Shown: piece after piece, positions 1 to 4,273 of the stretch
How positions within the stretch are numbered: position 1 is the stretch's first letter
How the letters are laid out: each line of letters starts with the position of its first letter
Origin: Qubevirus faecium
Sequence record: FJ539135.1
Direction: 5' to 3' (one strand)
Length of the DNA stretch: 4,273 nt
Translations under genes and position numbers: made by a program
The notes under the pieces: model-generated
What the model saw: only the letters and a program-made list of their open reading frames with translations
What the model was told of the DNA's origin: nothing
Databases searched by the model: none

Positions 1-28
1 GGGGTAGGCCCCGTAAGGGGCCTGCCTT
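1..28 (+). promoter_or_regulatory. 5'-terminal stem-loop of the genomic RNA (likely replication cis-element); genome begins GGGG
   Basis: Seen in sequence: a6-c12 (AGGCCCC) pairs with g17-t23 (GGGGCCU), closed by a GUAA (GNRA-type) tetraloop at 13-16. Extends by U5-G24 wobble, g4-c25, g3-c26 and possibly G-U pairs to nt 1-2/27-28. Levivirus plus strands characteristically start with a G-run folded in a stable hairpin. Confidence 0.6.
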
Positions 29-40
29 CACCGCACTACA

Positions 41-46
41 GAGGAG
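41..46 (+). promoter_or_regulatory. Shine-Dalgarno sequence for the maturation gene
   Basis: GAGGAG at 41-46, 5 nt upstream of the ATG at 52. Confidence 0.7.
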
Positions 47-51
47 AATCT

Positions 52-1404
52 ATGCCAACCCTTCCGAGAGGTCTTCGCTTCGGATCGAATGGCGAGGTCT
101 TAAACGACTTCGAGGCGCTCTGGTTTCCAGAGCGCCATACCGTAGATCTAAGCAATGGGACCTGCAAGCTCACTGGTTATATCACTAACCTGCCGGACTA
201 CAGCAACACATTCCCGAATAAGGGGGTCACTGTTGCTCGTACGCCGTACAGAAGTACTGTGCCTGTTAACCATCTCGGTTACCGGCCAGTTACAACTGTT
301 GAGTACATTCCCGACGGCACTTACGTGCGCCTTGATGGGCACGTGAAGTTCGAAGGGGGCTTGGTTAATGGGTCAGTTGATCTCACGAATTTCGTGATCT
401 CATTAGCTGCTCAGGGTGGCTTCGATTACCAGTCGGTAATCGGACCTAGGTTCTCTGCGCACTTCTCCGCGTTCAGCACCAAATATGGTGTCTTGCTCGG
501 AGAAGGGAGAGAAACTCTTAAGTATCTTCTCCTGCTGCTTCGCAGAATGCGTGAAGGGTACCGCGCCGTAAGGCGTGGCGATTTCAAGCGTCTCAGGAAT
601 GTGATCTCTACGTTCGAGCCGATCTCCCCGAGAGGGAAGATGGCAAGATCAGAGTTCTCACAGACCTATCGCGACAAACTTACCGGTAACAAGGTTAAAG
701 TTAAACCAAGTGAAGGTAAGTGGAATAGCAGTAGTGCGAGTGACCTGTGGCTAGAGTTCCGTTATGGACTGATGCCTTTGTTTTATGACATTCAGTCCGT
801 CATGGAAGACTTCATGCGTGTCCATAAGAAGATCGCAAAGATACAGCGATTCTCTGCCGGACACGGTAAGCTGGAGACGGTTAGTTCGCGGTTTTACCCG
901 GACGTCCACTTCGCTCTTGAGGTCACCGCAGTGTTACAGCGGCGTCATCGTTGGGGTGTCGTATACCAGGATACTGGTTCTTATGCCACTTTCAATAATG
1001 GTCGTCTAGTCCCGGTGAAGGACTGGAAGACAGCGGCGTTTGCACTCCTTAATCCCGCTGAAGTTGCGTGGGAGATCACTCCCTACAGCTTCGTTGTGGA
1101 TTGGTTTGTAAATGTTGGTGATATGCTTGAGCAGATGGGCCAGCTTTATCGGCACGTCGATGTCGTTGACGGTTTTGACCGGAAGGACATAAGGCTTAAG
1201 TCCATATCCGTACGCGTCTTGACTAGTGACAGTGCACACGTAGCTAGTTTTACTCTACGTCAAGCACGTTTGTTGCATAGTTATTATTCGCGCGTGCATA
1301 CCGTTGCGTTTCCGCAAATTTCACCACAACTCGATACTGAGATACGTAGCGTTAAGCACGTGATCGATAGTATCGCATTATTAACCCAGCGCGTTAAGCG
1401 CTGA
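52..1404 (+). CDS. A2: Maturation (A2) protein, 450 aa; likely also the lysis protein as in Qbeta
   Basis: ORF 52..1404 with ATG start and TGA stop at 1402-1404. N-terminus MPTLPRGLRFG...LNDF..LWFP and internal blocks (LWLEFRYGLMPLFYDI, EVAWEITPYSFVVDWFVNVGD, IVDGFDRKDIRLKS, LLTQRVKR at the C-terminus) match my recollection of Qbeta A2. First gene after the 5' UTR, as in leviviruses. Confidence 0.9.
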   Translation: MPTLPRGLRFGSNGEVLNDFEALWFPERHTVDLSNGTCKLTGYITNLPDYSNTFPNKGVTVARTPYRSTVPVNHLGYRPVTTVEYIPDGTYVRLDGHVKFEGGLVNGSVDLTNFVISLAAQGGFDYQSVIGPRFSAHFSAFSTKYGVLLGEGRETLKYLLLLLRRMREGYRAVRRGDFKRLRNVISTFEPISPRGKMARSEFSQTYRDKLTGNKVKVKPSEGKWNSSSASDLWLEFRYGLMPLFYDIQSVMEDFMRVHKKIAKIQRFSAGHGKLETVSSRFYPDVHFALEVTAVLQRRHRWGVVYQDTGSYATFNNGRLVPVKDWKTAAFALLNPAEVAWEITPYSFVVDWFVNVGDMLEQMGQLYRHVDVVDGFDRKDIRLKSISVRVLTSDSAHVASFTLRQARLLHSYYSRVHTVAFPQISPQLDTEIRSVKHVIDSIALLTQRVKR

Positions 1405-1423
1405 ACTTTGGGTCAATTTGATC

Positions 1424-1822
1424 ATGGCAAAATTAAATCAGGTAACTCTTTCCAAACTTGGAAAGAACGGGGATCAGACTTTAACTCTTACACCGCGCGG
1501 GGTAAACCCGACGAACGGCGTGGCGTCGCTGTCTGAAGCTGGAGCTGTTCCGGCTTTGGAAAAGCGCGTGACTGTGTCAGTCGCGCAGCCCTCCCGTAAC
1601 CGTAAGAACTTTAAAGTTCAGATTAAACTCCAAAACCCGACTGCATGCACGAAGGACGCATGTGACCCATCTGTGACGCGATCTGCTTTCGCAGATGTAA
1701 CGCTGTCGTTCACGTCATATTCTACTGACGCAGAACGTGCGCTAATTCGCACTGAGTTAGCGGCTCTGTTGCAGGATCCCTTGATTGTCGATGCGATTGA
1801 CAACCTGAATCCTGCCTACTGA
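1424..1822 (+). CDS. cp: Major coat protein, 132 aa including initiator Met
   Basis: ATG at 1424 gives MAKLNQVTLSKLGKNG...RGVNPTNGVASLS.AGAVPALEKRVTVS..QPSRNRKN.KVQ.K.QNPTAC...CDPSVTR...LNPAY, near-collinear with Qbeta coat as I recall it. Stop is TGA at 1820-1822. The ORF track's start at 1418 is a TTG two codons upstream; ATG 1424 is preferred by homology. Confidence 0.93.
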   Translation: MAKLNQVTLSKLGKNGDQTLTLTPRGVNPTNGVASLSEAGAVPALEKRVTVSVAQPSRNRKNFKVQIKLQNPTACTKDACDPSVTRSAFADVTLSFTSYSTDAERALIRTELAALLQDPLIVDAIDNLNPAY

Positions 1823-2419
1823 GCGGCGTTACTGGTAGCCTCGTCCGGCGGTGGGGATAACCCCTCAAAGCCAGACGTTCCGGATCTTCCAGACGTCAAA
1901 CCGCCCGACGGAACGGGGCGCTATACGTGCCCCTTCGCTTGTTACCGCCTCGGTAGTATTTACGAGGTGGGTAAGGACGGTTCTCCTGACATTTACGAAA
2001 GGGGAGACGAAGTCTCGGTTACTTTCGATTACGCTCTCGAGGATTTCCTTGGGAACACGAATTGGCGTAACTGGGATCAGCGATTGTCATCATATGACTT
2101 AGCTAATCGTCGTCGTTGCCGTGGCAACGGGTACATTGACTTAAACGCTACCGCGATGCAGTCAGACGAATGTGTTCTGTCTGGCCGCTACCCGGTACGT
2201 AAGGTCAAGTTTCCCGGCGCATTTGGCTCCATCAAGTATCTCTTGAACATTCAAGGTGATGCCTGGTTGGACTTATCCGAGGTGACAGCATACCGCTCCT
2301 ACGGAATGGTTATTGGTTTCTGGACAGACTCTAAAAGTCCGCAGCTACCAACCGATTTCACGCAGTTTAACAGTGCTAACTGCCCTGTACAGACGGTGAT
2401 AATCATACCCTCACTTTAA
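1424..2419 (+). CDS. A1: A1 read-through protein (coat plus C-terminal extension), about 331 aa, made by suppression of the coat UGA
   Basis: I read the frame codon by codon from 1823 to 1966: no stop. The tracked ORF 1967..2419 (GTG start) is in the same frame as coat (both start positions are 2 mod 3), so the frame is open from the UGA at 1820-1822 to TAA at 2417-2419. Extension (..SKPD.P..P....PP.GTG.YTCPF...GNGYIDL..PGAFG..VIGFW..) resembles the Qbeta A1 extension as recalled. Confidence 0.85.
1820..1822 (+). promoter_or_regulatory. Leaky UGA stop codon of coat (programmed read-through site)
   Basis: UGA at 1820-1822, followed by G and 198 in-frame sense codons. In Qbeta the coat UGA is read through at a few percent, by tRNA-Trp, to give A1 (established knowledge). 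Confidence 0.8.
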
Positions 2420-2428
2420 GCAACTTAA

Positions 2429-2433
2429 AGGAG
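2429..2433 (+). promoter_or_regulatory. Shine-Dalgarno sequence for the replicase gene
   Basis: AGGAG at 2429-2433, 5 nt upstream of the ATG at 2439. Confidence 0.75.
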
Positions 2434-2434
2434 A

Positions 2435-2454
2435 TAGCATGTCAAAGACAGCTA
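2435..2454 (+). promoter_or_regulatory. Translational operator hairpin (coat-protein binding site) enclosing the replicase start codon
   Basis: UAGCAUGUCAAAGACAGCUA folds as an 8-bp stem (2435-2438 with 2451-2454; 2440-2443 with 2447-2450), a single bulged A at 2439 and a 3-nt AAA loop at 2444-2446. This is the same architecture as the Qbeta operator (8-bp stem, bulged A, 3-nt loop). The AUG at 2439-2441 lies in the 5' arm. Confidence 0.8.
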
Positions 2455-4169
2455 GTCGCAGAAGAGAAATTACTCAGCTATTGGGTAAGGTCGACATCAA
2501 CTTCGAAGACGACATCCATATGTCTATTGCCAATGACCTCTGTGAGGCCTACGGCATCCCGATGCTTCGTGACGCTGAGGAGTGCATTAACACCGCATTC
2601 CCAAGCCTTGATCAGAGCGCAGACACGTTTCGTGTCGAGTACTTACGCGCCGAGATCCTATCGAAGTTTGACGGGCATCCTCTTGGTATTAATACCGAAG
2701 AAGCAGCATGGGAGAAATTCCTGGCTGCCGAGGAGGGTTGTAGACGTACGAACGAACGACTGTCACAAGCTAAGTACCATGATAATTCTATTTTATCGTG
2801 GGGTGAGCGCGTAATTCATACCGCTCGCCGAAAAATACTTAAGCTAATTGGCGAGTCCGTGCCGTTCGGGGATGTGGCGTTGCGTTGCCGTTTTTCCGGC
2901 GGTGCAACGACCTCGGTGAACCGTTTACACGGCCATCCGTCGTGGAAGCATGCCTGTCCGCAGGATGTTACCAAACGCGCACTCAAGTATCTGCAAGCCT
3001 TTAAACGGGCATGCGGTGACGTTGTAGATTTACGCGTCAACGAGGTGCGCACTTCAAATAAAGCAGTCACTGTTCCGAAGAATAGTAAGACTGATCGCTG
3101 TATCGCTATCGAACCCGGGTGGAATATGTTTTTTCAACTCGGTGTAGGTGCGGTGCTACGCGATAGGTTGCGCTTATGGAAGATTGATCTTAATGACCAA
3201 TCGACCAATCAGCGTCTCGCGCGGGATGGGTCTCTGCTAAATCATTTAGCTACCATAGACTTATCCGCAGCCAGTGATTCGATAAGCTTAAAGCTAGTTG
3301 AATTGCTGCTCCCTCCTGAATGGTACGACCTTTTAACGGATCTCCGATCCGATCAAGGCGTTTTACCTGATGGACGAGTTGTGACCTATGAGAAAATATC
3401 CTCCATGGGAAATGGCTACACTTTCGAGCTTGAGTCGCTTATTTTCGCGGCGCTCGCAAGAAGTGTGTGCGAGTTACTAGAAATCGACCAATCTACTGTT
3501 AGCGTGTACGGGGATGATATAATCATCGACACTCGTGCCGCAGCTCCATTAATGGATGTCTTCGAATACGTTGGGTTTACGCCTAACAAGAAGAAAACGT
3601 TCTGCGATGGACCCTTCCGCGAATCGTGCGGTAAGCACTGGTTCCAAGGGGTAGATGTAACGCCCTTTTACATACGCCGACCAATTCGTTGCCTTGCTGA
3701 TATGATACTCGTTTTGAATAGTATCTACAGATGGGGCACTGTTGATGGCGTGTGGGATCCTAGAGCACTGACCGTATACGAAAAGTATCTCAAATTGCTG
3801 CCAAGAAATTGGCGACGCAACCGGATACCGGACGGCTACGGAGACGGAGCTCTCGTCGGATTGGCTACGACGAACCCGTTCGTTATAGTTAAGAATTATT
3901 CAAGACTATACCCGGTATTAGTTGAAGTCCAGAGGGACGTCAAGCGCAGCGAGGTAGGTAGTTATCTGTACTCCCTACTCCGCAATCGCGAGACACGTTA
4001 CAGTCCTTTCCTGCGTGACGCAGATAGGACTGGTTTTGATGAAGCGCCGCTAGCTACTAGCCTTCGTCGCAAGACAGGTCGGTACAAAGTAGCGTGGATT
4101 CAGGACAGTGCCTTCATCCGGCCCCCGTATTTCATTACGGGCATTCCCGAGGTGAAGCTTGCAAGCTAG
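2439..4169 (+). CDS. rep: RNA-dependent RNA polymerase (replicase beta subunit), 576 aa
   Basis: ORF 2439..4169, stop TAG at 4167-4169. N-terminus MSKTAS as in Qbeta replicase. Conserved blocks include CRFSGGATT, NKAVTVPKNSKTDRCIAIEPGWNMFFQLG, LATIDLSAASDSISL, VTYEKISSMGNGYTFELESLIFA, the catalytic YGDDII at 3507-3524 (GDD at 3510-3518), FRESCGKH, VDVTPFYIR and IPDGYGDGALVG. Confidence 0.95.
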   Translation: MSKTASRRREITQLLGKVDINFEDDIHMSIANDLCEAYGIPMLRDAEECINTAFPSLDQSADTFRVEYLRAEILSKFDGHPLGINTEEAAWEKFLAAEEGCRRTNERLSQAKYHDNSILSWGERVIHTARRKILKLIGESVPFGDVALRCRFSGGATTSVNRLHGHPSWKHACPQDVTKRALKYLQAFKRACGDVVDLRVNEVRTSNKAVTVPKNSKTDRCIAIEPGWNMFFQLGVGAVLRDRLRLWKIDLNDQSTNQRLARDGSLLNHLATIDLSAASDSISLKLVELLLPPEWYDLLTDLRSDQGVLPDGRVVTYEKISSMGNGYTFELESLIFAALARSVCELLEIDQSTVSVYGDDIIIDTRAAAPLMDVFEYVGFTPNKKKTFCDGPFRESCGKHWFQGVDVTPFYIRRPIRCLADMILVLNSIYRWGTVDGVWDPRALTVYEKYLKLLPRNWRRNRIPDGYGDGALVGLATTNPFVIVKNYSRLYPVLVEVQRDVKRSEVGSYLYSLLRNRETRYSPFLRDADRTGFDEAPLATSLRRKTGRYKVAWIQDSAFIRPPYFITGIPEVKLAS

Positions 4170-4189
4170 ACACTAGCTTGTGATGGGAA

Positions 4190-4208
4190 GGGCGGTCTTT
4201 GACCGCCC
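4190..4208 (+). other. 3'-UTR stem-loop 1 (8-bp GC-rich stem, UUU loop)
   Basis: GGGCGGUC (4190-4197) pairs with GACCGCCC (4201-4208) around loop UUU at 4198-4200. Located 21 nt after the replicase stop. Confidence 0.6.
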
Positions 4209-4228
4209 GAGAGGAGAAAGAAAGAAAA
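4209..4228 (+). other. 20-nt uninterrupted polypurine, A-rich linker in the 3' UTR (candidate host-factor binding site)
   Basis: GAGAGGAGAAAGAAAGAAAA is purine-only and sits between the two 3' hairpins. Confidence 0.5.
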
Positions 4229-4239
4229 CTCCCCTCAGT

Positions 4240-4267
4240 GAGGGTGGGCTCTGCTTTGCCCACTCTC
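4240..4267 (+). other. 3'-terminal stem-loop 2 (about 10 bp, 8-nt loop), followed by a single-stranded CUCCCA tail
   Basis: 4240-4249 (GAGGGUGGGC) pairs with 4258-4267 (GCCCACUCUC) with one G-U wobble; loop at 4250-4257. The genome ends ...CUCCUCCCA-3', the characteristic levivirus CCCA terminus. Confidence 0.6.
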
Positions 4268-4273
4268 CTCCCA

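Follow-up and report, generated by a model that had tools for sequence, protein, structure and literature searches.

An almost certainly full-length plus-strand RNA coliphage genome of Qubevirus faecium, a sister strain of BR1

Genogroup IV of the F-RNA coliphages includes the named members SP, FI, NL95, BR1, BR8, HB-P22 and HB-P24. The nearest of the sequenced members to the 4273-nt stretch of DNA analyzed here, which we call the window, is FI strain BR1 (FJ539134), which equals it in length, gene coordinates, 5′ UTR, 3′ UTR and both intergenic regions, and whose proteins are 96.4–97.4% identical to those of the window, A2 being at 96.4%. SP (X07489 / NC_004301), the genogroup IV type strain, agrees in gene order and protein lengths (450, 132, 330 and 576 aa) at 94–97% protein identity, but is 3 nt longer (4276 nt), the extra bases lying in the 5′ hairpin region, and in X07489 has a C-A mismatch at one pair of the operator hairpin. 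Qbeta (Qubevirus durum, genogroup III) shares the four-product plan, the UGA read-through, the architecture of the operator hairpin, the 3′-terminal sequence apart from base 4262, the pseudoknot partners and the replicase catalytic motifs. Its proteins are nevertheless far more distant (A2 47%, coat 77%, read-through extension 44%, replicase 57% identity), its A2 is 30 residues shorter (420 aa), its replicase 13 residues longer (589 aa), and its 5′ UTR spans 60 nt rather than 51 nt. More remote still are the MS2/GA-type phages (Emesvirus, formerly Levivirus genogroups I–II). They belong with the window to the Fiersviridae; their genes too run maturation, coat, replicase, their replicase start likewise carries a coat-operator hairpin, and their RNA also ends in CCA-3′. 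MS2-type phages possess a separate overlapping lysis gene and lack a read-through protein, whereas the window contains a read-through domain and no conserved overlapping ORF.

Against this background, the window is almost certainly a full-length plus-strand ssRNA genome of an F-specific coliphage, Qubevirus faecium, written in DNA letters and working in the manner of Qbeta:

1–4273, plus strand: almost certainly the complete plus-strand genome of Qubevirus faecium (gap-free alignment with FJ539134; exact proteins)

An earlier note, made from the letters alone, had proposed a complete Qbeta-like ssRNA phage genome that BLAST against levivirus genomes should recover. BLAST returns an end-to-end, gap-free Qubevirus match: positions 1–4273 of BR1 align with 1–4273 of the window at 95.1% nucleotide identity, which is also the best nucleotide match in the INPHARED phage collection. 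SP follows at 91.2–91.3%, and NL95, FI, HB-P22 and HB-P24 at 76.5–83%. Three proteins—A2, coat and replicase—are residue-for-residue ACT66761, ACT66762 and ACT66764, filed at NCBI under Qubevirus faecium on a 4273-nt record. By sequence, then, the species is Qubevirus faecium (former Allolevivirus genogroup IV, SP/FI/NL95 type) in the family Fiersviridae, and the window is a sister strain of BR1. Its strain name is probably BR8, as suggested by the consecutive protein accessions and a published strain list for genogroup IV (PMC6963950). The length, too, sits where the earlier note placed it, in the allolevivirus size range, the shortest complete record of the genus being Qbeta at 4217 nt and the longest SP at 4276 nt. 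DNA letters themselves cannot reveal RNA; that the molecule is RNA in vivo follows from its membership of the Fiersviridae, and homology to characterized phages suggests that this ssRNA would be packaged in a T=3 capsid and would infect via the F pilus.

The coding content is compact, with every gene on the plus strand:

52–1404, plus strand: A2 maturation protein gene, 450 aa (Pfam PF03863 Phage_mat-A, 7.8e-86)
1405–1423 and 2420–2438: intergenic gaps of 19 nt each, from ORF coordinates
1424–1822, plus strand: coat protein gene, 132 aa, UGA stop at 1820–1822 (Pfam PF01819 Levi_coat, 1.2e-56)
1424–2419, plus strand: A1 read-through gene, the coat plus a 198-codon extension at 1823–2416, with TAA at 2417–2419
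2439–4169, plus strand: gene for the replicase beta-subunit (RNA-dependent RNA polymerase), 576 aa (Pfam PF03431 RNA_replicase_B, 9.5e-256)

The proposed gene order of A2, coat, A1 read-through and replicase is thus borne out by four Pfam families in that sequence, the third being PF16814 Read-through (4.7e-49), which falls in the A1 extension, an open frame in phase with the coat. The PDB homologs of all four are Qbeta proteins: A2 matches 5vlz (1.9e-119), with a weak match to the MS2 maturation protein 5tc1 (2.5e-11), the coat matches 5kip (2.8e-64), the A1 domain 3rlc (5.9e-49) and the replicase 3mmp (1.4e-203). Within the replicase, DLSAASDS at residue 274 and YGDD at 357 occupy positions equal to those in Qbeta and correspond to catalytic Asp273/358/359 (PMC4200798). 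In the A1 extension, 25 of the 31 differences from BR1 fall at third codon positions, so the read-through frame is under coding constraint. The coat gene stops at UGA in eight of eight genomes, in contrast to the three remaining stop codons, which vary; from the Qbeta and SP literature this UGA is predicted to be leaky, at a read-through level comparable to theirs. A local hairpin stimulating read-through is unsupported, with the fold of the UGA region (1805–1850) no better than shuffles (z +1.24). The idea of a hidden lysis or other overlapping gene was rejected, since of the five overlapping plus-strand ORFs (42–95 aa) not one is open across the genogroup. ARAGORN found no tRNA or tmRNA.

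Structured untranslated regions flank these genes:

1–51, plus strand: 5′ UTR, with a 5′-terminal hairpin at 2–27 (11 bp, GUAA loop) and the A2 Shine-Dalgarno GAGGAG at 41–46
4170–4273, plus strand: 3′ UTR, with hairpins at 4190–4208, 4209–4236 and 4240–4267 and an enclosing helix 4184–4188/4269–4273

The lengths agree with those first noted (51 nt at the 5′ end, 104 nt at the 3′ end, 19 nt for each gap), as do the hallmark levivirus termini. The window opens with GGGG and closes with CCCA at 4270–4273, its end reading CUCCUCCCA, and it begins and ends at the same bases as the complete references BR1, HB-P22, HB-P24, NL95, SP and Qbeta. The 5′ UTR, the same in BR1 and nearly the same in HB-P22, HB-P24 and NL95, folds at −26 kcal/mol (z −3.3). 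The 3′ UTR folds at −51.8 kcal/mol (z −5.1), a value reached by none of 200 shuffles, and its consensus structure across six genomes keeps six pairs by double changes; the terminal helix 4184–4188/4269–4273 is invariant, such that covariation speaks neither for nor against it. The last 24 nt are shared exactly by BR1, SP, NL95 and HB-P24, with Qbeta and HB-P22 differing solely at 4262 (A to T). A role for the genome termini has been described (PMC4200798).

Beyond the termini, RNA elements were assessed by folding against shuffles and by covariation, with two binding regions transferred from the annotation of SP (X07489), where they lie at 1331–1443 ("replicase binding region s") and 2629–2956 ("replicase binding region m"):

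1328–1440, plus strand: replicase binding region S (S-site), which runs across the start of the coat gene; constant −3 offset from the SP record
2435–2454, plus strand: translational operator hairpin of the replicase, 8-bp stem, bulged A2439, 3-nt loop AAA at 2444–2446
2626–2953, plus strand: replicase binding region M (M-site); −3 offset from the SP record
3060–3066, plus strand: AAAGCAG, upstream partner of a long-range pseudoknot, pairing with the 3′ hairpin loop

The operator places its bulged A2439 as the A of the replicase AUG, with a Shine-Dalgarno sequence (AAGGAG, 2428–2433) close upstream. The hairpin is the MFE structure (z −2.6), 97.9% of its cells are paired across seven genomes against 17–48% in slid controls, and pairs 2435/2454 and 2436/2453 are kept by compensatory changes among those genomes. 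By analogy with Qbeta and SP, it would be bound by coat protein. In the S-site, the runs 1407–1418 and 1420–1428 are invariant in eight genomes including Qbeta, and the coat start region (1400–1445) folds no better than shuffles (z +0.35). For the M-site, a role in minus-strand initiation has been described (PMC4200798). For the pseudoknot, 3060–3066 can form seven Watson-Crick pairs with CUGCUUU at 4251–4257, in the loop UCUGCUUU at 4250–4257. The run 3057–3067 is invariant in eight of eight genomes, including three synonymous sites, against a background of about 20% invariant third positions in the replicase gene; with both partners invariant, covariation can neither support nor refute the pairing. 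An Rfam scan (E ≤ 1, both strands) returned no family, which means just that no Rfam family fits. Taken as a set, the operator, the 5′ hairpin and the 3′ domain beat shuffles and keep pairs by compensatory changes, which bears out the view that the hairpins are RNA regulatory structures. The accompanying claim that they are not DNA terminators also holds, with promoter- and terminator-like DNA sites at chance level.

Comparison with BR1 offers a view of how the genome varies. The two differ by 211 substitutions and no indels, yielding 41 amino-acid changes; 163 of the differences lie at third codon positions, 171 are transitions against 40 transversions, and none falls in the 193 non-coding nucleotides. 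Such a pattern is that of a natural strain under purifying selection. The amino-acid changes cluster at A2 residues 191–197 and replicase residues 35–111, and three short runs in the replicase gene (3666–3676, 3753–3763 and 3852–3861), in addition to the known one at 3057–3067, show no variation between two Qubevirus species, even at synonymous sites. It is doubtful, although conceivable, that these runs might represent undescribed RNA elements—serving long-range RNA interactions or protein binding—and that adaptation, in how the pilus is used or the template recognized, might lie behind the divergent clusters in A2 191–197 and in the N-terminus/M-site region of the replicase.

Other readings of the window deserve weighing, beginning with the possibility that it belongs to Qbeta proper (Qubevirus durum, genogroup III). 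The genus architecture, Pfam families and terminal sequences would all agree with this, and over 300 nt around the coat start the two agree at 75% of positions, yet globally the window shares only about 60% nucleotide identity with Qbeta, as compared with 76.5–95.1% to the genogroup IV genomes, protein identities span 44–77%, and the 450-aa A2 has the length found in SP and BR1 rather than Qbeta's 420 aa. The likelihood of this reading is negligible, and the same figures qualify the earlier description: "complete" stands, whereas "Qbeta-like" is right for the genus and wrong for the species. Somewhat less remote, but still very improbable, is the reading that the strain had not been sequenced before, or that it arose by recombination among genogroup IV lineages. 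That the best INPHARED match reaches just 95.1%, and that no IMG/VR sequence contains, letter for letter, a 30-mer taken from the window, could favor an unsequenced strain, but A2, coat and replicase already stand, without a single residue changed, on a 4273-nt record. Recombination or mosaicism was rejected: BR1 stays evenly close over the whole length (88–100% identity per 200 nt), and it is the top reference in 21 of 22 200-nt windows, with SP tying at 1001–1200 and no breakpoint.

The remaining alternative is that the window is a DNA copy, whether a cDNA clone or an insertion in a chromosome or plasmid, and that its ends are clone or assembly boundaries. Primers are sometimes the source of the outermost ~20 nt in published levivirus genomes, the sequence is in DNA letters, and its UTRs are 100% identical to those of BR1. 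Set against this, the window matches none of 5,426 complete E. coli genomes and 72,556 plasmids, in keeping with the expectation that it would neither hit bacterial chromosomal DNA nor lie within a larger replicon. No vector or flanking sequence is present, because the window starts and stops exactly on the canonical GGGG and CCCA, and promoters or terminators of the DNA type are no more frequent than expected by chance. In metagenomes, the replicase has only distant relatives among the matches listed (≤46% aa identity), and all 80 of these sit on contigs of 1.9–4.4 kb; such sizes place relatives on contigs of ≤4.4 kb and say nothing on termini. We consider a DNA copy as improbable as a strain of Qbeta proper, and retain the reading of a full-length Qubevirus faecium RNA genome.

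Read as such a genome, the window suggests a life cycle along familiar lines. The genomic RNA would itself serve as mRNA for the four products. In Qbeta, A2 binds the F pilus and lyses the host by blocking MurA; the A2 encoded here is the maturation protein and by homology would likewise bind the pilus and effect lysis, with MurA inhibition presumed from the Qbeta literature. The coat is the major capsid protein, and A1 would arise from occasional ribosomal read-through of the coat UGA. The replicase beta-subunit would join host EF-Tu, EF-Ts and S1 and, if recruitment proceeds as the Qbeta and SP literature indicates, the S and M sites and the pseudoknot (3060–3066 with 4251–4257) would deliver the 3′ end to the enzyme, which would initiate de novo at the penultimate C of the CCA-3′ end. 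Late in infection, coat dimers would occupy the hairpin at the replicase AUG and turn off replicase translation.

As biology, the record brings nothing new. These genomes were reportedly described by Friedman et al. in 2009, the present one is already deposited in GenBank, and neither in architecture nor in regulatory RNA elements does it depart from what is known of Qbeta and SP. Genogroup IV F-RNA coliphages serve as markers for animal fecal pollution in water (PMC6963950). The identification governs how the window is to be interpreted: its hairpins, stop-codon read-through, short intergenic gaps and absence of promoters are to be read as features of a plus-strand RNA phage and not of bacterial DNA.

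The window begins with GGGG and ends with CUCCUCCCA, and three long ORFs lie on its + strand; the longest ORF on the minus strand is 84 aa. Beyond its TGA, the coat frame stays open for 198 more codons, to a TAA at 2417-2419. The UTR and gap lengths in the earlier note (51, 19, 19 and 104 nt) were reproduced exactly from the ORF coordinates, and the gene set it proposed—A2, coat, A1 read-through and replicase—corresponds to four matching Pfam families.

Features of the window, with Pfam matches
1-51, + strand: 5' UTR, 51 nt
2-27, + strand: 5' hairpin, 11-bp stem with GUAA loop (-26 kcal/mol, z -3.3)
52-1404, + strand: A2 (maturation protein) ORF, 450 aa; Phage_mat-A, 7.8e-86
1328-1440, + strand: S-site (replicase binding region), from the annotation of SP 1331-1443 at a constant 3-nt offset
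1405-1423 and 2420-2438, + strand: intergenic gaps, 19 nt each
1424-1822, + strand: coat ORF, 132 aa counted from the ATG, TGA stop; Levi_coat, 1.2e-56; its A1 extension, Read-through, 4.7e-49
2435-2454, + strand: replicase operator, predicted hairpin with covariation
2439-4169, + strand: replicase ORF, 576 aa; RNA_replicase_B, 9.5e-256
2626-2953, + strand: M-site (replicase binding region), from the annotation of SP 2629-2956 at the same 3-nt offset
4170-4273, + strand: 3' UTR, 104 nt
4184-4188/4269-4273, + strand: helix of the 3' UTR fold, enclosing three hairpins (-51.8 kcal/mol, z -5.1)

A megablast search of 50,697 phage records returned 46 matches, every one of them Qubevirus, Qbeta or SP. 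The complete genome of BR1 (FJ539134, Enterobacteria phage FI strain, Qubevirus faecium, 4273 nt) matched end to end in a single alignment (1-4273 to 1-4273) at 95.1%; complete SP genomes stood at 91%, HB-P22, NL95, HB-P24 and FI at 77.7-82.8%, and the Qbeta match was limited to ~300 nt around the coat start (1352-1650) at 75%. An eight-genome MAFFT alignment gave 95.1% to BR1, gap-free, 91.2% to SP and 60% to Qbeta. All four CDS coordinates are shared with BR1, and protein identities to BR1 are 96.4% (A2), 97.0% (coat), 97.0% (read-through extension) and 97.4% (replicase), versus 47%, 77%, 44% and 57% to Qbeta. Since BR1 was the closest reference in 21 of 22 200-nt windows and tied with SP in the other, comparison of these windows across the reference genomes gave no sign of recombination. 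These nucleotide and protein identities, high to BR1 and SP and low to Qbeta, place the window by sequence in the genogroup IV (SP/FI type) alloleviviruses, not in Qbeta's own species. The description "Qbeta-like genome" is correct in kind, but is refined to genogroup IV, Qubevirus faecium, rather than Qbeta proper, at ~60% nucleotide identity.

The claim of a complete genome likewise held, as neither a bacterial DNA match nor a larger replicon was found among E. coli genomes, plasmids or metagenome relatives. The first and last bases coincide with those of complete reference genomes, and the ends agree base for base: the first 30 nt are the same in BR1 and HB-P22, and the last 30 nt in BR1, SP, NL95 and HB-P24. 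Searches of 5,426 complete E. coli genomes and 72,556 plasmids gave no match. A JGI metagenome scan with the replicase yielded only distant relatives (at most 46% amino-acid identity), encoded by at least 589 stretches; the best 80 of these are 36-46% identical and lie on contigs of 1.9-4.4 kb, with no larger replicon and no close genogroup IV relative among these 80 loci. Sigma-70 promoter-like sites (2 versus 3.6 expected) and terminator-like sites (4 versus 4.0) occur in the window at chance frequency.

This genome is already known and deposited. Its A2, coat and replicase exactly match NCBI ACT66761.1, ACT66762.1 and ACT66764.1, all labelled Qubevirus faecium and all encoded on a single 4273-nt contig, and because the BR1 proteins (ACT66757-ACT66760) immediately precede these accessions, it appears to be the next record of the BR1 submission. 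Published genogroup IV strains are SP, FI, BR1, BR8, HB-P22, HB-P24 and NL95 (PMC6963950, Table 1). As every one of these other than BR8 differs from the window, it is most probably BR8, a creek-water isolate, a name that we infer. The FI record (EF068134, 4184 nt), although titled "complete genome", is not terminally complete, because its 5' end is short by ~36 nt and its 3' end by ~14 nt when set against the other genomes; its replicase annotation is 586 aa, 10 aa longer, with a TGA stop.

Between the window and BR1 there are 211 differences (171 transitions, 40 transversions), 163 of them at third codon positions, and amino-acid changes are confined to 41 codons; the pattern points to natural divergence under selection. 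None of the differences falls in the 193 non-coding nt (1-51, 1405-1423, 2420-2438 and 4170-4273), where ~9.5 would be expected at the genome-wide rate of 4.9% (probability of zero, ~6e-5); at the first and second codon position rate of 1.8%, that probability is ~0.03. This invariance would reflect either strong constraint at the RNA level, holding the untranslated regions no less tightly than coding positions, or extreme ends that derive in part from primers in the deposited records. Amino-acid replacements relative to BR1 cluster within genes: five of 16 in A2 fall in residues 191-197 (window 622-645), and 11 of 15 in the replicase in residues 35-111 (window 2541-2771), overlapping the start of the M-site region. 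Identity to BR1 is lowest, at 88%, in 2601-2800.

RNA folding and covariation delineate several elements. The operator hairpin comprises four lower pairs (U2435-A2454, A2436-U2453, G2437-C2452, C2438-G2451), a bulged A2439 that is the A of the replicase AUG, and four upper pairs (U2440-A2450, G2441-C2449, U2442-A2448, C2443-G2447) closing the loop A2444-A2446. With seven genomes aligned, the partners pair in 97.9% of cells, versus 17-48% when they are slid, and the two outer pairs are preserved by compensatory exchanges, U-A becoming A-U and A-U becoming U-A. The architecture is the same as in the aligned Qbeta sequence AUGCAUGUCUAAGACAGCAU, known as the site at which coat protein binds to repress translation of the replicase. 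SP (X07489) has C at 2445 (window 2442), where all other genomes have U; the resulting C-A mismatch is the one break in a helix that is conserved everywhere else, and may be peculiar to that strain or an early error in sequencing. None of 200 shuffles folded as well as the 3' UTR, and RNAalifold on six genomes retained its design, with six pairs held by double changes, mainly in the hairpin 4190-4208.

The loop of the last 3' hairpin, UCUGCUUU (4250-4257), can form seven Watson-Crick pairs with AAAGCAG (3060-3066), within the replicase gene and 1185 nt upstream. This predicted pseudoknot matches the long-range Qbeta pseudoknot described by Klovins and van Duin, as cited in PMC4200798 (its refs 66 and 67). 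The runs holding the partners, 3057-3067 and 4250-4259, are invariant in all eight genomes and rank within the five longest runs of this kind; in the replicase gene, just 20% of third positions show no variation. With no variation in the pairs themselves, covariation neither supports nor refutes the pairing. Three other replicase-gene runs of 10-11 nt (3666-3676, 3753-3763 and 3852-3861), equal in length to 3057-3067, are invariant in all eight genomes including Qbeta, synonymous sites too; they may be further RNA structural elements, or merely conserved residues. The coat ribosome-binding region 1407-1434 (UUUGGGUCAAUU.GAUCAUGGC), within the annotated S-site, is the most conserved genome stretch between genogroups III and IV, with no local structure predicted there (z +0.35).

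Solved-structure homologues of the window's proteins are Qbeta proteins in every case: 3mmp, 4r71 and 3agp for the replicase (~1e-203), 5vlz and 5mnt for A2 (~1e-119), 5kip and 1qbe for the coat (~1e-64), and 3rlc for the A1 read-through domain (5.9e-49). In the replicase, the motifs DLSAASDS (residue 274) and YGDD (residue 357) sit at the residue numbers they have in Qbeta, and are the counterparts of catalytic Asp273, Asp358 and Asp359 of its replicase (PMC4200798). The coat stop is UGA in all eight genomes, while the stops of A2, A1 and replicase differ between genomes (TGA, TAA or TAG), consistent with selection for a leaky stop; a local fold just after the coat UGA was unsupported (z +1.2).

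None of five candidate overlapping + strand ORFs (42-95 aa) remains unbroken throughout the genogroup, which agrees with the allolevivirus plan, in which A2 would serve lysis with no dedicated L protein. In Qbeta, lysis is caused by A2. One ORF, 1851-2102 (+ strand, 83 aa, beginning at a GTG and outside the A1 frame), is intact in the window, BR1, SP and FI and interrupted in NL95, HB-P22, HB-P24 and Qbeta; being unconserved across the genogroup, it is probably fortuitous. Another, 785-1009 (+ strand, 74 aa), was rejected as a gene: its ATG is unique to the window, with ACG in all other genogroup IV genomes and an early stop in most.

Alongside the directly observed genome identity, gene set, termini, covarying folds and catalytic motifs, a mechanism can be sketched by analogy with Qbeta and SP. 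The genome RNA would act as mRNA, with A1 arising from ~5% UGA read-through (a figure from the NL95 and FI record notes), and coat dimers binding the operator would repress replicase translation. The replicase beta-subunit, joined by EF-Tu, EF-Ts and S1, would start copying de novo from the penultimate C of CCA-3', with the terminal A added without template (PMC4200798); M-site binding and long-range interactions would carry the RNA's 3' end into the active site, and A2 would mediate pilus attachment and lysis. The value of the identification is that it supplies the right frame for interpreting the other features of the window.

Follow-up and report, generated by a model that had tools for sequence, protein, structure and literature searches.

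A2 as the most likely lysis protein of a Qubevirus faecium genome without a conserved embedded lysis gene

Genome organization

The stretch of DNA analyzed here (4,273 nt, hereafter the window) is the complete genome of an isolate of Qubevirus faecium, a known species belonging to the group IV alloleviviruses (SP/FI group). This species is an F-pilus-specific RNA phage of E. coli. Over its full length (100% covered), the window shares 95.1% nucleotide identity with phage FI strain BR1 (FJ539134.1), which is the highest identity to any record, the genome differing from all of them. Identity amounts to ~91% with SP (X07489) and to 77-83% with the other FI/NL95-type genomes. The plus strand, of ~4.2 kb, carries in order the A2 gene, the coat gene, the A1 read-through extension and the replicase gene:

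41-46, plus strand: Shine-Dalgarno-like GAGGAG located 5' of the A2 start, read from the sequence
52-1404, plus strand: A2 gene (maturation and, putatively, lysis), 450 aa, ATG start, Pfam PF03863
1424-1822, plus strand: coat gene, Pfam Levi_coat
1823-2419, plus strand: A1 read-through extension, in frame past the TGA, Pfam Read-through
2439-4169, plus strand: replicase gene, Pfam RNA_replicase_B

BR1 possesses the same four coding sequences at coordinates equal to those of the window, and its record (FJ539134.1) annotates 52-1404 as an assembly/maturation protein. A2 is the first gene, behind a leader of 51 nt. Its ribosome-binding site was scored as AGGAG at -10, and the GAGGAG at 41-46 is unchanged across six group IV genomes. 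A local consensus fold of nt 1-140, computed from six group IV genomes, contains conserved hairpins and places the A2 Shine-Dalgarno in a weak 3-bp stem only. At its 3' end, the window reads ...CACTCTCCTCCCA, in agreement with the signature TCCTCCCA described for this end of Qubevirus genomes (PMC6071253). Synonymous diversity is low at 3987-4133, which agrees with the known RNA structure of the 3' domain, and an Rfam scan of the whole window returned no family at gathering score.

The maturation protein A2 and its MurA-contact segment

Both its sequence and its predicted fold identify the window A2 as an unambiguous homolog of Qbeta A2. It matches PF03863 (Phage_mat-A) with an E-value of 7.8e-86 (289 bits versus a cut-off of 25) and aligns with the Qbeta A2 chains 5VLZ/5VM7 (E 1.9e-119) and 5MNT (E ~1e-119), with 50% identity over 415 aligned residues. 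An AlphaFold2 model, which is of moderate confidence (mean pLDDT 64), has 5MNT as its best PDB match in Foldseek (E 5e-38, TM 0.69-0.73), and predicts strands at residues 8-118 and helices at residues 127-263, i.e., an N-terminal beta region and an alpha-helical region. At the same length of 450 residues, the protein is 96% identical to its BR1 counterpart and 94% identical to that of SP; looking up its exact sequence matched no record.

The A2 proteins of the window and of Qbeta are alike in Pfam family and predicted beta/alpha arrangement, and also in gene position. Host and receptor type, as given in the records of the phages closest to the window, are the same as for Qbeta, whose genome likewise contains no separate lysis gene. 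They differ in length, the window protein having 450 instead of 420 residues because of a group IV-specific insertion within the alpha region. A further difference is that lysis and MurA inhibition are demonstrated properties of Qbeta A2 and putative ones of the window protein. Two parts of A2 have to be distinguished:

139-405, plus strand: A2 residues 30-118, which are homologous to residues 30-120 of Qbeta A2; N-terminal beta region, predicted all-beta
616-711, plus strand: group IV-specific A2 insertion, ~residues 189-220, where the PDB alignment has a gap (between query residues 188 and 221)

The insertion comprises ~32 residues in the window, BR1 and SP, ~23 in other group IV phages and none in group III. 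It sits between the predicted helices 127-187 and 228-263, is partly of low confidence in the model, and falls outside the MurA-contact segment.

Inhibition of MurA is the established mechanism of lysis by Qbeta A2. If this mechanism is transposed to the window, A2, present as a single copy per virion and binding both the genomic RNA and the F pilus, would build up late in infection, and its exposed N-terminal beta region would bind and block MurA. Synthesis of peptidoglycan precursors would then stop and the growing cell would burst at the septum. As stated in PMC12856241, citing Cui et al. (2017), residues 30-120 of Qbeta A2 make most of the contacts with MurA. Conservation within the protein is lowest in this segment, where 27 of 88 positions (31%) are identical between the window and Qbeta, compared with 54-66% in the other A2 segments and 66% in the N-terminal 29 residues; across residues 1-180, which in Qbeta form a lytic fragment, identity is 46%. 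Such divergence bears out an earlier note on this DNA, according to which the residues involved may differ from those of Qbeta. With a contact segment that is only 31% identical, MurA is the putative target of the window A2, by extrapolation from Qbeta.

Group IV A2 proteins could therefore be lysis proteins that engage MurA through substantially different contacts, or that act on another host target. The identity of the contact segment, well below the 50% found overall, would favor this possibility, as would its variability within each group (53% identity between the window and FI in group IV, and between Qbeta and M11 in group III, the highest variability of all segments), although such variability is expected anyway because the region is exposed on the virion. 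In addition, phages of both groups infect F+ E. coli and would thus face an identical MurA, and the fold appears to be kept together with the core of the beta region: the motif RTPxRxTVPxxxxGxRPVTTVxYxP, at residues 63-87, is conserved in all Qubevirus A2 of the alignment. A literature search found neither a lysis study of a group IV phage nor an experiment on MurA with an A2 of group IV (SP/FI type), which leaves this alternative some room; the cloned SP gene reportedly caused lysis. A substantially altered mode of target recognition is considered unlikely, and MurA inhibition in the manner of Qbeta A2 remains the preferred reading.

Alternative reading frames

Four open reading frames embedded in the phage genes required individual consideration. 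Two of them, 785-1009 and 2527-2814, had been named in the earlier note along with A2 itself (52-1404), and all three are present in the window at these positions.

155-346, plus strand: alternative-frame ORF in A2, 63 aa, ATG at 155; TMD-like only in the window isolate
785-1009, plus strand: alternative-frame ORF in A2, 74 aa, ATG start; C-terminus hydrophobic; not considered a gene
1851-2102, plus strand: alternative-frame ORF in the A1 read-through region, 83 aa, GTG start; judged not to be a gene
2527-2814, plus strand: alternative-frame ORF, +1 in the replicase gene, 95 aa, TTG start, with the patch LTGILLVLIP; judged not to be a gene

The genome was screened with published criteria (Chamakura et al., 2020), i.e., at least 25 codons, a Shine-Dalgarno-like site and a TMD-like segment. 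Hydrophobicity was expressed as the best 19-residue Kyte-Doolittle mean (KD19; MS2 L scores 1.74 and phiX174 E 2.79), and ORF lengths were compared with chance by synonymous-codon shuffles. Among 31 alternative-frame start/stop combinations of at least 25 codons, none paired a Shine-Dalgarno-like site with a TMD-like segment. The longest alternative-frame stretch free of stops in all seven GenBank-level genomes spans 40 codons, comparison with nine other Qubevirus faecium genomes shows no candidate ORF to be conserved, and all the named candidates are broken or devoid of a start codon in most relatives. Similarly, no synonymous-site constraint was detected under 2527-2814 or 155-346. A conserved or well-formed embedded lysis ORF is thus absent from the window, as the earlier note had claimed in stating that there is no dedicated lysis gene. 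A +1 frame at 3958-4053, open with a start codon in six of six GenBank relatives, was rejected, the window having no start and 31 codons between stops at this position. ORFs of the minus strand are irrelevant, all phage genes being located on the plus strand.

The earlier note had regarded 2527-2814 as the only ORF of the kind found in MS2-type phages. It is indeed the only sizeable one at the A1/replicase junction, but 155-346 and 1851-2102 are embedded as well. Like MS2 L, the open +1 frame to which it belongs (2380-2814) spans the junction 5' of the replicase start. However, the junction is that of coat and replicase in MS2 and of A1 and replicase in the window, where the first ATG, GTG or TTG of the frame occurs only at 2527, inside the replicase gene. 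The KD19 maximum of this frame is 0.85 versus 1.74 for MS2 L, and its longest uncharged run is 12 residues, in agreement with the previous statement that 2527-2814 contains no convincing transmembrane helix. The ORF matches no Pfam family and is preceded by no Shine-Dalgarno-like site. With neither TMD, nor Shine-Dalgarno-like site, nor conservation, the junction of the window holds no MS2 L-like (type II) lysis gene.

Dismissing 2527-2814 by the missing transmembrane helix alone was nevertheless too quick, because the literature describes a cryptic +1-frame lysis gene in Qbeta (Genes Cells 9:877). As cited in PMC12856241, a lytic +1-frame product of 67 aa is encoded near the replicase start of Qbeta (Nishihara et al., 2004). 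Rebuilt in AB971354, it consists of replicase residues 1-24 followed by 43 codons read in the +1 frame, beginning with the UUG at 2425. It likewise lacks a strong TMD (KD19 0.66), so that the absence of a TMD is not disqualifying. In a codon alignment of the replicase genes, column 33 is the first of the window ORF and column 69 the last of the Qbeta +1 segment, so that the two share columns ~33-69 in the same frame. A product of this region, either 2527-2814 itself or a frameshift fusion that begins at the replicase start and reaches the stop at 2812-2814, might accordingly cause or contribute to lysis. At the replicase start, the +1 frame stays open for 124 codons in the gene and for 144 from stop to stop, which exceeds the runs of the shuffles (P = 0.009-0.018), with P ~0.05 for the length of the ORF.

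Comparison with the relatives argues against such a product. The frame is interrupted in seven of eight (BR1, SP, HB-P22, NL95, FI and two Logan genomes) and open in HB-P24 only; the interruptions lie at differing positions and, in BR1, which is 95% identical, a stop falls within the hydrophobic patch itself. Start codons are not kept either, the TTG at 2527 being TCG in four of eight relatives and the ATG at 2533 being ACG in three of six GenBank relatives. Synonymous diversity under the ORF (0.31-0.52, against a mean of 0.33) is average or above, and the VLIPK patch arises incidentally from LGI(D/N)TE, a conserved motif of the replicase. The GAGGUUG shift/restart motif, found near replicase codon 24 in Qbeta, is absent from the window, and the stop positions are different. 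Nor is the Qbeta cryptic frame kept within group III, FrSangria having a stop one codon 5' of the UUG and MX1 several stops; it is interrupted in almost every relative in either group, and its role is putative even in Qbeta. Judged from the genomes compared, the long +1 open run is peculiar to the window isolate, as is, relative to other Qubevirus faecium strains, the ATG at 785 with its open frame. A contribution of the +1 frame to lysis is thus very unlikely and, while the missing helix was an insufficient reason, the comparative data justify setting 2527-2814 aside.

It is also highly improbable that one of the other embedded ORFs (233-346 or 155-346, 785-1009, 1851-2102) encodes a young, lineage-specific single-gene lysis protein. 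Sgl genes of ssRNA phages evolve rapidly, can arise de novo and may be lineage-specific (PMC7693330); because of this possible de novo origin, non-conservation lowers the chance of an active isolate-specific ORF and does not remove it. One candidate starts at an internal TTG at 233 of the 155-346 frame, preceded by TAAGGGGG with a 6-nt spacer, and would encode 37 residues (233-346), basic at the N-terminus and then uncharged for 30 residues (KD19 1.57). This TTG is shared by the window and BR1 only, the 155-346 frame is open only in the SP-like clade, and in each of the nine relatives the frame is broken or an Arg lies within the hydrophobic run; ORF 155-346 is therefore probably a product of chance. 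The hydrophobic end of 785-1009 reaches a KD19 of 1.86, with an Arg inside the hydrophobic stretch and no Shine-Dalgarno-like site. The ATG at 785 is ACG in eight of nine relatives, seven of which have a stop at codon 6, and the sole relative that retains the ATG also stops at codon 6, the frame being interrupted in eight of nine overall. Its length is ordinary among the shuffles (P = 0.30). ORF 1851-2102 (KD19 1.38) has no Shine-Dalgarno-like site and is broken in HB-P22, HB-P24, NL95 and the two Logan genomes. None of these ORFs combines the three features of the screen, and the likeness of alternative-frame peptides between strains is due to the conserved A2 blocks underneath.

Probable lysis by A2

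The window thus contains no separate lysis gene, and A2 itself most likely lyses the cell by blocking MurA as in Qbeta (probability of roughly 0.78). That alloleviviruses lyse their host through the maturation protein is the view of several reviews (PMC6071253, PMC3561173), and SP, as Qbeta, has no dedicated lysis gene (PMC12856241). GenBank notes describe the protein as serving "particle maturation and bacterial lysis" in NL95, FI and M11 and as "maturation-lysis protein A2" in FrSangria. The lytic activity of the window A2 would follow from this knowledge of the genus, and the proposal of the earlier note that A2 is the probable lysis protein is supported computationally by homology to Qbeta A2, by the property of the genus and by these annotations. 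One observation in Qbeta goes against lysis by A2 only: the A2-V418K variant, defective in cytosolic lysis, still yields infectious particles (PMC12856241). The authors of that study explain virus-like particle release in the absence of A2 function by the cryptic +1-frame lysis product.

A2 as the lysin is the textbook view for the genus and its standard annotation and, as such, is already known; the finding repeats accepted allolevivirus biology for a further isolate of an already known species and adds little to it. What deserves attention is the contrast between a MurA mechanism shown in Qbeta and the strongly diverged contact region of SP/FI-type phages, which raises the question of whether one enzyme is being recognized by two different surfaces. 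It is conceivable, if quite unlikely, that group IV A2 has rebuilt its lytic surface, either docking onto MurA in another manner or inhibiting another step of cell-wall synthesis. If so, SP/FI-type A2 would represent a second, independent "protein antibiotic" on the same scaffold, and whether one enzyme is met by two surfaces bears on how protein antibiotics evolve.

Genome identity and the probable lytic role of A2

The sequence is a complete allolevivirus genome. By megablast against a phage collection, it shares 95.1% nucleotide identity along its full length with FJ539134.1 (Enterobacteria phage FI strain BR1, Qubevirus faecium), ~91% with phage SP and 77-83% with HB-P22, HB-P24, NL95 and FI, the match to Qbeta-type genomes being limited to a short stretch. 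The four annotated CDS of BR1 have coordinates identical to those of the long ORFs listed here. The exact A2 sequence has no record in a large protein collection, and the isolate is therefore new, although its species is known.

Genes (each an ORF and a BR1 CDS, with Pfam E-value) and upstream motif
41-46, + strand: GAGGAG, upstream of the A2 start
52-1404, + strand: maturation protein A2 (Phage_mat-A, 7.8e-86)
1424-1822, + strand: capsid (Levi_coat, 1.2e-56)
1424-2419, + strand: read-through protein, A1 (Read-through, 4.7e-49)
2439-4169, + strand: replicase (RNA_replicase_B, 9.5e-256)

It had been proposed from the sequence that A2 is the probable lysis protein of this phage, an assignment now supported by homology to Qbeta A2, the literature on the genus and GenBank annotation. 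Reviews describe the lack of any lysis gene, with the maturation protein serving lysis, as a property of alloleviviruses (PMC6071253; PMC3561173), and both Qbeta and SP are devoid of a dedicated lysis protein (PMC12856241). In GenBank, the A protein of NL95, FI and M11 is annotated as 'involved in particle maturation and bacterial lysis' and that of FrSangria as 'maturation-lysis protein A2'. A2 acting as the lysin is, as such, the accepted view for the genus. Direct genetic, biochemical and structural evidence concerns Qbeta A2, and no MurA test with an A2 from group IV (SP/FI-type) was found in the searched literature. Nishihara (2002) reportedly obtained lysis with the cloned SP gene. Our confidence that A2 is the single-gene lysis protein here, with MurA blockage as its most likely mode of action, is 0.78; that A2 is the lysin is the firmer of these two steps.

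Fold and divergence of A2

A phmmer search against PDB sequences matched Qbeta A2 (5VLZ/5VM7/7LHD, 5MNT; E ~1e-119) over residues 1-188 and again over 221-450. When twelve Qubevirus A2 proteins are aligned, the stretch separating these two blocks corresponds to a group IV insertion (616-711, residues ~189-220), ~32 residues long in the window and in BR1 and SP, ~23 in other group IV strains and 0 in group III (Qbeta-type). This accounts for the length of 450 residues, against 420 in Qbeta A2. Twelve cluster representatives were used to build an AlphaFold2 model of moderate confidence (mean pLDDT 64, pTM 0.53). It has strands over residues 8-118 and long helices over 127-187 and 228-263, between which the insertion falls; in Foldseek, the model best matches the Qbeta A2 chains of 5MNT (E 5e-38, TM 0.69-0.73). 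The insertion is thus predicted to belong to the alpha region, outside the beta region that binds MurA. In Qbeta, the alpha region is inside the capsid, on the RNA (PMC12856241). The insertion is rich in Lys and Arg and, at a guess, might contact RNA inside the capsid. A conserved A2 helix also carries an RGD tripeptide (AVRRGDFKR; 574-582, residues 175-177), of which G176 and D177 are invariant in the 12 aligned proteins. RGD motifs in allolevivirus A1/A2 have been proposed as attachment motifs (PMC6071253); the present tripeptide belongs to the alpha region, and that region is internal in Qbeta.

According to Cui et al. (2017, as cited in PMC12856241), most MurA contacts of Qbeta A2 are made by residues 30-120 and its shortest lytic fragment is 1-180.

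Identity of the window A2 to Qbeta A2, by Qbeta A2 residues
1-29: 66%
30-120: 31% (27/88)
121-190: 56%
191-420: 54%
Whole length: 50%

The earlier caution that the residues involved may differ in the 450-aa protein is in line with the 31% identity of segment 30-120, which is the most variable part within each group too. A2 may alternatively lyse the cell through a different docking mode or target, which we regard as unlikely. A core, RTPxRxTVPxxxxGxRPVTTVxYxP (residues 63-87), is kept in all lineages, including three undescribed ones from metagenomes. Undescribed Qubevirus-like A2 proteins from public assemblies comprise P0008 (421 aa; 51% identity by BLASTP, 56% in an alignment) and P0011/P0012 (428-430 aa, 40%).

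Screen for a hidden lysis gene

All ORFs described in the earlier note (the 450-aa A2 following GAGGAG, 2527-2814 and 785-1009) were found, together with two absent from it, 155-346 and 1851-2102 (83 aa).

Embedded ORFs
2527-2814, + strand: TTG start, 95 codons, +1 frame of the replicase gene, contains LTGILLVLIP
785-1009, + strand: ATG start, 74 codons, within A2
155-346, + strand: 63 aa, within A2
233-346, + strand: TTG start, 37 codons, +1 frame of A2, inside ORF 155-346

The screen followed the three criteria that Chamakura et al., 2020 (PMC7693330), applied to lysis genes of ssRNA phages: a length of 25 codons or more, a predicted membrane domain and a Shine-Dalgarno site. The plus strand has 31 alternative-frame start/stop combinations, and none of them has both a Shine-Dalgarno-like site and a membrane-domain-like segment. 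Relatives were nine other Qubevirus faecium genomes, six from GenBank and three Logan contigs (76-95% nucleotide identity). The Logan assemblies with Q. faecium genomes are SRR6713852, SRR21278121 and SRR16971258. In an alternative frame, the longest run free of stops in all seven GenBank-level genomes is 40 codons, and no ORF combines a shared stop, a start codon in every genome and a hydrophobic segment. This screen and the poor conservation of the candidates support the view that there is no dedicated lysis gene.

The +1 open frame at the replicase start spans the A1/replicase junction (2380-2814; 144 codons, 124 within the replicase gene), its earliest possible start codon being 2527. The 124-codon run is longer than expected from shuffling either synonymous codons (P = 0.009) or codon order (P = 0.018), with P ~0.05 for ORF length, and it matters because the cryptic lysis gene of Qbeta occupies the same frame and region. 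As relayed in PMC12856241, Nishihara et al. described a 67-aa Qbeta product formed after the GAG of GAGGUUG, which that paper invokes to account for the release of particles despite defective A2 lysis. Position 2421 of Qbeta AB971354 carries the motif, and the reconstructed product consists of replicase residues 1-24 followed by 43 codons of the +1 frame; when the +1 frame was threaded on the replicase codon alignment of twelve Qubevirus genomes, ORF 2527-2814 overlapped this region. The Qbeta product is weakly hydrophobic too, with a best 19-residue Kyte-Doolittle mean (KD19) of 0.66. For frame 2380-2814, KD19 is 0.85 and the longest uncharged run 12 residues (references: MS2 L, 1.74; phiX174 E, 2.79), and the earlier judgment that ORF 2527-2814 holds no convincing transmembrane helix was correct.

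In contrast to Qbeta, the window has no GAGGUUG motif. The ORF is interrupted in seven of the eight relatives covering this region, by a stop at codon 52 in BR1 (within the 'hydrophobic patch'), 65 in SP, 29 in HB-P22, NL95 and SRR21278121, and 10 in FI and SRR16971258; four of the eight have TCG instead of the TTG at 2527. It is open in HB-P24 only, whose +1 run in the same region is ~120 codons. Among the twelve genomes, +1 stop positions differ in nearly every strain, and even the Qbeta group does not keep the frame (in FrSangria the codon before the one preceding the frame's UUG restart site is not needed to break it, a stop lying one codon upstream of that UUG, and MX1 has several stops). 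The conservation of VLIPK in the +1 frame follows from that of the replicase motif LGI(D/N)TE. For these reasons, the long ORF is in our view a chance feature of this isolate, in a replicase region that seems generally poor in +1 stops; a functional role for it is very improbable, and lysis by a +1 product from the replicase start correspondingly has very little chance of being correct.

That another embedded ORF causes lysis is likewise most improbable, since start codon or open frame is missing in most relatives. The ATG of ORF 785-1009 is replaced by ACG in 8/9 relatives, and codon 6 is a stop in 7/9; ORF 1851-2102 is broken in 5/9. The genome's closest approach to a lysis-like ORF, and the nearest miss of the screen, is 233-346, preceded by TAAGGGGG at 219-226 and encoding a basic N-terminus (MLVRRTEV) then 30 uncharged residues (KD19 1.57). 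Its TTG is present in the window and BR1 only, and all nine relatives have a broken frame or an Arg amid the hydrophobic run.

Synonymous constraint

Synonymous diversity, calculated at codons with an invariant amino acid in seven Q. faecium genomes (mean 0.33), is 0.31-0.52 under 2527-2814 and 0.36-0.41 under 155-346; this lack of added constraint argues against an overlapping gene at either place. Troughs of 0.07-0.13 occur at 2439-2513, 2907-2981, 3987-4133 and 1276-1350, corresponding respectively to the replicase start/operator, M site, 3' domain and S site, all of them known RNA elements. The S and M sites are annotated in the SP record. These troughs probably reflect RNA-structure constraint and not hidden genes. 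In the region of lowest diversity, at 3958-4053, all six GenBank relatives have a moderately hydrophobic +1 ORF (27-73 aa, ATG/TTG start, shared stop; counterparts at genome loci L001, 3970-4053; L003, 3925-4056; L005, 3802-4023; L006, 3807-4028), and the window has 31 codons between stops and no start codon.

Follow-up and report, generated by a model that had tools for sequence, protein, structure and literature searches.

The window, the whole stretch of DNA analysed here, is the 4273-nt genome FJ539135.1 of Qubevirus faecium, a group IV allolevivirus of the SP/FI type. Four genes are laid out on its plus strand: maturation/A2 at 52-1404, coat at 1424-1822, an extension of the coat frame that reaches 2419, and replicase at 2439-4169, with the end of A1 at 2419 lying just upstream of the replicase start. 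These coordinates coincide exactly with the annotation of BR1 (FI strain, FJ539134, also 4273 nt), including its "read-through protein" CDS at 1424..2419. In a megablast comparison with annotated phage records, BR1 is 95.1% identical over 100% of the genome, SP is about 91% identical, and HB-P22, HB-P24, NL95 and FI are 78-83% identical; the group IV matches span 97-100% of the query. The Qbeta match is confined to a 300-nt stretch of approximately 75% identity. By nucleotide identity, then, the lineage is group IV (Qubevirus faecium: SP, FI, NL95) rather than group III.

The genome has already been deposited, since a sequence look-up returned exact matches for its maturation (ACT66761.1), coat (ACT66762.1, "capsid protein [Qubevirus faecium]") and replicase (ACT66764.1) proteins, all from Qubevirus faecium. 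The series ACT66761-ACT66764 follows directly on ACT66757-60 of BR1, and by analogy with the BR1 numbering ACT66763.1 should be the read-through protein. A1 written with tryptophan at the UGA had no exact match in the look-up of the protein collection; this may reflect no more than how the recoded position is written in the deposited translation. Related sequences also occur outside the phage records. Positions 71-2781 of the 2783-nt metagenome contig L018 (MAVO01000006.1) are 93.5% identical to positions 12-2725 of the genome, and Logan run assemblies contribute further members to the protein clusters of the genome, the contigs being up to about 4.2 kb long. At the 5' end (1-20), GGGG lies within the GC-rich, hairpin-like sequence GGGGUAGGCCCCGUAAGGGGCCUGCC, and the 3' end (4255-4273) reads ...CUCCUCCCA. 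Levivirus replicase templates typically have a G-rich 5' end and a CCA 3' end, and the genome therefore seems complete at both ends. An Rfam scan of the whole genome at E <= 1 gave zero family matches.

The major coat protein gene (1424..1822, plus strand) comprises 132 codons including Met, followed by the UGA stop, as delimited by the Pfam Levi_coat match and by the capsid protein coordinates of FJ539134. Residues 2-132 match Pfam PF01819 (Levi_coat) with 187 bits against a cut-off of 25. The coat C-terminus reads ...DNLNPAY and is followed by TGA at 1820-1822. This stop, the candidate leaky codon (plus strand), stands in the context UAC UGA GCG GCG UUA, as read from the sequence and its translation. 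The UGA is kept in 18 of the 18 genomes and contigs examined. At the coat start (1404-1424) the Shine-Dalgarno match is weak: -3.1 kcal/mol, whereas the maturation and replicase starts reach -9.1 and -8.7. In the mechanical ORF list this ORF begins with TTG 1418, which precedes the annotated ATG 1424 by two codons.

An earlier note on this DNA had proposed that the coat UGA at 1820-1822 is followed by 198 further codons of open frame, up to a TAA. Translation of 1424-2419 bears this out, with 198 sense codons at 1823-2416 and TAA at 2417-2419, and zero in-frame stops between 1823 and 1966, the interval in which a misread stop had been of concern. The read-through extension (1823..2419, plus strand, 198 codons and TAA 2417-2419) is delimited by this open frame, by the identity to relatives and by the dN/dS ratios. 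The full A1 (minor capsid/read-through) CDS occupies 1424..2419 on the plus strand, in agreement with the FJ539134 coordinates and with the homologous CDSs; it has 331 codons if tryptophan is placed at the UGA. With that residue and with the initiator Met removed, predicted A1 has 330 amino acids and 36.0 kDa, the roughly 36-kDa product that had been anticipated. The predicted junction peptide spanning the UGA at 1820-1822 (plus strand) would be NPAY-W-AALLVASSGGGDNPSK (NPAY-W-AALLVA), tryptophan being the presumed residue. Homologous read-through CDSs are annotated in SP, NL95, FI, HB-P22, HB-P24, Qbeta, MX1, FrBurgundy, FrMerlot, FrSangria and Qbeta-BR12. The extension has 195-199 codons in the relatives and 197 in the metagenome contig. 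All group IV genomes terminate A1 with a single UAA (UAA GCAACU, at 2417-2425 here; UAA AUCAAA in FI), and all group III genomes do so with a tandem UAG-UAA (for example at 2331-2339 of L005).

An open frame after a stop codon could in principle be a chance run or a decaying relic, with a functional extended protein not being made. Against this reading, 198 stop-free codons have a probability of 1.9e-4 at the base composition of the stretch. Only 3 of 20,000 shuffles stayed open, and the other two frames of the same stretch contain 7 and 13 stops. The pattern of substitution also argues against a relic, with dN/dS values of 0.06-0.26 and changes concentrated at third positions. In the coat frame, the Nei-Gojobori method gives dN/dS values for the extension of 0.064 against BR1, 0.091 against SP, 0.12 against HB-P22 and 0.15 against FI, and 0.24-0.26 against HB-P24 and NL95. 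Thirty-one nucleotides differ from BR1, 25 of them at third codon positions, and six amino acids; the nucleotide identity of 94.8% represents a divergence equal to that of the other three genes. These ratios indicate purifying selection on the extension in the coat frame. Compared with NL95 and FI, the extension has 67-72% amino-acid identity and the coat domain 89-91%. At these larger distances the extension is, on the evidence of residue identity, less constrained than the coat domain, as expected of a surface-exposed accessory domain.

The encoded protein provides further evidence on the same question. The first approximately 30 residues of the extension (AALLVASSGGGDNPSKPDVPDLPDVKPPDG) align with the Gly-rich linker and the Pro-rich segment of Qbeta. 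The Gly/Ser-rich linker itself (1823..1879, plus strand; A1 residues 134-152, AALLVASSGGGDNPSKPDV) was delimited by translation and by alignment with the Qbeta linker TLLIAGGGSGSKPDPVIPDPPIDPPPGTG, and it sits upstream of the Pfam domain match. The Pro-rich stretch PDLPDVKPPDG that follows the linker lies at the start of the Pfam Read-through match; the Qbeta read-through domain is described as having a polyproline type II helix (PMC6526423). The globular read-through domain (1880..2410, plus strand; A1 residues 153-329) is defined by Pfam PF16814 and PDB 3RLC_A. PF16814 "Read-through" is matched with 165 bits (cut-off 27; E = 1.9e-48) over profile positions 6-181 of 182. Among solved structures the sole family matched by the extension is the Qbeta "A1 protein" (3RLC/3RLK, E = 5.9e-49), with the 3RLC_A match covering extension residues 15-196, that is 182 of the 198 residues. 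Alignment of 1823-2419 with other A1 extensions, the comparison suggested in the earlier note, gave amino-acid identities of 97% to BR1, 94% to SP and 45-49% to Qbeta and MX1. Across nine extensions of groups III and IV, 58 alignment columns are invariant, including CPF, LGN.WR.WD.RL, RGNGY.DL and GFW.D. Neither a chance run nor a decaying relic fits well with full-length, untruncated Pfam and PDB matches or with 58 columns invariant between the two groups, and we regard this explanation as extremely improbable.

RGD occurs both in A1 (IYERGDEVS, 2000-2008) and in the A2 maturation protein (RRGDFKR, 574-582). A review calls such motifs, in A1 and/or A2, typical of alloleviviruses and proposes that they act in host attachment (PMC6071253). 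The motif in A1 is shared only by this genome, BR1, SP and HB-P22; because it is missing in NL95, HB-P24, FI, Qbeta and MX1, it is not a conserved requirement of the read-through domain.

Mechanical gene calling lists a separate 150-aa ORF at 1967..2419 (plus strand), which starts at a GTG and stays in the same frame as the coat gene. It could be read as a gene in its own right, with translation starting at this GTG instead of arriving by read-through, and its place in the mechanical list as a GTG-started ORF speaks for this. Several lines of evidence speak against it. At the position of GTG 1967 the relatives have GAG (BR1, NL95 and HB-P24), GTC (SP), GCG (FI), GTA (HB-P22) and CCT (Qbeta). 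The anti-Shine-Dalgarno duplex at 1967 reaches -3.2 kcal/mol, versus -9.1 for the maturation and -8.7 for the replicase start, and 34% of all positions in the genome offer a duplex as good or better. Some 100 nt before 1967, at extension residue 15-20, the sequence is already homologous to the A1 domain, and between the UGA and 1967 the frame has no stop and shows purifying selection. Since the GTG is unconserved and lacks a Shine-Dalgarno sequence, and since A1 homology starts upstream of it, 1967..2419 is not a separate gene, as the earlier note had held. On these sequence comparisons the independent gene is effectively refuted, and we give it next to no probability. The ORF is best described as an artefact of mechanical calling that corresponds to the distal three-quarters of the extension, and for annotation it should be merged into the coat-A1 read-through CDS 1424..2419 with a recoded UGA.

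A second overlapping ORF, at 1851-2102 on the plus strand and in the +1 frame relative to A1, was considered as a possible hidden gene such as a lysis gene. It would encode 83 aa from a GTG start that lacks a Shine-Dalgarno sequence. This ORF is open in the present genome, in BR1 and in SP. Because stops interrupt it in NL95, HB-P22, HB-P24 and Qbeta, it is not conserved, and to judge from this distribution it is probably not a gene.

UGA read-through of the coat gene almost certainly yields the minor capsid protein A1 in this genome. In the genome itself this is supported by the open frame, by domain homology, synteny and purifying selection, and by the fact that the UGA and its context are conserved. 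Tryptophan insertion, the read-through rate, the presence of A1 in virions and its necessity for infection would carry over by analogy with work on Qbeta and SP. In the mechanism that we propose, ribosomes starting at AUG 1424 would mostly terminate at UGA 1820-1822 through RF2, giving the major coat protein of 132 codons. Occasionally (in about 5% of passes in Qbeta) a near-cognate tRNA-Trp would decode the UGA, and translation in the same frame would go on through 198 codons until UAA 2417-2419. This would yield the ~36-kDa A1, composed of the coat domain, a Gly/Pro-rich linker and the globular read-through domain. A few copies of A1 would stand in for coat subunits in the capsid, their additional domain pointing outward, and A1 would be needed for infectious particles, as in Qbeta.

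The Qbeta precedent is well documented. Reading of the UGA as tryptophan, read-through at about 5% and a role in infectious particles are given in PMC6071253, PMC7026636 (Table 1) and PMC6526423, and the same three sources state what the earlier note had put forward, that Qbeta A1 is a minor capsid component needed for infectivity. The original work behind these reviews, as they cite it, is that of Weiner and Weber (1971/1973). Priano et al. (1995), cited in PMC6526423, report by their title that three proteins of Qbeta and SP are interchangeable in a complementation system. Coat read-through to A1 is the founding example of programmed stop-codon read-through (Weiner and Weber 1971/1973, cited in PMC6071253 and PMC7026636).

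The context of the stop differs from that of Qbeta in the way that had been pointed out: UGA-G here and UGA-A there, the sequences being UAC UGA GCG GCG in this genome versus UAU UGA ACA in Qbeta. All nine group IV sequences (8 genomes and the metagenome contig) have UAC UGA GCR GCG UUA, and all nine group III sequences (6 genomes and three Qbeta-like environmental contigs) have UAY UGA ACN. As 9 of 9 group IV sequences share UGA-GCR, UGA-G is a fixed trait of group IV and not a peculiarity of this genome. A wider survey of the stop context returned SP, FI and two Qbeta-like contigs from IMG/VR, and one SP-like and one Qbeta-like contig from a metagenome scan; every sequence added from these sources fits the +4G/+4A split, within a small sample. 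The 15 nt that follow the UGA in group IV (GCR GCG UUA YUG G) are nearly invariant despite 20% genome divergence.

Termination at UGA-N in E. coli reportedly follows the order U > G > A ~ C (Poole, Brown and Tate, 1995). Context alone predicts somewhat less read-through in group IV than in Qbeta. From the Qbeta side, tRNA-Trp reportedly misreads UGA especially readily in E. coli when A follows it (Engelberg-Kulka 1981, cited in PMC5289835), and UGAA is said to bind RF2 relatively weakly (PMC5373646). We found no measured read-through rate for the group IV UGA-G in the literature. Since UGA-G is said to terminate better and UGA-A is reported to favour misreading, the rate in this genome may be lower than that of Qbeta, or other features may determine it; the suggestion in the earlier note that read-through efficiency may differ is thus a reasonable one.

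RNA structure around the stop is one such candidate feature. RNAalifold, applied to 7 group IV genomes, weakly suggests an outer stem that encloses the UGA (1816-1828 with 1946-1956, plus strand), and predicts an inner stem (1841-1852 with 1900-1911, plus strand) in which Gly-linker codons (GGY GGY GG) pair with Pro-rich codons (CC GCC NG). The UGA and its +4 to +6 bases would form part of the 5' arm of the outer stem. For the whole fold (1816..1956) in these 7 genomes, 93% of cells are paired and five pairs are changed on both sides, and its covariation score was reached by 2 of 500 shuffles; the UGA-enclosing stem is kept in 92% of cells. The single-sequence fold around the stop has z = -2.3. 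Three pairs of the inner stem are changed on both sides among the group IV genomes, and in this fold model the composition of the linker peptide and the inner RNA stem may be mutually constraining. In group III the UGA is predicted to lie in the loop of a small hairpin, and an analogous inner GGUGGUGG/CCGCCGCC stem is present in the prediction.

These features raise a variant of the main reading, in which read-through is Qbeta-like but tuned in group IV by UGA-GCR-GCG together with the UGA-enclosing stem, so that details of the mechanism and the rate would differ. The split at +4 (G in 9/9 group IV, A in 9/9 group III sequences) favours such tuning, as do the nearly invariant bases 3' of the UGA and the stem that group IV keeps around the UGA while group III holds it in a hairpin loop instead. 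Several points speak against it. The structure was derived from the same 7 fairly close sequences, its covariation term is small (-0.36 kcal/mol), and the UGA-enclosing helix has only one pair changed on both sides. Because levivirus RNA is densely structured everywhere, a stem near the UGA needs no link to recoding. The conserved bases 3' of the UGA also encode the conserved peptide AALL. Moreover, a stem with the stop codon in its 5' arm would already be melted at decoding, and the inner stem begins 19 nt past the stop, by estimate beyond the mRNA channel of the ribosome. We therefore consider tuned read-through of this kind unlikely. The more specific proposal, that the fixed UGA-G (GCR GCG UUA) and the predicted 1816-1828/1946-1956 stem are a lineage-specific tuning which would compensate for a tetranucleotide that by itself should terminate better than UGA-A, is in our judgment quite unlikely. 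Read-through of the coat UGA into A1, with the details taken over from Qbeta, remains the preferred reading.

Comparison with the known systems places this locus closely. The read-through proteins of BR1 (FJ539134, ACT66759.1) and SP (X07489, CAB37299.1; UniProt P09677, "Minor capsid protein A1") share its gene order, and BR1 also its coordinates, 1424..2419. All three genomes have the common context UAC UGA GCR GCG UUA CUG GUA GCC, 198 codons and a single UAA, and in the extension BR1 and SP differ from the present genome by strain-level substitutions only. Qbeta A1 shares the coat domain, the single leaky UGA, the Gly/Pro linker, the globular domain and the site between coat and replicase. 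It differs in the sequence of the extension (43-49% amino-acid identity), in the +4 base (A in Qbeta versus G here), in the length of the extension (195 versus 198 codons), in the group III terminator (UAG-UAA versus a single UAA) and in the predicted RNA fold around the UGA, for which Qbeta and group III are unlike this genome. Luteovirus CP-RTD and the like belong to eukaryotic systems with other signals, and no homology is to be expected between luteovirus-type CP read-through extensions and Qubevirus A1. The likeness lies in the arrangement, as luteovirus CP-RTD also arises at a leaky coat stop and yields a minor component of the capsid that is exposed at the surface and needed for transmission or infection (PMC7026636, Table 1).

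By every computable criterion, the A1 of this genome is a member of the Qubevirus (Allolevivirus) A1 read-through family. Coat-A1 read-through is already known; it is a textbook case, annotated in every Qubevirus record, and the proteins of this genome are in GenBank. The point of interest is a quantitative one, the ratio of A1 to coat in the group IV UGA-G context versus the group III UGA-A context. Were the lineage-specific tuning true, the group IV stop would be a bacterial example in which the level of read-through depends on more than the stop codon and its +4 base.

What the first reader, a model, noticed from the sequence alone, without database searches (positions are those of the whole stretch)
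2435..2454. Replicase start codon sits inside a Qbeta-type operator hairpin
The hairpin has an 8-bp stem, a single bulged A and a 3-nt loop, with the replicase AUG at 2439-2441 in the 5' arm and the SD immediately upstream. This is the Qbeta-style coat-protein operator rather than the MS2 style (4-nt loop). It predicts coat-dimer binding that shuts off replicase translation late in infection. The loop is AAA here, whereas the Qbeta loop as I recall it is UAA, which may shift coat affinity or specificity.
Basis: partly seen in the sequence, partly recalled or inferred. Interest (0 to 1): 0.5.

Follow-up and report, generated by a model that had tools for sequence, protein, structure and literature searches.

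The report
Replicase operator hairpin of SP/FI-like phage
The hairpin is real and is the well-known coat-protein "operator" that switches off replicase translation in Qbeta-like RNA phages. Here it sits in a new strain of a known phage species, so it is an ordinary, already described element.

Summary
The window is a complete 4273-nt group IV allolevivirus genome (Qubevirus faecium). It is 95% identical to FI strain BR1 and 91% to phage SP.

- 4+4 Watson-Crick pairs.
- A bulged A at 2439, which is the A of the replicase AUG.
- The loop AAA at 2444-2446.
- The Shine-Dalgarno sequence AAGGAG at 2428-2433.

It is the minimum-free-energy fold of the 20-mer (-5.9 kcal/mol, z = -4.0), of every larger context tested and of the whole genome. 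This architecture occurs once in the genome, against 0.018 expected.

The same hairpin lies on the replicase AUG in all 14 other allolevivirus genomes examined. The two basal pairs covary (A-U/U-A). Every difference from the Qbeta operator is either compensated or is the first loop base.

The loop is AAA or UAA in both species. This is a Ser UCA/UCU wobble, so AAA is a tolerated polymorphism. The adenines that the coat contacts in Qbeta (A+1, A+7, A+8) are all present.

The coat protein is 78% identical to Qbeta's. All RNA-contact residues checked are identical except Tyr89Phe and Tyr62Phe.

Coat binding itself is inferred, not tested. Verdict: observation confirmed, interpretation supported, already known, low interest.

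The parts
2435..2454 (+). Replicase translational operator hairpin (20 nt): lower stem 2435-2438/2451-2454, bulged A2439, upper stem 2440-2443/2447-2450, loop 2444-2446
   Evidence: It is the MFE and centroid fold of the 20-mer, -5.9 kcal/mol, z = -3.97. Pair probability is at least 0.86 in contexts up to 1220 nt. It is present in the full-genome MFE and is unique in the genome. It is homologous and covarying in 14 other genomes.
2439..2441 (+). Replicase start codon. A2439 is the unpaired (bulged) A+1; U2440 and G2441 are the first two pairs of the upper stem
   Evidence: The ORF runs 2439-4169. Pfam RNA_replicase_B matches at E = 9.5e-256. The same CDS start is annotated in BR1.
2444..2446 (+). 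Three-base loop A+6 A+7 A+8. A2446 corresponds to Qbeta A+8 (adenine pocket) and A2445 to A+7 (stacking). A2444 is the U/A polymorphic wobble base of Ser codon 2
   Evidence: Sequence. The comparison of 15 genomes shows +7 and +8 invariant and +6 either U or A. The roles of A+7 and A+8 are taken from PMC12724129 and PMC11724954.
2428..2433 (+). Shine-Dalgarno sequence AAGGAG of the replicase gene, five bases upstream of the AUG
   Evidence: Sequence. It is predicted to be paired in the 3' arm of the upstream hairpin.
2410..2433 (+). Upstream hairpin CUC-A-CUUUAAG / CAA / CUUAAAG-GAG. It holds the A1 read-through stop codon (2417-2419) and sequesters the SD, and lies one base from the operator
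   Evidence: It is in the MFE of all contexts and of the full genome, with P at least 0.95 for the inner 7 pairs. Five of those 7 pairs change on both sides across 12 distinct sequences.
1424..1822 (+). Coat protein gene (132 aa, UGA stop read through to give A1, which ends at 2419). This is the predicted trans-acting repressor that binds the operator as a dimer
   Evidence: Pfam Levi_coat matches at E = 1.2e-56. It is 78% identical to Qbeta coat and matches PDB Qbeta coat chains, including 4l8h, at E = 2.5e-58. RNA-contact residues are conserved.
2439..4169 (+). Replicase beta-subunit gene, the regulated cistron

Best explanation
The 20-nt hairpin at 2435-2454 is the replicase translational operator of a group IV allolevivirus (Qubevirus faecium, an FI/SP-like strain). 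It is orthologous to the Qbeta operator.

Proposed mechanism:
- On its own the hairpin is weak (about -6 kcal/mol), so ribosomes can open it and translate replicase early in infection.
- When coat protein accumulates, a coat dimer binds the hairpin across its beta-sheet face.
- By analogy with the Qbeta complex, A2446 (A+8) enters the adenine pocket of one subunit.
- A2445 (A+7) and the bulged A2439 (A+1, the A of the AUG) stack on the aromatic residue at position 89 of the two subunits.
- The basic 54-63 loop holds the lower-stem backbone.
- The bound dimer locks the AUG, and sterically the adjacent SD, away from the 30S subunit and shuts off replicase synthesis.
- The same complex is a high-affinity site for capsid assembly on the genome.

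Shown here: the structure, its uniqueness, its position on the AUG, its conservation with compensatory changes, and the conservation of the coat's RNA-binding residues.

Inferred by homology: coat binding, repression and the packaging role.
For: Structure and statistics.

Genome identity: 95.1% to FJ539134 (FI strain BR1) and 91% to SP over the full length. All four Pfam families expected of an allolevivirus are found.

Homology:
- A hairpin lies on the replicase AUG in all 14 other genomes, plus two metagenome contigs.
- The five differences between the window and the Qbeta 20-mers are two compensated pairs (-4/+16 and -3/+15) and loop base +6.

RNA-level selection:
- 94.8% of cells in the operator helix are paired.
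- Both basal pairs show A-U/U-A exchange.
- The covariation score is 0.398 against 0.154 +/- 0.025 in shuffles (0 of 500 reach it), and it collapses when partners are slid.
- NL95 differs from its close relative HB-P24 by a double change in the basal pair, which costs a Ser-to-Cys change in replicase.
- Of the synonymous third positions inside the hairpin, the one in the loop (+6) varies, the two in the upper stem (+9, +12) never vary, and the one in the lower stem (+15) covaries.

Coat protein:
- N30, V32, R47, T49, S51, Q54-N61, K63, Q65, K67 and D91 (Qbeta numbering) are identical in all 12 coats. Y89 is F and Y62 is F in the window.
- The coat matches the Qbeta coat of the operator complex 4l8h.

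Literature on Qbeta:
- The operator is AUGCAUGUCUAAGACAGCAU, with a 3-nt loop and an 8-bp stem. The last loop A is necessary, and A+1 and A+7 stack on Tyr (PMC12724129; PMC11724954).
- Excess coat represses the replicase cistron (PMC2978339).
- The operator contacts a capsid coat dimer in the Qbeta virion model (PMC8880383; PMC10610835).
Against: - No binding or repression measurement exists for this coat/hairpin pair, or, as far as I could find, for any group IV phage.
- The invariance of the upper stem is confounded by the conserved replicase N-terminus (Met-Ser-Lys-Thr).
- The comparative set is small: 12 distinct sequences from about three lineages. The covariation therefore rests on a few independent events.
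- The laboratory type strain SP carries a C.A mismatch in the upper stem (20-mer MFE -1.8 instead of -5.9). A perfect hairpin is thus not strictly required for viability.
- MX1 and M11 pair A+1 and bulge a C on the other strand.
- Rfam has no family for this element, so no independent model could be scored.
Confidence: 0.9

Rival explanations
1. The hairpin is a coat-independent structural attenuator. Together with the adjacent upstream hairpin that buries the SD, it simply limits ribosome access to the replicase start, and is opened by translation of upstream sequence. No protein is involved.
For: - The SD AAGGAG is predicted to be paired in a covarying upstream hairpin one base away, and the AUG is in the operator stem.
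- In Qbeta, translation through the coat gene is reported to open the replicase start (PMC2978339).
Against: - The operator is only about -6 kcal/mol, which is weak for an autonomous block.
- Pure masking would not require an invariant 3-nt loop with A+7/A+8 or a C-G closing pair across about 32% nucleotide divergence.
- The coat's RNA-binding surface is conserved.
- This is more likely an additional layer than an alternative.
Confidence: 0.07
2. The element works mainly as the capsid-assembly nucleation or packaging site. Translational repression is secondary or negligible in this phage.
For: In the Qbeta virion model the true operator is one of 33 stem-loops that contact capsid coat dimers in the same way (PMC8880383, PMC10610835). 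Operators are described as strong encapsidation sites (PMC10610835, PMC3561173).
Against: - A packaging signal has no need to lie on the replicase AUG, yet it does so in every genome examined.
- Qbeta packaging uses many operator-like hairpins of diverse sequence (PMC8880383), so packaging alone does not explain the exceptional conservation of this one.
- The two roles are not exclusive.
Confidence: 0.15
3. The apparent hairpin is a by-product of protein-coding constraint on the replicase N-terminus and has no RNA-level function.
For: The upper stem and loop lie in codons 1-4 (Met-Ser-Lys-Thr), which are conserved in all genomes except SP, which has Pro2.
Against: - The 5' half of the lower stem is non-coding and covaries with codons 5-6.
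- NL95 accepts a Ser-to-Cys change that restores pairing.
- Synonymous sites in the stem are frozen or compensated, while the synonymous site in the loop varies.
- Chance expectation for this architecture is 0.018 per genome.
Confidence: 0.02
4. The AAA loop (instead of UAA) measurably shifts coat affinity or specificity, so this is a functionally distinct operator variant.
For: An in-cell selection for Qbeta coat binders enriched UAA loops, and substitutions at the first loop position lowered activity in an engineered aptamer (PMC11724954). The group IV coat has Phe for Tyr at positions 89 and 62.
Against: - AAA and UAA both occur within each species and do not track any coat residue.
- The predicted stability is identical.
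- Only the last loop A is reported as necessary (PMC12724129).
- Qbeta coat is described as promiscuous, with a sub-optimal wild-type site (PMC7952577).
Confidence: 0.15

Closest known systems
Qbeta replicase translational operator (Qubevirus durum; coat complex PDB 4L8H)
   Same: - 20 nt with a 4+4-bp stem.
- Bulged A that is the A of the replicase AUG.
- 3-nt loop ending in AA, with a C-G closing pair.
- Identical upper stem UGUC/GACA.
- SD just upstream.
- Homologous coat protein, 78% identical.
   Different: - The two basal pairs are swapped: UA.../...UA instead of AU.../...AU, both compensated.
- The first loop base is A instead of U.
- The coat has Phe instead of Tyr at positions 89 and 62.
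Operators of deposited group IV phages (FI strain BR1, SP, NL95, FI, HB-P22, HB-P24) and metagenome contigs MAVO01000006.1 / MAVO01000019.1
   Same: The 20-mer is identical to that of BR1 and of both MAVO01 contigs. The position and architecture are the same in all of them.
   Different: - SP has C at +4, giving a C.A mismatch.
- HB-P22, HB-P24 and FI have a UAA loop.
- NL95 and FI have different basal pairs.
MX1 / M11 operators (Qubevirus durum)
   Same: Same upper stem, a 3-nt loop (AAA in MX1, UAA in M11), and the AUG in the 5' arm.
   Different: A+1 is paired, a C is bulged on the 3' strand, and the stem is 9 bp at -9.0 kcal/mol.
MS2/R17-type operator (Emesvirus)
   Same: It has the same job: a coat-dimer-binding hairpin at the replicase start, with an adenine pocket recognising a loop A and an unpaired purine in the stem (PMC3561173, PMC12724129).
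   Different: MS2 has a 4-nt loop, a 2-bp upper stem above the bulge, and the AUG on the 3' side of the hairpin. None of these holds here.

Membership tests
Qbeta-type coat-protein operator (Qubevirus replicase translational operator) | Hairpin with an eight-base-pair stem | tested here: met
   There are 4+4 Watson-Crick pairs at 2435-2438/2451-2454 and 2440-2443/2447-2450. This is the MFE and centroid fold.
Qbeta-type coat-protein operator (Qubevirus replicase translational operator) | Three-nucleotide loop | tested here: met
   The loop is 2444-2446 AAA.
Qbeta-type coat-protein operator (Qubevirus replicase translational operator) | Adenine at the last loop position (A+8), the base reported as necessary for binding, with A+7 next to it | tested here: met
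   A2446 and A2445 are present, and both positions are invariant in 15 genomes. The requirement is taken from PMC12724129 and PMC11724954.
Qbeta-type coat-protein operator (Qubevirus replicase translational operator) | Single unpaired A on the 5' strand, four pairs below the loop, which is the A of the replicase AUG (typical, but reported as not essential) | tested here: met
   A2439 is unpaired and is the first base of the ORF 2439-4169. MX1 and M11 lack it.
Qbeta-type coat-protein operator (Qubevirus replicase translational operator) | Overlaps the replicase initiation codon, with the SD immediately upstream | tested here: met
   The AUG is at 2439-2441 in the 5' arm, and AAGGAG is at 2428-2433.
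Qbeta-type coat-protein operator (Qubevirus replicase translational operator) | Positional homology with the operators of other alloleviviruses, with pairing maintained by compensatory change | tested here: met
   The position is the same in 14 genomes and 2 metagenome contigs. Two basal pairs exchange A-U and U-A, and 94.8% of cells are paired.
Qbeta-type coat-protein operator (Qubevirus replicase translational operator) | Cognate coat protein of the Qbeta type with the RNA-contact residues present | tested here: met
   The coat is 78% identical to Qbeta's and matches PDB Qbeta coat chains, including 4l8h. 17 of 19 checked positions are identical; Y89F and Y62F are conservative.
Qbeta-type coat-protein operator (Qubevirus replicase translational operator) | Specific binding of the coat dimer and repression of replicase translation | not testable with these tools
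   This needs filter binding or EMSA and an in vivo repression assay. No data for a group IV pair were found in the paper library.
MS2/R17-type operator (Emesvirus) | Four-nucleotide loop, an unpaired purine two pairs below the loop, and the AUG at the 3' side of the hairpin | tested here: not met
   The loop is 3 nt, the bulge is four pairs below the loop, and the AUG is in the 5' arm. The MS2 features are as described in PMC3561173 and PMC12724129.
Any Rfam family | Match to a curated covariance model | tested here: not met
   No match overlaps 2435-2454 even at E up to 10. The three weak hits elsewhere are chance-level. Rfam appears to hold no model for this operator.

The most novel reading that the evidence does not exclude
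The first loop base (A here, U in Qbeta) together with the group IV coat substitutions Tyr89Phe and Tyr62Phe tunes operator affinity or specificity. Group III and group IV phages would then not cross-repress each other's replicase in mixed infections. On this reading the window carries a functionally distinct operator/coat pairing rather than a neutral polymorphism.
Probability: 0.08. Interest if true: 0.35.

Novelty: already known. Interest (0 to 1): 0.1.

Why it matters
It matters little beyond correct annotation. The element is the textbook translational operator of Qbeta-like phages, and the identical 20-mer is already present in a deposited genome (FI strain BR1) and in metagenome contigs.

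It does have some practical use. This natural variant, with an intact Qbeta-type shape and an AAA loop, adds to the small set of natural sequences relevant to engineering Qbeta-coat/RNA tethering pairs and virus-like-particle packaging tags. The comparison also shows which positions nature varies: the basal pairs, the first loop base and the position of the bulge.

Tried and rejected
- Rfam scan of the whole window at E up to 10: nothing at the hairpin, only three chance-level hits elsewhere.
- Exact-pattern scan of IMG/VR with GCATGTCNAAGACAG: more than 120 hits. Of the 119 new loci held, only one encodes a replicase relative, and it was already known. This was a dead end for widening the comparison.
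- Coat-protein-based scans of IMG/VR and JGI metagenomes: only 7 loci, of which two (MAVO01 contigs) added information.
- Long-range partner:
  - A 1300-2700 fold pairs 2455-2462 with coat 1670-1677, and the complementarity is kept in all 7 group IV genomes.
  - It is absent from the full-genome MFE and shows no two-sided change, so I do not build on it.
- Full-genome partition function: timed out. I used the MFE of the full genome and partition functions up to 1220 nt instead.
- Replicase S-site or M-site: rejected. The SP record annotates these at 1331-1443 and 2629-2956, which do not overlap the hairpin.
- Loop/coat co-evolution: rejected. AAA versus UAA does not track residue 62 or 89.
- Primary papers: Rumnieks & Tars 2014, Spingola & Peabody 1997 and Friedman et al. 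2009 are not held in the library. The Qbeta contact details are therefore cited second-hand from PMC12724129 and PMC11724954.
- The statement that the bulged A and two of the three loop bases are dispensable (Witherell & Uhlenbeck 1989) rests on my own knowledge.

Full report
WHAT THE WINDOW IS

The 4273 bases are a complete allolevivirus genome.
- It has the four expected cistrons:
  - Maturation protein A2, 52-1404.
  - Coat, 1424-1822, whose UGA stop is read through to give A1, ending at 2419.
  - Replicase beta subunit, 2439-4169.
- Megablast against 50,697 phage records gives full-length matches: 95.1% to FJ539134 (Enterobacteria phage FI strain BR1, also 4273 nt), 91% to phage SP, 78-83% to HB-P22, HB-P24, NL95 and FI, and only patches to Qbeta.
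- The window is therefore a further strain of Qubevirus faecium (genogroup IV). No identical record is in the collection searched.

THE OBSERVATION

2435-2454 reads UAGCAUGUCAAAGACAGCUA.
- It forms four Watson-Crick pairs, an unpaired A (2439), four more pairs and the loop AAA (2444-2446).
- A2439 is the first base of the replicase AUG.
- AAGGAG lies at 2428-2433.

Folding results:
- RNAfold returns exactly this structure as MFE and centroid: -5.9 kcal/mol, z = -3.97, 1 of 200 shuffles as stable. It keeps it in 51-, 91- and 141-nt contexts.
- Pair probabilities are 0.86-1.0 in 220-, 620- and 1220-nt contexts.
- The hairpin is in the MFE of the whole genome.
- The exact architecture with Watson-Crick pairs only occurs once in the genome, here. 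In 1000 dinucleotide-shuffled genomes it occurs 0.018 times per genome anywhere.

COMPARATIVE EVIDENCE

I took the replicase start of 14 other allolevivirus genomes:
- BR1, SP, HB-P22, HB-P24, NL95 and FI.
- Qbeta, MX1, M11, TW18, VK, BZ1, FrBurgundy and FrSangria.
- In addition, five further SP records and IMG/VR and JGI contigs found through the coat protein.

A hairpin lies on the replicase AUG in all of them.
- The upper stem UGUC/GACA, the closing C-G and loop positions +7 and +8 are invariant, apart from the SP strain's C at +4 (below).
- The window and Qbeta 20-mers differ at five positions. Four of these form two compensated pairs (-4/+16 U-A versus A-U; -3/+15 A-U versus U-A). The fifth is loop base +6.
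- On a 14-sequence alignment (12 distinct), 94.8% of cells in the operator helix are paired.
- The whole-structure covariation score is 0.398 against 0.154 +/- 0.025 in column shuffles (0 of 500 reach it). It collapses when partners are slid by 1-3 columns.

Two details argue for selection on the RNA and not only on the protein.
- NL95 differs from its close relative HB-P24 by a double change in the basal pair. The 3' half of that change converts Ser6 (AGU) to Cys (UGU).
- Among the synonymous third-codon positions inside the hairpin:
  - The loop one (+6) varies (U/A).
  - The two in the upper stem (+9, +12) never vary.
  - The one in the lower stem (+15) covaries.

The set is small, about three lineages, so the number of independent events is low.

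A metagenome contig, MAVO01000019.1, is only about 68% identical in nucleotides to either species. Its coat is 84% identical to Qbeta's and 79% to the window's. It carries the window's exact 20-mer.

THE LOOP QUESTION

AAA is found in the window, BR1, SP, NL95, MX1 and the MAVO01 contigs. UAA is found in Qbeta, M11, FI, HB-P22 and HB-P24.
- Both forms therefore occur in both species.
- The base is the wobble position of Ser codon 2 (UCA/UCU).
- The nearest-neighbour energy is the same for both (-5.9).
- Neither coat residue 62 nor 89 tracks the loop.

The literature on Qbeta is mixed.
- The key features are given as a 3-nt loop and an 8-bp stem with the last loop adenine necessary. A+1 and A+7 stack on Tyr of the two subunits, and A+8 sits in the adenine pocket (PMC12724129, citing Rumnieks & Tars 2014 and Lim et al. 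1996; also PMC11724954). All three adenines are present here.
- A high-throughput study calls the Qbeta coat protein the most promiscuous of three phage coats and its wild-type site sub-optimal (PMC7952577).
- On the other hand, an in-cell selection enriched UAA loops, and substitutions at the first loop position lowered activity in an engineered aptamer (PMC11724954).

A modest quantitative effect of A versus U is therefore possible, but the natural distribution looks like a tolerated polymorphism.

THE TRANS-ACTING PARTNER

The window's coat is a Levi_coat protein.
- It is 78% identical to Qbeta coat.
- It matches the Qbeta coat chains in the PDB, including 4l8h (E = 2.5e-58). 4L8H is the PDB entry PMC11724954 gives for Qbeta coat bound to its RNA.
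- At 19 positions of the Qbeta RNA-binding surface, 17 are identical in all 12 coats compared. These positions are N30, V32, R47, T49, S51, the 54-63 loop, Q65, K67, Y89 and D91.
- Y89 is Phe in group IV (Ser in NL95). Y62 is Phe in the window, BR1, SP and FI. Phe keeps the aromatic ring needed for stacking.

MECHANISM

Shown:
- A weak, unique, conserved hairpin that contains the replicase AUG.
- A conserved coat RNA-binding surface.

Inferred from Qbeta (PMC2978339, PMC3561173, PMC10610835, PMC8880383):
- A coat dimer binds the hairpin late in infection, blocks 30S access and represses replicase.
- The same complex is one of the coat-RNA contacts used in assembly.

Rivals:
- A purely structural, coat-independent attenuator is unlikely as the sole explanation. 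The stem is weak, and the loop and closing pair are invariant.
- Coding constraint alone is contradicted by the non-coding 5' arm covarying with codons 5-6.
- A packaging-only role does not explain the fixed position on the AUG.
- Replicase S-site or M-site function is excluded by position.

MEMBERSHIP AND NOVELTY

- All sequence-level features of the Qbeta-type operator are met. The MS2-type features are not. Rfam has no model for it.
- Binding itself cannot be tested with these tools.
- The element is already known in kind, and in exact sequence (BR1 and the MAVO01 contigs).
- Interest is low.

SIDE OBSERVATIONS

- Immediately upstream, 2410-2433 forms a stronger hairpin. It contains the A1 stop codon and pairs the SD. 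Five of its seven inner pairs covary. The replicase ribosome-binding site is thus held in two adjacent hairpins.
- The SP laboratory strain has a C.A mismatch in the operator, seen in SP records deposited by several different submitters.
- MX1 and M11 use a different bulge.
- A possible long-range pairing of 2455-2462 with the coat gene is kept in group IV but is not in the full-genome MFE.

Noticed in passing
window 2410-2433: A second hairpin lies one base upstream of the operator: CUC-A-CUUUAAG / CAA / CUUAAAG-GAG. Its 5' arm holds the A1 read-through stop UAA (2417-2419). Its 3' arm pairs the replicase SD AAGGAG (2428-2433). It is in every MFE, including the full genome. Five of its 7 inner pairs change on both sides across Qubevirus genomes. 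The replicase ribosome-binding site is thus split over two adjacent hairpins. Ribosomes terminating A1 would open the SD.
   Followed up: partly
L002 (X07489, phage SP) 2438-2457; also L015, L019-L023: The SP laboratory strain has C instead of U at +4 (AUG CCA, Pro2). This gives a C.A mismatch in the upper stem. The 20-mer MFE falls to -1.8 kcal/mol, against -5.9 in the window. It is seen in seven SP records from several submitters, so it is not a sequencing error. The window and BR1 have the intact stem.
   Followed up: partly
L008 (MX1) 2347-2370 and L009 (M11) 2348-2371: In MX1 and M11 the A of the AUG is paired and a C is bulged on the 3' strand instead. The result is a 9-bp stem of -9.0 kcal/mol with the same upper stem and 3-nt loop. 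The position of the bulge is therefore not fixed within the genus.
   Followed up: partly
L026 (MAVO01000019.1) 1760-1779; coat 741-1142: This metagenome contig is only about 68% identical in nucleotides to both Qubevirus species. Its coat is 84% identical to Qbeta's and 79% to the window's. It may be a third lineage. It carries exactly the window's 20-mer operator but different flanks. The contig ends 11 bases after the hairpin.
   Followed up: partly
window 1424-1822 (coat residues 63 and 89 counted from Met1 = Qbeta Tyr62 and Tyr89): Qbeta Tyr89 is reported to stack on A+1 and A+7. It is Phe in the window and in all group IV coats except NL95, which has Ser. NL95 reads SGSRDV where the others read SAFADV. 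Tyr62 is Phe in the window, BR1, SP and FI.
   Followed up: partly
window 2455-2462 and 1670-1677: GUCGCAGA, directly 3' of the operator, is complementary to UCUGUGAC in the coat gene (the Pro-Ser-Val-Thr codons). The complementarity (6-8 bp) is kept in all 7 group IV genomes and is predicted in a 1300-2700 fold. It is absent from the full-genome MFE and shows no two-sided change. In Qbeta, the 1220-2620 fold pairs the homologous coat-gene region with the SD region instead.
   Followed up: partly
L005 (NL95) 2410-2429 versus L004 (HB-P24) 2405-2424: The closely related NL95 and HB-P24 differ by a double change in the basal operator pair (U-A to A-U). The 3' half of that change converts replicase Ser6 (AGU) into Cys (UGU). 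This is a compensatory change paid for with an amino-acid substitution.
   Followed up: no
window 1-4273: The genome has the same length as FI strain BR1 (4273 nt) but is only 95.1% identical to it. A metagenome contig, MAVO01000006.1, is 93.5% identical over 2717 bases. No identical record is in the collections searched.
   Followed up: no

Follow-up and report, generated by a model that had tools for sequence, protein, structure and literature searches.

The longest purine run in the genome of the group IV allolevivirus Qubevirus faecium FJ539135.1 most likely (probability about 0.9) makes up the 5′ arm and the 12-nt loop of hairpin V, as judged from predicted folds and from covariation among related phages. 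The window analyzed here is the whole record of 4273 nt, which represents a complete plus-strand genome of the SP/FI type. At the genome level, it is 95% identical to strain BR1 (FJ539134), 91% to SP and 77%–83% to NL95, HB-P22, HB-P24 and FI. Open reading frames for the maturation protein (52–1404), the coat protein and its read-through product (1424–2419) and the replicase (2439–4169) are followed by a 3′ UTR of 104 nt (4170–4273), which is 100% identical to that of BR1 and 94% to that of SP. The elements of the 3′ domain described below all lie on the plus strand.

In the predicted structures, backed by the alignment, hairpin V is the middle one of three hairpins, U2, V and U1, inside a domain closed by the helix ld IX. 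This plan has been described for the Leviviricetes, the 3′ domain of which is closed by ld IX and contains hairpins U1, U2 and V (Beekwilder et al. 1995, via Rumnieks and Tars 2012, PMC3561173). According to the latter paper, a hairpin V with a large adenine-rich loop is present in MS2, Qbeta, SP and AP205, and the 3′ domain of SP comprises just three hairpins, to which Qbeta adds one extra short helix. The element of FJ539135.1 occupies the same site, between U2 and U1 and within ld IX, and shares the large A-rich loop. It is the hairpin V already described for SP and not a new kind of element. Among the versions compared, that of group IV is the most extreme, with a pure purine loop containing 10 adenines out of 12 and a purine-only 5′ arm.

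Composition and conservation of the purine tract

The 20-nt tract at 4209–4228, GAGAGGAGAAAGAAAGAAAA, is composed of purines only, as the first-pass annotation had pointed out, and lies between C4208 and C4229. No other purine or pyrimidine run in the 4273-nt genome is as long, and the runner-up, at 499–514, has 16 nt. The number of purine runs of at least 20 nt to be expected in a genome is about 0.002, whether derived from the base composition or from a first-order purine/pyrimidine Markov model. Moreover, a purine or pyrimidine run of 20 nt was reached in only 10 of 5000 mononucleotide shuffles. A purine run of this length is not a chance feature. The segment that forms the loop, 4217–4228, is also the most A-rich 12-mer in the genome (10/12 A). 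An equally A-rich 12-nt window was present in 107 of 2000 shuffles; therefore, the significant features are the purine run and its conservation, and not A-richness alone.

The label "ARN-like" attached to the tract by the first-pass annotation holds only in part. One frame contains (ARN)4, at 4212–4223, but the first two of these triplets lie within the stem of hairpin V. Inside the loop, the best ARN run is (ARN)3 at 4219–4227. The loop has at most two consecutive triplets of the strict A-A-N type in any frame, because a G recurs every 4 nt (AAAG period). Across the genome, 8 ARN runs were observed against 6.5 ± 2.6 in shuffles, indicating no enrichment. A Shine–Dalgarno reading of AGGAG at 4212–4216 was also considered and discarded, given that the downstream AAAGAAAGAAAACUCC contains no AUG, GUG or UUG.

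Alignment of six group IV genomes, which are 76%–91% identical (about 23% divergence), revealed an invariant run of 20 nt at 4214–4233, GAGAAAGAAAGAAAACUCCC, in a background where 61% of the columns are invariant. This run is among the eight longest invariant runs of the genome, and is the sole non-coding one of those eight. The adjoining hairpin U2 varies freely, with compensation. The alignment thus points to a constraint on the V loop comparable to that on a proven cis element, such as the partner of the U1 loop. Within the V loop, a single difference was seen, in the SP reference of 1988 (X07489), which has G at column 4225 (loop AAAGAAAGGAAA); this column is A in the resequenced "SP ancestral" isolate and in all other group IV phages, and the G may be either a sequencing error or a tolerated variant.

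A scan of the full genome against Rfam gave no family at E ≤ 1. Further relatives were sought in two ways. Scans of viral_contigs matched only the SP and FI reference genomes. A replicase protein search with contig look-ups yielded the 3′ UTRs of distant alloleviviruses, but no added UTR of group IV; one additional genome, 85% identical, ends 8 nt past the stop codon.

Hairpin V and the 3′-terminal domain

The first-pass annotation had placed the whole tract between the 3′ hairpins, in effect as a single-stranded spacer. This description suits 4217–4228, which is predicted to be unpaired, whereas 4209–4216 is predicted to be a helix strand. The 5′ arm of hairpin V (GAGAGGAG, 4209–4216) takes up the first 8 nt of the tract and pairs with the 3′ arm (CUCCCCUC, 4229–4236) as GAG.GGAG against CUCC.CUC, with one A4212/C4233 mismatch. 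The two arms enclose the 12-nt adenine-rich loop AAAGAAAGAAAA (4217–4228), a candidate protein-binding platform. Minimum free energy (MFE) folding of the last 124–129 nt gave the same structure in FJ539135.1, SP, NL95, HB-P24 and HB-P22, and the 3′-end fold of FJ539135.1 has a z-score of –5.5. In partition-function calculations with contexts of 124, 400 and 1000 nt, the pair probability of the hairpin V stem is 0.94–0.98, and the loop is predicted to be unpaired with a probability of 0.95–1.00.

Sequence variation within group IV is consistent with this fold. Three of the seven pairs in the hairpin V stem have changed on both sides, and 98% of the alignment cells are paired; controls with the whole structure slid along the alignment gave 44%–52%. 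The arms are GAGAGGAG/CUCCCCUC in SP and BR1 (GAG/CUC), GGAAGGAG/CUCCCUCC in NL95, HB-P24 and HB-P22 (GGA/UCC), and GAGAGAGAG/CUCCCUCUU in FI, with a further change from G-C to A-U. In the NL95 clade, CU at 4234 and 4235 is replaced by UC, with matching changes at 4211 and 4210. A Qbeta-like small hairpin at 4232–4244, CCCUC-AGU-GAGGG, which would leave the tract fully single-stranded, was tried and rejected. It is 12 kcal/mol worse than the MFE fold, has a probability of at most 0.03, and is only 86% paired in the fixed alignment. Furthermore, the homologue of its GAGGG in M11 and MX1 is the base of a 10-bp U1 stem. The seeming covariation of this hairpin in FI is probably a register artefact of low-complexity purine/pyrimidine tracts.

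The other two hairpins lie on the two sides of hairpin V. Hairpin U2 (4190–4208, GGGCGGUC-UUU-GACCGCCC) has a pair probability of about 1.0, and compensatory changes are found in 3 of its 8 pairs among group IV phages. The terminal hairpin U1 (4240–4267) has a 10-bp stem with a pair probability of 0.96–1.0 and the loop UCUGCUUU at 4250–4257, which is invariant across all alloleviviruses examined. An exact 7-nt complement of this loop, AAAGCAG, is located at 3060–3066 in the replicase gene, about 1190 nt upstream, within a 20-nt run (3057–3076) that is invariant in all six group IV genomes. Loop and complement are expected to correspond, in group IV, to the long-range pseudoknot mentioned in PMC3561173 for Qbeta, where it is essential. 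The FI record, EF068134, is incomplete, with about 35 nt missing from the 5′ end and 14 nt from the 3′ end, and small indels set its 3′ hairpins apart. For this reason, the covariation of U1 and ld IX does not draw on FI.

Helix ld IX closes the domain by pairing UGGGA (4184–4188) with the terminal UCCCA (4269–4273), which includes the initiation site of minus-strand synthesis. It is present in the MFE folds of FJ539135.1, SP, NL95, HB-P24 and HB-P22, and its pair probability is 0.65–0.99 in two sequence contexts and 0.15–0.24 in the third. Its five pairs are all invariant, so that covariation is uninformative, and its assignment is based on fold prediction and on homology with UGGGAGG/CCUCCCA of group III. 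Release of the last 6 nt is calculated to take 2.0–2.3 kcal/mol in five group IV phages, as against 7.2–8.3 kcal/mol in Qbeta, BZ1, M11 and MX1 of group III. A competing UCCCG at 4145–4149, within an invariant run of 14 nt (4144–4157), can pair with UGGGA 4184–4188 in place of the 3′-terminal UCCCA. The low cost in group IV is accounted for by the mere 5 bp of ld IX and by this competitor, which can take its 5′ strand. By prediction, group IV has no stable lock on the 3′ terminus that needs opening, of the type seen in Qbeta. These calculations suggest that the 3′-end lock is far looser in group IV than in group III.

The same plan of the domain recurs in more distant phages. The folds of Qbeta, BZ1, M11 and MX1 follow it, with A-rich V loops AUAAAUUA, CAAUACUUAAA and CAAACUUAAA. 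The large-loop hairpin of Qbeta, UAAUUGUGA-AUAAAUUA-UCACAAUUA, resembles that of group IV in its position in the domain and in its unpaired A-rich loop, but the two share no alignable sequence similarity. In Qbeta, an A/U loop is carried by a long A-U-rich stem, whereas group IV has an A/G loop on a G-C-rich stem. In addition, Qbeta carries a further small hairpin ahead of U1, and its ld IX is 7 bp long with a predicted opening cost of about 8 kcal/mol; the group IV values are 5 bp and about 2 kcal/mol. Beyond these groups, uncultured read-through-encoding alloleviviruses from Logan/JGI (L141–L154), the replicases of which are 46%–58% identical, have kept the plan, in which a GGGAG-type strand that closes the domain is followed by a first hairpin, then by one with a large loop, by a small one with a tetraloop and finally by the terminal hairpin. 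Their large loops are A-rich in some (CAUAAAUUAAA, GAAAUUUAAAA) and mixed in others, and two lineages have U/C-rich loops, UAUUCCUUUAU (L147) and AUUCCUUUA (L152/Chimba virus). One of these contigs is peculiar in another respect. At about 3540–3560 of L147 (JGI Ga0616298_00517, 4276 nt), ...GUUCCCCUCC passes directly into GGGGUAGGGCCCC, which is typical of a 5′ end and is followed by part of a maturation gene, so that the contig runs through the genome end. Either the assembly wrapped around or the contig holds a head-to-tail junction.

The V loop as a candidate Hfq site

The invariant A-rich V loop, predicted to be single-stranded, might serve as a docking platform for a protein, most likely for the distal, A-binding face of the Hfq hexamer. 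Hfq would then be held at a multi-helix junction about 45–55 nt from the 3′ end, and would help the replicase to reach the 3′-terminal CCA. It might hold the weak ld IX helix in an open state, or connect the 3′ domain with internal replicase sites. Such a role would be, in group IV, the counterpart of the host-factor requirement in the copying of the Qbeta plus strand. The first-pass annotation had put forward the tract as a candidate Hfq site; we consider loop 4217–4228 a plausible candidate for an Hfq ligand site, though not a uniquely favored one, with chances slightly below even; the complete model, from docking through Hfq to replicase access, is put forward as tentatively, at odds that likewise fall a little short of one in two.

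Several observations fit this proposal. Hfq binds adenine-rich RNA with its distal face (PMC4152361). It is needed for Qbeta minus-strand synthesis, and is credited with letting the replicase reach the plus-strand 3′ end of this phage (PMC8956599). The V loop lies at –57 to –46 from the 3′ end in group IV. That of Qbeta lies at –62 to –55, inside the RNase T1 oligonucleotide –63 to –38, the only large one in the Qbeta 3′ region, which we take to be the host-factor/S1-protected fragment of Senear and Steitz 1976. Like the distal-face sites of E. coli mRNAs, such as that in the rpoS leader, the V loop is an A-rich segment of about 12 nt, predicted to be single-stranded. Three A-R-N triplets can be read in it, or four in a frame that reaches into the stem. 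The resemblance has its limits. The distal-face motif of E. coli Hfq has been redefined as (A-A-N)n (PMC3936774), and the mRNA sites are triplet repeats, whereas the V loop has a period of 4 (AAAG) with only two triplets in the A-A-N register. Besides, the E. coli site is part of a 5′ leader near an sRNA target, while the V loop is closed off by a hairpin stem and belongs to the 3′ end of a viral genome. In more distant alloleviviruses, moreover, U/C-rich or mixed loops occur on the homologous hairpin, which speaks against Hfq as the ligand.

The best strict (AAN)4 of the genome is internal, namely AACAAGAAGAAA at 3585–3597 (motif 3585–3596) in the replicase gene. Other group IV genomes have AACAGAAAGAAAAC or a close variant at this site, and SP and FI have the very word AGAAAGAAAAC of the V loop, which most group IV phages repeat in their replicase gene. 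This segment may be a second A-rich protein site, or merely a Lys-rich codon run.

Literature searches for Hfq together with group IV phages, including SP, FI and NL95, returned no report of binding, genetic interaction or dependence, and the main text of a 2026 genome-wide host-factor screen that covered group IV does not mention hfq. Work by Su et al. in 1997 is said to have found that MS2 replicates normally without Hfq. Given that MS2 and AP205 share the A-rich V loop, its conserved role may not be specific to Hfq. Moreover, as ld IX of group IV is predicted to be weak, a "melting" role of Hfq would be less needed than in Qbeta. Group IV might use Hfq differently, as a bridge in which one hexamer holds both the V loop and the internal A-rich site in place of 3′-end melting, or as a clamp, selecting for the open form of a three-way switch, with alternative registers formed by the purine/pyrimidine segments GAGAGGAG, CUCCCCUC, GAGGG and CUCUCCUC. 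Taken jointly, these variants are a long shot, to which we would give roughly one chance in ten.

The help that Hfq, discovered as the Qbeta host factor, gives in replicase initiation is still described only in general terms. Hairpin V would offer a clean substrate of about 28 nt for distal-face binding and for effects on minus-strand initiation. If real, the contrast in the 3′-end lock, weak in group IV and strong in group III, could serve to test the model in which Hfq melts the 3′ end. A modest further gain would follow should the extreme purine loop and the weak ld IX be signs that group IV uses Hfq in another way.

Other possible roles for the V loop

The strongest competitor of the Hfq model, itself rather unlikely, is a role of the V loop in virion assembly, as a contact for the maturation protein or for a coat-protein dimer once the 3′ domain is packaged beside the maturation protein. 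It draws on old evidence, cited in PMC3561173, for a possible maturation-protein site at hairpin V of MS2, and on the A-rich V loop being common to MS2, Qbeta, SP and AP205, phages without a known need for Hfq included (PMC3561173). Furthermore, in the Qbeta virion the junction in the 3′ UTR is bound at several points, with the maturation protein on U1, an exposed coat dimer on U2 and an internal coat dimer on R1 (PMC8880383). The same cryo-EM structure, however, assigns the maturation-protein contact to U1 and not to the large-loop hairpin (PMC8880383). In addition, a 12-nt purine loop is unlike the small operator-like hairpins bound by coat proteins, and the V loops of groups III and IV are wholly different in sequence despite homologous maturation and coat proteins.

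Somewhat less probable still is that the V loop acts as RNA only and without Hfq, either as a flexible or tertiary element of the junction, for example through A-minor contacts with adjacent helices, or as a contact for the replicase (beta subunit, EF-Tu or S1). The invariance of the V loop is as strong as that of the U1 loop, which works through RNA–RNA pairing. The V loop is also situated at a four-way junction beside ld IX, and adenine-rich loops are typical donors of tertiary contacts. In a search for a long-range RNA partner, the best duplex reached –6.1 kcal/mol (with CUCUUUC near 1446), within the range of –4.1 to –7.3 kcal/mol given by loops of shuffled order. The V loop thus has no Watson–Crick partner in the genome above chance, which speaks against an RNA-only role by pairing and hints at a protein ligand or a tertiary contact. 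S1, for its part, prefers pyrimidine-rich RNA, and a purely structural spacer would have no need of 20 invariant nucleotides.

A role on the minus strand appears improbable. Here selection would act on the complement UUUUCUUUCUUUCUCCUCUC, situated 46–65 nt from the 5′ end of the minus strand, which could be a U/C-rich site bound by S1 or by the proximal face of Hfq, or an unstructured aid to product release. A purine run on one strand necessarily gives a pyrimidine run on the other, and distant alloleviviruses have U/C-rich plus-strand loops at the homologous hairpin, so that low complexity of composition, more than adenine as such, may be what counts. However, neither S1 nor host factor is used to copy minus strands (PMC4176380, PMC4200798), and covariation shows that the helix is kept but not on which strand.

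The weakest alternative, which we regard as very improbable, is that GAGGAG(A) 4211–4217 and (U)CUCCUC 4264–4270 form a helix that sequesters the 3′ tail or represents one state of a switch: the best fold containing it, with the CCCUC/GAGGG hairpin and a shortened U1, would leave CCA-3′ free but reaches only –53.8 kcal/mol, 8.3 kcal/mol above the MFE of –62.1 kcal/mol. The complementarity between GAGGAG 4211–4216 and CUCCUC 4265–4270 had been noted in the first-pass annotation and is indeed present, extending through A4217–U4264 to seven contiguous base pairs. The pairing proposed from it finds no support, with an ensemble probability of 0.000–0.032 and no covariation. The folds that contain this helix range from –45.1 to –53.8 kcal/mol (8–17 kcal/mol worse than the MFE), and its formation would disrupt hairpin V, the base of U1 and ld IX, three competing helices of which two are backed by covariation or homology. 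Six of its seven columns never vary, and the change of G to A at 4211 in the NL95 clade unpairs it in three of the six sequences, yet is compensated within the local hairpin V. As any purine tract finds a register against the invariant pyrimidine tail, complementarity to the tail carries little information.

A second pair of purine and pyrimidine runs was observed in the maturation gene. The second-longest purine run, GGAGAAGGGAGAGAAA (16 nt, 499–514), is followed by the pyrimidine run UCUUCUCCU at 525–533. In group IV, little of either run varies (invariant runs 502–515 and 523–537). Together they probably form a conserved local hairpin.

Follow-up and report, generated by a model that had tools for sequence, protein, structure and literature searches.

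The window, by which is meant the whole stretch of 4273 nucleotides analysed here, is a full-length genome of a known species, Qubevirus faecium, an E. coli RNA phage of the SP/FI type in genogroup IV of Allolevivirus, a placement that follows from its gene order and from Megablast identities that put it at strain-level distance from deposited records. In a Megablast search of annotated phage genomes, FJ539134 (Enterobacteria phage FI strain BR1, Qubevirus faecium, 4273 nt) aligns with the window over its entire length, with no gaps, at 95.1% identity, followed by phage SP at ~91% and NL95 and the HB strains at ~80%, with only patchy similarity to Qbeta. The open reading frames match the annotation of FJ539134 base for base, and reproduce the Allolevivirus/Qubevirus organisation of A2, coat with a read-through A1, and replicase in a genome of ~4.2-4.3 kb. 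The genes and the terminal features discussed below are as follows.

1-28, plus strand: 5'-terminal GC-rich hairpin of 12 bp (counting G1.U28) with a GUAA loop, starting with GGGG
52-1404, ORF: maturation protein A2
1424-1822, ORF: coat gene with a UGA stop, whose read-through extends to 2419 and yields A1
2439-4169, ORF: replicase
3060-3066, plus strand: AAAGCAG, candidate 5' partner in a pseudoknot with the U1 loop (Watson-Crick complement of CUGCUUU), within replicase codons K208-A209-V210
4184-4188, plus strand: UGGGA, predicted 5' arm of the long-distance interaction ld IX and partner of the terminal UCCCA, from folds and invariant in 12/12 genomes
4190-4208, plus strand: first hairpin of the 3' domain, 8 bp with a UUU loop, from MFE folding, with three pairs that change on both sides across relatives
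4209-4236, plus strand: hairpin with a 12-nt A-rich loop AAAGAAAGAAAA (4217-4228), from MFE folding, matching the published hairpin V
4240-4267, plus strand: 3'-terminal hairpin U1, 10-bp stem and 8-nt loop UCUGCUUU (4250-4257), from folding, conservation and covariation
4266-4273, plus strand: allolevivirus 3'-terminal signature UCCUCCCA, invariant in 12/12 genomes
4269-4273, plus strand: UCCCA, predicted 3' arm of ld IX, from folds and invariant in 12/12 genomes
4272 and 4273, plus strand: C4272, putative first templating base, and A4273, putative non-templating A added by the replicase (roles by analogy, PMC4200798)

Conservation was assessed across 12 full-length Qubevirus genomes, comprising the window and BR1, SP, HB-P22, HB-P24, NL95, Qbeta, TW18, VK, BZ1, MX1 and M11.

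Genome ends and the 5'-terminal hairpin

That the window boundaries are true genome ends had been proposed from the letters alone, and comparison with other records bears this out, since terminal matches stop exactly at the record ends in every full-length record and FJ539134 aligns from first base to last. In sensitive BLAST searches, the last 104 nt match 23 records, the match reaching the final base in all of the full-length ones, and the first 60 nt of the window line up from the first base of BR1, HB-P22 and HB-P24 and from the second base of NL95, which carries an additional G. The first 60 nt are 95-100% identical to those of BR1, HB-P22, NL95 and HB-P24, and identity to the window in the 3' UTR is 100% for BR1, 95-96% for SP, and ~86% for NL95 and the HB strains.

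The terminal bases also agree with what is known of initiation in this phage group. Both strands of Qbeta RNA carry 5'-GG and CCA-3', with synthesis starting with GTP opposite the penultimate C, and with the 3' A left uncopied and added by the replicase (PMC4200798). The GGGG at bases 1-4 of the window and its CCCA end fit this rule, so that initiation opposite the penultimate C and an untemplated terminal A, both suggested previously for the window, may be assumed by analogy (PMC4200798). Moreover, the Allolevivirus 3' signature is TCCTCCCA (PMC6071253), and positions 4266-4273 of the window, which also has the G start at its 5' end, read TCCTCCCA; the leviviruses differ in carrying the tail signature ACCACCCA (PMC3499819), as opposed to the allolevivirus UCCUCCCA. 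The 5' end expected of virion RNA is accordingly GGGGUAGG, and the 3' end ...CUCCCA. A panhandle between the GGGG of the 5' end and the CCC of the 3' end is absent from the full-genome MFE fold, where the 5' hairpin and ld IX are kept instead.

Metagenomic sequences added little to this picture. The DNA pattern CTGCTT N7-11 TCCTCCCA gave at least 120 matches in IMG/VR, all of which are chance occurrences inside large DNA-phage contigs. A replicase-based search of IMG/VR yielded 80 distant levivirus contigs (39-50% identity), 7 of which end in CCC or CCA; none of the 80 presents a clear complete terminus, and hence no covariation was added from this source.

The pattern of differences between the window and BR1 is relevant to how the terminal bases were obtained. 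All 211 differences between the two genomes are in coding sequence (163 at third codon positions), with 0 differences in the 193 non-coding nt of the two UTRs and two intergenic spacers, a distribution with P ~6e-5 under a uniform rate. Such a distribution, together with the 100% identity of both termini to BR1, would be seen if the terminal bases had been taken from primers or from a reference instead of being determined independently, in which case the biology of the group would be unaffected and the ends would say little about this particular isolate. However, the same trend is seen against SP, where the 3' UTR is 95-96% identical as compared to 91% overall, and this greater conservation of non-coding over coding sequence is what selection on RNA structure would give. 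Furthermore, both intergenic regions, which hold no primer sites for the finishing of ends, are equally unchanged, and the length of the window is exactly that of BR1. The absence of non-coding differences thus suggests that these RNA elements are under strong constraint, and ends derived from a reference or from primers are the less likely explanation, and on balance an unlikely one.

A GC-rich hairpin capped by GUAA at positions 1-28 is apparent in the sequence (GGGGUAGGCCCC/GUAA/GGGGCCUGCCUU) and is confirmed by folding. The 28-mer alone folds at -24.5 kcal/mol (z = -4.2; 0 of 200 shuffles as stable), with bases 2-27 paired in the MFE structure and the G1.U28 pair optional, and is the most stable of 4246 28-nt windows genome-wide. 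Between the two terminal hairpins in order of stability comes a separate hairpin of the type GGCGCUCUGG-UUUC-CAGAGCGCC, at positions 114-141 near the start of the A2 gene, which at -20.8 kcal/mol takes second place among the 28-nt folds.

A stable 5' hairpin is considered important for replication in ssRNA phages (PMC3561173), and one is predicted in 11 of the 12 Qubevirus genomes, the exception being the old SP record. The 5' hairpin aligns more poorly than U1, with 80.8% of cells paired and double changes at three pairs. The loop, described in the sequence-only reading as a GNRA loop, does fit this class in the window, where C12-GUAA-G17 includes the closing pair, but the loop type varies among relatives. 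GUAA is found only in the window, BR1 and HB-P22, with AUAA in NL95, AUAAA in HB-P24, UUUA or CUUA in the Qbeta group, and GUA(G) in MX1/M11. Because the loop sequence differs between genomes, GNRA cannot be counted as conserved; the conserved element of the extreme 5' end is a very stable hairpin that starts with G.

In the case of SP, the first 19 nt diverge from those of the window and the hairpin is not formed. The SP records (X07489, positions 1-30) begin with GGGGGUAGGGGGGAUAAAGGGGGCC, as compared to GGGGUAGGCCCC-loop-GGGGCC in all other group IV genomes, and this version folds at -16.1 kcal/mol with a large open loop. The divergence looks like an old sequencing compression error that has been carried into later SP records.

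Three of the pairs in the 5' hairpin are wobbles (G1.U28, G2.U27 and U5.G24), each of which becomes a mismatch in the complement. For this reason the corresponding 3' hairpin of the minus strand is weaker, at -17.8 kcal/mol, than its plus-strand counterpart at -24.5 kcal/mol. The asymmetry is a property of the group IV genomes and is absent in Qbeta (-17.6 versus -17.7 kcal/mol).

Hairpin U1 and predicted pairing of the 3' tail

At the 3' end, a 10-bp hairpin at 4240-4267 followed by CUCCCA at 4268-4273 had been read directly from the sequence, and folding confirms the hairpin. The element is composed of GAGGGUGGGC/UCUGCUUU/GCCCACUCUC with one G.U among its 10 bp. The 3' 34-mer alone forms exactly this hairpin (-19.8 kcal/mol, z = -4.06, 0 of 200 shuffles as stable), which is the third most stable distinct site among the 4246 28-nt windows. 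The structure is also insensitive to context, as all 10 pairs are present in the MFE folds of the last 150, 300, 600, 1000, 1500 and 2200 nt and of the full 4273 nt, and an ensemble calculation on the last 1500 nt gives every pair a probability of at least 0.99 and leaves the loop unpaired with a probability of 1.0. The earlier proposal had left the terminal structures to be sought in MFE and covariation models, and in these U1 appears in all folds with a covarying stem, and the 5' hairpin retains 11 of its 12 pairs in the full-genome MFE.

The window hairpin is the known hairpin U1, which has a remarkably conserved loop, with UGCUU in MS2, SP and AP205 (PMC3561173); the window likewise has a 3'-terminal hairpin whose conserved loop contains UGCUU. 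A 3'-terminal hairpin with the loop UCUGCUUU and the tail UCCUCCCA is present in 12/12 Qubevirus genomes, with loop and tail invariant. In the 3' UTR alignment of these genomes, 94.5% of cells in the U1 stem are paired, with six pairs that never vary and compensatory changes at two pairs (GU/AU/UA and UA/AU). The structure clearly outscores versions in which the partners are slid by 1-3 columns in the same alignment, and an RNAalifold consensus recovers it independently.

The state of the tail is a different matter. The CUCCCA tail had been described as single-stranded, and this is true only of the isolated 34-mer, as the tail is paired in every fold of 104 nt or longer. When longer sequences are folded, the region 4184-4273 is predicted to form a domain of three hairpins (4190-4208, 4209-4236 and 4240-4267) that is closed by a 5-bp helix between the terminal UCCCA and a UGGGA that sits 15 nt past the replicase stop. 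The middle hairpin corresponds to hairpin V, whose large loop is described as rich in adenines for MS2, Qbeta, SP and AP205 (PMC3561173), and the closing helix corresponds to ld IX, a long-distance interaction at the very 3' terminus of all Leviviridae (PMC3561173). The UGGGA/UCCCA helix is found in 6 of the 8 longer MFE folds (104, 150, 300, 1000, 1500 and 4273 nt), that of the full genome among them, whereas the folds of 600 and 2200 nt pair the tail elsewhere. The GGG/CCC pairs of the helix have probabilities of 0.85-0.86 in the 1500-nt context and 0.93-0.97 in the 300-nt and 1000-nt contexts, and the bases C4270-4272 have a probability of only 0.05-0.10 of being unpaired in the 1500-nt ensemble. 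The same holds for the relatives, as ld IX is predicted in 12/12 genomes folded singly (GGG/CCC probabilities of 0.63-1.0; CCC unpaired at no more than 0.09 in 1000-nt contexts) and by RNAalifold on the 12-genome alignment.

Since the longer folds and the 12 relatives all pair the tail, the single-stranded CUCCCA can be regarded as an artefact that arises when the final 34 nt are folded in isolation. These results bear on a simple model in which a terminal hairpin carries a permanently free CUCCCA tail that the replicase would bind as it stands, without prior unmasking. The isolated 34-mer does adopt such a structure, at a frequency of 0.98, and the replicase needs a free 3' end when it initiates (PMC4200798). 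Nevertheless, the tail is always paired once at least 104 nt of context are included, the CCC is predicted to be almost entirely paired in the window and in its relatives, ld IX is described for the Leviviridae as a whole (PMC3561173), and Hfq is reported to melt structure in the phage RNA (PMC9032327). As a resting state, a permanently free tail is therefore contradicted by the predicted folds, and is quite improbable as a description of the genome end. Instead, ld IX is predicted to close the 3' domain of the window, such that the initiating CCC would be base-paired and hidden at rest. This prediction draws on conservation, thermodynamics and the published Qbeta model, and not on covariation, because both arms of ld IX are invariant in all 12 genomes.

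Two other sequences have the potential to pair with this region. An 11-nt run, UGGGAUCCUAG, at positions 3753-3763 (codons W-D-P-R) is invariant in 12/12 Qubevirus replicase genes, and it contains the UGGGA to which the tail UCCCA pairs instead in the 600-nt MFE fold. Separately, the 5' arm of the A-rich hairpin contains GAGGAGA (4211-4217), a perfect complement to UCUCCUC at 4264-4270, which spans the base of U1 and part of the tail. This alternative pairing would compete with both U1 and ld IX, is found in none of the computed MFE structures, and has no counterpart in the Qbeta group.

The predicted fold is also informative with regard to the possibility that the 3' end is a tRNA-like structure, or 'genomic tag', whose CCA end is recognised through EF-Tu in the manner of a tRNA. 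The genome does have a CCA end, and EF-Tu and EF-Ts are part of the replicase holoenzyme (PMC4200798). The 3' domain, however, is predicted to consist of three simple hairpins and a 5-bp helix, with no cloverleaf or mimic of an acceptor arm. In addition, ARAGORN found 0 tRNA-like or tmRNA-like elements, and an Rfam scan of the whole window at E values up to 1 matched no family, the tRNA and viral tRNA-like families being among those searched. A tRNA-like 3' end was rejected on the basis of the two empty searches, and is exceedingly improbable. The empty Rfam scan also indicates that the terminal elements have no curated Rfam model.

The U1 loop and a candidate long-range pseudoknot

The sequence-only reading made no proposal for the function of the U1 loop, and a candidate is provided by a pseudoknot partner at 3060-3066. 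In Qbeta, the U1 loop forms a pseudoknot with a partner ~1200 nt upstream that is essential for replication, and it is in Qbeta only that the pseudoknot has been verified (PMC3561173); interactions over such distances bring the 3' domain close to the active site (PMC4176380). In the window, the loop CUGCUUU is complementary to AAAGCAG in the replicase gene, which occurs as a sole copy on the plus strand, 1190 nt upstream of the U1 loop, and ~110 nt downstream of the M region, to which the replicase binds (2629-2956 in the SP annotation, mapped to 2626-2953 of the window). AAAGCAG is found at the homologous site in 12/12 genomes, those of group IV having it 1190 nt upstream and those of the Qbeta group 1220-1221 nt upstream.

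The sequence around this site is unusually well conserved at the nucleotide level. AAAGCAG is contained in an 11-nt invariant run, AAUAAAGCAGU (3057-3067), which is tied for the second-longest invariant run in the replicase gene. The conservation is confounded by the fact that AAAGCAG codes for the conserved residues N-K-A-V. None of the three codons N207, K208 and A209 varies, as compared to genome-wide rates of invariance at conserved residues of 29% for two-fold and 12% for four-fold codons. This is suggestive of a constraint at the level of the RNA, in what was a post hoc test on related sequences.

The 7-bp CUGCUUU/AAAGCAG duplex has a predicted energy of -7.8 kcal/mol. In the predicted ensemble, the partner site is partly accessible, with 3056-3060 open, 3061-3063 unpaired at ~0.55-0.63, and 3064-3066 paired with a probability near 1. 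Both sides of the proposed pseudoknot are invariant in the 12 genomes and for that reason show no covariation, and no experiments on SP-type phages were found in the literature consulted. The pairing between the U1 loop and 3060-3066 is best viewed as a candidate pseudoknot, based on conservation, thermodynamics and analogy to the Qbeta experiments.

The loop sequence and its complements also occur elsewhere. A second exact copy of UCUGCUUU lies at 1682-1689 in the coat gene, within a small hairpin (AUCUGC-UUUC-GCAGAU). This copy is present only in the window, BR1 and SP, and its confinement to this clade suggests that it is probably a chance occurrence. In GA (position 2200) and PP7 (position 2321), a 5-nt complement of the terminal-hairpin loop is found 1246 and 1249 nt upstream, respectively, near the Qbeta/SP spacing. 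As five-mers recur several times per genome by chance, these matches are only a hint of a wider pseudoknot geometry.

A further question is whether U1 might serve mainly in packaging, as a binding site for the maturation protein, and not in replication. Such a site is reported for the 3' end of MS2, where cryo-EM has revealed contacts between the maturation protein and 3'-terminal RNA. Possible binding of the maturation protein at hairpin V has also been noted in MS2 (PMC3561173). In a model of the full Qbeta genome, however, the maturation protein sits on stem-loop 59 of 77 and not on the final one (PMC10610835), and the invariant part of U1 is a loop with an upstream complement, which fits a replication pseudoknot. 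A mainly packaging role for U1 in Qubevirus is thus unlikely.

Replication signals in Qubevirus and related phages

The window and Qbeta (Qubevirus durum) share the tail UCCUCCCA, the U1 loop UCUGCUUU and the ld IX arms UGGGA/UCCCA, all of which are identical, as well as AAAGCAG at homologous replicase codons, at 1190 nt upstream in the window and 1221 nt in Qbeta. The two differ in several respects. The U1 stem has GGGUGGGC/GCCCACUC in the window and AGGGGG/CCCUCU in Qbeta, with compensatory changes; the middle hairpin loop is AGAAAGAAAGAAAA-like in the window and AAUAAAUUA in Qbeta; Qbeta has one short extra helix in its 3' UTR (PMC3561173); and the closing helix predicted for Qbeta is longer, with only the terminal A free. 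The Qbeta 3' domain, with U1, ld IX and the pseudoknot, is that of Beekwilder 1995 and Klovins & van Duin 1999, as summarised in PMC3561173.

Within genogroup IV, SP, BR1, NL95, HB-P22 and HB-P24 have the same three-hairpin 3' domain as the window. The comparison with Qbeta and SP that had been called for thus finds the 3' tail, the U1 loop and ld IX common to both, with the SP record lacking the hairpin at its 5' end. More distantly, MS2, GA, PP7, AP205 and PRR1 have a stable 5' hairpin that starts with GG, and a 3'-terminal hairpin with a loop of the (U)GCU/(U)GCUU type, so that the terminal architecture can be considered a family standard. MS2, GA, PP7 and PRR1 end in CCA and the AP205 record ends in ...CCCGGC, with C-rich ends that are partly paired upstream in all five. 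MS2, GA and distant ssRNA phages differ in having more hairpins in the 3' UTR, up to seven in the case of MS2.

Taken together, the results make it highly probable that the window is the entire plus-strand genome of an allolevivirus of genogroup IV, and that its ends are the standard replication signals of the group in a model that includes ld IX and the pseudoknot. The window supplies the structures, their stability, conservation and covariation, the position of the true ends, and the presence of a pseudoknot partner; the Qbeta literature supplies the Hfq step, recruitment through S1 and the M-site, initiation with GTP, the addition of A, and the role of the 5' hairpin. By analogy with Qbeta, the holoenzyme, composed of the beta subunit, EF-Tu, EF-Ts and S1, would bind the internal M-site via S1. 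U1 would serve as a highly stable support presenting the invariant loop UCUGCUUU, of which seven bases may pair with AAAGCAG at 3060-3066, and this pseudoknot, with other long-range contacts, would bring the 3' domain to the active site of the replicase, as in Qbeta.

The CCCA would then have to be exposed to the replicase, and in the Qbeta scheme it is Hfq that would melt the RNA structure at the 3' end. Hfq prefers A-rich RNA, and from this preference and footprinting data Hfq probably docks on the A-rich loop at 4217-4228, a candidate site next to U1. Melting of phage RNA structure by Hfq for the replicase has been reported (PMC9032327; PMC6071253), and plus-strand replication of Qbeta is both Hfq- and S1-dependent (PMC6071253). 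As in Qbeta, synthesis may start de novo with GTP opposite C4272, with A4273 stacked on the first base pair and left uncopied. Copying of the 5' GGGG would give the minus strand a 3' CCCC to which an untemplated A may be added, thereby creating the same start signal on both strands. The 5' hairpin probably folds once it has been made, keeping product and template apart; cooperation of both ends has been suggested for genuine templates of the Qbeta replicase (PMC6847885).

It is also conceivable that genogroup IV phages possess features of end control that are absent from Qbeta, namely the weaker 3' hairpin of the minus strand and the GAGGAGA/UCUCCUC pairing as a switch, neither of which is conserved in the Qbeta group. 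If the former were of consequence, the minus-strand 3' hairpin, being ~7 kcal/mol weaker, would make an intrinsically more open template. If the latter were, the GAGGAGA conformer would unzip the base of U1 and re-pair the tail, and could represent a group-specific switch for exposing the 3' end. Such group-specific control is very doubtful.

The terminal hairpins and the CCCA tail of the window are real, but they are already known, textbook replication signals of the alloleviviruses. The earlier interpretation is partly supported. It is corrected on two points, as the tail is predicted to be paired by ld IX and the GNRA loop is replaced by other loops in most relatives, and is extended by the candidate pseudoknot partner at 3060-3066. 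The window is confirmed as the complete and correctly bounded genome of an SP/FI-type RNA coliphage, which has little import beyond annotation; the 5' hairpin, U1, ld IX, the pseudoknot partner and the CCCA start site can all be annotated by homology with Qbeta. The useful correction concerns the initiating CCC, which is predicted to be base-paired at rest, an arrangement that fits the reported need of this phage group for Hfq.
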